Of a DNA stretch of 64,000 nt, positions 1 through 64,000 are shown piece by piece. Every line of letters begins with the position of its first letter. The first letter of the stretch is position 1. A model generated the notes under the pieces. The model worked only from the letters and a program-made list of their open reading frames with translations, was not told the DNA's origin and did no database searches. Source of the stretch: Candidatus Omnitrophota bacterium (GTDB lineage: Bacteria > Omnitrophota > Gorgyraeia > Velamenicoccales > JABMQK01). The stretch covers positions 4,883 to 68,882 of the forward strand of contig JBHPGU010000007.1 of NCBI GenBank assembly GCA_042570265.1, given 5' to 3'. The translations under genes were made by a program, and so were the position numbers.

Positions 1-993
1 CAGCAGGCCCTCCAGGATCATCGCGCCGTAGCCGATCTTTTTTATATCCCTTTCATTAGGGATCTGCTTTGAGGAAGTGCCTGATGAAATCAGACAGTGG
101 AATCCCGAGATCGCCCCACAGGCAACTACCACAAACAGCATTGGCCAGAGGCCTCCCTGCGCGGAATTATAAGATATAAATGCCGGCAGCTCCATATTCG
201 GCCTGGAAATCAATAGCCCTAAGAAACCCATAATCATGCCAAAGAACAACAGAAAACTAGAGAGATAGTCCCGCGGCTGTAGGAGAATATTAACCGGTAG
301 AATTGAAGCTATGAAACTATAAGCTAACAGAACAAAGACCCAGTGGTTAAATGACAGGCCGGTAATATTGAACTTCTGTCCTAAGATAACCAGCAAAACA
401 AGCAGGGCTAAGCCAATACCCGTTGCGCCAACCTGGTTCATCTTGCGCTTATAGAGCAGAAATCCCGTAAATACAGCGACAGGAATCAAGCCTAGCGAGG
501 GCAAGATTATCTTTGTCTCTTTAACGAACGTGTCCGCGCATAAATATAAAAAGACCGCGATTACAAGTATCAAAGCCAGGAAAACAAAAATTCCAAATAT
601 ATAATAAGCCCTCTTGGAAATTACCTTAGAGGCCACATTACCAATTGAACATCCACCTTCTCTGACTGAAATCACCAAGGCGCCGAAGTCATGCACCGCG
701 CCGGAAAATATCGAACCCACGATCACCCAGAGTAGCACCGGGCCCCAACCCCAGAGACAACAGGCGATGACCGGCCCCACAACAGGCCCGGCTCCGGCGA
801 TAGATGAAAAGTGGTGGCCTAAGAGCACCAGCCAATTCTTTGCCGGGACAAAATCAACTCCGTCGTAATTCGCTTTACTGGGTACGGAGTTAGCCGGGTT
901 TATATCCCAAAGAGCTTCCAGTCTTTTAGCGTAAACTTTATAGGCCCAGAAGAACGCTGCTAGGCTAACGACTATGATAGTAATGGAACTCAT
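1..993 (-). CDS. cstA: Carbon starvation protein A family peptide/pyruvate transporter (3' end runs off window)
   Basis: Manual translation from ATG at 993: MSSITIIVVSLAAFFWAYKVY...DGVDFVPAKNWLVLLGHHFSSIAGAGPVVGP, the CstA signature; GGAGG RBS upstream; absent from ORF track because it is truncated. Confidence 0.9.
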   Translation of the reverse strand, partial: MSSITIIVVSLAAFFWAYKVYAKRLEALWDINPANSVPSKANYDGVDFVPAKNWLVLLGHHFSSIAGAGPVVGPVIACCLWGWGPVLLWVIVGSIFSGAVHDFGALVISVREGGCSIGNVASKVISKRAYYIFGIFVFLALILVIAVFLYLCADTFVKETKIILPSLGLIPVAVFTGFLLYKRKMNQVGATGIGLALLVLLVILGQKFNITGLSFNHWVFVLLAYSFIASILPVNILLQPRDYLSSFLLFFGMIMGFLGLLISRPNMELPAFISYNSAQGGLWPMLFVVVACGAISGFHCLISSGTSSKQIPNERDIKKIGYGAMILEGLL

Positions 994-1005
994 TCGACTG
1001 TTTCC

Positions 1006-1076
1006 TCCCCACACTCACGTGTGGGGAATCCTTTCGAATCTCTAATGTCGAATATTCCCCGTGCGTAAGCGCGGGG
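1006..1076. repeat. Pair of inverted ~20-nt REP-like GC-rich palindromes
   Basis: CCCCACAC-TCAC-GTGTGGGG (1007-1026) and CCCCGTGC-GTAA-GCGCGGGG (1057-1076); the second is an inverted homologue of the first. Confidence 0.65.
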
Positions 1077-1093
1077 TTTTCCTTACCCGAGAG

Positions 1094-2308
1094 CTAAGCT
1101 ATCGGAAACGCTGCTTCGCCAAAAAATCTCTCTACCAGCTCCTCACCAGTCGTGAATCTAATCGAACTCTCTTTTGCTGCCTGTTCACTCATTTTCTTAA
1201 ATCCGTCACTGGTGACCCCTTTACCGGCTAGGCCAAAACAGACTGTATCTCTGGTATGAGTGCGCACAGACAGAGGTGTGGCATGATCCGGCAAAACAAG
1301 AATCCTATAGTCTTCTTTTGAATTCTTGAAGTGCTTTAAGAAACTACCTACAACAAATTTATCAAACCTCTCAATTGCGGTAATCTTCTCTCTCATATCT
1401 CCATTGTGGCCTGCTTCATCCGGGGCTTCCACGTGAACATAGACAAAATCCCTTCTATGCAAAGCCCGGAGCGCGTAATCCGCTTTTCCCTGATAATTAG
1501 TATCGTAATAACCTGTAGCGCCGGGCACATTCACAATATCCAAGCCTACGATCTTACCAATACCTTTAATTAAATCTACGGCGGAAATCACAGCACCCGT
1601 CTTGCCAAATTTCTCCTTATATGTGGGCATGCTGGGCCTTACGCCCTGACCCCAGAGCCAGATCATATTCGCTGGATTTTCACCCAAGTCCACCCTGACC
1701 TTATTAATCGCGTGATTCGATAAAAGATCCCGTGATCTGGCCATCAGATCGATCAGGATCTGGGCATTATCGCCTTTGGGTAGATGCTTAGATATCTTCT
1801 GATTTAGGATATCGTGCGGAGGAGTACATTTGATACTCGTTAAATCCTTACCGTCATCTTCTATGACAAAGAGGTGGCGATAGCTCACTCCGGAATAGAA
1901 ACGGTGCTTTGTATCTTTTAATTCCTTATCCACAAACTTGATCAGCGCTTCAGCTTCTTTATTGGAGATATGACCGGCGCTATAATCGATCATAAGGTCG
2001 TCGTTAGAAGAAACTAAATTGCAGCGGAAAGCCACATCATTATCCTTTAGCTCAACGCCTAGATTGGCTGCTTCTAGGGGCCCTCGGCCTGAATAGTACT
2101 TCTTAGGATCATATCCCAGAATAGACATGTTGGCCACGTCTGATGCGGGTGTCATACCCAAAGGAATTGTATCCACCTGGCCTAACACTCCCTGGCTGAC
2201 GATCTTATCCATATTCGGCGTCTGGGCAATCTCAAGCGGAGTCTTATCCCCTAGGGCTGAGATTGGGTAATCGGCCATTCCGTCCGGAACTAAAATTACA
2301 TATTTCAT
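1094..2308 (-). CDS. apgM: ApgM-family cofactor-independent phosphoglycerate mutase-like protein (proposed homoserine kinase subfamily)
   Basis: PDGMAD, TPL, SDVANMS, EAPDEAGH and PDH metal-binding motifs; downstream of hom-thrC. Confidence 0.85.
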   Translation of the reverse strand: MKYVILVPDGMADYPISALGDKTPLEIAQTPNMDKIVSQGVLGQVDTIPLGMTPASDVANMSILGYDPKKYYSGRGPLEAANLGVELKDNDVAFRCNLVSSNDDLMIDYSAGHISNKEAEALIKFVDKELKDTKHRFYSGVSYRHLFVIEDDGKDLTSIKCTPPHDILNQKISKHLPKGDNAQILIDLMARSRDLLSNHAINKVRVDLGENPANMIWLWGQGVRPSMPTYKEKFGKTGAVISAVDLIKGIGKIVGLDIVNVPGATGYYDTNYQGKADYALRALHRRDFVYVHVEAPDEAGHNGDMREKITAIERFDKFVVGSFLKHFKNSKEDYRILVLPDHATPLSVRTHTRDTVCFGLAGKGVTSDGFKKMSEQAAKESSIRFTTGEELVERFFGEAAFPIA

Positions 2309-2343
2309 ATTATTTCTCCTAACTGATTGTTTTTAAAAAACTT

Positions 2344-2427
2344 CTTAACGCAGATTGTCGCATATTGCACACAGATGGTCGCAGATATCTGCGTGTATCT
2401 GCGTTAGATTAGCGTATATCTGCGTTA
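2344..2427. repeat. Inverted cassette of degenerate CGCAGAT units (empty, no passenger gene)
   Basis: Left arm ttaacgcagattgtcgcatattgcacacagatggtcgcagat; right arm atctgcgtgtatctgcgttagattagcgtatatctgcgttaa; homologue at 35172-35258. Confidence 0.8.
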
Positions 2428-2432
2428 AAATT

Positions 2433-3083
2433 TCATTTTAAGTTAACTTTGGATGAAACTAACTGTAATAATTTCTGGGATAATTTTTCTTTTGTATAGA
2501 CCTGGCAATATTCTTTCCTCTCATCAATAATCAACGCTTTATAAGCGCACTTATTAGAAAAAGTATTCAGAACAGCTAAATCCGCCTTTGCCCCTCTTAG
2601 TGTATCTCTGGCCCTGCTTAACATCTCATTTTTGGAAAGATCCAGCTCTAATTTAAAAATGGTTAAAAATACCTTAGGCGCATACTTCTTTATTTTATCT
2701 GCGATCTTTACGGTCGTCTCAAACTCTAAAGTAAAATCTTTGATGCCCGACTTGATCTTCCGTGAGAACTTCTTCTTTGGGCTGTAGTCAGACACAGCCG
2801 CGCTGTGGATCACTACGTCATACTTTTTCTTTTTTAACTCTCCCCGCATCAGAGCGTGCAACTCATCGAAATAACGAAAGTGTCTCACTCTTATCTTCTT
2901 GCTTAAACCGACCTCACCAACTGGGCCGAGGATCAAAGTAACATCGGCTCCCATCTTCTTAGCCTGATTGGCCAGGAGTAGGCCAGTCTGGCCAGACGCG
3001 ATATTGGAAATCACCCTGACCTTATCTATAGGCACCCAAGTAGGACCTGCTGTGATCAGTATCGCCTTATTCTTTAGACTCAT
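2433..3083 (-). CDS. coaB: Stand-alone phosphopantothenate-cysteine ligase (CoaB/DFP C-terminal domain)
   Basis: ILITAGPTWVPIDKVRVISN, HSAAVSDY, FKLE motifs; no CoaC domain. Confidence 0.8.
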   Translation of the reverse strand: MSLKNKAILITAGPTWVPIDKVRVISNIASGQTGLLLANQAKKMGADVTLILGPVGEVGLSKKIRVRHFRYFDELHALMRGELKKKKYDVVIHSAAVSDYSPKKKFSRKIKSGIKDFTLEFETTVKIADKIKKYAPKVFLTIFKLELDLSKNEMLSRARDTLRGAKADLAVLNTFSNKCAYKALIIDERKEYCQVYTKEKLSQKLLQLVSSKVNLK

Positions 3084-3110
3084 TATAAAGCCAGGTTATC
3101 TTGATAATCT

Positions 3111-3243
3111 AAATTACAATACACAATAAACAAATTACAGACAATAAACAATACTAAAATAACAATAAACAAACAAGATTTTTGTCATTGTATATTGTAA
3201 ATTGTGATTTGTTTGGAATTTGTTATTTGTAATTTGTTAATTT
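3111..3243. repeat. Inverted cassette of degenerate heptamer repeats (ACAAATT/ACAATAN type)
   Basis: C/A-rich left arm with ~7-nt period and G/T-rich complementary right arm; homologue at 20278-20402. Confidence 0.8.
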
Positions 3244-3284
3244 CCATTATCATTTCTTTTCGCAGAAGCTCAACTCCTACGAAG

Positions 3285-4337
3285 CTAATATCCTATCTCA
3301 CTTAAGACAGCACCAACGTCTGGCTTAACTACTTTCGGTTCTTTAATCGAGTTTATGGCCCGGTCAGGATCTTTTAAGCCGTGCCCGGTAAGTATACAGA
3401 CGATTTTTCCGGCTTTAGACTTAAAGTATCCTGCCTTGGCCAACTTAATCATGCCAGCCACAGAAGCCGCGGATGCTGGCTCAACAAACAAACCTTCCGT
3501 ATCGGCTAATAATTTATAAGCATTGAGGATTTCATCATCAGTGACCATATCGATCGTACCGCCGGACTCATCGCGCGCCTCTTCTGCCTTCTTCCAACTG
3601 GCGGGATTTCCAATCTTAATCGCGGTGGCAATGGTCTGGGGATCTTTTATAGGCTCACCCTTAACGATCGGCGCTGACCCTGCTGCCTGAAACCCCAACA
3701 TCACAGGAAGGTCCTTTATGATTTTTTTGTCGTGGTACTCTTTATAGCCCATCCAATAGGCGGTGATATTACCGGCGTTGCCGACTGGAATGCAGTGAAA
3801 TACCGGAGCTCCTCCTAAAGCATCGCAGATCTCAAAGGCGCCGGTCTTTTGCCCTTGGAGCCTGTAAGGATTTACGGAGTTGACTAGGGTAATTTTGTGC
3901 TTGTCGGTAATCTCTCTTACGATATTGAAGGCATCATCAAAATTTCCTTTTACAGCTATGACCTGTGCGCCGTGGATTAAAGCCTGTGATAACTTACCTA
4001 GTGCTATTGCGCCCTCAGGAATCAATACAACACACTTTAAGCCTGACCGAGCAGAATAAGCAGCCGCTGACGCGGAGGTGTTTCCGGTCGAAGCGCACAT
4101 GACAACTTCAGAGCCTTCTTCTTTTGCCTTGGAGATAGCCAGGGTCATGCCTCTATCCTTAAATGAACCCGTAGGATTGGCGCCTTCGTATTTTAAATAG
4201 ACGTCATGTTTAGTAAGCTCGCTAAAGAATTTACTCGAAACCAAAGGCGTATTACCCTCATTCAAAGTGACAACGGGCGTGTTATCAGTCACAGGCAAAA
4301 ACTTCCTATATTTATCGATCAGGCCTTTCCAATACAT
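3285..4337 (-). CDS. thrC: Threonine synthase
   Basis: [16 protein letters not shown]-lysine motif, [22 protein letters not shown]. Confidence 0.95.
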
Positions 4338-4339
4338 TT

Positions 4340-5620
4340 TTATAACTCCTCGCGATGGATAACTACTGTCTTCTTTTTTATTATGGCTAATTTATCTATC
4401 TGCTCCAATGCCAGCCTAATATCTTTTTCCCTGGCATCGTGTATTAACATAATTACCGGAACTACTTTTGCCCGGCTTCTCTCTTTTTGAGTAACAGAGG
4501 CGATACTAATTTTGCGCCGAGCCAGGATTCCGGAAATCTTAGACAACACGCCCGGTGTATCAGTAACCATAAAACGAATGTAGTACTTAGACCTGATATC
4601 ATCTATCCTCTTTACCTTTTTTATCAGGCCTTTATTTAAAATTCCTAAGGACTTCTTCTGCCTAGCCAGATCGACTAGATCGCTAATGATCGCCGAAGTT
4701 GTGGGCATCTGTCCGGCACCTCTACCTGAAAACATCAAGTCACCGATCAGGTCTCCCACCACGTATACCGCATTAAACACACCGTTTATGCTGGCCAGAG
4801 GATGCTTCTTAGATATCATAGTCGGATGCACTCTCACCTCTAAAACATTGCCATTTACTTTTTTGGCTATAGCTAATAATTTGATGACTAGGCCCAGTTC
4901 TTTAGCAAACTTAATGTCTAAGGGAGAGATGTCCTGGATGCCTTTAACAAAAATATTCTTCTGTGGCACATACTTGCCAAAAGCCAAATAAGCCAAGATG
5001 GCCAGCTTGTGCGATGAATCAAAACCTTTGATATCAAGTGAAGAGTTATGTTCGGCAAATCCCCTCTTCTTAGCCTCGGATAAGGCTTCGAAGAACGAAC
5101 ACTCCTGCTCTGCCATTCTAGTTAAGATATAATTACAAGTACCGTTAATGATACCCACGACGCTGTCTACGCGATTGGCGATCAGGCCTTCTGTGAGCGC
5201 CTTGATAATCGGAACGCCGCCGCAGACCGCGGCCTCAAAACGCACCTGTGACTTCTTTTTATTAGCTAAGGCAAGCATTGGAGAGATCTCCTGCGCCAAG
5301 AGGGCCTTGTTGGCGGTAATCACGCTCTTGCCTTTCTGCAACGAACGTAAAATTATATCCTTAGCCGGATTGATACCACCGATAAGTTCGATTACAACAT
5401 CGATATCTTCATGGTTAATGATATCCTGAAATTTAGAGGTAAACACTTTGGAATTAACTTTTAGCTTTTTTCTTAATTTAGGATTCTGATCACAGGCCTT
5501 TACTAAGTTAAAATCAACGCCAAGGCGCTGCTTAAAAAGCCTGCGCTTTTGCGAAAGCACTCTCAATACTCCTCTACCCACAGTACCTAGTCCAATCAAT
5601 CCAATATTTATTTTTTTCAT
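4340..5620 (-). CDS. hom: Homoserine dehydrogenase with C-terminal ACT domain
   Basis: [39 protein letters not shown] motif [10 protein letters not shown]. Confidence 0.95.
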
Positions 5621-5622
5621 TC

Positions 5623-5979
5623 TTAATCCTTTTTTGTGAAATAATCTACTGTATTCTTTACCATTACTTTAGACTCATCGTCCATATAAGTAAACACAAG
5701 CCTCGTTTCATAAATTAAATTGTGGGCGATTTCTTTTGATTCCAAAACCTTACCCAATAATCTAATCGGGTTTGGAATAAAAGGTATAGTAATCTCAATA
5801 GCCAAGATAGTCTCCGCGTCGAAAGCACAATTAGTCGTAAGCATGATGCCGCCTTCACTGATATTCCTGGTTTGTGAGATATCCATAGTATCCGGATCAC
5901 CGTAGATTCTGTAACTAATCACGAAGTTTTTACTAATACGCGGATGCCTTCTCTTGTCCGCTGCTCCGTATTGTGCCAT
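5623..5979 (-). CDS. Single-domain PilZ protein (c-di-GMP receptor)
   Basis: Start corrected to MAQYG (ATG 5979, AGGAG RBS) because the track start lies within tRNA-Pro; RRHPR (RxxxR) and NISEGG (D/NxSxxG) motifs. Confidence 0.85.
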   Translation of the reverse strand: MAQYGAADKRRHPRISKNFVISYRIYGDPDTMDISQTRNISEGGIMLTTNCAFDAETILAIEITIPFIPNPIRLLGKVLESKEIAHNLIYETRLVFTYMDDESKVMVKNTVDYFTKKD

Positions 5980-6014
5980 AAAGCTCTCCTCGTTAAAAAA
6001 ATGAATCCTATTAT

Positions 6015-6091
6015 TGGTCGGGGCGGTCGGACTTGAACCGACGACCCCTTGAACCCCATTCAAGTGCGCTTCCAAACTGCGCCACGCCCCG
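6015..6091 (-). tRNA. tRNA-Pro(GGG)
   Basis: CGGGGCGTGGCGCAGTTTGGAAGCGCACTTGAATGGGGTTCAAGGGGTCGTCGGTTCAAGTCCGACCGCCCCGACCA folds as a cloverleaf; CCA encoded. Confidence 0.95.
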
Positions 6092-6119
6092 TCAATAAAT
6101 TTGCCTGCTTAAATAATCT

Positions 6120-6242
6120 TTAATTTCTAATTACCTAATTTCTAATGTCTAATCAAATCTCAATTTCTAATGTCTAATGACTACATTATTTTTGGGGTTT
6201 GGGATTTATTTAGGTCAATTAGAAATTAGTAATTAGTCATTT
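6120..6242. repeat. Inverted cassette of degenerate heptamer repeats (TAATTTC/TAATGTC type)
   Basis: taatttc-taattacc-taatttc-taatgtc-taatc... followed by a complementary arm ...aattagaaattagtaattagtcatt. Confidence 0.75.
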
Positions 6243-6246
6243 ATCT

Positions 6247-7254
6247 TTATAACCAACGCTCCGGCTTCTTCTCCCTGCGCATCAAATCATTGACTGCTCT
6301 CTGGGGAGACTTGTTCTTGCATAAAACTTGATAGATTTCTTTAGTAATGGGCATCTCTGCTTTATGCTTCTTAGATAAACCGTAGGCTGCTTTTGTAGTC
6401 AAGATGCCCTCTGCAACCATGCTCATCTTTTTTGTTATGCTCGTTAATTTAGCGCCTCTGGCAATCTGTTCACCAACAGACCTGTTTCTTGAGTAGGGAC
6501 TTGAACAGGTCGTCACTAAATCGCCCAGGCCACTGACACCGGAAAAAGTCTCCCTCTTTGCGCCCATCTTAACCCCTAAACGGCTGATCTCCACAAGGCC
6601 GCGGGTAAGCAGCGCAGCCTTTGCATTTGTGCCTAAGTTTAGCCCGTCGGAAATACCGCAAGCCAGGGCAATAATATTTTTTAAGCTGCCTCCCAATTCT
6701 ACGCCGACTACATCGCTGTTTGTATAGACGCGTAAATTCTTACTCATCAATAGGTCTTGAAAGTAGCAGGCTGTCTTTTTGTTCCCAGAGGCGACCACAG
6801 TGACCGCAGGTTTACCCCTGGCTATCTCTTGGGCTATGTTTGGCCCGGAGAGAACCGCTAAATCGATTTTGCCCAACTCTTTTGAAACAACTTCGGACAT
6901 GCGCATCAGACTGCCTTGCTCAATTCCTTTTGTAGCGCTCAAGAACTTTCGGCCTCCTAAATTCTGGCCCTTTAGTTTTCTCAAGACACTGCGTAAATAT
7001 TGTGAAGGAATAGCCAGGATGACAGCCTGAGCATGATCAAGGGCTACTTTTATATCAGGAGTAATTAATATCTTTTTGGGAATTTTTATGCCTTTTAAGA
7101 ATATAAAATTCTCTCTCTTCTTCTTTAATGATTTAACATAATCACTAAAGGCTCCCCAAAGGCAAACACTATATCCCTTATTCGCCAGTAGTATGGACAG
7201 GGTCGTTCCCCACCCACCATCACCTAAAACAGCTATGGTTTGCTTTTTTGCCAT
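6247..7254 (-). CDS. gpsA: NAD(P)H-dependent glycerol-3-phosphate dehydrogenase
   Basis: GDGGWGT, TKGIE, LSGPN, GGSLKN, GLGDL, SRNR motifs. Confidence 0.95.
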   Translation of the reverse strand: MAKKQTIAVLGDGGWGTTLSILLANKGYSVCLWGAFSDYVKSLKKKRENFIFLKGIKIPKKILITPDIKVALDHAQAVILAIPSQYLRSVLRKLKGQNLGGRKFLSATKGIEQGSLMRMSEVVSKELGKIDLAVLSGPNIAQEIARGKPAVTVVASGNKKTACYFQDLLMSKNLRVYTNSDVVGVELGGSLKNIIALACGISDGLNLGTNAKAALLTRGLVEISRLGVKMGAKRETFSGVSGLGDLVTTCSSPYSRNRSVGEQIARGAKLTSITKKMSMVAEGILTTKAAYGLSKKHKAEMPITKEIYQVLCKNKSPQRAVNDLMRREKKPERWL

Positions 7255-7355
7255 TTAAGTACCTAAGATGTATATTCTACAATAAGATAGGAATATATGT
7301 CAATACATATTGACGAAAGGGATTCTTCTATATATATAATACTTGGATAGGTATT

Positions 7356-8108
7356 TTAGGGGCTAATTTTTATTTCTTTTTTGGTGCGGATCTGGGCTAA
7401 CTCCCAAGAATACTCATATAAATGCAGGCCTTTGCTCAACGCGATTATTTCTCCCTCCTCTACGCCGATTTCATCAGCCATATGCTGCTTAACCAGTTGC
7501 AAACCACCGAGATTGGAAGGAAAGCCGCCCCAGAGGTCCCAGGAGCGGAAGTAAAGTATAAAGTGTAGCTTATTATTGCGGATTCTTGTATCGATAAGCC
7601 GCAGGCATGGCGGATCAGCCAGATAGATATCTGAAGGCATTCCTATCTCCATAGTAGCTTGATTTGTGCCAAACCCCTGCGTTTTGTACATCTTGATTAC
7701 CTCTTCTACCTGATTTACCTGCAAGGGTATCTCCTTGACCATCTGCTTGCCGTCTTTATTTGTTTCCTTGATTCTTACCTTGGCATCCACAAGCCTCTCG
7801 CCATATGTATAGTCTTCTGTCTCTGTCTTGGCGCCGGTAAGAAGGTAACTCAAATAACCTTGAATATAATCCATATCTGTGGGTGCGGGAATACTCATGC
7901 CTTCGGGGATAATAGGGATAATCTGATGTCCCGGTTTTTTTACATGCACGCAGGCAAAATCAAACTCCAGCCTTCTCTGGCCCTTATAACTTCCACGGGT
8001 AATCTCATAGATGACTCCGTTATCAATGATTGAACTCAAACATTGAAACCAGGCGTCATCTAGATCAAAGGCATCAATAAAAACTGGTTTTAGGAATTCT
8101 TCACTCAT
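7356..8108 (-). CDS. thyA: Thymidylate synthase, archaeal/methanogen-like type
   Basis: YTYGERL, DPPCL (catalytic Cys), YFRSWD, SNL, GLHLY motifs. Confidence 0.8.
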   Translation of the reverse strand: MSEEFLKPVFIDAFDLDDAWFQCLSSIIDNGVIYEITRGSYKGQRRLEFDFACVHVKKPGHQIIPIIPEGMSIPAPTDMDYIQGYLSYLLTGAKTETEDYTYGERLVDAKVRIKETNKDGKQMVKEIPLQVNQVEEVIKMYKTQGFGTNQATMEIGMPSDIYLADPPCLRLIDTRIRNNKLHFILYFRSWDLWGGFPSNLGGLQLVKQHMADEIGVEEGEIIALSKGLHLYEYSWELAQIRTKKEIKISP

Positions 8109-8121
8109 GATTGGTCTAGTA

Positions 8122-8150
8122 AATTATATTATAGATTCCATAGATAATCA
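8122..8150 (-). promoter_or_regulatory. Probable sigma70 promoter for thyA
   Basis: Minus strand TTGATT-N17-TATAAT a short distance upstream of the ATG. Confidence 0.5.
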
Positions 8151-8177
8151 ATACATTCGTTTTCTATTGAAATTTGA

Positions 8178-9419
8178 TTAAGGTATTAAATACGTAAATA
8201 GGAGCGCTAAAGAAAGCAAGATCATAGACACGATGACAAGCCAGGAGATAACATTATACAACAATGAGTTTGTATGCTCACCCATTAACCTCTTCTTGTT
8301 AACCAATAGCAGCATCATTATTAATACAAACGGAAGCAAGACTCCATTGGCCACCTGAGTAACGAGCATGATCTTAACAAAGTCTATTTTAGGTATTAGT
8401 ATTGTGGCCGCTCCGATAAAAATTATAATTGTATAGAGCCAGTAGAACTGTGGCGCTTCTCTGAAATTTTTGTTAACACCTAACTCCCAACCCATTCCTT
8501 CGCAAACCGTATAAGCTGTGGTTAAGGGAAGTATGCATGCGGCGAATAAGGAAGCATTAAATAAGCCGAATGCAAAAAGCAGGTAACAGTGCCTTCCGGC
8601 TAAAGGCTGTAAGGCCCTAGCTGCATCAGCAGCGGTATTTATACTGATACCATTTTTAAATAAAGTCGCTGCACAAACCACGACGATAAACACGGCCACA
8701 ATATTAACTACGAACGCCCCGATGATAACATCTAATCTGTTGTAGGCGTAATCTTTAATCTTGATCTCCTTCTCTACCACAGCGGACTGTTGATAAAACT
8801 GCATCCAGGGAGCTATAGTCGTTCCCACAAGCCCGATTAACATAAACATATACGGCTGGCTAAATTCAAATTTGGGTTTAGTAATACTTGCGGCGACTTC
8901 TCCCCAATCTGGCTTTACAATAAAACCAGAAAATATATATGAAACATAAAAAACACAGGCGACCAGAAATACTTTCTCAACAGACTTATATGTCCCTTTC
9001 AAGACTAAAAACCAAATCAAGACTGCACTCAAGATTACTAGAAAGAATTTATTTATTCCAAATAGTTGTGCGCTCGCGGCAATTCCAGCGAACTCTGCCA
9101 TAGTATTACCGATGTTAGCTAATACCAGGATAAACATGGCATAGAATGTAACCTTCGCCCCAAACTCTTCTCTGATTAAATCAGCCAGGCCCTTACCGGT
9201 TACCACGGCCATTCGCGAGCACATCTCCTGGATTATTATCAAGGCAAATATTATAGGTATAAACGACCAGAGCAGGCTATATCCGAATTCCGAACCGCAG
9301 ACTGAGTATGTAGCAATGCCGCCAGCATCGTTATCTACATTTGCCGTAATTATACCCGGCCCCATTACAGCCATAAATAACAGGATACGTCGCCAATATT
9401 GTTTTAACATCTTCTTCAT
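8178..9419 (-). CDS. NRAMP-family divalent cation transporter (NRMT/Mg2+-type)
   Basis: GPGIITANVDNDAGG (DAGG in place of DPGN), GTTIAPWMQF; multiple TM segments. Confidence 0.85.
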   Translation of the reverse strand: MKKMLKQYWRRILLFMAVMGPGIITANVDNDAGGIATYSVCGSEFGYSLLWSFIPIIFALIIIQEMCSRMAVVTGKGLADLIREEFGAKVTFYAMFILVLANIGNTMAEFAGIAASAQLFGINKFFLVILSAVLIWFLVLKGTYKSVEKVFLVACVFYVSYIFSGFIVKPDWGEVAASITKPKFEFSQPYMFMLIGLVGTTIAPWMQFYQQSAVVEKEIKIKDYAYNRLDVIIGAFVVNIVAVFIVVVCAATLFKNGISINTAADAARALQPLAGRHCYLLFAFGLFNASLFAACILPLTTAYTVCEGMGWELGVNKNFREAPQFYWLYTIIIFIGAATILIPKIDFVKIMLVTQVANGVLLPFVLIMMLLLVNKKRLMGEHTNSLLYNVISWLVIVSMILLSLALLFTYLIP

Positions 9420-10708
9420 GTGATCGGGTTCTTCTTACGCCACCTTCTCCAGGCGATGCCGATTAATTGATCTAGGATATCATCTACGGTTATAACACCC
9501 TGAATGACCTTCTCTTCATTGACAACAGCTAAAACATTTAATTTGTACTTATCCATTAAAACGGCTACCTCTTTTACGCTGTCATCAGGGTAGACGTAGA
9601 TGTTTTTTCTAAACTTTGCCTTCAAAATATTTTCTTTTGGATCCAAAGATATGAGCCGGCGCAAATTTGTAAATCCCAAGAGATGGGCATCATTGTCCAG
9701 TATGTACATATACTGCATCGATACCGGCTTGGAGGTATCCATCTTAATCATATCTAGCGCCTCGCCAACGGTCATCTGTTGAGAAAGGGCAAAAAATTCT
9801 GTGGTCATAAGGCCACCCGCGGATTCACTCTCGTAACCTAACAGCGTGGATAGTCGTTTAGCTTTAGGGGTCTCGAGCAGTGACAAAGTCTTATTTACCG
9901 ATTCCTGAGGCAGCTCATCCAAAAGATCCGCAGCTTCATCCGAGGGCATACGTGAGATTATCTCCACAGTCTCTTTATCGGTTAAATCGTCAAGTAGAGA
10001 TTTTTGCTCTAAAAAATCCAATAATGAAAAAATAGCACTCTTTGTCTCTAGATCCAACGTCTTAAATAAGGCCAAGCGATGCTTATGATCAAGGTCTACC
10101 ATGATCTCTGATAAATCCGCAGGATGGATATCGCTCCACTGTCTCAGCGAGACATTGACCTTGATTGATTTAGAGACTGGATTGATAGATAAAGATTGGA
10201 TGTTCTTCCAAGGAATAAGTTTTTCCCTTGTCAAATAGGCCGCGTTCTTGTTGAATAGGCCGACTAGGACATCCACAATTTTCTCAAAGCCCAAACGTCT
10301 GATAAAGGCCTTTGCCCCTATCTCAACATGAGCTACTATCAAATCTTTGTCAGCTTCGATCAAATGGACATCGTTAATTCTAACAACTTTATGATGAAAG
10401 ATATCCACCACTTGTTGATCGAGCATATCCCTGCGCAAGGTAAGCTTGTCTCGATCGTCTGGAAGGATGTCAAAGTGCAGCTCCTTACCAGATAAATCCA
10501 CCTGCAGGTTTTTTGCCGTCCTTTCTCTAACCAGTCCCCAAGGGATAATGGCGTAACGTTTACGCAATGTTCCGCTGGAAATGATTAAATAAATAGCCTT
10601 AGGGTAGATATCCGCCTGGCCCACAACAATATCATGGAGCTTACCCACAAATTTATCTTCTTTGTCCAAGATATCAGTATTAATCAATCGAGAAAAATAA
10701 ACAAACAT
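9416..10708 (-). CDS. PRC-barrel + MgtE N-terminal + tandem CBS domain protein (no transmembrane pore)
   Basis: HPADLSEI, MPSDEAADLL, YESESAGGLMTTEF, GVITVDD; 4-nt overlap with the NRAMP gene. Confidence 0.85.
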   Translation of the reverse strand: MFVYFSRLINTDILDKEDKFVGKLHDIVVGQADIYPKAIYLIISSGTLRKRYAIIPWGLVRERTAKNLQVDLSGKELHFDILPDDRDKLTLRRDMLDQQVVDIFHHKVVRINDVHLIEADKDLIVAHVEIGAKAFIRRLGFEKIVDVLVGLFNKNAAYLTREKLIPWKNIQSLSINPVSKSIKVNVSLRQWSDIHPADLSEIMVDLDHKHRLALFKTLDLETKSAIFSLLDFLEQKSLLDDLTDKETVEIISRMPSDEAADLLDELPQESVNKTLSLLETPKAKRLSTLLGYESESAGGLMTTEFFALSQQMTVGEALDMIKMDTSKPVSMQYMYILDNDAHLLGFTNLRRLISLDPKENILKAKFRKNIYVYPDDSVKEVAVLMDKYKLNVLAVVNEEKVIQGVITVDDILDQLIGIAWRRWRKKNPIT

Positions 10709-10826
10709 TTCATATCCTTTTTAAAGATTAGTTAAAATACTAAATTCAACGTATTATAAGTCTTAACAATACATTAAATCAAGCAATATATTAAAAACTA
10801 TCGGGAATTTGGTGGTTCAAGATAAG

Positions 10827-10897
10827 AGCGAGCGATGGGAATCGAACCCACATAAATAGCTTGGAAGGCTATTGTTCTACCATTGAACTACGCTCGC
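10827..10897 (-). tRNA. tRNA-Gly(TCC)
   Basis: GCGAGCGTAGTTCAATGGTAGAACAATAGCCTTCCAAGCTATTTATGTGGGTTCGATTCCCATCGCTCGCT; CCA not encoded. Confidence 0.95.
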
Positions 10898-10935
10898 AAA
10901 GTAGCCCAACACGAAAGTTGTTGGGCGAAGACGAA

Positions 10936-11018
10936 TGGACAGGAGAGGATTTGAACCTCTGAAGCACATGTGCAGCAGATTTACAGTCTGCCCCCTTTGG
11001 CCGCTTGGGTACCTGTCC
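10936..11018 (-). tRNA. tRNA-Tyr(GTA)
   Basis: GGACAGGTACCCAAGCGGCCAAAGGGGGCAGACTGTAAATCTGC, long variable arm, GGTTCAAATCC. Confidence 0.95.
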
Positions 11019-11066
11019 AGAACTTTAGCTAATTATTAAGCTTTTAAGCTTAATTCTTTAAATCAA

Positions 11067-11104
11067 AGCTGGCGGAGAGAATCGAACTCACGACCTGAGG
11101 TTTA
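11067..11104 (-). pseudogene. Isolated 3' half of tRNA-Thr(TGT) (position 36 to discriminator)
   Basis: Exact 38-nt copy of 11182-11219. Confidence 0.85.
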
Positions 11105-11181
11105 TACCTCGGGTCAGCTCTTGGCATCCCTCGAGGATCCCTATCAAAGTGAGGGATCCTTCGCTCAAACTATTAAATCTA

Positions 11182-11254
11182 AGCTGGCGGAGAGAATCGA
11201 ACTCACGACCTGAGGTTTACAAAACCCCTGCTCTACCTTCTGAGCTACGCCAGC
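11182..11254 (-). tRNA. tRNA-Thr(TGT), intact
   Basis: GCTGGCGTAGCTCAGAAGGTAGAGCAGGGGTTTTGTAAACCTCAGGTCGTGAGTTCGATTCTCTCCGCCAGCT; part of a Thr-Tyr-Gly cluster. Confidence 0.95.
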
Positions 11255-11306
11255 AAAAAATTTTCAATCTCAGAATCCCTCAAGTGGATCCCGAACGAGG
11301 CGAGGG

Positions 11307-11342
11307 ACAAAACCCCTGCTCTACCTTCTGAGCTACGCCAGC
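11307..11342 (-). pseudogene. Isolated 5' half of tRNA-Thr(TGT) (positions 1-36)
   Basis: Exact 36-nt copy of 11219-11254. Confidence 0.85.
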
Positions 11343-11409
11343 AAATATTTTGCTAAAATTAAATATTGATTATTATATAATTTTCAAAAAAAATCAAACA
11401 ATTTATAGC

Positions 11410-12363
11410 TTAAGGCGTCCAAGCATTCTTAGACTTAAACCAATCTACTGTTATTTTTAAGCCCTCTTCAAAATCAACAAGCGATTGGAAACCCAGCGCT
11501 TCTTTTATGCGAGAAGTATCAGCTAAAGTCTTAAATACATCTCCTAGGCGAATTGGCAAAAATTTAGGCTCAATAAACTTATTTATAATCTTATTCAATG
11601 CAGCGACCAAGTCCAACACGCTATGGTCCTTACTATTGGCTACATTGAATACCCCGCTTTTAATGCCTTCTTTGGTGGCTGCCAGAATATTTGCCTCGAC
11701 CACATTGGCGATAAATGTAAAGTCCCGGGATTGTTTCCCATTGCCAAAAATTGGAGGCTGCTCATCACTTAAGATGCAATCTATGAACTTAGGAATAACC
11801 ACGGCGTATTCATCATCTAGGCTCTGTCGTGGGCCAAAGACATTAAAATACCTCAAACTAACAGTGGTTAATTTGTAGTTTTCACTAAAGATGCGGCAAT
11901 AGTACTCCCCTGCCAATTTGGACAACGCATACGGTGAAATCAACAGCGGCAAAGAATCCTCTTTCTGTGGAAACACATCTGTATCGCCATATATCGAACT
12001 AGAAGAGGCAAAGACAAAACGTTTAACCTCACACTCCCTGGCTGCCTGTAATAAATTTAGCGTTCCGTTGATATTTACGTCATTATAGGCATAAGGGTCG
12101 TCCATGGATTTAGGAACCGATCGCAGTGCCGCCTGATGCAAAATATAATCCACGCCTTGAGCGGCCCTAAGGCACACTCCATCATCTCTGATATCGCCTT
12201 CAATTAATTCGAAATTTGTGTTTCCTTCCGCAAATTCCAGATTTTCTTTTTTGCCGCTGAAAAAATTATCTAGGACTCTGACAAAATTTCCTTCTTTTAG
12301 TAAACGTTCTGTGATATGTGAACCGATGAATCCCGCACCGCCTGTAACTAAATATTTTTTCAT
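11410..12363 (-). CDS. NAD-dependent nucleotide-sugar epimerase (WbpP/GalE-like extended SDR)
   Basis: TGGAGFIGS, ASSSSIYG, SPYALSK (YxxxK), LRYFNVFGP, QSRDF. Confidence 0.9.
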   Translation of the reverse strand: MKKYLVTGGAGFIGSHITERLLKEGNFVRVLDNFFSGKKENLEFAEGNTNFELIEGDIRDDGVCLRAAQGVDYILHQAALRSVPKSMDDPYAYNDVNINGTLNLLQAARECEVKRFVFASSSSIYGDTDVFPQKEDSLPLLISPYALSKLAGEYYCRIFSENYKLTTVSLRYFNVFGPRQSLDDEYAVVIPKFIDCILSDEQPPIFGNGKQSRDFTFIANVVEANILAATKEGIKSGVFNVANSKDHSVLDLVAALNKIINKFIEPKFLPIRLGDVFKTLADTSRIKEALGFQSLVDFEEGLKITVDWFKSKNAWTP

Positions 12364-12381
12364 AACTATCTATAAACCTCC

Positions 12382-13266
12382 CTAGTTTTGTCCTCCGCTC
12401 TTTTTTATAGCCGCGGGTAAATAATCAATTATATCTGAAGCTATCATTCCCAGCTGTGTCTTATCCTTTACCGCTAAATCACCGGCCAACCCATGAATAT
12501 AGGCCCCTAACTTCGCGGCTTCAAAACTTGGCAGGCCCTGGGCCAAAAATGCCGAGATGACTCCATCAAGCACATCTCCAGAACCAGCTGTACTCATACC
12601 ACTATTGCCGGTCTTATTAACGTAGAGTGAACCGAATGGAGAAGCGACTATTGTCAGGTGCCCTTTTAAAACCAGTATCGCATTGTATTCTTCAGCAAAC
12701 TTCTTGGCAAAGTCTCTTCTCTTATTTTGTATATCCTTTGCCTTAACATCCATTATTCTGCCTAGCTCACCAGGGTGCGGTGTAATTATCCTTAAATTAC
12801 TCTTAGGCAGTGGCAGGCATGAAACCCCTACCTTAAATTTATCCATAAAACCAATCCAGGCATTTATTGCGTCTGCGTCGATGACTGTCTGTATGCGGGT
12901 TTCAAAGATCACCTTTCTGGCCAATTCTTGTGTTTGAAGATTTCTGGAAAGCCCTGGGCCGATCATCAAAACATCGGCCTTAGATAAAAAATCTTTTATT
13001 GTGCGAAAAGCGGTTTTTGCTATAGTGCCTTCATCCGTCTCAGGCAGAGGCAGAGTCATAATCTCCGGGCAATAACTTACAACCGCAGGAACCAAACTTT
13101 TGGGCAAACCTAGAGTGACCAAACCAGCACCGCAACGCAAAACCGTCTTAGCGGTCAGAATCGCTGCTCCACACATACCTAAAGACCCAGCCACCACAAA
13201 GACATGACCAAAATCTCTCTTATGAGAATCTTCTTTTCTCCTAGATAACCGCTGTGGCAATCGCAT
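12382..13266 (-). CDS. nnrD: ADP-dependent NAD(P)H-hydrate dehydratase (YjeF C-domain only)
   Basis: HKRDFG, GAGLV, IGPGL, IDADA, TPHPGE, VLKG, GSGDVL. Confidence 0.9.
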   Translation of the reverse strand: MRLPQRLSRRKEDSHKRDFGHVFVVAGSLGMCGAAILTAKTVLRCGAGLVTLGLPKSLVPAVVSYCPEIMTLPLPETDEGTIAKTAFRTIKDFLSKADVLMIGPGLSRNLQTQELARKVIFETRIQTVIDADAINAWIGFMDKFKVGVSCLPLPKSNLRIITPHPGELGRIMDVKAKDIQNKRRDFAKKFAEEYNAILVLKGHLTIVASPFGSLYVNKTGNSGMSTAGSGDVLDGVISAFLAQGLPSFEAAKLGAYIHGLAGDLAVKDKTQLGMIASDIIDYLPAAIKKSGGQN

Positions 13267-13576
13267 ATTTATCCGTATGGGCTATGGAAAGATGAATCTG
13301 GTTTTTCTTTTTATTTATCCTACAAGATGGCTTTCCAAATTTATCATTAATTATCTCGATATCTTTAAATGTAACCGGATTATTTCCGAAAGCTTTTATA
13401 ATCGATTCCTTGGCCGCAAAACGCGCTGCCAGGTGCTGATAAGGAAAGCGCTTCTGCATTGAATACTTAATCTCACTTTGCGTAAAAACTCTATTAAGAA
13501 AAACGTCGCCCCATTTATCTACGGCCTGTTTTAAACGAGAAATCTCAACTATGTCTACGCCTACACCCTTAGTCAT
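13241..13576 (-). CDS. acpS: Holo-[acyl-carrier-protein] synthase
   Basis: Start corrected to MTKGVGVDIVE; ARFAAKES, GKP, LSIAH motifs. Confidence 0.92.
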   Translation of the reverse strand: MTKGVGVDIVEISRLKQAVDKWGDVFLNRVFTQSEIKYSMQKRFPYQHLAARFAAKESIIKAFGNNPVTFKDIEIINDKFGKPSCRINKKKNQIHLSIAHTDKYAIATAVI

Positions 13577-14321
13577 TTTGAATTTGAGAGGAAACACTAA
13601 GCAAGGCCGCAGCATCAATAAGCTCCCTCATCTGGCTAACAGCTTTACCTAATCCTACCATGACTGCTCGACAAACAATAGAGTAGCCTATATTCAATTC
13701 TTCAATATTAGGAATCTTACAAATAGCAGTTGTATTCTTGTAGTCGAGGCCATGTCCGGCATTTACGCCTAAACCCAGTTTATGGGCAAACAAGACTGCA
13801 TCTTTTATTTGCGATAGGTGCTTTTGAATCTCTTTTTCTTTTTTTCTATTTGCGTAACTTCCGGTATGAATCTCTATAAAATCGGCAGCGGTCTGTTTTG
13901 CGGCCTCAATCTGCTTTTTGTCCGGCTCGATAAAAAGACTGACCAAGATATCTTGGTCATGCAGCTTACCTACCACGTCTTTAACTTTACGTTTTAAAGA
14001 GACAACATCTAAGCCGCCTTCTGTAGTAAGTTCCTGTCTTTTCTCCGGGACTAGAGTTGCCTGATCCGGAGAAACATTACAGGCGATATCCACAATCTCC
14101 TTATTTAAAGACATCTCTAAATTTAATTTAGTCTTGACGCTTTCACGTAAAATAGAAAGGTCTCTATCTTTAATATGGCGCCTGTCTTCCCTTAAATGTA
14201 TAACTATCCCGTCAGCTCCGGCCAGCTCGCAGATTCCAGCAGCGACTACTGGTTCGGGCTCGTTTGACTTTCGTAATTCCCTAAGACTTGCGATATGATC
14301 AATATTTATGCCGAGTTTCAT
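13569..14321 (-). CDS. pdxJ: Pyridoxine 5'-phosphate synthase
   Basis: LGINIDHIA, HLREDRRHI, LVPEKRQELTTEGG, EIHTG, NAGHGL. Confidence 0.95.
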   Translation of the reverse strand: MKLGINIDHIASLRELRKSNEPEPVVAAGICELAGADGIVIHLREDRRHIKDRDLSILRESVKTKLNLEMSLNKEIVDIACNVSPDQATLVPEKRQELTTEGGLDVVSLKRKVKDVVGKLHDQDILVSLFIEPDKKQIEAAKQTAADFIEIHTGSYANRKKEKEIQKHLSQIKDAVLFAHKLGLGVNAGHGLDYKNTTAICKIPNIEELNIGYSIVCRAVMVGLGKAVSQMRELIDAAALLSVSSQIQND

Positions 14322-14339
14322 TAGTTTAGATTAATTAGA

Positions 14340-14438
14340 TTAGCCGTTCACATAAAACCAGATAACTGCAGCTAATAGAAATGATACGACTTTGAGAAAA
14401 ATATGATTCGAAAACCACTTTCTAATTTTTTTGGTCAT
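14340..14438 (-). CDS. 32-aa membrane peptide resembling the N-terminal TM anchor of CdaR/YbbR
   Basis: MTKKIRKWFSNHIFLKVVSFLLAAVIWFYVNG*; starts 4 nt after the dacA stop; LKxxSxxxAxxxWFYV pattern; below ORF-track cutoff. Confidence 0.65.
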   Translation of the reverse strand: MTKKIRKWFSNHIFLKVVSFLLAAVIWFYVNG

Positions 14439-14442
14439 CGCT

Positions 14443-15237
14443 TTAACGCTTCTGTCTCAATAGGTTTCTTAATGTTCTGGCCAATTCTTCCTTTGTGATC
14501 TCACTTATCATATGTCCTTCTGTGGCCAGAGATATCTTTCCGGTCTCCTCGGAGATTACAATGACTATAGCGTCAGTGTCTTCGGAAAGGCCCAGAGCTG
14601 CTCTATGCCTGGTCCCGTAGGCGCGGCTTAATCTCGTATTGTCGGTTAATGGAAATAGGCAAGCCGCAGCAGCTAGCCGACTACCCACAATCACCACACC
14701 ACCGTCATGTAAAGGGCTGTAGTGAATAAATATCGACTCCAATAACTCCTCAGACACCATGGAATCTATTTGTACACCACTGTCGATATAAACACCCAGA
14801 GAGTTTTTCCTCTCTAAGGCTATAAGAGCACCAATCTTCTTTGCGGAGAAATCCTCAGCCGTACTGGTGAGCTGCTTAATCAGAACCTCTAACTCTTCCT
14901 CTTTTAAAATAAAAGAAGAGAATACCGAGTGCCTACCGCCACCTAAACGTGCTAAGCCCTGCCTTAATTCTGGCTGAAAAAGTATAAACACACCAATGAC
15001 CGATATGGCGAATATCTTAGTCATAATCCAATCTAAGGTACTAAGGCCGAGCCTTTGGAATACAAAGAAAATAACTATTAGAACAATTAATCCTCTTAAC
15101 ACATTTCTGGCGCGGGTCCTTTCAAAGAAGATCAAAATATGGTAAATAGCGTACCATAGAATAATTATCTCGATGACCGGCCGCCAAAACAACTTCAAAA
15201 TCTCCAGGGTATCCATGTTTTGAAAAAAAACTTCCAT
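14443..15237 (-). CDS. dacA: Membrane diadenylate cyclase CdaA/DacA
   Basis: Three N-terminal TMs, FQPELR, GALI, PLHDGG, GTRHRAA, ISEETG. Confidence 0.93.
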   Translation of the reverse strand: MEVFFQNMDTLEILKLFWRPVIEIIILWYAIYHILIFFERTRARNVLRGLIVLIVIFFVFQRLGLSTLDWIMTKIFAISVIGVFILFQPELRQGLARLGGGRHSVFSSFILKEEELEVLIKQLTSTAEDFSAKKIGALIALERKNSLGVYIDSGVQIDSMVSEELLESIFIHYSPLHDGGVVIVGSRLAAAACLFPLTDNTRLSRAYGTRHRAALGLSEDTDAIVIVISEETGKISLATEGHMISEITKEELARTLRNLLRQKR

Positions 15238-15263
15238 TTTTATTTAATATAGCTTTTTAACCT

Positions 15264-16481
15264 CTAATTGTTTCCTATTATAGCATTACAAACGCTGATA
15301 GTCTGCTTTATTTGTTTAACATCGTGTACTCTCAAAATATTTGCTCCATCGCGTATAGACATAGCCACGGCCGCAGCTGTGCCAAAGACTCTTTGTTGTG
15401 GTTCGACTCCTAGAATCTTGCCTAGAAAAGACTTTCGAGAAACGCCTAATAGAATTGGCATCCCCAAAACCTTAAATTCTTTTAAATTTCGTAAAATTTC
15501 TAGATTGTGGCCTAAGGTCTTACCAAAACCTATACCGGGATCGACGATGATCCTATCGGACGAAATACCGAAATCTGCGGCGGAATTTATGGCACTGGAT
15601 AAAAATGAGACTATCTCATCAATCAATGAGTCGTACCGAGGATTTTTTTGCATTGTGCGCGGCGTACCCTTCATGTGCATTATAACCACGCCGGCACTAT
15701 GCCTAGATAACAACTTCCTCATCTTGATGCTCCTTAGCCCGGATATATCATTGATAATACTAGCTCCCAAATCCAAAACCACCTTGGCCACTTCAGGTTT
15801 ATAGGTATCTACGGATATGGGGACCTTGAATTCCTTTACCAGGGCTTTCAGGCAAACAGCCAGCCTTTTGGCCTCATTTTTTTTATCTATAGGCCTTGAT
15901 CCTGGCCGAGAAGATTCGGCTCCGATATCAAGGATAGCAGCCCCTTCTTTTATCATCTGCTCAGCCTTTTGCAAGACGATCTTCTCAAGGCATCTATTGC
16001 TTTCGCTTTTGCTAAAAATTCCATCTCCGCTAAAAGAATCTTCTGTGACATTAATAATACCCATGATTAACGTCTTATCTTTGATATTCAAAGAGTACTT
16101 GCCGCACTTGAGATGAAATCTATCTTTTTTGTAGTTGGCTATTACCCTATCTAACTGCCTGCCTACCTCATCTAATCTAAAGGGCTGCATTCTTAATTTT
16201 CCAATCAATCTCTTCAACTGCACATTATTACCTATTATCAGACAGGGGGTATTTTTTTCTTTCCCCGTAATCGACTGGCGGCTAATGGCCACATCTCCAC
16301 CTAAAGACAACATCTCTTGCTTTAAGATATTGGCGCAGATCGAAGGAACGCTATTTATCTTAATCAAAAAAGAGTTCGCCTTGGGAGACATTATCTTGAT
16401 GCCATATTCATCTACCTTGATATCCCTTAATTGACGAACCATACCTGCTTGATTGTTAAAAGAAATGACGCGGGGTATCAT
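15264..16481 (-). CDS. folP: Dihydropteroate synthase with ~140-aa N-terminal extension
   Basis: MGIINVTEDSFSGDG, GAESSRPG, DPGIGFGK, SRKS, RVHDV; start probably MIPRV just after ftsH stop. Confidence 0.9.
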   Translation of the reverse strand: MIPRVISFNNQAGMVRQLRDIKVDEYGIKIMSPKANSFLIKINSVPSICANILKQEMLSLGGDVAISRQSITGKEKNTPCLIIGNNVQLKRLIGKLRMQPFRLDEVGRQLDRVIANYKKDRFHLKCGKYSLNIKDKTLIMGIINVTEDSFSGDGIFSKSESNRCLEKIVLQKAEQMIKEGAAILDIGAESSRPGSRPIDKKNEAKRLAVCLKALVKEFKVPISVDTYKPEVAKVVLDLGASIINDISGLRSIKMRKLLSRHSAGVVIMHMKGTPRTMQKNPRYDSLIDEIVSFLSSAINSAADFGISSDRIIVDPGIGFGKTLGHNLEILRNLKEFKVLGMPILLGVSRKSFLGKILGVEPQQRVFGTAAAVAMSIRDGANILRVHDVKQIKQTISVCNAIIGNN

Positions 16482-16485
16482 CTGT

Positions 16486-18405
16486 TTAGGCAGAAGCTTT
16501 CTTATCTGGTTTCGACTCTTTTTGATTCTCATCCTTGACTGCAATCCCTAACAGCTTCTTAACATCTTCTACTTGCAAAACTTCTTTTTCAACTAATGCA
16601 TTTGCCAAAGTTACAAGCTTATCCTTATTATCCAGAATCAATTTCTTTGCCTTTGCATAACATTCATCAATGATGCGCTTGACCTCCTCATCAACAATCT
16701 TGGCTGTCTCTTCACTATAATCCCTCTCCCTGGCTAAATCTCTTCCCAAGAATATAGGGTCATGGCTATTGCCTAAAGAATACTTACCCAGCCGCTCGCT
16801 CATGCCGTAATCACAAATCATATGCCGTGCTTCTTTAGTAACGTATGAAAGATCGGCGCTACTGCCAGTAGTTATATCGTCAAGAAAGATTTCCTCTGAA
16901 GCTACGCCGCCCAAACCTACCGCTATATTACCCAGAAGCTCTTTCTTAGGATGGTAATATTTGTCTTCGCTCGGAGGCATAAAGGTATATCCACCAGCCA
17001 AGCCGCGAGGAATAATTGTAACTTTAGCCATAGGGTTGACATCAGGAATTAACAATGAGAGTAAGGCATGTCCAGCTTCGTGGTACGCTGTTATCCTTTT
17101 ATCCTTCGCAGAGATCACTTTGCTTTTCTTCTCTGGCCCCATTACTACTCGCTCTATAGACTCTTCCAGCTCCGACTGATCAACCGATTCCTTATTATGT
17201 CGTGCAGCCAATAACGCGGCTTCGTTGCAAAGGTTTTCAAGGTCCGCACCAGAAAAAAGAGAAGTCCTTTTAGCAATCTCGGCCAGGTTTACATCTTTAG
17301 ATAATTTGATTTTCCTAGTATGGACTCTTAAAATCCCTTCCCTGCCTTTTATATCCGGGCGGTCGACCACGACATAACGATCAAAGCGGCCCTTCCTAAG
17401 CAGAGCTAAATCTAGGGTATCAGGCCTGTTTGTAGCGGCCATAACAATTACGCCAATTTCTGTTTGAAAACCATCCATCTCAGTAAGTAATTGATTCAGC
17501 GTCTGCTCTCTTTCATCATGCCCACCACCTAAGCCCGCGAAACGCTGCCTTCCTACCGCATCAAGCTCATCAATAAAAATAATACTACCTGTCTTCGATA
17601 ATTTTGCAGCCTTTTTAGCTTGATCAAATAAATCGCGCACCCTTGAAGCACCCACACCCACAAACATCTCCACAAAATCAGATCCGCTCATACTAAAGAA
17701 CGGTACGCTTGCTTCACCTGCGACAGCCTTTGCCAGAAGCGTCTTGCCGCAGCCCGGAGGGCCAACTAACAAAACTCCTTTTGGGAACCTTCCTCCCAAA
17801 CGCTGGAATCTCTTAGGGTCCTTCAAAAATTCAATGACCTCGCTTAACTCTTCCTTGGCCTCATCAACACCAGCCACGTCTTTAAAAGTGACTCCTTTAT
17901 CCTTTTCGTTTTTAGCCAGACGAGTGCGGGCTTTTCCGAAAGACCAGAGGCGATTGCCCATTTCTGAACCGCGCATGCTCAGGTACCAGAATAAAAGTAT
18001 AAACAATAATACCGGGCCGAAAGAAAATAATAGGTTGGCCCAGATATTCCGGGATGACTTAACGGTAAAATTATATACATTCTCTCTGATTAAAGAAATT
18101 AATTCACTGTCCTCTTCTGGAGTCAGCACAAAAAACCTTTCCCCGTTATTCAATTCGCCGCGCAGTGTAGCATCAATTTTCTCCAAACTCTTTATAGAAG
18201 CAGCTTCATCCCTTAAGATGCGATAAAACTCACCATAATTCATCTCTTGGGGCACGCCATTCATATTAACCACGTTAGAGGTGGCCATTATATTGATCAT
18301 CCAGAGTATGGCTAAGGTGAGAATTACCCAACCCAGGACACTGCTATTATTCTTCTTGTCTTTCTTACTACCGCCCTTTTTCTGAGCATTCATATTTTTT
18401 TGCAT
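16486..18405 (-). CDS. ftsH: ATP-dependent zinc metalloprotease FtsH
   Basis: Two TMs, GPPGCGKT Walker A, IFIDE, AATNRPD, HEAGH. Confidence 0.97.
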
Positions 18406-18420
18406 TATTTTTCACTTGAG

Positions 18421-18600
18421 CTATTTTGAGCCCGAGTCCTTGATTTTGATTTCTTGTTGGTTGATATTGACTTCTAATTTTAGCTTTTGTTTTTCTCTCC
18501 AGCCGAATTTGCGTACAGTCTCCATAGGTAGAGTAATACAATAACTACTCTTGCCGATTTTGGTGAGCTTTCTAATATTGTTATCTTTATTGCGTCCCAC
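18421..18600 (-). CDS. AbrB/MazE/SpoVT-family small DNA-binding protein (59 aa)
   Basis: GTG start: MGRNKDNNIRKLTKIGKSSYCITLPMETVRKFGWREKQKLKLEVNINQQEIKIKDSGSK*; swapped-hairpin pattern RKLxKxGxxSxxITLP; below ORF-track cutoff. Confidence 0.75.
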   Translation of the reverse strand: MGRNKDNNIRKLTKIGKSSYCITLPMETVRKFGWREKQKLKLEVNINQQEIKIKDSGSK

Positions 18601-18609
18601 GGAAATTAT

Positions 18610-18638
18610 ATTCTACTCGAAGATTATCTGTTTGTCAA
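18610..18638 (-). promoter_or_regulatory. sigma70 promoter for the abrB-like gene and ftsH
   Basis: TTGACA-N17-TAGAAT, 9 nt upstream of the GTG (near-leaderless). Confidence 0.7.
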
Positions 18639-18669
18639 AAGAAATACGTATTTAAATACGTATTTCTTT
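18638..18669. promoter_or_regulatory. 32-bp perfect palindrome, candidate operator
   Basis: AAAG-AAATACGTATTT-AAATACGTATTT-CTTT, abutting the -35 box. Confidence 0.55.
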
Positions 18670-18691
18670 ATATTAACTAATTACCTAATTT

Positions 18692-19657
18692 TTAGGAACA
18701 GACTACGATATGGTTTTTGTCTCTTCTGACGCGGATCTTCTTGGTCAAATTCACGACAGATCCATTTGGCCTTAAATTTGCCAAATCCTGTATCTCTTCC
18801 CAGTGCTTATGTGTAAAAGTCCTAAGCTCACCAGAGACCCTCTCTAGTGCCACCCTAATCACCATACGCTGCAAAGCGGTATGCAGCTTAGAAAATTTAT
18901 TTATTTCTATTTTGATTGATGCATTATTTGTGGTTTTTATCATATTCTTTGAGATCTGATATAGATAGTCATAATCAATAGCTGCCTGTTGCGCAAAACG
19001 AGCTAAGGTTTCTTTTATATTGGGATTAATTTCTTTAAGATTTTCGATAACTTCGTGCCTTATTCTATTTCTCAAGAATTTCTTGGAAAAATTCGACTTA
19101 TCTATACGAGGTTTAATTCCTATCCTCTTTAAATAAGCCTCTATTTCATTTTTTGCAACTTCGAGCAGAGGTCTAATAATAACAAAAGATTTTATCTTTC
19201 GCCTAGGCATAATAGAAATCAATCCATATAGACCCGTGCCCCTGATCAATCTCATTAGTACTGTCTCGGCCTGATCATCTAGGGTATGAGCCAATGCTAT
19301 TTTATTAATCTTATGTTTTTTGGCGATTTCAAATAAAAAATCATAGCGCAGCTTGCGCATCTTCTCTTCGCTAAGTTGCTTTGGTTTAGATGGTTTGATC
19401 TTTTTGGAGAAGAAATCCAGATAGAGATTCCTAGAGCATTTTTCTACAAATTTCTCGTCACAGTCAGACGACTTACCCCTTATGCCGTGATTTAGGTGGC
19501 CCACGATTATTTTAATCCCCAGCCTTACGCTTAATTCGTTAAGTAGATACAAAAGCGCCAGTGAATCCGGTCCTCCAGATACACCGATCAATACCCTATC
19601 ACCAGCCGAAAGCAGATTAAACTTCCTTATTGTCTTTAGAATTTTATTCTGGACCAT
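18692..19657 (-). CDS. tilS: tRNA(Ile)-lysidine synthase
   Basis: GVSGGPDS PP-loop, HLNHGIR, AHTLDDQAET, IRPLL, RNRIRH. Confidence 0.95.
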   Translation of the reverse strand: MVQNKILKTIRKFNLLSAGDRVLIGVSGGPDSLALLYLLNELSVRLGIKIIVGHLNHGIRGKSSDCDEKFVEKCSRNLYLDFFSKKIKPSKPKQLSEEKMRKLRYDFLFEIAKKHKINKIALAHTLDDQAETVLMRLIRGTGLYGLISIMPRRKIKSFVIIRPLLEVAKNEIEAYLKRIGIKPRIDKSNFSKKFLRNRIRHEVIENLKEINPNIKETLARFAQQAAIDYDYLYQISKNMIKTTNNASIKIEINKFSKLHTALQRMVIRVALERVSGELRTFTHKHWEEIQDLANLRPNGSVVNLTKKIRVRRDKNHIVVCS

Positions 19658-19661
19658 TGAA

Positions 19662-20162
19662 TTAATGAAAGCCTCTACGGCCTCTATTGAATTGTGCTAT
19701 TACTCTGGGGTGAGTAAAAAAATAAGTGATCGAGACAGTAAGTATCAGCACAAATAATATGCCGATAACCAAAGAGGCTACGGGGATTCTCCCTACGTGT
19801 TCTTCTATAATAGAAATGTTAATGAATATATCCACAAGTTTATTTAAAAAGTATATCCCTATGGAAACCAATAATAGCTGCCTGGCCCACTCCTTCAAAA
19901 GCAAGGCTCCTATCCCTGAAACAATCCAACAGAACATAATTATAGAACTTAATACTGTGGAGAGCCAAAAGACTGTAAAATTTATTGTGAAATTGGGAAG
20001 TTGAGAAAATAACGCAGGTGCATCATCCTTAAACTGGAGCTGCAACCTAAGCTGGAAGAATGAAATCATTATAGATAGGAAGCTAATCGTTCCTATGATA
20101 ATGAGTATCGTTGAAAAAACTATGACCCCATTTGATGGCCTTCTTCTGCGCCCTTTAGGCAT
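19662..20162 (-). CDS. Hypothetical 4-TM membrane protein
   Basis: Four hydrophobic segments; GIGALLLKEWAR motif; GGAG RBS. Confidence 0.7.
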   Translation of the reverse strand: MPKGRRRRPSNGVIVFSTILIIIGTISFLSIMISFFQLRLQLQFKDDAPALFSQLPNFTINFTVFWLSTVLSSIIMFCWIVSGIGALLLKEWARQLLLVSIGIYFLNKLVDIFINISIIEEHVGRIPVASLVIGILFVLILTVSITYFFTHPRVIAQFNRGRRGFH

Positions 20163-20194
20163 TTTGCTCCAGGCTTATTGTTTCGTTAGAAGAA

Positions 20195-20271
20195 TGGTGG
20201 CGGCGAGTGGATTTAAACCACTGACCAATCGGGTATGAGCCGAGCGCTCTATCAGGCTGAGCTACGCCGCC
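20195..20271 (-). tRNA. tRNA-Met(CAT), probably elongator
   Basis: GGCGGCGTAGCTCAGCCTGATAGAGCGCTCGGCTCATACCCGATTGGTCAGTGGTTTAAATCCACTCGCCGCCACCA; G1-C72 paired and GGCGG acceptor stem argue against fMet or Ile2. Confidence 0.9.
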
Positions 20272-20277
20272 ATGAAA

Positions 20278-20402
20278 AATTACAAATTACAAATTACAAA
20301 CAATATACAATAGACAATACACAATTACAAACCAAAATATTTGTTTATTGTATATTTGGTATTGTGATTTGTTTGTGATTTGTCTATTGTGTATTGTAAT
20401 TT
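20278..20402. repeat. Inverted cassette of degenerate heptamer repeats (ACAAATT type)
   Basis: Tandem aattaca units...ttgtgtattgtaattt; reverse complement closely matches 3111-3243. Confidence 0.8.
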
Positions 20403-20412
20403 ACCGTTGTTT

Positions 20413-21207
20413 TTATCTTTTTGACTTCCTATATGCTTCCAAATATGCCTTACAATAAATCTGTTTATTTAAAATGAGTTCTGCAGTAATCATTGCATCC
20501 ATTAATTTTTCATCTAGGGGATCCGCAATAGCTGCATCCAGTCCGGCATCTTGAGCCATGACCAAGAAAGTTCTATTGACTATACTTCTATCTTGCATGT
20601 TTTGGGAGATATTGCTTAAGCCTACAACTGTATTGGGAGCTGGATCATTAAGCAATTTAAACTCTCGTATAGCCTCTAAAATCTCTTTCAACTGTGCTTG
20701 AGCGCAATCAACAGGCATGACTACAGGATCCAGGTACAAATCAGTAATAGATAGATCCTTCTCCTGGCAGAAACCGATAATATTTGCCGCCAGCTCTAGC
20801 CTCTGGTCCTTATTTTGAGGTATCCCCTTTTTATCCATAGATAAAGCAATCAATCCAGAGTTATTTTCTTTGGCCAAAGGAACGAGTATTTCTAATTTTT
20901 CCTGATCTGCCGTAGTGGAATTAATTATTACTTTGTTCTTGGCTGTCTTTATTGCATCTGCGATTACTTTAGGCTTACTTGAATCAATGACCAGAGTCTT
21001 ATCGGTTACTTCCTGCACAGTCTCAATAAGCCACTTCATATCTGAAACTTGATCCTTAGATACAGGGCCGCAGTTTAAGTCTAAGGCATCTGCTCCTGCA
21101 TGAGCCTGGGCCTTAGCAAGCTCCTGGATTACAGCCTTGTCTTTTTTAACTAAAGCCTCTCCTACTTTTTTATACATGCCGTTAATAAGCTCGCCAATGA
21201 TAATCAT
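20413..21207 (-). CDS. acsE: Methyltetrahydrofolate:corrinoid Fe-S protein methyltransferase
   Basis: IIIGELING, IDS, IINST, LDPVVMP, GLSNISQ; acs context. Confidence 0.9.
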   Translation of the reverse strand: MIIIGELINGMYKKVGEALVKKDKAVIQELAKAQAHAGADALDLNCGPVSKDQVSDMKWLIETVQEVTDKTLVIDSSKPKVIADAIKTAKNKVIINSTTADQEKLEILVPLAKENNSGLIALSMDKKGIPQNKDQRLELAANIIGFCQEKDLSITDLYLDPVVMPVDCAQAQLKEILEAIREFKLLNDPAPNTVVGLSNISQNMQDRSIVNRTFLVMAQDAGLDAAIADPLDEKLMDAMITAELILNKQIYCKAYLEAYRKSKR

Positions 21208-21208
21208 A

Positions 21209-22174
21209 TTATCGCTCCATTAGTTTATGTATGTTTTCTTTGACTTTCTTGATCGCCTCTGGATGGCGCATCACCAATATATCTGCTCCTGACTGTAGAA
21301 ATGTAGCTGCGGTCAAAGTCTCCCAGACAATACCTCTCTCTAATTCCTTACCCCAATCAGGATGTTCCTGGACGCTGGCTTTAGATTCCTTTGCCCGCCA
21401 GGCCTCTTGACCTACAAAACAAATGAATGGCTGGGCCAACATCTTATCACCGGTCAAGGCAGCTAATCTTGCCCTTTCCATAATCGAATAGGCATACTCT
21501 AAGCCGTAGCCTAAAGCACCGACCGTAGGATTAATCACAATTTTATCCATACCAAATCCCATTTCATGAATGAGAATATTGAGTTGTTTGGCGATATTTA
21601 TATCTATCGGTGATTCGGCTATAATATTATGATCATCCGCTAGACAAGAAGCAACCAAAGTCTTATAATTTTCCTGCGCTGCGTAACCAAATAAACACTT
21701 CTCCCCCTTAGCTGCTTGAGCACAAACTGGAAAAATTAAGTTGTCTTTGGAATCATCACCGCATCCGACCACAATCAAAGGAACGCTAACATTAGATAGA
21801 ATATCCTTAACGACCTTAGCCACGTCTTCAGGTTTACGATCACCCAAATCTGGGTGTGCGCCTTGAAGCCTTAAACAGATTAGATCTACACCCTGTTCAT
21901 CGACCATCTTCTTTGACCAAGCAACAGGATCTGCATACACGCCATTTAAAGAGTTATTCAGTGCAGCTGGCCAATCCGAAGGAGAAATATCCCAGACCTC
22001 AGCAGCGATTACAGGCCCATGAGGAATCTCTCCCTCTTCAAATAGGTAAGGCAGTGTAGCCTGGCCTCCAATTTTTACAACTGACCCTCTACTTCCACCT
22101 TCTTCCTTTGTGGCCCCGATAGTTATGACATTTATATTGCCAGCCCATTTATCTTTAGCTAATTCTTTAAGCAC
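21209..22174 (-). CDS. acsD: Corrinoid iron-sulfur protein small subunit
   Basis: ESPIDINIAKQLN, LGYGLEY, MERARLAAL, GADILVMRHP. Confidence 0.93.
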   Translation of the reverse strand: MLKELAKDKWAGNINVITIGATKEEGGSRGSVVKIGGQATLPYLFEEGEIPHGPVIAAEVWDISPSDWPAALNNSLNGVYADPVAWSKKMVDEQGVDLICLRLQGAHPDLGDRKPEDVAKVVKDILSNVSVPLIVVGCGDDSKDNLIFPVCAQAAKGEKCLFGYAAQENYKTLVASCLADDHNIIAESPIDINIAKQLNILIHEMGFGMDKIVINPTVGALGYGLEYAYSIMERARLAALTGDKMLAQPFICFVGQEAWRAKESKASVQEHPDWGKELERGIVWETLTAATFLQSGADILVMRHPEAIKKVKENIHKLMER

Positions 22175-22920
22175 GTTTGGCTCCTCTCTATAATTATTTT
22201 GAAAATTTCACTTGTCTCTTTTATGATATTTTTATTTTCGTCCAATTTCATGATATTGACCTGAGGAGAATCCGCTATTTGTGAATCTTTGGTCACTGCT
22301 CCGATTATCTCAACGGGAAATTTTATTCCTTCGGTCTCTTTCTTATTATTAATTCGGTTCACGATCATAAAAATGTTCTTGTATTCAATTTTCAATTCCT
22401 CCACCAACCCAAAAATCCTCTCTGCTGCTTTTAAGCCTGCGGACGAATTATCGCTAACAATTATCATAGTATCTAATTTTTTGACGGTCCTGCGAGAAAG
22501 ATGTTCAAATCCCGCTTCATTATCTATGACTATATATTCATAACTGGACATGATCTTGGAAAGCGTATTCCTTAAAACATTATTTACATAGCAGTAACAT
22601 CCAGGACCCTCTGGCCTGCCCATAGTCAATAGATCAAACCCCTCAGTCTCACCCAAGGTGGTCTCTATACGATAAGAGATAAACTCGTCTTTGCTCATAT
22701 TCACCGGGACTAGATTGATATTCTTGGATATATCGTCGATGATCTTACCTATGTCCTGATTAGAATCTAGACCTAAAGATTCGCTTAAATTACTATTCGG
22801 GTCTGCGTCAACAGCTAAAACAGAACCAAGTTTGTTTTTGGCCAGATAGCGGACAAGAAGACTCGATATGGTTGTCTTACCTACTCCGCCCTTACCAGCT
22901 ATAGCTATTATCTTACTCAT
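22159..22920 (-). CDS. cooC: CooC/AcsF nickel-insertion ATPase
   Basis: GKGGVGKTT, DADPNSNL, GPGCYC, DNEAGFEHLSR. Confidence 0.9.
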   Translation of the reverse strand: MSKIIAIAGKGGVGKTTISSLLVRYLAKNKLGSVLAVDADPNSNLSESLGLDSNQDIGKIIDDISKNINLVPVNMSKDEFISYRIETTLGETEGFDLLTMGRPEGPGCYCYVNNVLRNTLSKIMSSYEYIVIDNEAGFEHLSRRTVKKLDTMIIVSDNSSAGLKAAERIFGLVEELKIEYKNIFMIVNRINNKKETEGIKFPVEIIGAVTKDSQIADSPQVNIMKLDENKNIIKETSEIFKIIIERSQTCLKN

Positions 22921-22925
22921 ATTAA

Positions 22926-24827
22926 TTAAGCTTTGACAGTAGGAAACCTATCTACATCAGTATGCGGAAAGAATAAAGCCGCCACATACTCATCCATATA
23001 CTTTGAGTCTACAGAGAGCTCAAAATATGTCATCCTCTTAGCAATATCTTGAACCAGATTAAGGGCATCAGAAGATAATAGTATTTGCCTCGCCCCCACA
23101 ATAGAGCTATTGCCCACAAAGTTGAATTTTCTCCTATCTATGTCGGGCAAGAGTCCAATCATGACAGATTTATCTATATCCAAGTATGTGCCAAATCCTC
23201 CGGCGATAAAAATTGTATCTAGGTCAGAAAAATCCAAATCCATGTGCCTTACCAAAACAGAGGCAGCGGAATATATCGCGGCTTTGGCCCGCTTTAAATT
23301 CTCAATATCTGCTTCGGTAATCACGATATCTAATTTTGAGCTGGTCTCTTTTTTATAGGCCACGACAAACTCTCTGCCCCACTCACTATCACGTATCCTC
23401 TCAATCTTCTTATCGCTGCGCAACTTCCCGCTTTTATCAATAGCGCCTGTTTTGAAGAGCTCTGCCAATAAGTCAATATAGCCAGACCCACAAATACCCG
23501 CAGGCTTTGCCTTTCCTATAGTCTCGTATTTAACCGCATAATCTTTGGGGTTGATACTTACGCGCTGTATTGCACCACTTACGGCTCTCATCCCACAGAC
23601 CACTCCACTACCCTCAAATGCAGGGCCAGCAGAAGCCGCAGCACAAATCAACCAATCCTTATTTCCTAAAACTATTTCGCCGTTTGTTCCGATATCAATT
23701 AACAGAGTTAATTTATCTGTGGTGTCTATTCCGCAAGATAATACGCCGGCAGCGATATCGCCACCAACATAACTAGAAACTCCCGGCACACAAGCCAACA
23801 ATCCTCGGGGATTAATCTTTATGCCACCTTCAACAGCCCTAACTACCGGAACAAAATTTGCCGTAGGCACATAAGGATCGCGCCTTATGAAAGTAGGATC
23901 CACCCGCAGTAGCAGATGTACCATCGTAGTATTACCAGCACATAGACAACAGGTCGCATCATTTAAATTAATACCGTGTTCCTTAATCAGCTCTTTGATG
24001 ATCATATTCATACCATCAATAACAGCGTGATGAAGAACTTCTAGGCCATCCTCTTTTTGTGCGTAGATTATCCTGCTAATTATGTCTGCGCCAAATGTAG
24101 CTTGTCGGTTATAAGTAATCTTCGTACCCAGCGCCTTCTTTGTGTTTAAATCTATGAGCTGACCGGTCAAAGTCGTAGTGCCGATATCAAAAGCAAAACC
24201 ATAATTTTTCGAAGAAGTGTCAAATGGTTCAATTAAAACGATCTCTGTGGTCTCATTTCTGTTACCTAGTGTAACTGTTACCTTCCAGTTGCTCGAACGC
24301 AATAAATCTCCCAGCCTGCGGATATTGGTCAAACCAGTCTGCATAATAGGAAGATCAATGTTTTTTCGAATTTGACGATACAGTCTCTCTAAATCACTAA
24401 TGCGATCAGACTGATTCGGTTCTGGTAGCTCTAAAAATAATTTCGTAGCCAAAGGTGAATACATAAACAGGTCTTCACCAATAACCGATTCGCCCCTCTC
24501 CACCTCTTCTGCCTTGGTATAGACGCTGATCCTATCTACGCCTAATAACGACTCCGGGGGGATCTCTACTTCCAAATCACTCAACACCGTAGACTGACAT
24601 GCTAAGACATATCCCTGTGATTTTTCTTCTTGAGATATTCTTCCTGTCGGCTGTGTCTGAACATAACCTCTCTTCATTACTAACTTGCACCTTCCACAAA
24701 CACCATCTCCACCACAGCTAGAATTAATATAAATCCCAGCAGAAATCGCACAAGACAGCAGAGTGCTACCTTTGTCTGCTTCCACAGTTTTGTTGTCTGG
24801 TAGAAATGTGACCTTAAATTTTTCCAT
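22926..24827 (-). CDS. acsV: Reductive activator of corrinoid protein (RACo/AcsV; 2Fe-2S ferredoxin + ASKHA)
   Basis: CGGDGVCGRC, LACQ, DIGTTT, DIGTNGE, AGPAFEG, GICGSG, AGGFG. Confidence 0.9.
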   Translation of the reverse strand: MEKFKVTFLPDNKTVEADKGSTLLSCAISAGIYINSSCGGDGVCGRCKLVMKRGYVQTQPTGRISQEEKSQGYVLACQSTVLSDLEVEIPPESLLGVDRISVYTKAEEVERGESVIGEDLFMYSPLATKLFLELPEPNQSDRISDLERLYRQIRKNIDLPIMQTGLTNIRRLGDLLRSSNWKVTVTLGNRNETTEIVLIEPFDTSSKNYGFAFDIGTTTLTGQLIDLNTKKALGTKITYNRQATFGADIISRIIYAQKEDGLEVLHHAVIDGMNMIIKELIKEHGINLNDATCCLCAGNTTMVHLLLRVDPTFIRRDPYVPTANFVPVVRAVEGGIKINPRGLLACVPGVSSYVGGDIAAGVLSCGIDTTDKLTLLIDIGTNGEIVLGNKDWLICAAASAGPAFEGSGVVCGMRAVSGAIQRVSINPKDYAVKYETIGKAKPAGICGSGYIDLLAELFKTGAIDKSGKLRSDKKIERIRDSEWGREFVVAYKKETSSKLDIVITEADIENLKRAKAAIYSAASVLVRHMDLDFSDLDTIFIAGGFGTYLDIDKSVMIGLLPDIDRRKFNFVGNSSIVGARQILLSSDALNLVQDIAKRMTYFELSVDSKYMDEYVAALFFPHTDVDRFPTVKA

Positions 24828-24830
24828 AAA

Positions 24831-26159
24831 CTACATCTTTTTTAAGAATGAAGATAGACCTGAGGCCTCCTTTGGACCAACCACAACCTGCCAGCCGCTC
24901 TTCTCTTCTAAATCTCCGCTCATAACTGAGACATAGCCAGGAATTATAAGACGGTTGTGTTTTAATTTTTCTTTAACTCCGCATTTTTCTAATGAATCAG
25001 AGATTTTATCCGGGGTAAACTTTTCGGCTGCCCAAGCAGTCAAAACAGACATACCCTCAGTATCCACGCTCAAGATGTATGAAGGCACCTTGCTGGCTTC
25101 TACTTCTCCCAAAACCGTATAGTAGGTCAGCGAAAAGTTAGTCGTTACCATAATGGGTGACTGTTCCGTAACTTGCCCTATGCTGTATGCCTTTGCTTCA
25201 ACCTGCAACGGCTTCTGTGGATCAGTATAGATATTCTGCCTCAAAGTAAGCAAGGCCAAGGTCTGCCACGACTCCACTGTCTTAATTAAAACAATAGAGG
25301 CGTATTTCGCAATATAAGTTCCGGCTTCTATCGCCTCATGGAACGGATCCTCGTTATCCACAACAACCAATAGCGGATAGCCTAAAGAACGTTTTTTCTT
25401 CTTTAAGGCCAATCTTCTTATGATCGTCAAATCATTGATTTTCTTCGTAATCGACTTGCTACCAGTATCTAGGATAACATCCTCTAAGGCCGCCTGGCTT
25501 GCTTTCTGAGCCAACTCCTCAATTTTTTCTAATTCATTAGCACAAATCGCTAAGGGCACGCTATAAGACTTAGCTAACTCTATAAACTCACTGATGTTCT
25601 TTTCGTCTGCCGCATAAAGTAAAGGCCTGCTTTTAGAACAAAATTCTAAAACTTCTTTTAAAACCTTTACATCACTGCTCATAAGAACCAAGGGGATATT
25701 CGAAGCTTCAGAGATCATTTTTACTTTACTCACAAAGTTTGCAGAATCTCCGGTTTGCTTGACAGCGATAAGATTCACTTTGATCTGCTGGCCTACACGC
25801 TCAAAGTCTAAGCCGCTTATTGTTTTTACCTTCTCTTGTATTTGCGCATCAGCAGTACTGTCATCAATAATGAAACCTATGGCAGTCGGATAGTGAAATT
25901 TTTCTTCGTGGCGAAACATCACCGACTCCTTGCCCACCTCAACCTTATTTTCACCATCGCCAATGGTCACTAGACGTATGGGAGGCAACGAGGCCATCTC
26001 CAAGGCATCCTTTACTTCCGGATTAATAGTTGGGCACTTTTCTAAATCAACTTGCTTTTTGGCCAGGGCCATGGCAAAAGCTAGACAGGTCGAAAAACCG
26101 CATTTACGGCAATTTGTCTTGGGCAGTAATTTATAAATCCCTAATCCTGAAAGTCCCAT
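24831..26159 (-). CDS. acsC: Corrinoid iron-sulfur protein large subunit
   Basis: LPKTNCRKCGFSTCLAFA, FRHEEKF, YTDPQKP, TTNFSLTY, SVLTAWAA. Confidence 0.95.
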   Translation of the reverse strand: MGLSGLGIYKLLPKTNCRKCGFSTCLAFAMALAKKQVDLEKCPTINPEVKDALEMASLPPIRLVTIGDGENKVEVGKESVMFRHEEKFHYPTAIGFIIDDSTADAQIQEKVKTISGLDFERVGQQIKVNLIAVKQTGDSANFVSKVKMISEASNIPLVLMSSDVKVLKEVLEFCSKSRPLLYAADEKNISEFIELAKSYSVPLAICANELEKIEELAQKASQAALEDVILDTGSKSITKKINDLTIIRRLALKKKKRSLGYPLLVVVDNEDPFHEAIEAGTYIAKYASIVLIKTVESWQTLALLTLRQNIYTDPQKPLQVEAKAYSIGQVTEQSPIMVTTNFSLTYYTVLGEVEASKVPSYILSVDTEGMSVLTAWAAEKFTPDKISDSLEKCGVKEKLKHNRLIIPGYVSVMSGDLEEKSGWQVVVGPKEASGLSSFLKKM

Positions 26160-26245
26160 TTTCGTTTCCTCCCACGAATTGTAGAATTAATTTCCAGACG
26201 CTTCCTTGAAGGCAATCTAGTTAAATATAATAACAGATATTGTGA

Positions 26246-26980
26246 CTAAAGTTTTGTTTTTTGACAATGCTGAAATTGAAGCCCGAATTTCTCACTTTTT
26301 TTCAATACCACAGCTCTCAGGACATTTTGTAAATCTTTTGCCTCAACACTGCCAACTCCATATCCTACTTCCTCAACTGAAAAATTATACTCGCTCTTTT
26401 CATCTACTTGCCTACCCAGCGTAGTAACTGTGGCTATCCCTGTAGGGGTAATATTTTCAAATCTATGCTTACTCAAATAGATGTTTTGGTTTTTAAGCAT
26501 CAACGTTGTGGCCGGAGCCACTTTCTCACCAAACGGAATACGAGAATACAGAATATCCTCAACGCCCAGTTTCTCGATTAGAATACAAGCCGAAGCTATA
26601 TCGATAAGAGAATCGACCTCGCCAATCTGCTCAAAATGCACGTGACCTGCTCCATGAACTATACTTTCAGCCTCATGCAAAGTCTCATAGACTCTTACGA
26701 TGTTACTCTTTATGCCTTCGTCTAGATAGGAATTATTTATCTTATTCTTTATGGCATCAAGCTGAAAGACTCTCTTTTCTTCTGTCAAATCCTCAACAAT
26801 AAAGCGGTGCGAGCTGATGTGGCCAGATTGACACTTAGAAAGTTTTAAACTATATTTATCTAAATCTATTCTTTTTAATTCCTTCTTTAAATAATCGAAG
26901 CCTCCTGTAACATCTATCAGGCTAGCCACGATCATGTCGCCGCTAATGCCACCAATTAAATCAAAGTATAATGACTTCAT
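26246..26980 (-). CDS. larC: LarC-family nickel-insertion protein, N-terminal domain only
   Basis: GGISGDM, AESIVHG, VHFEQIG, DSLIDI, APAT, TPTG, GYGVG, NVLR. Confidence 0.75.
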   Translation of the reverse strand: MKSLYFDLIGGISGDMIVASLIDVTGGFDYLKKELKRIDLDKYSLKLSKCQSGHISSHRFIVEDLTEEKRVFQLDAIKNKINNSYLDEGIKSNIVRVYETLHEAESIVHGAGHVHFEQIGEVDSLIDIASACILIEKLGVEDILYSRIPFGEKVAPATTLMLKNQNIYLSKHRFENITPTGIATVTTLGRQVDEKSEYNFSVEEVGYGVGSVEAKDLQNVLRAVVLKKSEKFGLQFQHCQKTKL

Positions 26981-26994
26981 ATATTTTTAAAAAG

Positions 26995-27666
26995 TTATCT
27001 GTTATTTATGAGGCTAGCCAAGTATCCAGCGCCAAATCCATTATCGATATTCACAACGCCTATCCCTGGAGAGCAACTGTTTATCATTGTAAGTAAAGCG
27101 GATAATCCTTTGAAGTTCGCTCCATAACCACAACTTGTGGGCACAGCGACCACGGGGACCTTTACCAGGCCGCTTACTAAACTCGCTAAAGCAGCTTCCA
27201 TTCCCGCCACCACGACTACAACGTTAGCTCTCCTTAAGAATTTTGTCTGGCTGAGTAGGCGATGCGAACCAGCCACACCTACGTCGAACACCCTTTCAAC
27301 ACTGTTACCCATTATCTCTGACGTCAAAGCTGCCTCTTCGGCAACCGGAATATCGATAGTGCCCGCGGACAAAACCAGGATCTTTTTCCTTTTGTTCTTT
27401 ATCCTCTTCTTTGTTAAAAATCCTATCGAAGCTACCTCGCTATATTTAAGTAAAGGAAATTTTGATTTCAAATACTTAAACTTATCCCTATCCAGCCTTG
27501 TGAGGAATAAGACTTTTTGCTTATGCTTGATGAGCTGCGACAATATCTTGGCTATTTGCTGAGCTGACTTATTCTCGCAATATACGGCTTCAGAGAAACC
27601 TCTCCTGGCCTGCCGGTCGATATCAACCTTAGCAAACTTTAAATCCACAAAACCCTTTGTCTTCAT
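26995..27666 (-). CDS. larB: Nickel-pincer cofactor biosynthesis carboxylase/hydrolase LarB
   Basis: DIDRQARRGFSEAV, SAGTIDIPVAEEA, DVGVAG, AGMEAAL, PTSCGYG, VNIDNGFGA. Confidence 0.9.
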   Translation of the reverse strand: MKTKGFVDLKFAKVDIDRQARRGFSEAVYCENKSAQQIAKILSQLIKHKQKVLFLTRLDRDKFKYLKSKFPLLKYSEVASIGFLTKKRIKNKRKKILVLSAGTIDIPVAEEAALTSEIMGNSVERVFDVGVAGSHRLLSQTKFLRRANVVVVVAGMEAALASLVSGLVKVPVVAVPTSCGYGANFKGLSALLTMINSCSPGIGVVNIDNGFGAGYLASLINNR

Positions 27667-27962
27667 ATACTAATAATCTGAAAAATCAGAATGGATATGA
27701 TTAAAAGAGAAAGTATATAGAAATCATTGTAGTAAAAAAAGTCGCTCATCTGATCGCTAAATGTATATTCCATATTATTCTCTTTCTGGGTGGGCTCTAT
27801 CCTATCTTTAATTGCGTCAAGTTGTTCCTTTTTGAATCTTAAGTATACCCCCCCTACTCTATAGGCAGGGATAACGCCCTTATCAGATAGATCGATAATT
27901 TGCTTCTCAGTTATACCCAAATAGTGTGCTGCTTCACGTATTGTAAGCATTTTTTCTCTCAT
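27663..27962 (-). CDS. Excisionase-like (HTH_17/MerR-like) HTH protein with C-terminal membrane anchor
   Basis: MLTIREAAHYLGI...IPAYRVGGVYLRF; C-terminal FYYNDFYILSLLIISILIFQII helix. Confidence 0.8.
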   Translation of the reverse strand: MREKMLTIREAAHYLGITEKQIIDLSDKGVIPAYRVGGVYLRFKKEQLDAIKDRIEPTQKENNMEYTFSDQMSDFFYYNDFYILSLLIISILIFQIISI

Positions 27963-27990
27963 TTTACCCTATTATCTATTGGATTCTCTA

Positions 27991-28500
27991 TTAGATTTTA
28001 CCTGAGGCGACCCAATCGTCTATTCTCTTTTTATCAAACTTCCACTCGTCGCCTTCTTTAAAACCAGGGATCTTGCCTGAATCCGCCCAACCAATAACCG
28101 TGTCCTCATCTAACTCTAGGTGCTTAGCTAGGTCTTCACAATTGAGCACATCGCCCATCATCAAACAGCTCCCTTGGAATATGGCTCCATCTGCAATAAC
28201 TAATCTAGGAGTCCTGATATTTCCTTCTACTACAGCTTGACCCTGCAGTTCAATTTTCGTTATGGCGTCGATCTCTCCCTTGACCCTGCCAGCGATCTTA
28301 ATGCTCTCGCCCTTTATATGAGCATTTACAAATGCGCTACTGCCGATAGAAAGAACACCTTTTACTTCTAGGGTACCTTCAAATTTACCATTGATTCTTA
28401 AATTTACTGGCTCCTTAAAAATTAGGCTCCCTTGCATCGCGGCATCAACATCGATGGTATGGTCTTGCTGACTCGAATCCTTCCTATTTCTTATGGCCAT
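27991..28500 (-). CDS. Bactofilin (CcmA) domain fused to a C-terminal HTH_17 domain
   Basis: Beta-helix repeats LRINGKFEG/IAGRVKG/IADGAIFQG, then LNCEDLAKHL...GKIPGFKEGDEWKF. Confidence 0.85.
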   Translation of the reverse strand: MAIRNRKDSSQQDHTIDVDAAMQGSLIFKEPVNLRINGKFEGTLEVKGVLSIGSSAFVNAHIKGESIKIAGRVKGEIDAITKIELQGQAVVEGNIRTPRLVIADGAIFQGSCLMMGDVLNCEDLAKHLELDEDTVIGWADSGKIPGFKEGDEWKFDKKRIDDWVASGKI

Positions 28501-28942
28501 GTCCTACCTCCTTTTTTTTGGTTAACACCCTCTCAAATCCACGCAAGAAGAGCAATACTACAAGCACAACTATGGTTGCAAAAAAAGCTGCCAGATAAAA
28601 ACCGCAACCTATTGCTAATCCTACAGCGGATGTAATCCAAAGACTCGCCGCTGTGGTCAAGCCCTTAATAGCCCCACCATAACGGATGATTGCTCCAGCT
28701 CCAATAAAACCAATACCTGTTATTACACCTGATGCTATACGGGAAGGATCTACAATCCCTATATCTTTATATATATCAAAAACATACAGAGATGTCAACA
28801 TTATAAGGGTCGAACCTAAACAAACTAAAATATGTGTACGCAGACCGGCTTCGTGGCGGTGCACCTCCCTCTCCATGCCTATCAATCCCCCCAATAATGC
28901 AGAAGATAATATTCTGATGATAACTGAAATTCCTGAGATCAT
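28484..28942 (-). CDS. MgtC/SapB family membrane protein
   Basis: LIGMERE, AGLRTH, DPSRIASGVITGIGFIGAG, GLTTAASLW. Confidence 0.92.
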   Translation of the reverse strand: MISGISVIIRILSSALLGGLIGMEREVHRHEAGLRTHILVCLGSTLIMLTSLYVFDIYKDIGIVDPSRIASGVITGIGFIGAGAIIRYGGAIKGLTTAASLWITSAVGLAIGCGFYLAAFFATIVVLVVLLFLRGFERVLTKKKEVGHGHKK

Positions 28943-28949
28943 AACTCCC

Positions 28950-29006
28950 CCTTTAATGAGCGCACAATTTACGGAACGAAGTGCTCGTAAATTGTCTGTG
29001 CGAATT
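28950..29006. repeat. Dispersed hairpin element immediately upstream of an RBS (copy 1)
   Basis: cctttaatgagcgc-acaatttac-loop-gtaaattgt-ctgtgcgaatt; homologue with compensatory changes at 44923-44979. Confidence 0.75.
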
Positions 29007-30010
29007 TAATATAGCAACGGCTTAAAATTTAAACTATCACGCTTTCCTAAACGATACAATTGATAACCCAAGCCCGCGATCATGGAAGCATTATCTGTGC
29101 ACAATTCACTCTTAGCGATAAAAACCTTTATAGCTTTCTTATCCGCTTGGCTATAGAGCATCTGGCGAAAATAACTATTCGCCGCTACTCCACCTCCTAC
29201 AACCAGGGTATTCGACTTTTTTTGCAATACAGCACGTATGCTTTTCTCCACTAAAACAGAAACAACGCAATTTTGAAAAGAAGCAGCCAGGTCACTCTTT
29301 TGTTTTTTGGTCACCGCTCCTCTCTTTTTGATATCCTGCAATTTATAAAGAACGGCTGTCTTTATACCGCTAAAGCTAAAATTTAAATCTTCACTATTTC
29401 CACACTTGAAATAATACGACTTGCGATCACCGCTCTTGGCAATCTTTTCTACCAAAGGACCTCCTGGATAACCCAGCCCTAACAACTTTGCAACTTTATC
29501 AAAGGCCTCACCGGCTGCATCATCCAGCGTATCTGCCAATATTTTGTATTTATCAAAACTTTTGATGTGGAATAAAGTCGTATGGCCGCCTGAGACAACC
29601 AAGCCCACAAAAGGAAGCTTAGGCAATTTTCCGTTATTCCCTAATTTAAGAAATGGTGCATAAAGATGCGCTTGGACATGATCCACTCCCAAAATAGGAA
29701 TCTTATTGGCAAAGCTTAAAGCCTTAGCAAATGAAACACCAACCAACAGTGATCCAATCAACCCAGGGCCCTTAGTTACAGCGATTAGGCCTATATCTTT
29801 GATCTTTATTCTTGCTTTTCTTATGGCTTGATCGACGACGAAACTGATGTACTCCAATTGTGCCCGGGAGGCGATCTCCGGTATCACTCCTCCATATTTT
29901 GAATGTAGCTTTATACTGGAAGCAGTCACGTTGGAACAGACCTTCTTTCCTTTATAAACTACGCTCGCCCCTGTCTCATCACAGGAAGTTTCAATACCTA
30001 AAACATACAT
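29006..30010 (-). CDS. tsaD: tRNA N6-threonylcarbamoyladenosine synthase TsaD
   Basis: LGIETSCDET, GGVIPE, GPGL, HVQAH, VSGGHT, DDAAGEAFDK, TDNASM. Confidence 0.96.
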   Translation of the reverse strand: MYVLGIETSCDETGASVVYKGKKVCSNVTASSIKLHSKYGGVIPEIASRAQLEYISFVVDQAIRKARIKIKDIGLIAVTKGPGLIGSLLVGVSFAKALSFANKIPILGVDHVQAHLYAPFLKLGNNGKLPKLPFVGLVVSGGHTTLFHIKSFDKYKILADTLDDAAGEAFDKVAKLLGLGYPGGPLVEKIAKSGDRKSYYFKCGNSEDLNFSFSGIKTAVLYKLQDIKKRGAVTKKQKSDLAASFQNCVVSVLVEKSIRAVLQKKSNTLVVGGGVAANSYFRQMLYSQADKKAIKVFIAKSELCTDNASMIAGLGYQLYRLGKRDSLNFKPLLY

Positions 30011-30027
30011 ATTATTGTCCTAATGTA

Positions 30028-30972
30028 TTATTCTACGATTTCTGACACAAAAACGAATTCATATCCTGCTCTGATTAATTTAGGGATCTCCTCTTTTAAG
30101 GTAAACAAGGTATTGGCCCTATTGTGACCAACTCCCACTGCCTTGCCATTATTCTGAGCTTCTGTAGCTAATTGCTGCAATTGTCCCCTAATATACTGGG
30201 GATCGGATTCATTGTCTAGGAAAACAGAGCGTTTGGCAAACTTTACGCCGACCTCTTTGACTACTCCTTCTGCCACAGATTCGGCTGTCACGTAACTATC
30301 TAGGAAGTAAAGGTTATTCCTTTTTAGCTTTTTTGACACCGTCTTCATAAAAGACTTATTCCGCGTCGCATAAGAGCCCATATGATTATTTATCCCTTTT
30401 GCATACCTAATATTAATAAATGCCTCATCCAATATGGAATATATGGTACTCCTGCTCATATAAACCATTAGTGTATTTGGCTCCAACGCAGCGCTCTCTT
30501 TAGCCTCTGGTTCCATAGGCATATGCACAATCACTTCGTAATTATGACTGTTTGCGAATTCGGCTACTTTTCGAGAATAGTCCTGAAACGGCAAAATAGC
30601 CAAAGTTAGTGGTGAGTTAATTTCTTTAAGCACCTCTAAATTTTTCTTATTGTAACCCCAATCATCTATAACGATAGCTATTTTTCCTTTTTTTCTGGCA
30701 ATGAACCTTGGTTTAGCCGAAGACTTTCCAACGGCGCTTATGGCAGGAACTATCTGAGAAGTCCTTGAAACAACTCTCTGCGTCTCGACTTTTGTCTCTT
30801 TGGCACTTTCAGCTGGCTTCTTTTTCGCGATAAAAGAGAGGATGACTATCGTCTCAACGAGGACAATCAGGGCAAGCAGTATAACCAGGAAATTACTGTT
30901 TTGCGGCCTTTGTTTATTTGTTTTAATTTTGAGTTTGTGTCTTAGTTTTTTACGCTTAGGCAAAGCTGACAT
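30028..30972 (-). CDS. Divergent polysaccharide deacetylase (YibQ-like) with N-terminal TM
   Basis: IAIVIDDWG, HMPMEP, GINNHMGS, FLDS, VFLDN, GVGH. Confidence 0.9.
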   Translation of the reverse strand: MSALPKRKKLRHKLKIKTNKQRPQNSNFLVILLALIVLVETIVILSFIAKKKPAESAKETKVETQRVVSRTSQIVPAISAVGKSSAKPRFIARKKGKIAIVIDDWGYNKKNLEVLKEINSPLTLAILPFQDYSRKVAEFANSHNYEVIVHMPMEPEAKESAALEPNTLMVYMSRSTIYSILDEAFINIRYAKGINNHMGSYATRNKSFMKTVSKKLKRNNLYFLDSYVTAESVAEGVVKEVGVKFAKRSVFLDNESDPQYIRGQLQQLATEAQNNGKAVGVGHNRANTLFTLKEEIPKLIRAGYEFVFVSEIVE

Positions 30973-30981
30973 TGTATTTTC

Positions 30982-32256
30982 CTACTTTTCTGCTAAATTA
31001 TATATCAACACCCCTTTTAAAATATCAACTGCTCTGATCAGTTGATTATCATACTGGTATCTTTTTAAAAATGGGTCTTCAGAGTCTTCCTCTCCATTAA
31101 ATGTTTTGTTAATTTCTTCGGGAATATCTTCTGTTTGCTCTTCGCTCTTTACAATCTCCCCGAATTTTATCTCTATGTCTGGCTCAATTCCCTCACCATG
31201 TATACTGGTCCCTGAAGGAGTAAAGTATTTGCTCGTAGTCAGCTTCAATGCTGAACCGTCTGATAATGGGACAACCGTCTGCACAGAGCCCTTACCAAAT
31301 GACTTCTCACCAATAACTATCGCACGCTTGTGATCCTTAAGCGCACCAGCCAGAATCTCACTTCCAGAGGCGCTACCTTCATTTATTAAAACTACCATGG
31401 GTAAGTCTTTATATTTGGATTTCGCTCTAGAGCGAAACTCAAGATTCTGCAGCCTACCCCTGCCCCTTGTAGTTACAATGGTTAAATCCTTATCCATAAA
31501 TTTTTCTGCCACTTTTGCTGCTACATCCAGTAATCCTCCCGGATTGTAACGCACATCTAAAATCAAAGCCTTCATGCCTTTTTTGCTTAATTCACTCAGC
31601 GCGCTAGTTAAATCTCTCGAAGTCTCTTCGCTAAACTCGACCAGCCTTATGTAACCAATACCAATATCATCAACCATGCGCACATCTTTAATATCATCAA
31701 TTTTTATCATCGCGCGGGTTATATTAAAATCCAACATCTTTTTCTCTTTTTGCCTCCAGGCCGTAATCTTAACTTCTGTGCCTGGATCTCCTCTAAGCAG
31801 CCTAACGGCATCAGTCAAAGTAAAATCCTTTATGATTTCGTCGTTAATCTTTACGATTTTATCTCCGGACTTTATCCCGGCCTCCCAAGCAGGTGTATCC
31901 TCTAAAGGAGAGACGACTGTAACCAACCCGTCCTTTAAAGTTATTTCCATGCCCACTCCACCAAATCTTCCTTCGGTATCAGCCTTCAATTCCTTGTATT
32001 CTTGAGGAGAGAGGAATTCTGAATAAGGGTCGAGAGAGGAGAGCATTCCTTTTAGGGCGCCGTATATTAAATCTTTCGGCTCTGAGATCTCTACATATTG
32101 AGATTGAATGATGGTCAAGGTGTCGGCAAAAAGGGTCAATTCCTTGTATGTCCCGTCCTTGACCTCTCTGTCAATCTTATTTGTGGCCCCGCAAAAAAAG
32201 AATGAACAAACGACTACTATAATCAAAAATCTTAGGTTATTATTTTTAAGAAACAT
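30982..32256 (-). CDS. ctpA: S41 carboxy-terminal processing protease
   Basis: LDPYS, PDZ domain, DVRYNPGG, SASGSE, GKGSVQ. Confidence 0.93.
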   Translation of the reverse strand: MFLKNNNLRFLIIVVVCSFFFCGATNKIDREVKDGTYKELTLFADTLTIIQSQYVEISEPKDLIYGALKGMLSSLDPYSEFLSPQEYKELKADTEGRFGGVGMEITLKDGLVTVVSPLEDTPAWEAGIKSGDKIVKINDEIIKDFTLTDAVRLLRGDPGTEVKITAWRQKEKKMLDFNITRAMIKIDDIKDVRMVDDIGIGYIRLVEFSEETSRDLTSALSELSKKGMKALILDVRYNPGGLLDVAAKVAEKFMDKDLTIVTTRGRGRLQNLEFRSRAKSKYKDLPMVVLINEGSASGSEILAGALKDHKRAIVIGEKSFGKGSVQTVVPLSDGSALKLTTSKYFTPSGTSIHGEGIEPDIEIKFGEIVKSEEQTEDIPEEINKTFNGEEDSEDPFLKRYQYDNQLIRAVDILKGVLIYNLAEK

Positions 32257-33691
32257 CTTTTAACCTCCTTTTAATAATTTCTTTAACAATTTTAGGATTG
32301 GCTTTGCCTTTTGATAATTTCATAGTCTGGCCTACTAAAAACATAACCGCATTCTCATTTCCGGATAAGAAATCTTTCACGGGTTTCGGGTTTTCCCCTA
32401 CAACCTTTTCCACAATCTTTTCTAACTCAACTTCATCGGAAACCTGAGATAATCCTTTTTCCTTTATGGCCTCATCTACACTCTTATTATTTTCTTGCGA
32501 ATATCTAAATACGTCCTTAGCAGCTAAATTACTTAATTTATCATCACCTACATAATCTATTATTTTTATTAACTGGCGTACGTTAATGTTTAAATTGGAA
32601 ACCATTTCATTCTTCTCATTAGCATAAGCCTGAACTGGCCCCACCACCCAATTATAGATATCCTTTGCCTTACCCTTGTTTTCTTTAATACAATTATCAT
32701 AAACAATAGCGAAATTATTTGGCGAAGAAGCGATCTCCTCAGCCTCTTTTTGCGAAAGACCCAACTCCAGATATTTTTTTAACTTTTGAGGATAGGATTC
32801 TATAGAGCTAATTTCTTTTTTTAATGTTTTGATGAACTCCTTACTTAGGACAAAGGGCACCAAGTCCGGATCCGGAAAATAACGATAGTCGTGTGCCTCT
32901 TCTTTTGTGCGCATAGTAAAGGTAAGCTGTTTATTTTCATCCCAGAGCCTGGTCTCCTGTGATATTTTCTCGCCCTTACCCAGCAGCTTTTCCTGTCTTT
33001 TGACTTCGTACTCTAAGGCCGACCTTACACCTTTAAACGAATTCATATTCTTTAACTCTGTCTTTGTGCCTAACTCTTTCTGGCCCTTGGGTCTCAACGA
33101 GATATTTGCGTCGCAACGCAAACTACCTTTTTCCATATCGCAATCTGAAACGCCCAGATATTGGACAATTAGCTTCAGAGTCCTTAAATATTCAAATGCA
33201 ACCTCGGGAGAATTGATATCTGGTTCACTTACAATCTCAAGCAGAGGCATTCCGCCGCGGTTATAATCAACTAGGCTATATGGCTCATCTTGTTTATGTA
33301 GGAGCCTGCCCGCATCTTCTTCTAAATGCACCCGTTTTACACGAATCTTCTTCTTTGACTCGCCAACATCAATCTCCAGAACACCACTTAAGCCTATGGG
33401 CATATCATATTGGGAGATCTGATAATTCTTAGGCAAATCTGGATAAAAGTAGTTCTTTCGGTCGAACTTAATAAATTCCTGAACTGCACAATCCAAGGCC
33501 AGAGCAACTTTAGCCGCATACTCTAAGGCCTTTTCATTTAACACCGGCAATGAACCAGGAAAACCTAAGCACACTGGACAAGTCTGTGTATTTGCAGGGT
33601 TACCATATTCAGTAGAACATCCGCAAAATACCTTAGTCTTAGTCTTTAGATGGATATGGACTTCCAATCCTATTACTGTTTCTAATTGCAT
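32246..33691 (-). CDS. gatB: Asp/Glu-tRNA amidotransferase subunit B
   Basis: Start corrected to MQLETVIGLEVH; RKNYFYPDLPK, HLEEDAG, DYRYFPDPDL. Confidence 0.96.
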   Translation of the reverse strand: MQLETVIGLEVHIHLKTKTKVFCGCSTEYGNPANTQTCPVCLGFPGSLPVLNEKALEYAAKVALALDCAVQEFIKFDRKNYFYPDLPKNYQISQYDMPIGLSGVLEIDVGESKKKIRVKRVHLEEDAGRLLHKQDEPYSLVDYNRGGMPLLEIVSEPDINSPEVAFEYLRTLKLIVQYLGVSDCDMEKGSLRCDANISLRPKGQKELGTKTELKNMNSFKGVRSALEYEVKRQEKLLGKGEKISQETRLWDENKQLTFTMRTKEEAHDYRYFPDPDLVPFVLSKEFIKTLKKEISSIESYPQKLKKYLELGLSQKEAEEIASSPNNFAIVYDNCIKENKGKAKDIYNWVVGPVQAYANEKNEMVSNLNINVRQLIKIIDYVGDDKLSNLAAKDVFRYSQENNKSVDEAIKEKGLSQVSDEVELEKIVEKVVGENPKPVKDFLSGNENAVMFLVGQTMKLSKGKANPKIVKEIIKRRLKDVS

Positions 33692-33692
33692 T

Positions 33693-35129
33693 TTAGATTG
33701 TGGGTTTTTTCTTATGCCACTCTGTTTTTTGTTCAAAGGCATAGGCCGTTCTAAACAAATTCTCTTCTTTAAATGGCGCGCTTAAAATTTGTAATCCAAT
33801 AGGCAGTTTATCTTTTGTCAAACCACAGGGCAAAGATATGCCCGGTACTCCAGCTAGATTTGCCGATATGGTATAAATATCCGATAAGTACATTGAAAGA
33901 GGATCTTCTGATCTCTCTCCTATTTTAAAAGCTGGTGTGGGAGATGTTGGTGTGAGCAAACAGTCAAAATCCTTAAACACATCATCAAAATCTTTTTTTA
34001 TTAACGTCCTGACTTTGAGGGCTCTCAAATAATAAGCGTCATAGTATCCACTGGATAAAACATACGTACCTAAAATGATTCTTCTCTTTGCTTCCGTGCC
34101 AAATCCAATAGCGCGAGTCTGTTTATAGGAAGCGATCATGGGAGTAGAATCCTTGGCTGCGGCAGCTTTTTCTCTTAAACCATATTGCACACCGTCGAAA
34201 CGCGCCAAATTTGAACTTGCCTCGGCTGTAGCCAGAATATAATAAACCGCTACGGCGTATTTTGCGTGGGGCAGGCTCACTTCCTTAAAGGTTGCGCCTT
34301 GTTTTTCTAATATTGACCTTGCTTCGTTAACTGAATCCTTAACTTGGCTATCTAGGCCTTCGACAAAATACTCTTTAGGTATGGCGATCTTCAGGCCTTT
34401 TACGCCCTTTCCCAAACTTCCCACATAATCTCCCACTTTCTCATCAACTGAAGTTGAGTCTCTTTTATCATGCCCGGCGATAATACTCAAAAGTAAGGCA
34501 GAATCTTGTATGTCTTTTGTAATGGGCCCTATTTGATCTAAGCTGGAAGCAAAAGCTATTAACCCATATCGTGAAACCCGACCATAGGTTGGTTTCAACC
34601 CCACGACTCCACATAAAGCCGCGGGTTGCCTAATAGAGCCGCCTGTATCTGAACCTAAAGCCCAAATAGCCTCATCAGCGGCAACCGCTGCAGCGGAACC
34701 GCCGCTAGATCCTCCTGGCACCCTATCTAAATCCCAAGGATTACGAGTGGGTCCATAATAAGAAGTCTCACATGAAGAACCAAAGGCAAACTCATCCATA
34801 TTGGTTTTGCCGAATATCAACGCTCCTTTATCTTTTAGTTTTTCTATGACTGTGGCATCGTATGGAGACTTAAAGCCATCAAGTATATGCGAAGAACAAG
34901 TGGTTAAAGACTCTTTAGTGCAAATATTGTCCTTTATGGCAATAGGAATGCCTTTTAGCAGAGACCCTGCATTATCAACGCTTGAGTTCTCCGGAGGATG
35001 GGCATAAGCATTAACCTTAGGCTCAACTCTTTTTATGCAAGAATTTATATCGGACAAAATCTGCTCTTGCTTAATTTCGCCCTTCTTGATTAAATCCAAG
35101 AGTTCATGAGCGGTCTTTGTGTTTAGCAT
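33693..35129 (-). CDS. gatA: Asp/Glu-tRNA amidotransferase subunit A
   Basis: [35 protein letters not shown]. Confidence 0.96.
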
Positions 35130-35171
35130 TATTATTACCTTCGATTCCTTTAATTACTAATGAAAATATTA

Positions 35172-35258
35172 CTTAACGCAGATATTCGCAGATTGCACTC
35201 GAATGGTCGCAGATAAAAATTTGCGATGATTTGCGTTTGATTTGCGAATATCTGCGTT
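35172..35258. repeat. Inverted cassette of degenerate CGCAGAT units inside gatC-gatA spacer
   Basis: cttaacgcagatattcgcagattgcactcgaatggtcgcagat ... atttgcgatgatttgcgtttgatttgcgaatatctgcgtt; homologous to 2344-2427. Confidence 0.8.
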
Positions 35259-35290
35259 CAAAAGTTGGTAAATATTTATAGTTCTAAGCT

Positions 35291-35578
35291 TCATTCAATC
35301 ACCTTGGGGACCTTAAAGAAGTTACCTTCTTTTTGAGGGGCATTATTTAAAACATCTTTTACCTTAAAAGACGTTTGCGGCTTATCTTGCCTCTTAACAT
35401 TCTTTATAGGAAGAACGTGAGCAGTGAACGGGACTGTGGTAACATCTAATTCTTTCAATTGATCGATATAGCACAGTATGCTATCTAACTGATGAGAAAA
35501 TTTCTCGATTTCCTTATCAGTAAGACTTATCCTGGCAAGATTAGCAACGTACTCTATTGTCTGTTTAGATATATTCAT
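35291..35578 (-). CDS. gatC: Asp/Glu-tRNA amidotransferase subunit C
   Basis: VANLARI, NAP...FFKVPKVIE; upstream of gatA. Confidence 0.95.
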   Translation of the reverse strand: MNISKQTIEYVANLARISLTDKEIEKFSHQLDSILCYIDQLKELDVTTVPFTAHVLPIKNVKRQDKPQTSFKVKDVLNNAPQKEGNFFKVPKVIE

Positions 35579-35582
35579 ATTT

Positions 35583-37412
35583 CTAATCTGCTACAAATTC
35601 ACCGTTAACCCAATTGCCTCTAACTACGGCCTCTTTCCCACCTTGTGTATACGTAAAAATCCCTTTGCCGGAAAATTCACCATTGCTAAACTCTCCGTCA
35701 TACCTATCTGCATTGGCATAGTGGAAAATGCCCTTGCCTGACCGCACTCCATTTTGAAATTGGCCTTCATACCTATCACCATTGGCATAGACATAAACAC
35801 CTAATCCCTCCATGACCCCTTCATTAAACTCTCCGCTATAGAAATCTTTATTTGCGAAACTTAACTTTCCTTGGCCATGAAAATTTCCTTTTTGGAAATA
35901 TCCTTCATATTTATCACCATTGCCAAAAACTAATGCGCCTTTGCCGTCCATAAATCCCTGACTAAACTCCCCATCATATTTATCATCATTTGCAAAGAGC
36001 ATGACGCCTTTACCATGAATCTTATCATTCATAAATGACCCTTCGCATATCTCTCCATTATGAAGAAGTAGAATGCCTTCACCCTGCATCAGGCCATCGG
36101 CGAATTCTCCTTCATACTTATCTGCATTGGCAAAAATAATCACCCCTGAACCATGCTTCTTGCCAAGTCTGAATTGGCCTTCATATATAGAACCGTCTGA
36201 CATAACCATCCTACCTTTACCGTGAGGCAAATTGTCCTTATAGTCTCCTTTATAACGATTTCCATCCTGCTGGTAAGAAATTATTTGTCCCTGTGCAACA
36301 TCATCCTTAAACTCGCCCTCAAATCTAGAGCCATCTTTCTTTGTGTAAACACCCCTGCCCTGCAATCGTCCGTATTCAACCTGACCTTCATATCTATCTC
36401 CACTGGTATAGACATAAATCCCTTTCCCGAATATAAACCCATCTTTAAAATCGCCTTCATATTTATCGCCATTGGCAAATATCATCTTGCCTCTGCCTTC
36501 CATCTTGCCATTAATAAATTGGCCTTCGTATTTATCGCCGTTCACAAAATACATCGTTCCGTTACCCTTCATTACCCCCTGATCAAATTCTCCTTTGTAT
36601 TTGTCACCATTTGCAAAGATGAGCACCCCCTTGCCAACCTCCCTACCAGCTTTAAAATGGCCTTCGTATTTATTGCCATTAGCTAATGTCGCGACACCTT
36701 TGCCTTGAAACTTGCCTTTTTTGAATTGGCCTTCGTATTTGCCACCCTTAGCCAATTCAAGAACACCATAACCATCATACTTATCATTCTTAAAACTACC
36801 TTTATATCTTGAACCACTAGGCAGTATCACGTCTCCTTTACCATGCGCCATATTGTTTCTATATTGTCCTTTGTAACGATAACCATCGGGTTTTGTAACA
36901 ATAAAATTGCCCTGGGCTATATCATTTTTAAACTCCCCCTCATGTCTGGACCCATCACTCTTTATGAGAATTCCCATTCCATGCATATAACCATCACTAA
37001 CCCGGCCATTATATCTATCCTTATTGGCGAAAACGTACTTGCCTTTACCTGTCATGCGGCCATTTACAAAGTCGCCTTCGTATATATCCCCATTTGACCA
37101 GATGTAAACTCCTTTACCATGCATTGTCCCTTTATCAAAATCCCCTTCATAGATGTATTTATCCGGGAAGACATAGAGCCCTTTCCCATGCATAAGGCCA
37201 TTTTCAAAGTAGCCCTCGTATTTACTGCCATTTGCAAAGATTAAAAATCCTTTTCCATCAAAAAGACCATTCTTAATATCTCCTTCATAAACAGAATTAT
37301 CTGGCAGCAGCACTTTGCCAAAACCATCTGTTAGGCTTTGGGCACTTAAAAAAACCTGACTGGACAGCAAAAACAAAAGCGTCAGAAATGCCAAGCTTTT
37401 TTTATTCTTCAT
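35583..37412 (-). CDS. Secreted MORN-repeat protein (~25 tandem 23-aa repeats)
   Basis: Signal peptide, then continuous YEGxFxxGxxxGxGxxxxxNGD repeats to the C-terminus. Confidence 0.88.
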   Translation of the reverse strand: MKNKKSLAFLTLLFLLSSQVFLSAQSLTDGFGKVLLPDNSVYEGDIKNGLFDGKGFLIFANGSKYEGYFENGLMHGKGLYVFPDKYIYEGDFDKGTMHGKGVYIWSNGDIYEGDFVNGRMTGKGKYVFANKDRYNGRVSDGYMHGMGILIKSDGSRHEGEFKNDIAQGNFIVTKPDGYRYKGQYRNNMAHGKGDVILPSGSRYKGSFKNDKYDGYGVLELAKGGKYEGQFKKGKFQGKGVATLANGNKYEGHFKAGREVGKGVLIFANGDKYKGEFDQGVMKGNGTMYFVNGDKYEGQFINGKMEGRGKMIFANGDKYEGDFKDGFIFGKGIYVYTSGDRYEGQVEYGRLQGRGVYTKKDGSRFEGEFKDDVAQGQIISYQQDGNRYKGDYKDNLPHGKGRMVMSDGSIYEGQFRLGKKHGSGVIIFANADKYEGEFADGLMQGEGILLLHNGEICEGSFMNDKIHGKGVMLFANDDKYDGEFSQGFMDGKGALVFGNGDKYEGYFQKGNFHGQGKLSFANKDFYSGEFNEGVMEGLGVYVYANGDRYEGQFQNGVRSGKGIFHYANADRYDGEFSNGEFSGKGIFTYTQGGKEAVVRGNWVNGEFVAD

Positions 37413-37453
37413 AAATATAAACCTTCCATCAATGTATTATATGGATAACTATG

Positions 37454-38308
37454 TTATCTTTCTAGTATTATATTACTAGAACCAGAATAATCAAAGCAGA
37501 GATTGCTAATTTTTATAAAATCCTCTAAGGATAGATTCTCTGCCCTCTTGCGCTTATCGATGTTTAATTTTTGCAAAATTAACGCTATCTTATCTTTATC
37601 CAATACTGCAGACAGCGAATTTAAAATAGTCTTCCTGCGCTGATTAAAAGCTGTTTGAACGACCTTAAACAACAGTTTTTTATCTTTGGGCTTTAATTCA
37701 TTGTTCCAAAAGCCATCTGCCTTCGGCTCTAACTTAATAAAACAAGAATCAACCTTTGGTTGCGGCTTAAAACAAGCCTTATTGACTGAAAAAAGTAATT
37801 TGGGACTCACGTGGAATTGAGTAAAACAGGTAAAACTGGAATAATCTTTGCTATGAGGCTTGGCTATCAGCCTTGAGGCAAACTCCTTTTGCACCATAAG
37901 ATACACATTATTTAATAAATAGATATTTTCAAAGACGTACTCCAATATGGGAGTGGTAATATTATAAGGAATGTTACCTACTAAGGTGAGTTTCTGTTTA
38001 ATCTTATTCATTTTAATGTACGCGGGGATGTCAAACTTTAGGATATCTTTATTAATCAAAATAACATTGTCAAAATCTCTGAATAAGGTCTCTAGATGCG
38101 CGAATAATCTCCTGTCCAGTTCGATGCCGATAACCTTTTTTGCTCGAGCGCCCAACTCCTTGGTAAGCTCTCCCTTGCCAGAACCGATCTCTAAAACTAT
38201 ATCATTATTAGTTAGCGAAACTGCTTTTATAATTTTATTGATTATGTTCTTATCAATTAAGAAGCTTTGTCCTCTTCTTTTTCTGGGATGAAAGACTAGT
38301 GGCGGCAT
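37454..38308 (-). CDS. rsmA: 16S rRNA dimethyladenosine transferase
   Basis: GQSFL, EIGSGKG, GNIPYNIT, MVQKE, PQPKVDS, FNQRRKT, RAENL. Confidence 0.95.
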   Translation of the reverse strand: MPPLVFHPRKRRGQSFLIDKNIINKIIKAVSLTNNDIVLEIGSGKGELTKELGARAKKVIGIELDRRLFAHLETLFRDFDNVILINKDILKFDIPAYIKMNKIKQKLTLVGNIPYNITTPILEYVFENIYLLNNVYLMVQKEFASRLIAKPHSKDYSSFTCFTQFHVSPKLLFSVNKACFKPQPKVDSCFIKLEPKADGFWNNELKPKDKKLLFKVVQTAFNQRRKTILNSLSAVLDKDKIALILQKLNIDKRKRAENLSLEDFIKISNLCFDYSGSSNIILER

Positions 38309-39264
38309 CTGTGTTTTAGTTTATTCTTAGTAAGCCTATAGGCTAATTCTATTGCCTGCAGCATAGAATGGTAATCAGCTTTATTTTTACCTGCTATACC
38401 AAATGCAGTGCCATGCACACAAGACGTTCTGATAAAAGGTAGGCCTAATGTTAAATTCACGCCTTGATCAAAATATAGCATTTTAAACGCAGCTAAGCCT
38501 TGATCATGATACATGCATACAGCAGCATCAAATTCTTTATCTAAAATTCGCTTGAATATAGTATCAGCCGGAAAAGGGCCATATATAGGATTGGAGGTCT
38601 TTTTGAATTTTGCCATAGCTGGCTTAATCACCCTGACTTCCTCTGTGCCCATTAAACCATCCTCTGAGGCATGAGGATTTAATCCCGATACTACCAACTT
38701 AGGATGCTTAATCCCAAAATAATTCTTTAAAGCACCAAAGGTAAGCCCTATTGTCAGACAGATGGCCTGTTTGTTGATTCTCCTAGCCACGTCTTTTAGG
38801 GCAATATGGCGGGTAACTAAGCTTAATTTTAGTCTTTCTGAGATAAACATCATCACTACGTTCTTGACGCCGAATTCTTTTGCCAAAAACTCAGTATGAC
38901 CGCAAAACCTAATGCTATTCAAACTTATAGCCTCCTTATTCACAGGAGCTGTTACCAGACAATCAATTTTGCCGTTTTTTAAGTAGCTTACCGCCTCTCC
39001 TAGATACAACAAGCTCGCTCTTCCAAACTTTTTGGAAAGCTGACCATACCTAAATTCTGAATCTTTTATAATCCTAGAATCTATTAAATTAAACTTATAC
39101 TTCTTGCCCTTTAGGCCGTTTTTCTCCAAGGCGACGCTATCGCCAAATACAAATATTTCACAATCACTAGGCCTCTTGAATCTGCGTAGCGATTTAACGA
39201 CTACCTCTGGACCTATGCCTGACGGGTCTCCGATAGTTATGCCCAATCTTATCTTCTTACTCAT
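38296..39264 (-). CDS. pdxA: 4-hydroxythreonine-4-phosphate dehydrogenase
   Basis: GDPSGIGPE, TAPVNK, GHTE, GLNPHA, MYHDQG, RTSCVHGTA. Confidence 0.95.
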   Translation of the reverse strand: MSKKIRLGITIGDPSGIGPEVVVKSLRRFKRPSDCEIFVFGDSVALEKNGLKGKKYKFNLIDSRIIKDSEFRYGQLSKKFGRASLLYLGEAVSYLKNGKIDCLVTAPVNKEAISLNSIRFCGHTEFLAKEFGVKNVVMMFISERLKLSLVTRHIALKDVARRINKQAICLTIGLTFGALKNYFGIKHPKLVVSGLNPHASEDGLMGTEEVRVIKPAMAKFKKTSNPIYGPFPADTIFKRILDKEFDAAVCMYHDQGLAAFKMLYFDQGVNLTLGLPFIRTSCVHGTAFGIAGKNKADYHSMLQAIELAYRLTKNKLKHRCRH

Positions 39265-40147
39265 CCTTGATAGTTATATATGAATTACTTTTGAGTTTCT
39301 CCAACAATTCCCTTAACCTAGAATTGAACTTCTGATCAAAGACAAAATTATAGATATTAGTTTGCACATCAACTAATCTCTCTTTTGATGGTGCCAATTT
39401 TTCTTTAACCAAGAATATATAAAAACCGCCGGAAATCTCTATGGGTTCGGAAAATCTTCCTTTTTCTATGCTAAACACGGCTTCATCAATCTGTTTTAAC
39501 ATCTCACCCTTAGTAACCAAGCCCAGACTTGCTTTTTGAGAATACTTCTCCTGTAACTCAAAAAAATCAGAGCCCTCTTTCAATCTATCGTAAATTCTCT
39601 GGGCGGTATCTTTACCTCTAACATATATGTTCTCCAAATTAACTTGCTCATCCACATAAAAATCATCTATATGCTCTTGATAGAATTCTGTCACTTCCCT
39701 AGGGCTGACAAATATGCGGCTGCGCACCTCCATATTAATAAATTTTTCACTGAGCATCTTTTCTTCGAATCTCTTTTTTAACTCATTTAATGACAGTCCT
39801 TCGCCAGACAAAAACTCAGAAAACTGCTCTGGCGAGCCAAGCCTCCTCCTTACCCCATCTACTCTGGCCTCAATCAGCCTGGGGGCAATCTCTAGCTTTT
39901 TCCTCTTGGCTTCTTGTAAAATCAATCTATCTTCAATTAAATTTTCCAAGGCCTTCTCTTGCGACATCCCAAACTCTCTCCAGCCATCATATCCTATCTG
40001 CAATTTTACTAAATTGATATAGGAGTCTAATTCGGCCTTTGTGATTGCCTGGTTGTTTATTATGGCAACCACCTTATCTTCCACACAATAAACATTATTC
40101 ACAAAAAATAGTAAATATACTACTGTCAGCAATATCGCTTTTTTCAT
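39257..40147 (-). CDS. surA: SurA/PrsA-like periplasmic chaperone with one parvulin-like domain
   Basis: Signal peptide, DKVVAIINNQAIT SurA-N motif; mfd-surA-pdxA-rsmA synteny. Confidence 0.8.
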   Translation of the reverse strand: MKKAILLTVVYLLFFVNNVYCVEDKVVAIINNQAITKAELDSYINLVKLQIGYDGWREFGMSQEKALENLIEDRLILQEAKRKKLEIAPRLIEARVDGVRRRLGSPEQFSEFLSGEGLSLNELKKRFEEKMLSEKFINMEVRSRIFVSPREVTEFYQEHIDDFYVDEQVNLENIYVRGKDTAQRIYDRLKEGSDFFELQEKYSQKASLGLVTKGEMLKQIDEAVFSIEKGRFSEPIEISGGFYIFLVKEKLAPSKERLVDVQTNIYNFVFDQKFNSRLRELLEKLKSNSYITIKDE

Positions 40148-42045
40148 ATCCTACCTTTCGCTTTTTCACTCTTTAACTGCGCAACGACCTGTCTAATTAA
40201 ACGACAATATAAGTCAAAGCCTACAGCCATTATATAACCATGTTGCTCAGTTCCCAAAAGATTTCCTGCTCCTCTTATTTCTAAATCTTCCATAGCAATC
40301 TTAAAACCTGCCCCTAGTTGTGAATACTCTTCAATGGCTTCTAGTCTCTTGGATGCATCTTGATTTACGGGCTTATTCTTGGGAACGAGAAAGTAAGCAT
40401 AAGCCTTACGATTAAATCTACCTACTCGGCCTCTTAATTGATGCAAATCAGACAAGCCAAACATATCTGCATTATTGACGATTATTGTATTGGCGTTGGG
40501 TACATCTATCCCTGACTCTATAATATTAGTAGATACTAAAATATCGATTTCGCCGCTCAGAAAAGAAAGCATGACTTTTTCCAAAAGCTTAGGCGCCATT
40601 TGGCCATGAGCAAAATTAACCTTTACTGAATCGCCAGCTAAATCCTCTACCAAATCCTTGACTTGCTCAATGTTCTCAACCCTATTATGGATAAAAAACA
40701 TCTGACCCCTTCTAGAGATCTCCCTGCGTATAGCTGATTTTATCAAATCCCTGCTAAATTCCACCACTTTGGACTCGATGGGGATACGATTTTGAGGTGG
40801 TGTATTTATAACCGAGATATCCTTTGCGCCCATCAACGACATGTAGAGAGTGCGTGGGATAGGGGTTGCCGTAAGCGTCAATATATCGACCATCATTCTG
40901 ATCTTTTTTAGTTTTTCCTTTGCGCGCACCCCGAACTTCTGTTCTTCATCAATAATGATCAGCCCCAAATTCTTAAAATTAACATCATCAGATAGCAACC
41001 TGTGAGTCCCGATAACTACATCGACCCTTCCCTGCACCAATTGATCGATTATCTCTTTTTGTTCAGCCTTTGTCTTAAAACGACTAATCATTGCTATATT
41101 TACGGGGAAGTCTTTAAGTCTTTTAAGGAAATTCTGATAGTGCTGCTCGGCCAATATTGTCGTAGGAACCAAGAACACAACCTGCTTATTATCCATGGCA
41201 GCCTTAAAGCAAGCCCTCATAGCGACCTCTGTCTTGCCGTAGCCTACATCTCCACAGATCAATCTATCCATAGGCCTGGACGACTCCATATCTTCTTTAA
41301 CTTTTCGAGTTGCATTTGTCTGATCTGGCGTCTCCTCAAAATCAAACAACTCCTCAAATTGCTCCTGCCAATCTGTATCTTTAGAAAATCTAAAACCAGA
41401 AAGCGCCTGTCTCTTTGCCTGCATCTCTAATAAATCTAAGGCTACTTTTAATATGCCCTTGCGGGTCCTCTCCTTAATTCTCTCCCACTCACCTGAGCCA
41501 AGTCGATAGAGCTTCGGGCTGCGGCCTTCAAAACTAATATACTTCTGCACTAAGTGCGCTTTATCAATAGGAACATATAATCTCTCATTTTTGGCGTATT
41601 CAATTGCCAAATGATCCTTTTCTATGTCCTTTAATTTAATCTTTTCAATTCCCAAATATTTGCCAACGCCATGTCTAATATGGACTACATATTCACCTTT
41701 CCTTAAGTCTATAAAATTATGCAGCGGGGCTTCTTCAAAAAATGCACTATAACGGCTAGGATGAATTTTAATTCTAGGCAAGATTATAACCATCTGATGT
41801 TTCCAGATAGTCTTTGCTGTCAAAATATTATAGCTGTCTATAGACTTGACCTTATTATAGTGGAATTCAATACGTACTGGACAGTCGAAAGTCATAGGAT
41901 AAATATCCACCACTGAGCCACGCCGGGAAAAATCACCCTCCTCTTGCACGCTATTCTGCCTCTTGTAGTCAAATTCAACAAAAGTACGCATTAGAAAATC
42001 CAGGTCCGCATCTTGTCCTTTGTATATTTTTAGTGATTTAAACAT
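40144..42045 (-). CDS. mfd: Transcription-repair coupling factor, compact form (633 aa)
   Basis: GDFSRRGSVVDIYP, VVHIRHGVG (RID), DRLICGDVGYGKTEVA, DEEQKFG, QLRGRVGR, DLEIRGAGNLLG. Confidence 0.9.
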   Translation of the reverse strand: MFKSLKIYKGQDADLDFLMRTFVEFDYKRQNSVQEEGDFSRRGSVVDIYPMTFDCPVRIEFHYNKVKSIDSYNILTAKTIWKHQMVIILPRIKIHPSRYSAFFEEAPLHNFIDLRKGEYVVHIRHGVGKYLGIEKIKLKDIEKDHLAIEYAKNERLYVPIDKAHLVQKYISFEGRSPKLYRLGSGEWERIKERTRKGILKVALDLLEMQAKRQALSGFRFSKDTDWQEQFEELFDFEETPDQTNATRKVKEDMESSRPMDRLICGDVGYGKTEVAMRACFKAAMDNKQVVFLVPTTILAEQHYQNFLKRLKDFPVNIAMISRFKTKAEQKEIIDQLVQGRVDVVIGTHRLLSDDVNFKNLGLIIIDEEQKFGVRAKEKLKKIRMMVDILTLTATPIPRTLYMSLMGAKDISVINTPPQNRIPIESKVVEFSRDLIKSAIRREISRRGQMFFIHNRVENIEQVKDLVEDLAGDSVKVNFAHGQMAPKLLEKVMLSFLSGEIDILVSTNIIESGIDVPNANTIIVNNADMFGLSDLHQLRGRVGRFNRKAYAYFLVPKNKPVNQDASKRLEAIEEYSQLGAGFKIAMEDLEIRGAGNLLGTEQHGYIMAVGFDLYCRLIRQVVAQLKSEKAKGRI

Positions 42046-42059
42046 TGCTTTCTCTTACC

Positions 42060-42106
42060 AAATGGCGCTGAAAAGCTCTTACAAGCTAGATCAGCGCCAT
42101 TTTTTT
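42060..42106. terminator. Hairpin between secDF and mfd, possible terminator
   Basis: AAATGGCGCTGA...TCAGCGCCATTT stem followed by a T run on the plus strand. Confidence 0.45.
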
Positions 42107-42125
42107 GTACATTTCTTAACTTTTA

Positions 42126-44312
42126 TTATCTTTTCTTGCGTCCGTGAAAAGCAACTACTAAGGGAGTTGCAATAAATATTGACGAATATGTACCCACTAT
42201 GAAACCTATCAAAAGCACTAAAGCAAAACTGTTCAATACTTCCCCGCCAAACAAAAACAACGACAAAATTACTAAAATGGTAGTAAATGAAGTAAGCACA
42301 GAACGCGCTAATGTCTGGTTTATGGCGGCATTGACTACCTCGGAGATATTTGCCTTGTGCATCTTTTGCATCATCTCCCGAATTCTATCATAGACAACAA
42401 TAGTATCGTTTATAGAATAACCTGCCAGTGTTAAAAGCGCAGTAACAATCAAAAGGTCTATCTGGCGGTTAAGAAACAAAAGTAGTCCTGTGGCAATAAT
42501 GACATCATGAATTAAAGCAGCGATGCCACCCAGAGCAAAGTCAAAGTGCCTAAAACGAAAAGTTACGTACACCAGAATTCCCAATAAAGACCAGAGTATA
42601 GCCCCGATTGCTTTAGTCTTTAACTGTTGGCCCACGACCGGACCGACATTTTCAATACGCATAATCTCGAAATTATTATCAGGGAATTCGTTGGTGAATT
42701 GCTCCTGGACTAAATCAGATGTATCAGAAGCGGTGCGCACGACTATCTCTTTAGAATTATCTCTAAATTGCTGTATGGAGGCGTCGTCCAAACCCACTTC
42801 CTTGAGAGAAGTCCTTATGTCTTCGATTGGAATTGGCTCATCAAAAGAATACTCCTGAATTTGACCTCCTGCGAAATCAATCCCCAGGGAACTTTTACCC
42901 TTTATTGCAAATATTCCTAAACTAACTATAACCGCTAATAAAGAAAGTGTAATAAAAATATTTCTTTTACTAGTAAAATTAATGCTCGTAGGCCTAAAGA
43001 ACTGTAACATCGGCAATCTTTTGAGTTTTCTAAAGTAGTGGAATATTACCTCAAATATTGCTTTAGTCACCACAATCGCAGTAAACATGCTAGCCACAAT
43101 GCCTATAGATAGAGTTACGGCAAATCCGCGTATTGGTCCTGTGCCGAATTGAAATAAACAAAATGCGGCGATCAAGGTAGTTAAATTAGCATCGCAGATC
43201 GTACGAAATGCCTTGCTGTAGCCAAAATTCATAGCTGTCTGCAAGGGCCTGCCGATCTTTACCTCTTCTCTAATGCGCTCATTAACCAAGACATTAGCAT
43301 CTACAGCCATACCTAAAGTTAAAATAATTCCGGCTATGCCCGGAAGCGTCAAAGTTACATTAAATAAGCCCAAGTATCCAAAGACGATTAATAAATTAAG
43401 AAGCAGCGCAACACAAACCACAAGCCCAGAAAATAAATAGTATAAAATGATGAAGCCGAATACCAAGGCAATGCCATATATGGAAGCCTTTACTCCAGAA
43501 TCTATAGAATCTTTACCCAGTAATGGGCCAACTGTTCTTTCTTCAGCAATAATTACAGGTGCTGGTAAAGAACCAACTCGCAATACTAAAGCTAGGTCTT
43601 TTGCCTCTTCGACGTCAAACCTGCCAGTTATTACTGCTTCTCCTGAAGGAATAGCCTCATTAATGCGCGGGGCTGAATAGACTTTACCATCAAGAATTAT
43701 AGCTAGCCTCCTGCCTACATTTTCAGAAGTAAGGTTTGCAAATATATTTGCTCCTTCAGAATTAAATTTTAAACCCACAATGGGCTGGCCAAAACCACCT
43801 TGGTCAAACCTTACATCCGCACTTGTCAGCGTATCGCCGCGCAAAAGCGTCTTCTCCTCCAGCAAAATCGGCTCGCCCTTATCCTTATCAATCTTCTTTA
43901 GTTCAAAGCCTTCGGGAACCTCTCCCTCCATGGCTTCAGACAGCTTATCTATATCATCAGAGACTAATTTGAATTCCAAGACAGCAGTACGCCTGATTAA
44001 TTCTAAAGCCCTATTTCTATCGGTTAAACCCGGCAGCTGTACGACAATCTGGTCTACTCCCTGCAATTGCACGGTAGGTTCTTTTACGCCAAATTCATCT
44101 ATCCTGTTACGGATAATCTCTAAAGCCCTCTCATGAGCATCTTCTTTTGCCTCTTCAGGTAAATCTGAAGTATCCACCTGTAGAACCAGATGCATCCCGC
44201 CCTTCAGATCCAAACCTAAGCTAATCTTCTCATTTAGAGGAAAGGCATGAAAACAGGCAAAAGCGATGACTAGTGCAATAATGACAATCCTTACAATCAA
44301 ATTAGTATTCAT
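42126..44312 (-). CDS. secDF: Fused protein-export membrane protein SecDF
   Basis: LGLDLKGG, RIDEFGV, GMAVDANV, GIDFAGG, GYSINDTIVVYDRIRE. Confidence 0.95.
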   Translation of the reverse strand: MNTNLIVRIVIIALVIAFACFHAFPLNEKISLGLDLKGGMHLVLQVDTSDLPEEAKEDAHERALEIIRNRIDEFGVKEPTVQLQGVDQIVVQLPGLTDRNRALELIRRTAVLEFKLVSDDIDKLSEAMEGEVPEGFELKKIDKDKGEPILLEEKTLLRGDTLTSADVRFDQGGFGQPIVGLKFNSEGANIFANLTSENVGRRLAIILDGKVYSAPRINEAIPSGEAVITGRFDVEEAKDLALVLRVGSLPAPVIIAEERTVGPLLGKDSIDSGVKASIYGIALVFGFIILYYLFSGLVVCVALLLNLLIVFGYLGLFNVTLTLPGIAGIILTLGMAVDANVLVNERIREEVKIGRPLQTAMNFGYSKAFRTICDANLTTLIAAFCLFQFGTGPIRGFAVTLSIGIVASMFTAIVVTKAIFEVIFHYFRKLKRLPMLQFFRPTSINFTSKRNIFITLSLLAVIVSLGIFAIKGKSSLGIDFAGGQIQEYSFDEPIPIEDIRTSLKEVGLDDASIQQFRDNSKEIVVRTASDTSDLVQEQFTNEFPDNNFEIMRIENVGPVVGQQLKTKAIGAILWSLLGILVYVTFRFRHFDFALGGIAALIHDVIIATGLLLFLNRQIDLLIVTALLTLAGYSINDTIVVYDRIREMMQKMHKANISEVVNAAINQTLARSVLTSFTTILVILSLFLFGGEVLNSFALVLLIGFIVGTYSSIFIATPLVVAFHGRKKR

Positions 44313-44339
44313 ATGGATGTCCTCTTAGTTTAAGTTGTG

Positions 44340-44627
44340 CTATTCCGTCTTTTTCTTCAAACAAGATACCGCACTCTTGTTTATTTCTATCTTTACGCTA
44401 TCGTCAACTCTAAGCATAAATGTCTTCTCTTTCACATTTGCTATTGTCCCATGCATTCCACCTGTAGTAACTATCTCATCGTTCTTCTTTAAATTATCGA
44501 GCAGAGACTTGTGTTCTTTTTGCTCTTTTTTTTGTGGCTTAATTAAAACAAAATAGAAAATCACATAGATCAAGATTATGGGGATAAACATGCTCGCAAA
44601 TGGGCTCTGGCCTACTGGTGGATTCAT
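44340..44627 (-). CDS. yajC: Preprotein translocase subunit YajC
   Basis: FYFVLIKPQKK, DEIVTTGGMHG. Confidence 0.93.
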   Translation of the reverse strand: MNPPVGQSPFASMFIPIILIYVIFYFVLIKPQKKEQKEHKSLLDNLKKNDEIVTTGGMHGTIANVKEKTFMLRVDDSVKIEINKSAVSCLKKKTE

Positions 44628-44666
44628 CTCGCTCTCCTTTATTTTACATTATTATAGATTGCTAAG

Positions 44667-44912
44667 CTATCCTTTATATTTCTTATATAGACTTGCTACG
44701 GTATCCGTGGGCTGCGCACCTTTTGAAACCCAATAATCATACCTCTCTTTTTTGATTTTAACAGAAGCCGGTTTCTTTGAGGGATCATAATAGCCTATTT
44801 CCTCGATAGGCCTACTATCCCTGGCAGCAGGTCTTGAAATTACAACTATTCGAAAGTTATACCTGCCCTTGGCAGTCCTGCTGATTTTCTTCATTCTGAT
44901 TCTTACTGACAT
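44667..44912 (-). CDS. rpsP: 30S ribosomal protein S16
   Basis: VRIRM, FRIVV, IEEIGYYDP, YWVSKGAQPTDTV. Confidence 0.95.
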   Translation of the reverse strand: MSVRIRMKKISRTAKGRYNFRIVVISRPAARDSRPIEEIGYYDPSKKPASVKIKKERYDYWVSKGAQPTDTVASLYKKYKG

Positions 44913-44922
44913 TTTGCTTCCT

Positions 44923-45156
44923 CCTTTAATGAGCGCGTGACTTACAGAACACTAGTGAATGTAAGTCACTGCGCGAATTAATCCCGAAGCTTAAGTTAAA
45001 ATTTTCTGTGAAAATTTTAACTTGTTTAAGCAAGGGATATGCATGAACTCCCCCTCCTCATAAGATGTATCAAAATTATATCCTATAATTTTGATACATT
45101 CGGCGGGGCAATTCGGCCTGTAAACTTACGATCATTACATTCCGTAAGTTTAGGCC
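44923..45156. repeat. Run of four consecutive hairpins filling the trpE-rpsP spacer
   Basis: Stems gtgacttac/gtaagtcac; aagttaaaattttc/gaaaattttaactt; atgtatcaaaattata/tataattttgatacat; taaacttacg/cgtaagttta. Confidence 0.75.
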
Positions 45157-46649
45157 TCATTGATTGCTTCAATTAACGCTTTTGCCTTATTTTGGGTCTC
45201 TCTATATTCTCTCTCTGGAACTGAATCCGCGACTATGCCTGCCCCAGCTTGAACATAGCAAAGACCATCTTTTACAACCACGGTCCTAATAGTTATGCAG
45301 GTGTCCAAATTTCCAGAGAAACTAAAATAGCCTATGCATCCTGCATATGGACCACGACGAACATTCTCCAATTCATCTATTATTTCCATGGCCCTAATCT
45401 TAGGGGCTCCAGCTACCGTACCTGCGGGAAACGCAGAAGATAATGAATTAAAAATATCATAACGCTTATCTAGCTTAGCAACAACTGAACTGACTATGTG
45501 CATAACATGAGAGTATTTTTCAATTATCATAAAATCCTGAACCCTGACAGAACCTTTCTGAGCTACCCTGCCTAAGTCATTTCTGCCTAAATCCACCAAC
45601 ATAATGTGCTCTGCTCTTTCTTTTTTGTCTCTCAAAAGTTCCTTGGCCAGATTGCTATCTTCTGACACATCTCTACCCCTGGGCCTCGTTCCAGCAATGG
45701 GTCGCGTCTCAATCAAACCGTCTTCGCAGCGAACAAGCATCTCCGGAGAAGAACCTACTATCTTAAAATCTCCTAATTTTAAACAATACATATACGGCGA
45801 AGGATTGATTGAACGCAGCCGTCTATAAATTTCGATAAAATTATCGACTAATTTTGTTTTGAATCTCTGCGAAAGTACAACTTGAATGACATCTCCTCGT
45901 TTAATATATTTCTTTGCTTTTTTGACAATACGGCAAAATCTTTCTTTGGTGAAATTGGAAGATATTTTTACAGGGGCCCTTGATTTTGCCAGTGACTCCT
46001 TAAGATTCTTATGTTCAATCAAACTATTCCTCAAGCGTTTAATATTTTGCCTTCCCTGCTCATAGGCCCTCTTAACACATTTAGCATTCCCGCTGTCCCT
46101 GATATAGACATTGGAAACAATCCTTATCTTGTGTTCAATGTGATCAAAGACTAAAAGGTTGTTAGAGAGCATAAAAATACTATCTGGAAGCTTTAGGTCG
46201 TCCTTATTTTCGTCAGGAATCTTCTCAAAGAATCTAATCATGTCATAAGACATGTAACCCACAAAACCACCTGCAAATCTAGGTAGTTCTTTTAAAGGCA
46301 CATACCTATATTTTTGCAAAATACTTTTTATCTCATCTAAGGGATTAGTCTTTGTGACATACTTTTTTTTCTTATTCTTTTTGACATTGAATTCGCTAAT
46401 TTCTATTTGACGGCCTTTGCTCTTAATTACCAATGAAGGGTCTGTCGACAAAAATGAGTACCTCCCGATCTTTTCCTGGCTCTCTACCGATTCCAGCAAA
46501 TAAGCATAATCGCCACGGCAAACTTTTAAGAAACTAGACACTGGCGTCTCTCGATCAGCTAGCAATTCAGTATAGACCGGCACAAGATTACCTTTTTTAG
46601 AAAGCTTTAAAAAAGTTTTAAAATCTGGTTTTATCTTTAATTCTTTCAT
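45150..46649 (-). CDS. trpE: Anthranilate synthase component I (TrpE/PabB family)
   Basis: [50 protein letters not shown]. Confidence 0.88.
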
Positions 46650-46987
46650 TTAATTCGTCTATAAAAACAACTATATTCCCCTGTGTGACAGGCTACCCCT
46701 TTTTGCTTAACTTTGATCAAAAGGCAATCCATATCACAATCATAATAAATATTCTTAACAAACTGGAAGCATCCCGAAGTCTCTCCTTTTATCCAAAATT
46801 TCTTGCGGGAACGGGACCAAAAACAAGTCTTGCCCTCTTTTATGGTTTTCCTTAATGAAGCCTTATTCATATAAGCGACCATTAGGATTGCCTTAGTTTT
46901 ATAGTCTTGGATAATCGCCGGGATCAAGCCCTGTTTATCAAACTTTAACTTATTAATATTGAATCTGGCTGATGATTTTGTTTTCAT
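46646..46987 (-). CDS. hisI: Phosphoribosyl-AMP cyclohydrolase
   Basis: [33 protein letters not shown]. Confidence 0.95.
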
Positions 46988-47742
46988 ATGCGTACATTTA
47001 CTCCTTTTCTCTTCAAATACTTCTTTACCTTGCCCACGGAATATTCTCCGTAGTGAAAAATAGACGCTGCCAATGCTGCATCTGCTTTACCGATAGTAAG
47101 AATATCCTTAAAATGTTTTGGGTTACCAGCTCCTCCGGAAGCAATAACTGGAATACTTACAGCCTTGCTTATGCTTCTAGTCAAATCTATGTCGAAACCA
47201 TCTTTTGTACCATCGAAATCCATGCTGGTTAACAATATCTCTCCTGCGCCTTGCGCCTCTGCCTGCCTGGCCCACTTTATCGCGTCTTTGCCAGTTGGAG
47301 TTCTGCCTCCATTAACAAAGACTTCCCACTTGGATCTTGAAACCTTCTTAGCATCAATAGCCACAACAATACATTGGCTGCCGAATCTCTTTGCCGCTTC
47401 CTTGATTAGTTTTGGATTCTTTACTGCAGCCGTATTAATGGAGACCTTTTCTGCTCCGGCATTCAATAAATTCCTGATATCAACTAAATTTCTTATTCCT
47501 CCGCCTACAGTAAAAGGCATAAATACATTTTCAGCGGTCTTTCGCACAATATTAATGATGATATTTCTCTTCTCATGACTTGCAGTTATGTCCAGAAAGA
47601 CTAATTCATCAGCTTGTTGCCTCTCGTAAGCCTTGGCACATTGGACTGGATCTCCGGCGTCTCGCAAGTTTATAAAACGTACGCCCTTAACTACTCGTCC
47701 ATCCTTTACATCCAAACAAGGTATTATTCTCTTGGCTAACAC
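46984..47742 (-). CDS. hisF: Imidazole glycerol phosphate synthase subunit HisF
   Basis: [39 protein letters not shown]. Confidence 0.97.
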
Positions 47743-48521
47743 TTGATAATTCCTTCTATCGCGTCCTGGGCTTCTTTCAGTTTAAAATTCTCCTCATACA
47801 GAGCCTTGCCGACAATGATACCCGTAAGTTTATCGCTTTTTAGTTTTGCCAGATGCTTAATATCTTCCAATGAAGAGATCCCTCCGCCGTATATTACTTC
47901 GATATCTTTATCTTCTATGTTGTTTAGAAACTTCTTAAAGAATGTGAGATCTTGCTCTGACAAGCCTTGCAGAGTGCCGTCTTTTGCGCGATCAGTATAA
48001 TTTAAATATTTTATTTTTGAAGAAGTTACCCTATCAATCAAGCCCCGATAATCAAATATAGCCACTTCTTGGCCCCAGCCGCCTGTGCCAGCCATCATAA
48101 CTGGCAAGGAATCTTCATCTACTCTTCTAAAATCAAGGCTAAGAGCAATCTTATCGACATTCCCTTTTATCTGCTCCTGGTCTAGAAAAGATAGATCATG
48201 CATGACTGCAGTTCCGATAGAGATTCTATCCACACCAAACTTTAAATACATCTGGATGTGCTCAGCTGTACGAATTCCACCACCTACCTCAACAGGTATG
48301 GAAAGATTTTTTATGATATTTTCTATGACCTTAGCGTTCTTTGGCTCTCCTGATTTTGCCCCATCTAAATCAACAACATGAAGATACCTCGCTCCTTCAT
48401 CCTGCCAAGATTTTGCAATGGACAACGGATCATCGCTATATTCTTTCTTATCTTGAAAAGAACCTTTTATCAGCCTTACTACTTTCCCATCTAAAATATC
48501 TACCGCGGGAATGATTTTCAT
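47736..48521 (-). CDS. hisA: ProFAR isomerase
   Basis: [33 protein letters not shown]. Confidence 0.93.
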
Positions 48522-49123
48522 TTTTTCCCCCTAGCAAAATTCTCTAAGATTTTTAAGCCAATTGCTTGGCTCTTTTCAGGATGAAATTGAATGCCAAACG
48601 CATTATCTTTAGCCACTGCAGAAGCATAATTCTTTATATAGTTTGTCTGGCCAATCACAACCCGGTTTTCTCTGGGCTTAACATAATATGAGTGACAAAA
48701 ATATACATAAGAACCATCCTTAATGCCTTTAAGCATAGGGTTCTTTAGTTTAATCTTCAGCTGATTCCAACCAATGTGGGGAATCTTGGCTCGTCCTCGA
48801 AAGCGTAAAACTTCGCCTTTGACTAGGCCAAGGCCCTTCGTGCTTGGAGACTCGCTGCTGCGCTCAAACATTAACTGAAGACCCAGACAAATTCCTAGGA
48901 ATCGATTGCCTTTAGCAACATAGTCTTTTATGGCCTGAGGCATCCCGGATTTATTTAGAATATCCATAGCATTGCCGAATGCACCAACTCCGGGTAATAT
49001 GCAAGCATCCATCTTTTTTAGTTGTCCAGGCTCAGAGATTATCTTGGCTTTTGCACCCAGAGACAATAATGCATTGCGTACGCTATATAAGTTGCCCATT
49101 CCGTAGTCGATTATCCCAATCAT
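48518..49123 (-). CDS. hisH: Imidazole glycerol phosphate synthase glutaminase subunit
   Basis: DYGMGN, PGVG, GICLG, PHIGWN, QFHPEKS. Confidence 0.96.
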   Translation of the reverse strand: MIGIIDYGMGNLYSVRNALLSLGAKAKIISEPGQLKKMDACILPGVGAFGNAMDILNKSGMPQAIKDYVAKGNRFLGICLGLQLMFERSSESPSTKGLGLVKGEVLRFRGRAKIPHIGWNQLKIKLKNPMLKGIKDGSYVYFCHSYYVKPRENRVVIGQTNYIKNYASAVAKDNAFGIQFHPEKSQAIGLKILENFARGKK

Positions 49124-49734
49124 CAGTCGATTACACCTTTGGTAGAAGGAATGCCTTTCCTACGAGGATCTATTTGAGTGGCTTCATCTAAAGCTTTTCC
49201 CAACGCCTTGAAAACAGGCTCCAAGTTAGTGTGTAAATCAGGATTTTTACTTGCAAGACGAATATTTAAATTCGTACCCATTTTCTTTGCAAGAGATTCA
49301 AAAAAATGATTTGCATAAGTAAAAGAGTATCCTTCTCCATCTTTAACTTCGGCGCATACTCCAGCATCTCTTTCTATCTCCTTAAAAAATCCCCTTCCAC
49401 TAATATCTACTGTAACATTAGCTATCACATCTTCCATTGGCCAAGAAGCAGAGGCAGACCTCTTAATGCCTTCTTTATCCCCTAGCGCCTCATCAAATGC
49501 TTGCCCTAAGACAATACCTATATCCTCATTTGTGTGATGAATATCTACTTTTAAATCGCCCTCGGCAGCAATCTCTAAATCAAATAGTCCATGAAAAGCA
49601 AATAATTCAAGCATGTGATCAAGTATGCCAATTCCTGTATCAATCTTTGCCTCGCCTGAGCCATCAATATTGAGCTTAATTTTTATATTGGTCTCTTTTG
49701 TCTTACGCGATTTTTCTGTTTCTCGTTTTTTCAT
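49123..49734 (-). CDS. hisB: Imidazoleglycerol-phosphate dehydratase
   Basis: Start corrected to MKKRETE (AAGGGAG RBS); RKTKET, DHML, DIHHTNED, IPSTKG. Confidence 0.92.
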   Translation of the reverse strand: MKKRETEKSRKTKETNIKIKLNIDGSGEAKIDTGIGILDHMLELFAFHGLFDLEIAAEGDLKVDIHHTNEDIGIVLGQAFDEALGDKEGIKRSASASWPMEDVIANVTVDISGRGFFKEIERDAGVCAEVKDGEGYSFTYANHFFESLAKKMGTNLNIRLASKNPDLHTNLEPVFKALGKALDEATQIDPRRKGIPSTKGVID

Positions 49735-49750
49735 GAACTTCTCCCTTGCG

Positions 49751-49828
49751 ACCACAAAATCACAGAAGTCTCAGAATCACAGAGAATTTAATTTCTGTGT
49801 TTCGAGATATTTCAGTGATTCTGCGGTT
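49751..49828. repeat. Inverted cassette of degenerate CACAGA units in hisD-hisB spacer
   Basis: accacaaaatcacagaagtctcagaatcacagaga / tttctgtgtttcgagatatttcagtgattctgcggt. Confidence 0.7.
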
Positions 49829-51056
49829 ATTGGAATCTCGCATTTACAGATTCCCAGTGTTTATCTAAGCCCTCTATTTTACAAACCTTCTCAATTATGC
49901 TCTTTACATTGTCTAAGGCTTTTTTGTTATACGAAATAAAGTGCGTGCTGCGTGTAAAATCAGTTACCGAGAGACCAGAAAAGAATCTCGCAGTACCTGC
50001 TGTAGGTAGAACGTGGCTAGGGCCAGCAACGTAGTCACCTACCGCGGTAGGGCTATAAGGCCCCAGAAAAACAACACCAGTATTTCTGATATCTTTGAGA
50101 AGCTTGCTGGGGTTTTTAACCAGAAGTTCAGTGTGTTCCGGAGCGATCTGGTTATTAATCTCCGCTGCCTCTTTTAAATTCTTCACTAAAATTATACAAC
50201 CACAGTTTTTCTCAGGGATTTGTGACTTAACAAATTTAGCTAACTTTTTGGAAGGCGTAATCAACATCGCCTGCCCACCTAAGTGTTCTCTTTGTGCCAA
50301 AAGGTCGCTTACCACAAACTTCTGGTCGCTGGACCGATTAGCTATAATAACCAATTCTGTGGGACCGGCCATCATATCTATATCCACAAAACCGAATACC
50401 TGCCTCTTTGCCTCTGCCACATAGGCATTCCCCGGACCGACAATCTTATCTACTCTAGGTATAGATTTGGTACCGAAAGCCAAAGCCGCAATAGCTTGGG
50501 CCCCGCCAACTTTGTAAATCTCGTTTACTTTAAGCAGGCTAGCTACAGCTAAAATATACGGATTAATATTTCCATCTTTATCCGGAGGGCTTACAATGAT
50601 GATCTTCTTTACGCCTGCTAACTTCGCCGGAAGAACGCTCATATAAACACTAGAGACTAAGGGCGCAGTTCCCGCGGGAACATATACTCCCACCCTATCT
50701 ATAGGATCAACCTTCTCGCCTAAAACTACACCTTCTTGGCCCTTCATCTTCCAGCTACGTTTCAACTGCCTTTTATAAAAACGGTTTATATTCTCGATTA
50801 TAACTTTCAGCGCTGAGACAAAATCAGAAGGGATATTTTGGAAAGCAGCACTGATTTCGCTCTCTGTAACCTGAAACTGTCTCGGTTTAAGCTTCGCTTT
50901 ATCAAAGCGTCTGGTATATTTCCTTACCGCCTCATCGCCATTGACCCTTACATCTTCGATGATGTTGTAGACAGTATTCTTGATGCGTTTCTTCTGACTA
51001 AAGAATCGAGATTCCAATTTTTCTAGTTCTTTACTTGTAGGTCTGATAACTCTCAT
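49827..51056 (-). CDS. hisD: Histidinol dehydrogenase
   Basis: GVYVPAG, GGAQAIAALAFG, GPGNAYV, DMMAGPTE, APEH, GPSHVLPT. Confidence 0.95.
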   Translation of the reverse strand: MRVIRPTSKELEKLESRFFSQKKRIKNTVYNIIEDVRVNGDEAVRKYTRRFDKAKLKPRQFQVTESEISAAFQNIPSDFVSALKVIIENINRFYKRQLKRSWKMKGQEGVVLGEKVDPIDRVGVYVPAGTAPLVSSVYMSVLPAKLAGVKKIIIVSPPDKDGNINPYILAVASLLKVNEIYKVGGAQAIAALAFGTKSIPRVDKIVGPGNAYVAEAKRQVFGFVDIDMMAGPTELVIIANRSSDQKFVVSDLLAQREHLGGQAMLITPSKKLAKFVKSQIPEKNCGCIILVKNLKEAAEINNQIAPEHTELLVKNPSKLLKDIRNTGVVFLGPYSPTAVGDYVAGPSHVLPTAGTARFFSGLSVTDFTRSTHFISYNKKALDNVKSIIEKVCKIEGLDKHWESVNARFQ

Positions 51057-53674
51057 TGGGATAATCTTCCTTTAATTACTTCCCCTGCCTTTGTTAAAAT
51101 TTCATTTACCTTTTTGTTGTCCTTTAATCCGCCTTGAGCAATATCTGCCCTTCCTCCCCCAGAACCTCCAAGTGGTTCTAGAATCGCCCCCAACATATCA
51201 CCTGCGGATATACTATCTTTCAAATCCTTGCTTACTCTACAAATGCATTGACCATTATCGGAAGACAGCAGTATTACTGATCTTTTGCTCATTTTTGTAA
51301 TAATCAGATCTGATGCCTTTCTTAGTAATCCTGTATCAAGACCTTTAAATTGGTACACGAGATAACTGTAATCCTTTATGCTCTTTCTTGAATCTTTAAT
51401 AATACCATCTATCTGAGAACTAATGTTTTTTTCAACTGAAGCTCTGATCTCTTTCTCTAGTTTCTTGTTTTTATCGATAATGTTCTCAACCTCACCAGGC
51501 ACAGCATCAACTTTAGTTTTAAGTAGTGTGGCTAATCCCTTTATCTTTTGAAAGTTGCTGCTTAGTCTCTCATATGCCAATTTCCCCGTAACGGCTTCTA
51601 TTCTTCGCAGTCCACTACCAATTGAACTTTCACTACATATCAACACTATGCCAATATTTCCTGTATAATCCAGGTGTGTGCCACCACAAAACTCTTTGGA
51701 ATAGTCGCTAACAGATATCACTCTGACCTTTTCTGAGTATTTCTCACCGAATAAAGCGATTGCCCCACTCTTTAAAGCTTTATCTTTATCACAAACTTCC
51801 ACGCTAACCTTATCGTTAGATCTGACATATTCATTAATTAAATCCTGGATCCGACTCAACTCTTCGTCCTTAACATCTTTAAAGTGAGTAAAGTCGAAAC
51901 GGAAACGATCCGGTTCTACCAAAGAACCAGATTGCTGTACATGTTGGCCTAAAACCCTCCTTAATGATGCCTGGAGTAAATGTGTGCTCGTATGGCTCCT
52001 TCTGATCGCCTGCCTTCTTTCGAAGTCCACTTCTGCCACAACCTTATCTTTGATCTTCAACTCTCCGTTCTTGACCTTAACAATATGCACAATTGAACCA
52101 TCAATCTGCTTTGTATCTTCAACGCCTAGAGTAGATTTCTTATTTGCAGAGACTATTGCTCCAGAATCACCAATCTGCCCTCCAGATTCACCATAGAAAG
52201 GCGTCTTATCTAAAACCAGCCAAGCTTCATCGTCTGCCTTAATGCTTTTGACTCCCTGCTTAGACTTTATAATCTGTATAACCTGACCTTCTTGTTTTGT
52301 TGTCTCATAACCTATAAATTGTGAAGGCAAAATCTCTAAAATGTCTTTTGAGAATATATCGGAAGACATAGCGCTGCCCTTTCTTGCTTTTTGTTTTTGC
52401 TTTTCCATCTCCTCATTAAAACCAGCCAGATCCAGGTTAAAACCATTCAACTCTGCGTTTGTCGCTGTATATTCAACGGGTAGGCCGTAAGTATCATAGA
52501 GCTTAAATATAATCTGCCCGGATATCGTAGTAACGGCTTTTTCTTTAAGGCTAGCCATCTCTTGTTGAAGGAAATTCCCGCCATCTTTTAGGCTATTTAT
52601 AAATCTTTCTTCTTCAGATAAAATAATGCCGGAAATATTTTCTCTGCGATCCACTAACTCTGGATATGGCTCTTTCATCAAATCGCAGACCCTAGAGACA
52701 AATTTATACAAAAATGGCTTATGGCAACCTAACTCTTGAGCAAACCAGCTGGCTCTACGAATTAGCTTTCTTACCACATATCCCCTGCTTTCATTAGAGG
52801 GCAATATACCGTCGCCTATTGCAAAAACCGCTGCTCTTATATGGTCAGCAATACAATTCACTCTTTGGCTAGATTGTTGCGGCTTAACCACTAAAATCTT
52901 TCTAATCTCATTTACAATGGGTTTAAATATGTCGATTTCATAATTTGTCTTAACACCCTGCATACAAGAAGCCATTCTTTCTAAACCCATTCCCGTATCA
53001 ATGTTCTTACCTGGCAACGGATCTAACTTTCCGCCATCTTTACGATTAAATTGAGTAAACACGAGATTCCAGATCTCAACAAACCTGCCGCAATCGCAAG
53101 CCAGTGAACATTCGGGCTTTCCACAGCCAGTGTCTTTTCCCCAATCAAAAAATATCTCAGAACATGGACCACATGGCCCATTAGGGCCGTCTTTAATCGC
53201 ATTTGAAGGCCAGAAATTATCCTTTTGACCAAATTTGTAAATTCTGCTTTCCGGAATCTTTAACTGTTTTAACCAAATTTTATAAGCCTCATCATCTTCT
53301 TCGTAAACAGAGACCCATAATCTCTCGGGCTTTACGCTTAATTCTTTAGTTAAAAACTCCCAGGCCCAAACAATAGCATCCTTTTTAAAATAATCTCCAA
53401 AGGAAAAATTACCTAACATCTCAAAGAATGTATGATGCGATGGAGTGAGGCCAACTTTTTCCAGATCACCAGTCCTTAAACACTTCTGAGATGTCGCGGC
53501 CGTACGAAAATCAGTGACCTTGCCCATAAACTGCACTTTAAATTGATTCATTCCTGCAGAAGTAAACAAAAGCGAAGGGTCATTTCTGGGCGCCAGTGTA
53601 TCACTGGAAATTATCTTGTGCCCCTTAGATTTAAAAAACACCAAAAACTTTTTTCTAATTTCGTTTGTTGTCAT
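51053..53674 (-). CDS. alaS: Alanine-tRNA ligase
   Basis: FTSAGMNQFK, HHTFFEMLGNFSFGDYFK, DTGMGLER, HTSTHLL, CGGTH, GGGRADIAQGG. Confidence 0.97.
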   Translation of the reverse strand: MTTNEIRKKFLVFFKSKGHKIISSDTLAPRNDPSLLFTSAGMNQFKVQFMGKVTDFRTAATSQKCLRTGDLEKVGLTPSHHTFFEMLGNFSFGDYFKKDAIVWAWEFLTKELSVKPERLWVSVYEEDDEAYKIWLKQLKIPESRIYKFGQKDNFWPSNAIKDGPNGPCGPCSEIFFDWGKDTGCGKPECSLACDCGRFVEIWNLVFTQFNRKDGGKLDPLPGKNIDTGMGLERMASCMQGVKTNYEIDIFKPIVNEIRKILVVKPQQSSQRVNCIADHIRAAVFAIGDGILPSNESRGYVVRKLIRRASWFAQELGCHKPFLYKFVSRVCDLMKEPYPELVDRRENISGIILSEEERFINSLKDGGNFLQQEMASLKEKAVTTISGQIIFKLYDTYGLPVEYTATNAELNGFNLDLAGFNEEMEKQKQKARKGSAMSSDIFSKDILEILPSQFIGYETTKQEGQVIQIIKSKQGVKSIKADDEAWLVLDKTPFYGESGGQIGDSGAIVSANKKSTLGVEDTKQIDGSIVHIVKVKNGELKIKDKVVAEVDFERRQAIRRSHTSTHLLQASLRRVLGQHVQQSGSLVEPDRFRFDFTHFKDVKDEELSRIQDLINEYVRSNDKVSVEVCDKDKALKSGAIALFGEKYSEKVRVISVSDYSKEFCGGTHLDYTGNIGIVLICSESSIGSGLRRIEAVTGKLAYERLSSNFQKIKGLATLLKTKVDAVPGEVENIIDKNKKLEKEIRASVEKNISSQIDGIIKDSRKSIKDYSYLVYQFKGLDTGLLRKASDLIITKMSKRSVILLSSDNGQCICRVSKDLKDSISAGDMLGAILEPLGGSGGGRADIAQGGLKDNKKVNEILTKAGEVIKGRLSQ

Positions 53675-53676
53675 TA

Positions 53677-54153
53677 TTACAACTCACTCAAAACATCATA
53701 AACTATATCTTTAGAAAAACCTTTCCTCAGAAAATAACTCCAAAGCCTGCTCTTGATCTTCGTTTTATCTAGGTGTGCTATCTTCTCTATTTTCCTATTA
53801 ATCAATTCTCTTACGACATCCTCTTCTTTCCCAGGAGAGTCGTATTTACTAATCACTTGATTTATTATATCTTTAGCTACGCCCTTAACTTTTAATTCGT
53901 AACTTAACCGATTTAAACCCAGAGGCCTCTTTATTCTTGACTCCACCCAGAGCTTGGCAAAAGCTAAATCATCTAGTAGGCCTATTCTATGAAGCTCTGT
54001 GATTGCCGAATCAATGATGTCTTTCTGAAATCCTTTTAATTTTAGGTGGTTGCGCAACTCGTATTCACTGCGTGGCCGAATCTTTAATAAGCGATAACTA
54101 GCTTTTTTTGCGCTACTTAAATCTTTTTTCACTCCTGGATACCTAAAAACCAA
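53677..54153 (-). CDS. recX: Regulatory protein RecX
   Basis: LLKIRPRSEYEL, GLLDDLAFA, ELKVKGV, LRKGF; follows recA. Confidence 0.9.
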   Translation of the reverse strand: MVFRYPGVKKDLSSAKKASYRLLKIRPRSEYELRNHLKLKGFQKDIIDSAITELHRIGLLDDLAFAKLWVESRIKRPLGLNRLSYELKVKGVAKDIINQVISKYDSPGKEEDVVRELINRKIEKIAHLDKTKIKSRLWSYFLRKGFSKDIVYDVLSEL

Positions 54154-54165
54154 TTAACTCTTTGA

Positions 54166-55200
54166 CTACTTCTTTTTCTGGGTAGGAACTAACTCTTCTA
54201 ATATTCGCTTTTCTAGAGTGGTAACAAGCTTCGGGTTCTCTCTCAAGAAGCTCCTAGCGGCCTCTCTGCCCTGTCCCAACTTCTCGTTCTCAAAAGATAA
54301 CCAAGTCCCGCTCTTTTGAATAACGCCTTTGGTTACAGCCATATCTAGGACACTGCCAATCTTGGAAAGTCCCTCGCTGTGTAAAATTTCAAACTCAGCG
54401 ATTTTAAATGGAGGCGCAACTTTATTTTTGACGATCTTAGCTCTAATTCTACTGCCGATTACTTCATCTCCTACTTTTAAAGTAGCGATTCTCCTTAGAT
54501 CTATCCTCACCGATGCATAAAACTTTAAGGCCCTTCCACCTGTAGTTGTCTCTGGATTGCCAAACATCACTCCGATTTTCATGCGGATTTGATTAATAAA
54601 AATCACACATGTTCTGGATTTACTTATCGCGCCTGTCAACTTTCTCATCGCCTGAGACATTAACCTTGCCTGCAAACCCATATGACTATCTCCCATGTCT
54701 CCTTCGATTTCCGCTCTAGGAGTTAACGCAGCTACTGAATCTATCACTATTAAATCCACAGCGTTCGAGCGTACTAATGTCTCGGCTATCTCCAAGGCCT
54801 GTTCTCCTGTGTCCGGCTGAGAAATAAGCAATTCTTGCAAATCCAGCTTCATCTTCTGCGCGTACACAGAGTCAAATGCGTGTTCAGCATCGATAAAGGC
54901 CGCAACCCCGCCCTTTTCCTGGACCTGCTTAATTATGCTCAAAGTGAGTGTTGTCTTACCCGATGCCTCTGGTCCAAATATCTCCACAACCCTGCCTCGC
55001 GGAACTCCACCAATCCCCAAGGCAACATCCAGTGCGATTGCACCAGTAGGTATTGACTCCACATTAAGCTTAGTATCTCCTCCCAGCCTCATAATCGCGC
55101 CTTTGCCAAATTGCTTCTCAATTTGCGACAAAGCTAACTCTAGTGTTTTCTTACGATTAGAGACATCATCCCGGACTTTTGCTTCCTTGTGTGCACCCAT
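54166..55200 (-). CDS. recA: Recombinase A
   Basis: [40 protein letters not shown]. Confidence 0.98.
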
Positions 55201-55302
55201 AGCTACCTCCTTAAAAACTATTGTTTAATTTTTAATAATTGATCTGCTCGGTATATTATTTTATTTCGGAATAATGCTTATAGAATAAATAGTTAGGATG
55301 AA

Positions 55303-55331
55303 ATTATACAATAGATGGATAAACTAGTCAA
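55303..55331 (-). promoter_or_regulatory. sigma70 promoter of recA
   Basis: TTGACT-N17-TATAAT on minus strand. Confidence 0.65.
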
Positions 55332-55377
55332 TAACAAAACTTGGTTCTTTCACGAGCTTATTGAAGAATGGAAAGAA

Positions 55378-55461
55378 CCTGATTACTCAGATTTTAGAAT
55401 GATTACACAGATTTTTTAGTTAATTTTTAATCTGTGTAATCGATTTTAATCTAATAATCAG
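55378..55461. repeat. Inverted cassette of degenerate GATTAC(A/T)CA units
   Basis: Perfect 13-bp inner arms GATTACACAGATT / AATCTGTGTAATC with degenerate outer arms ctgatta / taatcag. Confidence 0.7.
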
Positions 55462-55640
55462 AAGCTTTCCTGTACTTGAAAACTATAAAGCAATAATTTA
55501 ACAAAGAACTTATGTGTTATCAAAGAGTTACGCAGAAATTTGCTACAAAGTCGGGAAAGCTTCCAAAACACTCTTTTGTTTAGCCTAAAATCGTGAAGAA
55601 AATGAACCATTTCAGCCTCAAAAAAAATGCTCGGGTGCCC

Positions 55641-55669
55641 TTGAAAAATTGGCCAAAATATGTTATGGT
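55641..55669 (+). promoter_or_regulatory. sigma70 promoter upstream of the riboswitch
   Basis: TTGAAA-N17-TATGGT with extended -10 TG. Confidence 0.55.
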
Positions 55670-55699
55670 TTTATTAGAAAGCGCTCTTTTTAGAGACTC

Positions 55700-55827
55700 A
55701 AAAAAAGTAAACTATCTCTTGCTTGCAGGCAAGAGTCCCTTGAGAATCAAGGGGTCGAAAGAATAGGACACAAAGCCGCGAACCTAACTCTTTGTAGCAT
55801 AAGAAGATACGGACGTCGGGTTGCCGT
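55700..55827 (+). ncRNA. GEMM-I (c-di-GMP-I / c-AMP-GMP class) riboswitch with 39-nt insert in P2
   Basis: AGTAAA-CTAT[insert]TC-GAAA-GAATAG-GACACAAAGCC...ACCTAA...TACGG..CGGGTTGCCG matches the GEMM-I layout: GAAA tetraloop and receptor, GACRCAAA junction, GTTRCC 3' end. Confidence 0.8.
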
Positions 55828-55873
55828 AATCCACACTGAAAACAATAAATTTAGGGATTACGTCCGAAATCAC

Positions 55874-55903
55874 AAAACCCATTCTTTCGAATGGGTTTTT
55901 TTT
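55874..55903 (+). terminator. Intrinsic terminator forming the riboswitch expression platform
   Basis: AACCCATTC-TTTC-GAATGGGTT followed by a T run, upstream of the RBS and ATG. Confidence 0.8.
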
Positions 55904-55928
55904 ATTGCTAACAAGAGGAACGAAAAAG

Positions 55929-56216
55929 ATGAGAAAGAAAGAAAAAATGATTTTGCTGGTAGTAATGGCCTTCTTTCTTGCTATTTTGGTAAGGCCTCTC
56001 TTTGCGGATACGACCATTTCCGGAATAACAAGGTGTCGATTGACCCATGCTATCACCATGTCAGAGGAACAAATCATAGCGGCTGAAGCAAAAAATACCG
56101 AACAAATTTCAGAAACTAAGAAAAATAGTAATTCTAATACTATTCTCCAACAGGAAGAGGTAATTTCTGAAGAAACTGAAGAAGTAGAATTGATTAATAC
56201 AGTTTGTGCTAGATAA
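55929..56216 (+). CDS. Small secreted hypothetical protein (95 aa)
   Basis: GAGGA RBS; signal peptide MRKKEKMILLVVMAFFLAILVRPLFA; acidic low-complexity middle; two Cys; the only credible plus-strand gene in the window. Confidence 0.75.
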   Translation: MRKKEKMILLVVMAFFLAILVRPLFADTTISGITRCRLTHAITMSEEQIIAAEAKNTEQISETKKNSNSNTILQQEEVISEETEEVELINTVCAR

Positions 56217-56218
56217 TT

Positions 56219-56306
56219 CCCTGCCTGCCACGGTTCCGACGCTCCACCGATTTAAGTCGGTGCCGGTCGGAATTTCGACTTGCACGCAGTTCAACGTCGG
56301 AATAGG
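56219..56306. repeat. Composite hairpin element
   Basis: CCCTGCCTGCC followed by two related hairpins, TTCCGAC...GTCGGAA and TTTCGAC...GTCGGAA. Confidence 0.55.
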
Positions 56307-56314
56307 TTTAAAAT

Positions 56315-56359
56315 ACCCAGCACTAATTTAGGGATAAATTAGTGCTGGGTTGTTTTTTT
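56315..56359. terminator. Intrinsic terminator between convergent genes
   Basis: ACCCAGCACTAATTTA-GGGA-TAAATTAGTGCTGGGT then TGTTTTTTT. Confidence 0.8.
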
Positions 56360-56369
56360 AAAATGCCTA

Positions 56370-59237
56370 CTACAGTCTCTGCGCGGCGACCTTTAAAGGT
56401 ACGTGATAGAAGAATGTAGATCCTTGCTCAAGCATAAATTCTGTCTTTAAAGGCACCTTCGGTATGTATTTTGTAGGAAGTGTCCTTAAGTCTATCTTTA
56501 GCGTATGTTTGCCTGGTTCAATCTTTCTAAATAGATACTGTCCACCTTGATCAGTAACAATTCTTTCAGTGCCATCAATAACAATCACCACTCCACTTAC
56601 ACCCTCTTCTCCTCTATCAAACTTATTGTTTCCATTTGTATCGATAAATACAACACCAACAATCTCAACCCGGGTTGTAATACCAAAGTCGACCCTATGA
56701 GTATCCCCGTGCTTAATATATACGTCTGAATACAAAGGTGTGGTAATGTTGTAGCCTCTAGGAATCGAATTTAAATCAATAGCTACCCTCGCCTGTTTAC
56801 CAATAATGTCTTTAATGAGATAAAAACCTTTAGCGTTAGTTGTATCTGACTTTTTGGTAGTTGCGGTCAATACTACCCCCTCCACTCCTTTTTCATCTTC
56901 GTCCTTAAAGCTATCCGCGTCATCGTCATAAAATACAAATCCGTATATATGGCCTTTTGTATTCCAACGTACACCAGTGTCCCAGTTAAGCCTTGCGCCG
57001 TACCTAACCTCTGCATCTAAGCGCTTGCCTGCCCCTTCACTTTCTGGCCAAACATTGGCCACTCGGCCAGATAGATAGGCATTAATATACGGGTTCGGCC
57101 GATAGTCCAGTTCTCCTGAAAACTCAAGCCTGTCTTGTCCAGAAAGAAAACTTAAAGAAGAACTTGATTGCTCTTCATTTCGATATGAAACACGCATACG
57201 CCCGTAAAAAGGAGAATTCAGAATACGCGAATAGTAGCTAAGGCTTGTCTCTAAAGCACTGGAAGTAGCATCTTCATTGGTAATTCTATTTTTGGTATAA
57301 TTGATACTCTCATTTAAGCTAAAGTGCAAATTTCCCAATATTTGGAAACCTAAACCGCCCCTGAGTGTATTTTGATCATAGTTCGATGATGTCCCAGAAT
57401 AATATTTATTTCTTAAGCTACTATAATCTAGATATGTATTTATCTTTTTTATGAAGAAAATCCGTTTTCTTAAGCCGAAGCTCTTTGTTTCGCTTATTGA
57501 GGGAGAAACCGAACCTTTATTGTCGATTCTGCTATAACCAAAGATAGCGGTTGTAAATGGGTCCAGCTTCCAGCTTACATTGTTATTAAAAGTATAATTA
57601 GGACGCTTGGGATCATCCAGATTATAAAGATTTCTATCCCTAATGGCTGTGAAATTCTGCGAAATAGAAATATCATCAGTGGGACGAAGAGTAGCACCTA
57701 ACCTTAAAGAAGTCTGGCCTCCGGAAGCAGAACCACCTAAAGGCGAAACAAAATCCCTATCCTCTTCCCTAAAGCTTAAAGATAAGCTTCCTCTACGCAA
57801 CCTTAGACTTGCTCTAGATGCATAAGAAATATGCTCAGCACCATCATAGGCGACATCTGAATTAAACCTTAAATTTCCAATATTATAGGACGCGCCTAAA
57901 CCAAATGCATTATTAGTCAATACCGGTTTACTCAACTCTGAACCATTTGTATGTGCGTAGTAAATCTTGTAACTTGTATCCTCGCTTTGTCTATATCTAA
58001 TCCCTATGCCTTGAAGATAGGCTTCCCTTGTATTGCCTAACCCTGGAGAAAGATGAGTGTAATTGCCTTCGGGCAAACCACCCCAAAATGCAGTATAGTT
58101 AATCTTGTCATTAAACATAGGCGCATTTATCATAGCTCCTCTTAGGTCTGCGGAAGGAAACTTGTAAGCAGAAAACATGGGAGTGAAATCAAACCATCTT
58201 AAATTAATATCCTTTAAACCCCCAAAGCGCCCCTCTGTCAAACCCATGCCCAAAGATTCAATTTCATGTTGTTTATTTAGCCTTCTGGCACTTAGATAGG
58301 AATAAAAATTACCATAAGGAGTCTCACCTCGTAAGTTAAAACTCTGGCTAAATGACAGAGACTGTCTTTGCGTTGTATCAATTCTTCTTCCGGTGTGAAA
58401 AGAACTCCAATCAAAACCATAGGTGAATTTGAAAGGCTTAGATAGCCCTATTGGCTCATCCATGCTCTCCAACTTATCTCGAAAAGTGCCGAAAAACTTT
58501 CTGTGTTTACCCTGAAAATCAAATGTCCACCTGCCAGAGTCATCCCAGACATGAAAAATTCCACCTCCTATGCCTTTAGAAGTTACGACTATAGAATCCT
58601 GGTCATATCGAGATATCTCAATCTTTTGCGTAGTAATATTGAGAAACCGTTTAATGTTATTTCCTTTGAGCAAAACTGAACTATAAATCTCTAATTCTAA
58701 AAGGATATTAACTTGACCGACCCTCAACTCGTCATTTAATAAAATAACATTTTCTGTTTGCGCGATAGGTATCCCAGGCTTATCCGGAATCAATTGCGTT
58801 ATAGGCTCATAGACTGCTCTCTTCCTCGCTTGAGGCTGCACCTGCTCAGCTCTTCTCAAAGCTTTCTCTACGCCATACTCTAACTCAGCTTGGTCCAGTG
58901 CATTCTTAATTGCTGAAAACTTAGATTTAGGCTTTTGGCTTGGAGGTTCTTGGATATAAAGTTCCTTCTGGATTCTCCGTAAAAAAACCTTGGCCACCGT
59001 TGAGCCAGGGTCAATGGCCAGAGCCTTTTTAAACTCACCCATGGCATCCACAATACGACCTTGATCATAAAAAGAGATGCCTGTCTGTATGAGAAAATCA
59101 GCAGACATGCCGAATTCAGAGGCCTCCAATCTAGTTAAGCCTTCTGTGAATGGTAGGATTGTGATAGATAAAAAAGAAATAAGGGGGATTATCACAAGTA
59201 GCTTCTTTGTCCTTTTTTTTCTTAACAACCTATTCAT
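56370..59237 (-). CDS. Large envelope protein, usher-like: TPR + pilus-secretin-N-like domain + predicted beta-barrel + two SdrD-B-like domains
   Basis: N-terminal hydrophobic leader; TPR (GISFYDQGR..AMGEFKKALAIDP); IVVTSKGIGGGIFHVWD; ~500 aa of amphipathic strands rich in Y/S/F/G; GFVFYDDDAD and GVVFIDTNGN repeats. Confidence 0.65.
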   Translation of the reverse strand: MNRLLRKKRTKKLLVIIPLISFLSITILPFTEGLTRLEASEFGMSADFLIQTGISFYDQGRIVDAMGEFKKALAIDPGSTVAKVFLRRIQKELYIQEPPSQKPKSKFSAIKNALDQAELEYGVEKALRRAEQVQPQARKRAVYEPITQLIPDKPGIPIAQTENVILLNDELRVGQVNILLELEIYSSVLLKGNNIKRFLNITTQKIEISRYDQDSIVVTSKGIGGGIFHVWDDSGRWTFDFQGKHRKFFGTFRDKLESMDEPIGLSKPFKFTYGFDWSSFHTGRRIDTTQRQSLSFSQSFNLRGETPYGNFYSYLSARRLNKQHEIESLGMGLTEGRFGGLKDINLRWFDFTPMFSAYKFPSADLRGAMINAPMFNDKINYTAFWGGLPEGNYTHLSPGLGNTREAYLQGIGIRYRQSEDTSYKIYYAHTNGSELSKPVLTNNAFGLGASYNIGNLRFNSDVAYDGAEHISYASRASLRLRRGSLSLSFREEDRDFVSPLGGSASGGQTSLRLGATLRPTDDISISQNFTAIRDRNLYNLDDPKRPNYTFNNNVSWKLDPFTTAIFGYSRIDNKGSVSPSISETKSFGLRKRIFFIKKINTYLDYSSLRNKYYSGTSSNYDQNTLRGGLGFQILGNLHFSLNESINYTKNRITNEDATSSALETSLSYYSRILNSPFYGRMRVSYRNEEQSSSSLSFLSGQDRLEFSGELDYRPNPYINAYLSGRVANVWPESEGAGKRLDAEVRYGARLNWDTGVRWNTKGHIYGFVFYDDDADSFKDEDEKGVEGVVLTATTKKSDTTNAKGFYLIKDIIGKQARVAIDLNSIPRGYNITTPLYSDVYIKHGDTHRVDFGITTRVEIVGVVFIDTNGNNKFDRGEEGVSGVVIVIDGTERIVTDQGGQYLFRKIEPGKHTLKIDLRTLPTKYIPKVPLKTEFMLEQGSTFFYHVPLKVAAQRL

Positions 59238-60072
59238 TATATTTTACTTCTTTAAGGCTGATGATGCTGCCTGAATCAGCCACTTCGATTTGATATTCTT
59301 TAACTAAAATATTACCCTCTAAATCTAAAGTTAAAATTATGTCGTAAGCACCTCTTGTGAAAGCTGCTTCAGCATCCCTGGCTATTAAATTAGCCTTATC
59401 TTGTGGCATGGTATAGATAGGTTGAAAACTAGTCCGGGAAAAAACAAATCCTGCCTCATCAATAATATCTAAAGTGCTCTTGGCAGTAATATCTACATTG
59501 CCAATATTATGGAAGACGACCTCTGCTTCATAGCCCCGAGAGAGTTCTTTAATTTTAAAGTCAGCTACTTCCGCCTCCCGCTCAATCGTACCTTCTGGCT
59601 CTACAGCAAATAGTGATCCTAGACGATTATAGACCTTGACCATAACGCCTCGGGTTTCGTCCCAGGCTCCACCCGCTTCTACTTCAAAGAACAATACCGC
59701 GTAATGTCCGCCAACCGCATCCGGCGGCACCCCTACGACATACCTTACCTCCTGCCTTCCATTAGCAGGAATAGTAAAATCTGCAGGGTAGAATTTAATC
59801 CACTCCGCAGCAGATTTAGGATGCGTTCCCGGCGGCATAAACTTCTTTGAGCCGTCTTGATCAGTATAGACCCAATCTGAGATATAAACCCTCATCCCTA
59901 TTGGTTCATCACCCTTATTATCAACATTTATCGCGTCGCCGTCGCTCCAACCAGGAGGCAATTTAACTCTCACCTTAGCTTTATTGATTTGAAAATCTAA
60001 CGCTAAAACGTGGCTGCACAATAAAGCAGAAACCGCAAAGACAGAAATTCCTACTATAAGTAGTTTTTTCAT
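59230..60072 (-). CDS. Periplasmic PapD-like / pilus assembly chaperone-like protein
   Basis: Signal peptide; VDNKGDEP..RVYISDW, SAAEWIKFYPADFTIPANGRQEVRY, GGHYAVLFFE, FHNIGNV two-Ig pattern. Confidence 0.65.
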   Translation of the reverse strand: MKKLLIVGISVFAVSALLCSHVLALDFQINKAKVRVKLPPGWSDGDAINVDNKGDEPIGMRVYISDWVYTDQDGSKKFMPPGTHPKSAAEWIKFYPADFTIPANGRQEVRYVVGVPPDAVGGHYAVLFFEVEAGGAWDETRGVMVKVYNRLGSLFAVEPEGTIEREAEVADFKIKELSRGYEAEVVFHNIGNVDITAKSTLDIIDEAGFVFSRTSFQPIYTMPQDKANLIARDAEAAFTRGAYDIILTLDLEGNILVKEYQIEVADSGSIISLKEVKYNE

Positions 60073-60122
60073 TATCCCTTTCTACTCTTTAGTCCTAACT
60101 ACTTTATTAACAACTTGTTATG

Positions 60123-60151
60123 ATATTAGCATACTCTCATCGAATATGCAA
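60123..60151 (-). promoter_or_regulatory. sigma70 promoter for the chaperone-usher pair
   Basis: TTGCAT-N17-TAATAT with extended -10 TG. Confidence 0.5.
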
Positions 60152-60205
60152 CTCTTTTAATTAGATCTAGCTATATAGCTTAAATAGATGGAGGGCCTAA
60201 ACTCT

Positions 60206-60254
60206 GAAAATAACAAGAGGCTCCTTTATTAATTTAAAAGAGCCTCTTATTATT
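60206..60254 (-). terminator. Intrinsic terminator
   Basis: Minus strand AATAATAAGAGGCTCTTTT...AAAGGAGCCTCTTGTTATTTT. Confidence 0.65.
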
Positions 60255-60260
60255 AAAATA

Positions 60261-60370
60261 ATGTAGGCATCAGGCAAAATATGGCTTTTCAAAGAACAGG
60301 ACATTCAGTTCTATAGGATATCAGACTGATGCGCCTATCCCTGAGCATTTTTTGCCATGTCTTACCGCAT
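60261..60370 (-). ncRNA. Candidate ~110-nt rod-shaped structured RNA
   Basis: Nested pairings GGCAAAA/TTTTGCC, GGATAGG/CCTGTTC, TCAG/CTGA; G-U pairs favour the minus strand; no family recognised. Confidence 0.4.
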
Positions 60371-60456
60371 AAAAAGAACGTACTGTCTTTTTCTTTATAA
60401 AGCGATCAAAAACAACTTCTTTGCTTTGGACTAACAAAAAGAAGTTTAAATAAAAC

Positions 60457-61206
60457 TTAAGGTGCAATAAGACTCAAGGTGTAAGTAATAGAACCTGAGA
60501 AACTACCTCCTGGATCATCTGTAGTTATTGGCTCCCACGATGTAAACTCCTGTTTCGCGCCTACAGTACTAGCTCCATCATGTCCACCGGCGTAATTTAC
60601 AGGGTAAGACTCGCCAGCAGCAGGACCGCTAATAGCTATAATCCCTCGTATGATTCTCGATTCTCCAGTTGAACCACCATCTGTGTATACATCATGGGTT
60701 CCAACTGCACTCGATACAGTAGCACAAGATGCATCACCTGGCATTGCACCTTGACCTCCATCTGGCGCATAAAGCACGTCAGCATATTGATAGTCTGGAA
60801 TATTCAAGATTGCATTATCAGGTAAAGTTCCAGTTGTGCCAGTCAAAGAAGTACCTGTTACGGTAATCTTAAATGGCCTACCAGAAGATATAGGTATCAT
60901 AAGCGTTGTATAGAAGAATTCACCGGTATAGTATCCCTGGTCAGAGTCATAAATTAAGTCTCCAAAATCAAAGCTGGTTGCGTTAGGATAACTCCAAGGA
61001 TTATCTCCCGATGACTGCGCTGCATCGATCTTCCTAATACCACCGCTTGCTAGCTCTAGAATTTCAGGCACGTTTGCGGTAGCCGGGGCAGTGATGTTTG
61101 TCGCTGCAAAAGAAGGAACTAACAAATCATTAGTTGTAACGACAACACCGATAAGCATTATCGCGAAGTTTACTACGATTGTTCCTACGATTAACTTTCT
61201 TAACAT
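60457..61206 (-). CDS. Secreted putative major fimbrial/WxL-like subunit
   Basis: Strong AGGAGGTG RBS, signal peptide, G/T/A/S-rich beta protein, FDFGDL and C-terminal PGGSFSGSITYTLS. Confidence 0.6.
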   Translation of the reverse strand: MLRKLIVGTIVVNFAIMLIGVVVTTNDLLVPSFAATNITAPATANVPEILELASGGIRKIDAAQSSGDNPWSYPNATSFDFGDLIYDSDQGYYTGEFFYTTLMIPISSGRPFKITVTGTSLTGTTGTLPDNAILNIPDYQYADVLYAPDGGQGAMPGDASCATVSSAVGTHDVYTDGGSTGESRIIRGIIAISGPAAGESYPVNYAGGHDGASTVGAKQEFTSWEPITTDDPGGSFSGSITYTLSLIAP

Positions 61207-61254
61207 TTAATTCACCTCCTTTCTAATTTAGATTTAAATTTTTGCTTGTCAATT

Positions 61255-62730
61255 CTATAGTTCAGATAGCGAGTAACTCACCCCTGTGCTGTAATCTCCA
61301 CCAGGAGTATTCGCTGTTACCTTTAATTCGTAAGTAATCTCGAATTCATCACTATCGCCATTGCTATTGGATACGAAAATAGCCACATCGCTGTCAGGAC
61401 TCATAGTAGTTTGGCTTTCAAATTTTAGAACCCCTTTGGAAACCTCTAGCTCATTTAACTTAAAAGTAAATAATTCACTGGGCATCTTATTGCCCCTTTC
61501 GTTCTGTAAAGGACCTATGGTTCTTTGAGTAATCAGATAGGGCCTATTTAAATTTGACGCCACTTTGATATTGACCTTACTCTGCTTTGGGCCAGTTTTA
61601 TAGTTTAACTCACCGAACGTCAAAGTCGCACTTCCTTCTTGAGTGACTGCACTACCATCAGAAGCAATCGAAGTAACCACTATTTTGAATATTGGCTCTA
61701 CATCAAATTCAACATCCACAGAATCAAGATAACCCGGCTCAATAGCCGTTCTTATGTTATCCAGCTCTAAAGTATAATTTATGACTCCCGTGTAGACACT
61801 TGCATGCTGTTGAATAAAGTCTTTGGTAGGTTCAAACTTAATAGCAATTTCAGTGCTCGTACCCAAATCATCAGAAGTGTATACCAGTGATTTCACACGC
61901 AAATCGGACATATCCCCTTTTTTATTTATTGCTCCGGAACGCGAATCAGTAACTTCATAGGTAACTTTACTTAAATCAAATCTTTCTCCAGCACTGCCTT
62001 TAAGAACAGGGTCACTTAAACTTTGATAGATATGGTAGCGCGCCCCTAAATTCCCCTTAACACTGATGTTAACTTCAGGAAACTGCCCAGCCATATCTTC
62101 TAAATCTTCTAAATCGCTAGAGGAAATTTGGATTCTCTTGAAACCACCATCTGTAGTTATCTCTACAGCACCTTCATTAGAAAGATCAGCATACATATTT
62201 AGCGTTTCTACTACTCGCTCTTGAGACGAATCAATGGGTATCACGTAATAAATCATCCTGCCATAGTAAGAACCGGCTACTTGATCAATTGTAGGCTGGA
62301 GCGTGTATACCACTCTGAACGAATCACCTGTGCCAGCCGTATCTGAGGTGTAGAGCACTGTATCGGCAGACATCACAGGAAACTCCTCTATGCGCTCGAG
62401 CGTGCCTCTTATATTGGAATTAATTAAGGTATACATCTTGAAATTATTGCGGTCTATCTCAACACCATCAGCAGTAGTTAAGGGCTTTTCTAACCTCTGA
62501 TAGACCCTATATTGCTTGCCGATGTCAGTGATAACCCCAATGGTTATTTCCTTAACTACCTTTGTATCTTGAGTACTAGACTTGCCAAATCTTAAGTCAT
62601 AACCGCCTTCATAAGGATCAACCGACAAACTGAATACGGCGGCAAAACATGGCCGAATTGGACTACAAAGAACAAATAAAAGACAAACAACCAGACTTGT
62701 AATCAGGAAAAAAACGCGTTTTCTTATCAT
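61255..62730 (-). CDS. Secreted protein of three tandem pilin-like Ig domains (putative tip or minor subunit)
   Basis: Signal peptide; three ~150-aa units ending AGSYYGRMIYYV, ASVYTGVINYTL and PGGDYSTGVSYSL. Confidence 0.6.
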   Translation of the reverse strand: MIRKRVFFLITSLVVCLLFVLCSPIRPCFAAVFSLSVDPYEGGYDLRFGKSSTQDTKVVKEITIGVITDIGKQYRVYQRLEKPLTTADGVEIDRNNFKMYTLINSNIRGTLERIEEFPVMSADTVLYTSDTAGTGDSFRVVYTLQPTIDQVAGSYYGRMIYYVIPIDSSQERVVETLNMYADLSNEGAVEITTDGGFKRIQISSSDLEDLEDMAGQFPEVNISVKGNLGARYHIYQSLSDPVLKGSAGERFDLSKVTYEVTDSRSGAINKKGDMSDLRVKSLVYTSDDLGTSTEIAIKFEPTKDFIQQHASVYTGVINYTLELDNIRTAIEPGYLDSVDVEFDVEPIFKIVVTSIASDGSAVTQEGSATLTFGELNYKTGPKQSKVNIKVASNLNRPYLITQRTIGPLQNERGNKMPSELFTFKLNELEVSKGVLKFESQTTMSPDSDVAIFVSNSNGDSDEFEITYELKVTANTPGGDYSTGVSYSLSEL

Positions 62731-62774
62731 AGGTTTGGACTAAATTATTGGTTTGGGAATTACTACAGATTGGA

Positions 62775-62803
62775 ATTATATCATTCCAATCTATTGGTGT
62801 CAA
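62775..62803 (-). promoter_or_regulatory. Consensus sigma70 promoter with overlapping inverted repeat
   Basis: TTGACA-N17-TATAAT; AGATTGGAAT-N6-ATTCCAATCT (62767-62792) spans the -10 box. Confidence 0.75.
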
Positions 62804-62843
62804 TATTTTTATCTTTCTTGATGTCCAAACCATGTAGATAAAT

Positions 62844-62884
62844 AAAAAACCGAAAAAATAAGAAATTCATTCTTATCTTTCCGG
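62844..62884 (-). terminator. Intrinsic terminator
   Basis: Minus strand CCGGAAAGATAAGAA-TGAAT-TTCTTATTTTTTCGG-TTTTTT. Confidence 0.65.
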
Positions 62885-62986
62885 AAAGTCTTTCGACTCC
62901 GTGGCGAACCGGAGTAAAATAAAAAATTTTTAAATTGATTTACTAAATTCTATTTCAAAAACCCTATATATTTATAAGGTGACCAA

Positions 62987-63015
62987 AGTATATCATATAG
63001 GGTATCATTTGTCAA
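62987..63015 (-). promoter_or_regulatory. Second sigma70 promoter just downstream of mtaB
   Basis: TTGACA-N17-TATACT. Confidence 0.6.
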
Positions 63016-63033
63016 GTTTTTTGAGAAAATTAT

Positions 63034-64000
63034 CTACACGGCACTTAAAACTGTAGCTGAGGCATTTTTGACCTTAACCTCCAATATCTTATTCTCAAAC
63101 AAAAGATCAGTCTTCCCTTTTACACAGGCCAACAAGTAATTATTGGAATACCCTCTCCAAAACCCATCTTTTTTGTCTTCAAAGAGTATCTTTAGCTTCT
63201 TATTTATGAATTTTTTCCTAAATTGAAGGCCCAACTTTTCTGAGAGAGTTTTCAGACGCAAAAACCTCCTTTTTAAAACATCTTGAGAAATTGAGTTCTT
63301 ACAATCTGAAAGCGGCGTACCATCCCTAGGTTGAAAAGTAAAGATATGAACGCGCGACGGCTTGATTTTTTTTAAGAGATCAAAGGTATTAGAAAAATTC
63401 TTATCTTCTTCGCCAGGAAACCCTATCATAATATCAGCTGTTATGGCAAGACCCTTTATGTTCTTTTTCAATTTATTTGCTAGATTTAGGTAGTCTTCTC
63501 TGGTGTCTCTCCTATTCATGAGCTTTAGAATTTTATTGTCACCACTTTGAAAAGGAATGTGCAGATGAGAACAAAGCTTCTTAGAGGTCTTCATCTTGTT
63601 GATTAATCTATCCGTGATGTCTTTGGCTTCAATTGAACTTAGACGAATTCGAAGGATTTTTTCAACTTTCTCAATCTCTTCAATCAAAGCTACTAAGCCT
63701 GTATTTTGTATTAAGCTTTTTCCGTAATCACCCAAACAAATTCCGGTCAAGACTATCTCTTTATATCCCTTATCACTAAGCCGCTTTACTTCTTCAATAA
63801 TTGACTTAAAATCTCTACTTCTGGAGCGACCGCGCACATAAGGTACCTTGCAAAAACTACAAAAATTATTACAACCATCCTGAATCTTCACAAATGCCCT
63901 GGTATGAGATTTAAAATCAGATATCTCAAACACACCTACCCTAGTTTCTTTTTTGCTGGGTAAAATGAACTTTGCAATTCGTTCTTTATCTTCATTATCT
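63034..64000 (-). CDS. mtaB: tRNA threonylcarbamoyladenosine methylthiotransferase (5' end beyond window)
   Basis: TRAFVKIQDGCNNFCSFC radical-SAM motif, KEIVLTG, RIRLSSIE, HLHIPFQSG, GFPGE; frame open to window edge. Confidence 0.88.
   Translation of the reverse strand, partial: DNEDKERIAKFILPSKKETRVGVFEISDFKSHTRAFVKIQDGCNNFCSFCKVPYVRGRSRSRDFKSIIEEVKRLSDKGYKEIVLTGICLGDYGKSLIQNTGLVALIEEIEKVEKILRIRLSSIEAKDITDRLINKMKTSKKLCSHLHIPFQSGDNKILKLMNRRDTREDYLNLANKLKKNIKGLAITADIMIGFPGEEDKNFSNTFDLLKKIKPSRVHIFTFQPRDGTPLSDCKNSISQDVLKRRFLRLKTLSEKLGLQFRKKFINKKLKILFEDKKDGFWRGYSNNYLLACVKGKTDLLFENKILEVKVKNASATVLSAV

What the first reader, a model, noticed from the sequence alone, without database searches (positions are those of the whole stretch)
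11067..11342. A complete tRNA-Thr nested inside a second tRNA-Thr split at the anticodon
Seen on the minus strand: exact 5' half (positions 1-36), 52 nt, intact tRNA-Thr(TGT), 77 nt, exact 3' half (position 36 to end). The outer halves reconstitute the same tRNA around a 202-nt insert with 1-nt overlap (T36). The insert ends (CCCTCG... and ...CGAGGTA) join into a hairpin CGAGG-TATC-CCTCG. Each end also supplies a surrogate anticodon stem to its half (AGGGG/TCCCT; GACCCGAGGT/ACCTCAGGTC). The immediate flanks are partly duplicated too (TAAATCwAAGCTGG). Established: integrases usually duplicate only a tRNA 3' end, so both halves plus a whole copy is atypical. Inference: a non-autonomous hairpin-ended element that inserts at the anticodon loop and carries its own replacement tRNA. 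From memory, the ATCCCGAACGAGGCGAGGGA end resembles palindromes near small GIY-YIG genes. Mis-assembly of two alleles is the main alternative.
Basis: partly seen in the sequence, partly recalled or inferred. Interest (0 to 1): 0.75.

Follow-up and report, generated by a model that had tools for sequence, protein, structure and literature searches.

The report
tRNA gene nested inside split tRNA
A small hairpin-ended DNA insert that carries its own working threonine tRNA gene sits in the anticodon loop of the resident copy of that gene, and related bacteria hold similar inserts, some of which encode a tiny nuclease.

Summary
On the minus strand lie positions 1-36 of tRNA-Thr(UGU), 52 nt, an intact tRNA-Thr(UGU), 77 nt, then positions 36-73. 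The window comes from a 74%-complete MAG. Its four nearest relatives have one plain tRNA-Thr at this syntenic site.

A genome of another family in the same class, titled Candidatus Omnitrophota, has an insert at the same nucleotide. It shares the left-end repeat and the short right end, but its inner tRNA has a different sequence. Contigs from two other studies span 3' half - spacer - full tRNA at roughly 85-90% identity. A pure assembly artefact is therefore unlikely.

The insert ends belong to a REP-like repeat family found in 162 of 401 genomes sampled from the class. In relatives, 12 of 39 small GIY-YIG nuclease genes lie beside a co-oriented tRNA. Eight of those 12 have a partial copy of that tRNA, or of its 3' end and flank, nearby: beyond the ORF in seven, between tRNA and ORF in one. 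One locus (tRNA-Glu) is nested like this one.

Best reading (0.55): an ORF-less cassette that carries a replacement tRNA, inserted at the apex of the anticodon hairpin. The nuclease as its driver is inferred only. I rate it a new variant of a known kind, interest 0.7.

The parts
11369..11397 (-). Only sigma-70-like promoter match in 10780-11450 (TTGATT-17-AATAAT). It lies upstream of the outer 5' half and is the presumed resident tRNA operon promoter that now drives the inner gene.
   Evidence: 1 site found, 1.1 expected in shuffles, so the match is weak on its own
11307..11342 (-). Outer 5' half of the resident tRNA-Thr(UGU), positions 1-36; a dead remnant.
   Evidence: 36/36 identical to the inner gene; D3 repeat; its upstream flank is syntenic with relatives, with the epimerase gene upstream
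11265..11306 (-). Left repeat module (R-left) of the insert, (T)CCCTCGCCTCGTTCGGGATCCACTTGAGGGATTCTGAGATTG. It starts exactly at the junction.
   Evidence: It aligns with the left ends of the two G067 inserts at the same junction. Its core belongs to a class-wide repeat family.
11255..11264 (-). 10-nt A/T leader directly before the inner tRNA; 7 of 9 nt match the flank before the outer half.
   Evidence: D3
11182..11254 (-). Intact inner tRNA-Thr(UGU), the only tRNA-Thr(UGU) found in the assembled genome; the presumed working copy.
   Evidence: ARAGORN; Rfam 65.8 bits; 41 tRNAs in the genome with a single Thr(UGU)
11157..11181 (-). Y head, TAGATTTAATAGTTTGAGCGAAGGA; the right end of the basic unit. 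It ends in GCGAAGGA, the inverted repeat of the left end TCCCTCGC.
   Evidence: Homologous 26-27 nt heads ending GGCGAAGGA (G067) and GGCGCGTGAA (G150) abut the 3' fragment there.
11105..11156 (-). Second repeat module (R-right), TCCCTCAC..CCCGAGGTA, 52 nt, lying between the Y head and the outer 3' half. G067 has no such module.
   Evidence: D4/D6 similarity to R-left. It folds as a stable DNA hairpin set (-15 kcal/mol, z -3.7, 0 of 200 shuffles as good).
11067..11104 (-). Outer 3' half of the resident tRNA-Thr(UGU), positions 36-73; a dead remnant followed by tRNA-Tyr and tRNA-Gly.
   Evidence: 38/38 identical to the inner gene; D2 repeat
10826..11019 (-). tRNA-Tyr(GUA) 10935-11019 and tRNA-Gly(UCC) 10826-10897, the rest of the conserved Thr-Tyr-Gly cluster.
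   Evidence: the same order is seen in relatives

Best explanation
The 202 nt between the two outer halves are an inserted cassette. They are not an intron, and they are not two integrase scars. The basic unit is a repeat module at the left end, a short leader, a complete tRNA-Thr(UGU), and a head of about 25 nt ending in GCGAAGGA. The unit is bounded by inverted repeats of about 8-10 nt (TCCCTCGC ... GCGAAGGA). In the window it is followed by a second copy of the repeat module. It sits at the apex of the anticodon hairpin of the resident tRNA-Thr(UGU) gene, between G35 and A37, with T36 present on both sides.

The resident gene is thereby split into two dead halves. The inner gene is the only tRNA-Thr(UGU) found in the assembled genome, which is 74% complete. 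It is probably transcribed from the resident promoter through a leader of about 88 nt and cut out by RNase P and the 3' processing enzymes (inferred).

An insertion into a tRNA gene that appears to be single-copy, and so is probably indispensable, can survive only if a replacement comes with it. That explains why a whole tRNA is the cargo (inferred).

The cassette has no ORF. It is either a non-autonomous member or a decayed relic of a family of palindrome-ended cassettes in this class that land in loop apices of tRNA genes and in palindrome centres. Many members of that family carry a GIY-YIG nuclease of about 90 aa. The likely route is a break at the hairpin apex, repaired by copying from a filled allele, as in homing (inferred, not shown).

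The perfect identity of the inner gene and outer halves in the window then needs one of two things. Either the cassette formed or was re-copied on this lineage's own tRNA, or later gene conversion acted between the 36-38 nt repeats.
For: 1. Anatomy.
2. Empty site in 4 of 4 genomes of the same family, with conserved synteny (epimerase-Thr-Tyr).
3. G067 (same class, other family; L090) is filled at the same nucleotide..GGGGTTTTGT|CCCTCG.. ... ..GCGAAGGA|TAAACCTC. Its left module is homologous. Its inner tRNA (GCCGATG acceptor, GTGGT/ACCAC anticodon stem) differs from the outer halves (GCTGGCG, GGGGT/ACCTC).
4. A second G067 locus has a tRNA-Thr(CGU) 5' half ending ..TTTCGT, then the same module, then a different intact tRNA-Thr(CGU).
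5. G098, a congener of G067, has the empty site. G150 keeps intact tRNA + head + 3' fragment.
6. The 1-nt overlap of the two halves fits a single point insertion. Two site-specific recombinations would each need a shared core.
7. Contigs from two other studies span 3' half-Y-tRNA: X1 record 6 (150 nt, 16 substitutions and 9 gaps) and X2 record 14 (129 nt, 13 substitutions).
8. The left-end core is a class-wide repeat, found in 162 of 401 genomes at up to 2 mismatches, with the reversed control mostly zero.
9. The same architecture occurs with an ORF in relatives. G002 tRNA-Glu reads 5' fragment - GIY-YIG ORF - intact tRNA - about 95 nt - 3' fragment. G001 and G002 tRNA-His read 5' fragment 1-37 - ORF - intact tRNA.
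10. 12 of 39 small GIY-YIG loci have a co-oriented tRNA within 300 nt. That is about one expected by my own rough estimate, which no tool computed.
11. At least 9 of 39 GIY-YIG ORFs are bounded by 13-17 bp inverted repeats and sit in the centre of a GAATTT|..|TCAATTC palindrome.
12. The only promoter-like site lies upstream of the outer half.
Against: 1. In the window the inner tRNA equals the outer halves at 74 of 74 compared positions. About 9 nt of flank on each side is also similar (7/9 and 8/9). A foreign cargo tRNA would be expected to differ, as it does in G067. The tRNA of the same-genus genome G001 already differs at several positions.
2. No other copy of X, Y or the cassette exists in the window's own genome. 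None was found in viral contigs for the tRNA itself or in JGI metagenome contigs for the junctions.
3. The strict tRNA-end + module pattern matched only 3 of 401 class genomes: G000, G067 and one hit that looks like chance.
4. No Thr cassette with an ORF was found.
5. The strict repeat core lies near a GIY-YIG ORF in only 1 of 39 loci.
6. Y1 (IS200/RAYT-type) transposases are present in G000, G001 and G067 and could move hairpin repeats instead.
7. X does not fold better than shuffles (z 0.39).
8. The X-side junction has no independent read or contig support in the tables I could see.
Confidence: 0.55

Rival explanations
1. There were two separate events at the same cleavage point. One cassette brought a copy of the 5' half (5' fragment - X - tRNA). 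Another brought a copy of the 3' half (tRNA - Y - 3' fragment). Both later lost their ORFs.
For: Both one-sided forms exist in relatives. The 5' type is seen at tRNA-His in G001/G002 and at tRNA-Thr(CGU) in G067. The 3' type is seen in G150 at this same locus, and at Tyr, Leu, Asp and Pro. The window's own genome has a 5' fragment (1-35) of tRNA-Ala(UGC) 44 nt before the intact gene. X and Y each hold their own copy of the repeat module.
Against: It needs two events whose boundaries meet at one nucleotide. In G067 both strands of the inner acceptor stem differ together from the outer halves, which fits one whole foreign tRNA better. The one-sided forms can also arise from the nested form by recombination between the direct repeats.
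Confidence: 0.2
2. This is a purely local rearrangement. Replication template switching or break repair at REP-like hairpins duplicated the resident tRNA with about 9 nt of flank inside itself. No mobile element was involved.
For: The inner copy is identical to the outer halves, and the flanks are similar for about 9 nt on both sides. Junction microhomology is seen: TTGT also precedes the same repeat in the Thr-Tyr spacer of G004 (L015/L073). No other copy exists in the genome.
Against: It does not explain the same junction, the same left module and the same right end around a different tRNA in G067, nor the Thr(CGU) locus. Downstream flanks of tRNA-Thr resemble each other across relatives anyway, with CTTTGAAAA-like motifs. 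That weakens the flank argument.
Confidence: 0.12
3. These are scars of tyrosine-integrase islands that integrated in the anticodon loop and were almost wholly deleted.
For: The same genome has integrase-type signatures. A tRNA-Val 5' fragment lies 2.4 kb before the intact gene, with a C-terminal integrase fragment beside the tRNA. A tRNA-Met 5' fragment lies 11.2 kb upstream of its gene. A tRNA-Glu 3' fragment lies 19.4 kb downstream of its gene. The Val and Met fragments are followed by (T/A)CCCTCC.
Against: No integrase lies in or beside the locus. The two halves overlap by 1 nt, whereas two att sites would share a core of about 7 bp (established knowledge, recalled). Spacers of 52 and 77 nt that hold the same repeat would need two near-total deletions.
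Confidence: 0.05
4. It is an assembly artefact of the MAG, produced by threading two alleles through shared tRNA k-mers.
For: The genome is a 78-contig MAG that is 74% complete. The repeats of 36-38 nt are exact. The source reads were not available; only small-share holders were listed.
Against: The four junctions are unique sequences that must exist in reads. Contigs of two other studies bridge 3' half-Y-tRNA. An independent MAG shows the same nested layout.
Confidence: 0.03
5. It is a functional intron-like or split arrangement, in which the outer halves are spliced or joined to give a second tRNA.
For: The 5' exon would end in U, and the length (202 nt) is near that of small bacterial tRNA group I introns (recalled).
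Against: No Rfam intron family matched at E up to 1. The insert does not end in G. No tRNA-splicing endonuclease (PF01974) was found in the 74%-complete genome. In G067 and G150 the outer halves are visibly decayed and carry further hairpin inserts.
Confidence: 0.02

Closest known systems
Free-standing GIY-YIG homing endonucleases in tRNA gene clusters (phage T4 SegB; PMC2330249, seen as search listing and start of abstract only)
   Same: A GIY-YIG nuclease gene lies among tRNA genes and promotes inheritance of itself plus flanking tRNA DNA without an intron. In the relatives studied here, small GIY-YIG ORFs sit inside or beside tRNA genes.
   Different: The window's insert has no ORF. The relatives' proteins are 80-100 aa and consist of the catalytic domain only, with no DNA-binding domain and only sub-threshold NCBIfam hits. 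They are bounded by inverted repeats. The host tRNA is regenerated by a carried copy, which leaves a split pseudogene.
Fungal mitochondrial free-standing endonuclease genes that insert into a host gene and carry a replacement gene end, leaving the displaced end as a fragment (Allomyces atp6 case; recalled, not read here)
   Same: The logic is the same: the element keeps the target gene working by bringing a copy of the part it displaces, and the old part stays behind as a remnant.
   Different: The target here is a bacterial tRNA gene. Both halves are displaced and a whole gene is carried. The ends are REP-like palindromes.
Integrative islands and prophages that target tRNA genes through tyrosine integrases (sublocations anticodon loop and T loop; recalled from K. 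P. Williams 2002)
   Same: The sublocations in the tRNA are the same (anticodon loop, T loop). The gene is restored by element-borne sequence, and a tRNA fragment is left at the far end.
   Different: There is no integrase and no att core shared by both junctions. Both halves are duplicated around a 202-nt insert.
REP/REPIN elements with RAYT, and IS200/IS605-derived palindrome elements
   Same: They are short, dispersed, hairpin-forming repeats. The associated gene is flanked by inverted copies. Y1 transposase genes are present in this genome.
   Different: The repeat has no other copy in the window's own genome. No Y1 gene lies beside the copies examined. A tRNA as cargo is not a feature of REPINs.
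Group I introns in bacterial tRNA anticodon loops
   Same: The position is next to the anticodon, the size is about 200 nt, and U precedes the insert.
   Different: There is no ribozyme match and no terminal G. The insert contains a complete tRNA gene, and the outer halves decay in relatives.

Membership tests
tRNA-targeting tyrosine-integrase island | Integrase gene inside the element, next to one att site | tested here: not met
   The insert is 202 nt with no ORF. The neighbours are an epimerase, MgtE, Nramp, PdxJ and similar genes.
tRNA-targeting tyrosine-integrase island | One duplicated tRNA block (attP/attB identity), with a core shared by both junctions | tested here: not met
   Both halves are duplicated and they overlap by 1 nt only.
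Group I intron in a tRNA | Match to the group I ribozyme model | tested here: not met
   cmscan of 10500-11700 at E up to 1 gave only three tRNAs and three sub-threshold unrelated families.
Group I intron in a tRNA | U before the 5' splice site and G as the last intron base | tested here: not met
   U (T36) is present, but the insert ends in A or T, not G.
Archaeal-type tRNA intron / split tRNA | Splicing endonuclease (PF01974) in the genome | tested here: not met
   There were 0 matches in G000, which is 74% complete. The archaeal controls matched.
REP-RAYT / IS200-IS605 palindrome element | Y1 transposase encoded in the genome | tested here: met
   7 matches to PF01797 in G000, 4 in G001, 2 in G067, and none in G002 or G098.
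REP-RAYT / IS200-IS605 palindrome element | Many copies of the repeat in the same genome | tested here: not met
   G000 has only the two copies at this locus, and the control pattern also gives 2. G001 has 11.
REP-RAYT / IS200-IS605 palindrome element | Insertion 3' of a fixed tetranucleotide, without target duplication | tested here: inconclusive
   TTGT or TCGT precedes the module in the window, at both G067 loci and in the G004 spacer copy. Other copies in G001 have other left flanks.
Free-standing GIY-YIG homing cassette | Encodes a GIY-YIG nuclease | tested here: not met
   No ORF lies in the window's insert or in the three other Thr loci. ORFs are present in the His, Glu, Tyr, Leu, Asp, Pro and Met loci of relatives.
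Free-standing GIY-YIG homing cassette | Filled and empty sites among close relatives | tested here: met
   G000 is filled while G001-G004 are empty. G067 is filled while G098 is empty.
Free-standing GIY-YIG homing cassette | The nuclease cuts the empty site | not testable with these tools
   This needs the purified protein and tRNA-gene DNA.
MITE-like non-autonomous element | Terminal inverted repeats | tested here: met
   TCCCTCGC(C)TC versus GAGCGAAGGA in the window, and TCCCTCG versus GGCGAAGGA in G067, read directly. They are short and imperfect.
MITE-like non-autonomous element | Target-site duplication of fixed length | tested here: inconclusive
   Only T36 is repeated, in both the window and G067. 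One base cannot be told from an element terminus.

The most novel reading that the evidence does not exclude
Omnitrophota hold a family of selfish, palindrome-ended cassettes that land at the loop apices of tRNA genes (anticodon loop, T loop, D loop) and at palindrome centres. They are driven by a minimal GIY-YIG nuclease of about 90 aa. They escape counter-selection by carrying a whole or partial replacement tRNA instead of a self-splicing intron. The window's element is a non-autonomous member. As a side effect the family replaces resident tRNA genes with foreign ones and leaves split tRNA pseudogenes behind.
Probability: 0.3. Interest if true: 0.85.

Novelty: new variant of a known kind. 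Interest (0 to 1): 0.7.

Why it matters
Selfish elements that enter essential genes are known to stay harmless in two ways. They splice themselves out (introns, inteins), or they restore one end of the gene (integrases, some mitochondrial endonuclease genes). A cassette that brings a complete replacement tRNA into the middle of the gene it destroys would be a third way. That would give a concrete route for horizontal replacement of tRNA genes in bacteria and for the origin of split tRNA pseudogenes.

The surrounding pattern also gives a testable role to a very common, uncharacterised class of catalytic-domain-only GIY-YIG proteins. In relatives these tiny nuclease genes sit in tRNA genes with a partial tRNA copy beside them. 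Four full-text searches found no paper that describes this. Subscription journals are not covered by that library.

Tried and rejected
- Rfam scan for an intron or other RNA family in 10500-11700: nothing beyond the tRNAs.
- BLAST of the 331-nt locus against the window's own genome: no second copy of X or Y.
- JGI metagenome contigs: two exact-pattern scans, for the 5' half-X-tRNA arrangement and for the Y-3' half junction, both gave 0 hits.
- Exact inner-tRNA pattern: 0 hits in viral contigs and 0 in genome contigs, so no donor was identified.
- The look-up of sequencing runs listed only small-share holders.
- In one search the X side is not shown among the listed pieces, so it is neither supported nor contradicted. 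Parts without cover in those runs are not used as evidence.
- Short-word BLAST of X and Y against all fetched loci gave only core-repeat and A/T-run matches. It was uninformative.
- A resemblance between the X tail and the region upstream of the GIY-YIG gene on G000 contig C16 was dropped. The own-genome BLAST had not reported it, so I treat it as possible chance.
- I first thought the G004 spacer element had the same two ends as the window insert. On alignment its right end matches an internal subunit of the repeat, so that argument was dropped.
- NCBIfam naming of the small GIY-YIG proteins gave only sub-threshold hits.
Full report
WHAT IS THERE. On the minus strand the order is as follows:
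- positions 1-36 of tRNA-Thr(UGU) at 11342..11307;
- a 52-nt spacer X at 11306..11255;
- an intact tRNA-Thr(UGU) at 11254..11182 (ARAGORN; Rfam tRNA 65.8 bits);
- a 77-nt spacer Y at 11181..11105;
- positions 36-73 at 11104..11067;
- then tRNA-Tyr and tRNA-Gly.

The halves match the inner gene at 36/36 and 38/38 positions. The repeat finder gives direct repeats of 45 nt (96%) and 47 nt (98%) that extend about 9 nt beyond the tRNA on each side.

Two points are new. X and Y share a core of about 40 nt in the same orientation (D4 and D6). Y is a 25-nt head ending in GCGAAGGA, followed by a second 52-nt copy of the repeat module that begins X.

CONTEXT. The window lies in a MAG of 1.79 Mb in 78 contigs, 74% complete, with 40% G+C and 41 tRNA genes. 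The inner gene is the only tRNA-Thr(UGU) among them. The neighbouring genes are ordinary: an epimerase, MgtE, Nramp, PdxJ, CdaA and FolP. No recombinase or nuclease gene lies beside the locus. The only promoter-like site in 10780-11450 lies upstream of the outer 5' half. The inner gene is therefore probably read from the resident promoter (inferred).

IS IT REAL. The source reads were not available, because only small-share holders were listed. In those runs a 302-nt contig of X1 covers 11085-11234 with 16 substitutions and 9 gaps. A 151-nt contig of X2 covers 11083-11211 with 13 substitutions. So 3' half-Y-tRNA exists in related organisms in two other studies. The X side is not among the pieces shown. 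The four junctions are unique sequences that must occur in reads, and an independent MAG has the same layout (see below). I put an assembly artefact at about 3%.

RELATIVES. All four other genomes of the same family have one plain tRNA-Thr followed by tRNA-Tyr. They are G001 (same genus), G002, G003 and G004. G002 also shows the epimerase gene end just upstream. The outer halves therefore occupy the ancestral position, and the 202 nt are extra.

A scan of one genome per species for the 5' half/X junction found one relevant hit, L090, in a record titled Candidatus Omnitrophota. The other hit, in a Streptomyces, I did not inspect; I take it for a chance match. L090 lies in G404. By identical contig coordinates and a 100% match, G404 is G067: same class as the window, another family.

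In G067 the order is:
- an outer tRNA-Thr(UGU) 5' half ending ..GGGGTTTTGT, with an extra hairpin inserted in its D loop;
- CCCTCGTTTTCACTCGGGATTCTTCGAGGGATCCTGAGCG.. ;
- an intact tRNA-Thr(UGU);
- 27 nt ending GGCGAAGGA;
- TAAACCTCAG.. and a decayed 3' half ending CGCCAGCT;
- then tRNA-Tyr.

The insertion point, the repeated T36, the left module and the right end all match the window (alignment A1). The inner tRNA differs from the outer halves: acceptor GCCGATG/CATCGGC versus GCTGGCG/CGCCAGC, and anticodon stem GTGGT/ACCAC versus GGGGT/ACCTC.

A second G067 locus has a tRNA-Thr(CGU) 5' half ending ..TTTCGT, then the same module, then a different intact tRNA-Thr(CGU), with no 3' half. G098, a congener of G067, has a single intact gene between the outer-type flanks. 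G150, of the same family, has an intact tRNA, a 26-nt head and a 3' fragment that carries the same internal insert as G067's fragment.

So filled, half-filled and empty states coexist within both families. The half-filled and empty states can arise from the nested one by recombination between the direct repeats. I infer this and have not shown it.

THE ENDS. The left-end core (CCCTCGCNTNGTTCGGGAT, up to 2 mismatches) occurs in 162 of 401 genomes sampled from the class, while the reversed control is mostly zero. G001 has 11 copies of the looser pattern against 1 for the control. The window's genome has only the two copies at this locus, and the control there also gives 2.

The copies consist of short self-complementary subunits (TCCyTCG .. 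CGArGGA). The basic unit (module, leader, tRNA, head) is bounded by inverted repeats TCCCTCGC / GCGAAGGA. It sits at the centre of the anticodon hairpin GGGGT-TTTG|TAA-ACCTC. Y folds well as single-stranded DNA (-15 kcal/mol, z -3.7). X does not (z 0.39).

A WIDER PATTERN. The window's genome holds other tRNA fragments:
- tRNA-Ala(UGC) positions 1-35, 44 nt before the intact gene.
- tRNA-Val positions 2-42, 2.4 kb before the intact gene. A C-terminal tyrosine-recombinase fragment lies next to that tRNA.
- tRNA-Met positions 1-39, 11.2 kb before the gene. The Val and Met fragments are followed by (T/A)CCCTCC and a shared 80-nt end.
- tRNA-Glu positions 27-76, 19.4 kb after the gene.

In relatives, small GIY-YIG genes (about 80-100 aa, Pfam PF01541) are numerous, roughly 3 to 15 per genome. 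I fetched 39 such loci from nine genomes. This count excludes the UvrC-sized matches and five duplicate fetches, and it leaves out about a dozen listed matches for which no locus was returned. Of the 39, 12 have a tRNA within 300 nt, and all 12 tRNAs are co-oriented with the ORF. About one would be expected by my own rough estimate, which no tool computed.

Eight of those 12 show a nearby partial copy of that tRNA, or of its 3' end and flank. In seven it lies beyond the ORF. At the G098 tRNA-Pro locus the repeat found by the self-comparison lies between the tRNA and the ORF, and a second, degenerate 3' fragment beyond the ORF was read by eye. Examples:
- tRNA-His in G001 and G002: 5' fragment 1-37, ORF, intact gene.
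- tRNA-Glu in G002: 5' fragment, ORF, intact gene, about 95 nt, 3' fragment. This is nested like the window, but with an ORF.
- Tyr and Leu in G067, Asp in G150, Pro in G098: intact gene, ORF, 3' fragment, with the junction in or next to the T loop.

At least 9 of the 39 ORFs are free-standing. They are tightly bounded by 13-17 bp inverted repeats that start (G/T)ACCC.., and they sit in the centre of a GAATTT|..|TCAATTC palindrome. Plain hairpin elements also sit in loops of the dead fragments: the D loop in both G067 loci and the anticodon loop of the Glu fragment.

MECHANISM. I commit to the following reading. In this class, palindrome-ended cassettes enter DNA at hairpin apices, the loops of tRNA genes among them. 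In a working tRNA gene that appears to be single-copy, only an insertion that brings a replacement is likely to survive. That explains the carried whole or partial tRNA. The window's 202 nt are such a cassette without an ORF.

What is shown: the anatomy, the filled and empty sites, the same junction and ends around a different tRNA in another family, and the ORF-bearing parallels. What is inferred: entry by break repair from a filled allele, the GIY-YIG protein as the nuclease, and expression from the resident promoter.

AGAINST THE NUCLEASE LINK. No Thr cassette has an ORF. The strict repeat core lies near a GIY-YIG ORF in only 1 of 39 loci. Y1 transposases are present in G000, G001 and G067.

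AGAINST FOREIGN ORIGIN IN THE WINDOW. The inner gene equals the outer halves, and the flanks are similar for about 9 nt. This needs a self-copy or later gene conversion. Flanks of tRNA-Thr genes in relatives resemble each other anyway, so the flank argument is soft.

REJECTED KINDS.
- Group I intron: no Rfam match at E up to 1, and no terminal G.
- Archaeal-type intron or split gene: no PF01974 in the genome, and the outer halves decay in relatives.
- Integrase scars: no integrase, and the halves overlap by 1 nt where two att sites would share a core.

LITERATURE. Four full-text searches found no description of nested tRNA genes of this kind, nor of small GIY-YIG genes with partial tRNA copies in bacteria.
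- The nearest item is phage T4 SegB, a GIY-YIG homing endonuclease in a tRNA cluster (PMC2330249). A 2026 paper covers SegB-driven amplification (PMC13096335). For both I saw only the listing and the start of the abstract.
- In PMC1564403 I read three passages returned by a term search, only one of them in the main text. It is the paper's section on the Slx1 cluster; it notes a GIY-YIG fusion to a TrmH-type tRNA methyltransferase and does not mention tRNA genes as insertion targets. The terms COG2827, UPF0213 and YhbQ do not occur in the paper, so I could not check where it places the small proteins.
- The parallels with fungal mitochondrial endonuclease genes that carry a replacement gene end, with integrase sublocations in tRNA genes, and with small tRNA group I introns are recalled. 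They were not read here.

VERDICT. I rate it a new variant of a known kind, interest 0.7.

Noticed in passing
L103:1409-1832 (G001), L140 (G002), L136:1379-1930 (G002): GIY-YIG ORFs of 81-88 aa sit between a 5' fragment of tRNA-His (1-37) or tRNA-Glu (1-43) and the intact gene. The Glu locus also has a 3' fragment about 95 nt downstream, so it is nested with an ORF. The Glu ORF's stop codon lies inside the intact tRNA.
   Followed up: partly
39 small GIY-YIG loci in G000-G004, G067, G098, G150 (L097-L157): 12 of 39 have a co-oriented tRNA within 300 nt, and 8 of those 12 show a partial copy of the tRNA or its flank nearby. At least 9 others are bounded by 13-17 bp inverted repeats starting (G/T)ACCC and lie in the centre of a GAATTT|..|TCAATTC palindrome.
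   Followed up: partly
G000 contig C12:15645-15791 (outside the window): A diverged 5' fragment (positions 1-35) of tRNA-Ala(UGC), then a small hairpin, lies 44 nt before the intact tRNA-Ala in the Ile-Ala spacer. This is a second ORF-less 5' fragment-spacer-tRNA arrangement in the same genome.
   Followed up: no
G000 contigs C15:33630-36141 and C18:177-11449 (outside the window): 5' fragments of tRNA-Val (2-42) and tRNA-Met (1-39) lie 2.4 and 11.2 kb upstream of the intact genes. Both are followed by (T/A)CCCTCC and an 80-nt shared end (80% identity) with a terminator-like hairpin. The Val element ends in a 122-aa C-terminal tyrosine-recombinase fragment right before the tRNA.
   Followed up: partly
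G000 contig C1:10595-30100 (outside the window): The 3' 50 nt of tRNA-Glu(CUC) are repeated exactly 19.4 kb downstream of the gene. This is the classic signature of an integrated island. Its content was not examined.
   Followed up: no
L090:750-793 and L093:1376-1457 (G067): The dead 5' halves of both tRNA-Thr loci carry the same kind of hairpin element (CCTCGTGC..GGTGCGAGG) at the same place in the D loop. The tRNA-His fragment in G001 carries two hairpins between positions 26 and 27.
   Followed up: no
L090:1068-1181 (G067): The A/T-rich Thr-Tyr spacer (~110 nt) is a dispersed repeat with roughly 30 or more matches at 67-87% identity across G067 contigs, on both strands.
   Followed up: no
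L013:1540-1590 (G003), L015:1220-1280 (G004): Another hairpin family (CCCCACGCGTAAGTATGGGG-like) flanks the tRNA-Thr gene in G003 and G004.
   Followed up: no
L128:1380-2090 (G098, reverse strand): The order is tRNA-Pro(GGG), then a 3' fragment, then a GIY-YIG ORF, then a second 3' fragment. Both fragments are preceded by GCGRCTCG and start in the T loop, as if the site had been entered twice.
   Followed up: no
L099:1300-1960 (G001): A GIY-YIG ORF after tRNA-Met is flanked by a 101-nt direct repeat (99%). The repeat starts in the last 7 nt of the tRNA and runs through a block of hairpin repeats.
   Followed up: no

Follow-up and report, generated by a model that had tools for sequence, protein, structure and literature searches.

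A GEMM-I riboswitch of Omnitrophota with a four-way junction in its tetraloop stem and a probable 3′-tail substitute for the closing helix P1

The aptamer Vc2 of Vibrio cholerae is the type example of the GEMM-I (c-di-GMP-I) family RF01051 and of its tetraloop-receptor type. In this RNA two hairpins lie side by side, a GNRA tetraloop docks into a receptor of the CCUAA/UAYGG type, and the aptamer is coupled to a terminator-based platform. The ligand is contacted by residues G20, A47 and C92, the pairing role of the last one being known from the Vc2 structure, and binding of c-di-GMP by the wild-type RNA takes place at picomolar concentrations (PMC6140456). The same source reports that a single G20A change renders Vc2 bispecific (53 nM for c-di-GMP and 120 nM for cGAMP), and that the natural A20 RNA Cbe 1-2 of Clostridium beijerinckii binds c-di-GMP at 30 nM and cGAMP at 463 nM (PMC6140456). 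An adenine at position 20 is also described as the residue defining the GEMM-Ib RNAs, where the pgcA riboswitch is about 1200-fold selective for cGAMP and an A20G change in Gmet_0970 switches selectivity to c-di-GMP (PMC6456294). The GEMM-Ib motifs of Geobacter, such as Gs1761 and Gmet_0970, carry A20 and C92 on the same overall fold (PMC6456294, PMC6140456), and in this lineage 13 GEMM-Ib riboswitches coexist with Hypr GGDEF synthases (PMC8835794), which are recognized by the motif GGDE[F/Y] combined with a Ser (or Thr) where the base is read (PMC6456294, PMC8835794). A further relative is the c-di-GMP-I-GGC variant (RF03167, clan CL00126), whose consensus shows a plain first hairpin, a second hairpin without tetraloop receptor, and a normal P1 formed by 5′ and 3′ strands with CG/CG pairs at its top.

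The RNA described here was found in a stretch of 64,000 nucleotides (the window; contig JBHPGU010000007.1, assembly GCA_042570265.1) from a Candidatus Omnitrophota bacterium, and all coordinates given below are window positions on the plus strand. We read the leader at 55676-55906 as a working c-di-GMP-I riboswitch preceding the gene of a small secreted protein of an Omnitrophota-type bacterium. To this reading taken as a whole, including the junction, the P1 stand-in, the OFF switch and c-di-GMP as the ligand, a probability of roughly 0.68 is given from the sequence data. The motif shares with Vc2 the two side-by-side hairpins, the GNRA tetraloop with its receptor, the G21-C46 pair, A47, C92 and the terminator-based platform. 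It differs in that two extra hairpins turn its tetraloop stem into a four-way junction, U-A replaces C-G as the 22-45 pair, position 20 is A, and the P1 of 5′ and 3′ strands is missing, with a 3′ hairpin standing in its place. We thus find a new structural variant of the GEMM-I class in its four-way-junction tetraloop stem and, probably, also in a P1 provided by the 3′ hairpin. No description of a GEMM-I RNA with a four-way junction, with a permuted P1 or from Omnitrophota was found in the openly accessible literature.

A DNA search with the leader covered 41 related genomes, three of which contain an ortholog of the whole leader: G001, from the same genus (78% identity), and G004 (75%) and G002 (72%), both from the same family. 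In the window, a motif scan placed a sigma-70-type promoter at 55641..55669 (−35 TTGAAA, a 17-nt spacer and a TG-extended −10 TATGGT), whose hexamers and the block around the −10 are invariant across the four orthologous leaders, and transcription would likely start near 55676. The RNA would then begin with a 5′-terminal hairpin GAAAG/CUUUU (55677..55690), which RNAalifold pairs in all four sequences, although its letters are invariant among the orthologs and therefore provide no evidence of covariation.

The aptamer itself occupies 55697-55832 and matches RF01051. Its 5′ part is an A-rich joining strand (55700..55711), as read from the sequence and the ortholog alignment, which contains A20 (55706), then G21 and U22 (55707-08), paired to C46 (55771) and A45 (55770), respectively, and finally AAA. 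The tetraloop stem follows at 55712..55766 (P1b in Rfam, P2 in the Vc2 crystal), and after it a segment at 55767..55773, aligned to the GACGCAAA block of RF01051, with the GAC bulge, A45, C46 and the following adenines, A47 being 55772; the ACAAAG letters of this segment are invariant in the orthologs. The second aptamer hairpin (55774..55822; P2 in Rfam) carries the receptor halves CCUAA (55783-87) and UACGG (55808-12), and compensatory changes affect five of the ten pairs in one of its helices and all five in the other. It is followed by a G and the C92 equivalent (55823..55824, C92 at 55824), the expected partner of one ligand guanine, which align with the 'gC' of the model ahead of the P1 3′ strand; the 3′ segment GGGTTGCCG / GGGUUGCCG is present with this C. 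A sequence-only reading of the same DNA had proposed a GEMM-I aptamer here, with A20, both flanking pairs, the receptor halves, the 3′ segment and a downstream terminator, and in all these elements and their coordinates it is borne out. As for public sequencing data, about 4% of the sampled words occur in only three runs. Two DNA contigs span 55700-55850 and 55673-55823, and a relative is represented by an RNA-library contig spanning 55703-55836; being contigs, all of these are silent on ends, strand and expression level.

Searched with its insert retained, a 401-base stretch holding the aptamer gave an RF01051 alignment at 55735-55828 with 36.3 bits, above the gathering score of 35 (E 1.2e-5). 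The pass is a narrow one, as the model does not pair the interrupted stem correctly: it makes the 3′ arm of the second extra hairpin serve as the 5′ strand of the stem, with non-standard pairs flagged and the first hairpin mis-paired. It is only when the extra hairpins are branched out that the first hairpin shows the GNRA loop at its canonical distance, the 21-46 and 22-45 pairs and the AAA/GAC internal loop. The ortholog in G002 reaches 55.8 bits in an alignment spanning the whole insert. Among 20 relatives with two hairpins, 15 pass RF01051 at 39.6-60.8 bits, one stays just below the cut-off at 34.4 bits, and four score best on RF03167, below the cut-off of that model. The expectation that covariance models would probably miss such an aptamer did not hold, either for the window or for these 15 of 20 relatives.

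The 39-nt insert at 55716-55754 indeed consists of two hairpins, as had been noticed from the letters alone, and once it is set aside the stem closes with outer pairs 55712-15/55763-66 and inner pairs 55755-56/55761-62 around a GAAA cap at 55757-60. Extra hairpin 1 (55716..55735, inverted repeat I3) and extra hairpin 2 (55737..55753, inverted repeat I6) are separated by the single base U55736. Both are kept in all three orthologous leaders with differing letters. Extra hairpin 1 has 7-8 bp in the window and in G001, where a U-A pair is changed to C-G, and is reduced to CCC(C)/GGG(G), with 3-4 bp, in G004 and G002. Extra hairpin 2 reads CCCUUGA/UCAAGGG in the window, UCCUGG/UCAGGA in G001, CCUGAG/CUCAGG in G004 and CCUGAA/UUCAGG in G002.

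A covariance model (R1) built from these four orthologs with the four-way-junction structure found matches in 24 of the 27 genomes of the order. When the best 24 matches were aligned, 19 showed two hairpins between the outer and the inner stem, four were canonical and one had a different insertion. In the 16 complete two-hairpin sequences, 95.7% of the cells hold standard pairs, compared with 34.7-45.5% when the partners are slid by 1-3 columns; the fitting of this alignment to the structure of the model inflates pairing. Changes on both sides occur in 24 of 36 pairs, including compensatory ones in 7 of 7 pairs of extra hairpin 1 and 5 of 6 of extra hairpin 2, and the observed covariation score was reached by none of 500 shuffles. 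A second model (R2), used on sampled genomes of the class, gave matches in 104 of 151. Among 16 aligned R2 matches there are eight clear two-hairpin variants from other families, with covariation at their inner pairs and GNRA loops. The combinations of inner pairs and loop observed overall are UC-GAAA-GA, CC-GUAA-GG, CU-GAAA-AG and CC-GCAA-GG. A degenerate pattern scanned against 185,579 species genomes produced 53 matches, 27 of them real GEMM-I RNAs according to R2 and counted as public records with the two-hairpin design, and the remaining 26 look like chance (about 35 by our own estimate). The titles of the 27 GEMM-I records name Candidatus Omnitrophota or Omnitrophica, Ca. Velamenicoccus archaeovorus and 'uncultured Planctomycetia/Planctomycetales', and the same set includes one Pseudomonadota MAG and one unclassified bacterium. 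Omnitrophota is a member of the PVC group.

The sequence-only reading had left two fates for the insert, extrusion as a multiway junction from a functional aptamer or inactivation of the aptamer by a palindromic element. The second, in which a palindromic or mobile element would have landed in an aptamer that is now decaying, could draw on the RF01051 score barely over its threshold, the mis-paired first hairpin, the absence of a canonical P1 and the A20 found in place of the usual G. Against it, the whole assembly (1.79 Mb, 74% complete) holds no second copy of the 39-mer at up to 4 mismatches, and the separate extra hairpins give chance-level near matches alone under the same limit (for an 18-mer, two at 3 mismatches versus about one expected by our own estimate). 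Furthermore, the orthologs and the majority of the GEMM-I RNAs in the order have the insert with compensatory changes, and conservation extends to promoter, receptor, C92, terminator and downstream gene. Decay is rejected because the insert is single-copy and its hairpins covary, and we regard it as extremely improbable. The multiway junction is the fate that agrees with the data, both hairpins being maintained through compensatory changes in orthologs and many relatives; judged from these sequences, the insert is an inherited, structurally conserved pair of hairpins, common in Omnitrophota.

Regarding the geometry of the junction, the two extra hairpins would branch where the outer 4 bp of the GAAA stem meet its inner 2 bp. 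The linkers measure 0, 1, 1 and 0 nt, both in the window and in sequences of the related f2 genomes, and therefore the inner and outer parts can stack as one helix of 6 bp and canonical length. Such a helix would bring its GAAA loop to the CCUAA/UACGG receptor for docking, and the extra hairpins would form a second stack beside it. The inner stem has only 2 bp and must therefore rely on stacking and docking. In ViennaRNA calculations the proposed fold has −36.8 kcal/mol versus −41.8 kcal/mol for the minimum, which lacks the outer stem, with tertiary and ligand energies lying outside the model; the corresponding energies for G004 and G002 are not meaningful, as MAFFT mis-registers extra hairpin 2 there.

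At the base of the aptamer, the remark that P1 pairing looks weak is correct: no canonical P1 pair exists between the 5′ and 3′ ends in any of six registers (−3 to +2). P1 lies outside the RF01051 model, so its absence is no bar to membership of the family. What we find instead is a 3′-tail hairpin, CGUAAUCC / GGAUUACG (55825..55862), in which 55825-32 pairs perfectly with 55855-62 (inverted repeat I4), and which starts right after C92, at the exact base where the 3′ strand of P1 should begin. With −9.6 kcal/mol in the window, it is matched by none of 300 shuffles. An unanchored search for a hairpin after C92 finds at least 6 bp almost everywhere and does not discriminate, and anchored folding was used instead. 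The hairpin is present in all nine related leaders (window, G001, G002, G004, G092, G026, G016, G024 and G008), where the CCGU right after the second aptamer hairpin and the downstream CGU are invariant and the arms between them differ in sequence and stay complementary. The segment beats its shuffles at the 0.05 level in seven of the nine, and the CG/CG closing pairs are part of the minimum-energy fold in six. These closing pairs never vary and therefore yield no evidence of covariation; their letters are the same as those at the top of P1 in the RF03167 consensus. In the proposed structure, the closing helix would be replaced by this hairpin from the 3′ tail, with its first two pairs (C-G and G-C) sitting directly after the ligand-contacting C, so that the 3′ hairpin may be regarded as a putative stand-in for P1, a strand-permuted closing helix. 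A closing helix made of leader and linker, as seen in the f2 orthologs, was also considered and by eye is not conserved in the family of the window.

The aptamer is followed by an intrinsic terminator at 55874..55906, identified by inverted repeat I1, folding and motif scan, with an 11-bp stem, a UUUC loop and a U-tract (stem-loop 55874-55899). Its 5′ arm and loop, CCCAUUCUUUC, are invariant in the four orthologs and its 3′ arm varies. According to RNAduplex, the upstream segment that pairs best with the 5′ half of the terminator is, in all four leaders, the 3′ half of the GAAA stem, which makes this strand (55755..55767, pairing with 55878-55890) a candidate antiterminator. The duplex beats shuffled sequences only in the window (−14.3 kcal/mol; equalled or bettered by a fraction of 0.007 of the shuffles) and in G001 (−17.7 kcal/mol; 0.000), the values for G004 and G002 being −10.9 kcal/mol (0.107) and −10.5 kcal/mol (0.213), respectively. 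Two other pairings were discarded: an antiterminator between the aptamer GGGUU and the terminator AACCC, compensated between the window and G001 and broken in G004 and G002 by eye, and a helix between ACGUCCG (55860-66) and CGGACGU (55810-16) that is found in the window alone.

The candidate strand lies inside the aptamer, and ligand binding should therefore withdraw it, favouring an OFF switch. In the suggested mechanism, the ligand would lock the aptamer and hold the 3′ half of the stem, letting the terminator form, whereas in its absence this half would pair with the 5′ half and loop of the terminator and RNA polymerase would read through. A ligand-OFF terminator switch is suggested as the most economical reading of these models. 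The same aptamer might also work with the opposite logic, the ligand preventing termination, or with a different platform, in which the 3′ hairpin would be a platform element only and the aptamer would do without P1. In favour of such arrangements, the terminator is present in the unconstrained minimum-energy fold, and the antiterminator is therefore not thermodynamically favoured; it is also weak in G004 and G002. In this line, RNAalifold proposes for the four orthologs another competing helix, between the 3′ strand of the stem and the 3′ tail, and the f2 leaders seem, by eye, to use a different antiterminator pairing based on complementarity between linker and terminator. The location of the candidate strand within the aptamer, together with a 3′ hairpin placed precisely where P1 should start and carrying the CG/CG letters of RF03167, argues against them, and we hold them to be unlikely, if worth keeping in mind, next to the OFF switch.

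The adenine at position 20 deserves a separate discussion, as it had led to the label of a c-AMP-GMP-type aptamer. Together with the C at 55824 it gives the combination A20 and C92 of the GEMM-Ib RNAs, and the base itself is real. No difference at 55706 is seen in a DNA contig of 97% identity assembled from a public sequencing run. Among the orthologous leaders, those of the window and G001 have A, whereas those of G004 and G002, from two other genera, have G. This genome (G000) holds nine GEMM-I copies including that of the window, and the other eight all have G20; RF03167 is the best model for five of these eight loci, and two of the five exceed the gathering score of this model (59). Across 51 distinct GEMM-I sequences, a set biased towards the two-hairpin variant, 46 have G at position 20, four have A and one has C. 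The two A20 species show compensatory differences elsewhere in the RNA, which therefore stayed under structural selection after the G-to-A change. From these comparisons, A20 is confined to this genus, where a change from G to A has become fixed.

The closest published proxies for a lone change of this kind are Vc2 G20A and Cbe 1-2, which carry A20 on a GEMM-I background and in which, unlike in the window, the tetraloop stem is plain and P1 is normal. By analogy with them, A20 has probably lowered the affinity for c-di-GMP and may allow cross-binding of cGAMP. A cGAMP-selective riboswitch resembling GEMM-Ib, whose A20 would read the adenine of 3′,3′-cGAMP and through which the genus would control this one gene, finds some backing in the defining role of A20 and in the switch of selectivity seen upon A20G in Gmet_0970 (PMC6456294), in the persistence of A20 in two species and the 97%-identical environmental contig, and in several GGDEF domains of G000, G001 and G002 with Asn at the base-reading position, among them those at C12:24355-24831 and C12:26157-26633 of G000 and at C3:3586-4068 of G001. 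However, the orthologs of the same gene in two sister genera have G20, as do the eight other copies of this genome, and the Asn-type GGDEF domains are also encoded by G002, whose riboswitch is a G20 one. The synthases that would be expected were searched for as well: the Ser/Thr Hypr signature is found in none of 10 GGDEF-domain matches in G000, the assembly of which is 74% complete and could lack a synthase, nor in any of the 18 translated GGDEF domains (of 25) of G001, G002 and G004, and the SMODS cyclase family, surveyed for a DncV-like enzyme, has no match in G000 at the same completeness. Unlike in Geobacter, A20 occurs here in one of nine GEMM-I copies and the Hypr signature was not found. 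Finally, A20 alone leads to bispecific and not to selective binding in Vc2 G20A and Cbe 1-2 (PMC6140456). We consider a cGAMP-selective riboswitch quite improbable, and the type assigned in the label loses its support while the adenine stands. A bolder version, in which the A20 copy would be a true sensor of 3′,3′-cGAMP (or of both ligands) fed by the Asn-variant GGDEF cyclases, its pocket closed by the 3′ hairpin as a strand-permuted P1 on the four-way-junction scaffold, in a phylum without a known cGAMP pathway, is offered as a long shot. The ligand is thus most likely c-di-GMP, for which the affinity would be lower than that of G20 RNAs, and A20 is better taken as a lineage-specific change than as evidence for a cGAMP regulon; cGAMP sensing is possible but unsupported.

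The gene behind the leader (55929..56216), with a ribosome-binding site near 55913-19, encodes a small secreted protein of 95 aa with a signal peptide and no matching Pfam family. Its homologs share a motif just past the signal peptide and a C-terminal motif, and they lie behind GEMM-I leaders in G001, G002, G026, G016, G024 and G008, and in G004, where the contig shows the first six codons only. The recA gene is found upstream on the other strand in all three orthologous loci, and in G001 and G002 the complete small secreted-protein gene is followed by that of a large SdrD_B-type protein. In the f2 genomes, leaders with a plain stem precede homologs of the small secreted protein, and the two-hairpin type precedes a prepilin-like gene.

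The GEMM-I fold thus tolerates, and across Omnitrophota prefers, a four-way junction inside the very helix that bears the tetraloop of its tertiary contact, and apparently the 3′ tail by itself can supply its closing helix. These features are relevant to the question of which parts of the aptamer are indispensable, to the annotation models applied to uncultured phyla and to the engineering of GEMM-based sensors. They also advise that an A at position 20 is not to be read as a 'cGAMP riboswitch' unless synthase or binding data accompany it. For the biology of Omnitrophota, the riboswitch, as deduced from these leaders, would tie c-di-GMP to a conserved small secreted protein.

In another family (f2), two-hairpin GEMM-I aptamers are found upstream of a gene whose product starts with MRS(R/K)KGFTL..., a prepilin-type N-terminus; these aptamers have a terminator of their own and are followed by a second, long leader. 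This arrangement was seen at six f2 loci (L028, L030, L032, L036, L038 and L039), with the prepilin-type gene located ~250-330 nt downstream of the aptamer. When the leader of the window (55697-55832) was compared with f2 loci L028 and L037, its 5′ half, comprising the U22-A45 pair and the two-hairpin stem, resembled the pilin-type riboswitch of f2, and its 3′ half, with the second hairpin, the CCGU followed by the 3′ hairpin and the terminator, resembled the small-protein-type leaders of f2. The window leader looks chimeric. A leader from a different family within the taxonomic class (L070, G092:C11:11812-11939 and downstream) also keeps the two-hairpin stem and the 3′ hairpin following CCGU, and its terminator stem-loop shares 18 identical letters with that of the window.

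The genome of the window encodes a further GEMM-I motif (L002, C16:12291-12428; 67.9 bits), whose second hairpin has a distal loop enlarged by a 53-nt insertion. The plain tetraloop hairpin of this locus is matched near letter for letter by extra hairpin 2 of the window leader, the difference being one missing loop base, and hairpin 2 of the same-genus genome G001 lacks that likeness. In a sediment metatranscriptome library (X1), a 163-nt contig with adapter-like letters on its flanks corresponds to the aptamer of a relative, spans exactly window positions 55703-55836 at ~90% identity, and differs from the window, among other changes, by a compensatory pair (55717 T>C and 55734 A>G).

Beyond the small gene, a 16-bp hairpin followed by T's (56315-56350), classed as terminator-like on the plus strand, separates this gene from a convergent 955-aa SdrD_B/TPR gene on the minus strand (56370-59237), and may serve as terminator for both. 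As for GGDEF domains, Asn replaces the Asp/Ser of the base-reading position in the window's genome, where two such domains lie in tandem genes (C12:24355-24831 and C12:26157-26633), in G001 (C3:3586-4068) and in G002, of the same family (C26:1203892-1204368); one domain in G001 combines this Asn with GGDEF.

Other insertions and departures from the canonical ligand contacts were found in related genomes. An ortholog of the window leader, likewise accompanied by the small-protein gene (L047, G008:C17:4287-4434), is devoid of the two 5′ hairpins and has instead a different, larger insertion, placed on the first hairpin's 3′ side. In the two-hairpin motif L042 (G007:C1:1219929-1220061 and downstream), position 20 is A, U takes the place of C92, and the 3′ strand of the second hairpin is interrupted by an insertion of two ~44-nt repeats in tandem; L042 is a copy in decay or, alternatively, an A20/U92 variant. 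Position 20 is also A in a canonical-length GEMM-I from another family (L068, G070:C1:530078-530174), and C in a two-hairpin one (L111). Within the phylum, non-G20 GEMM-I motifs are sporadic.
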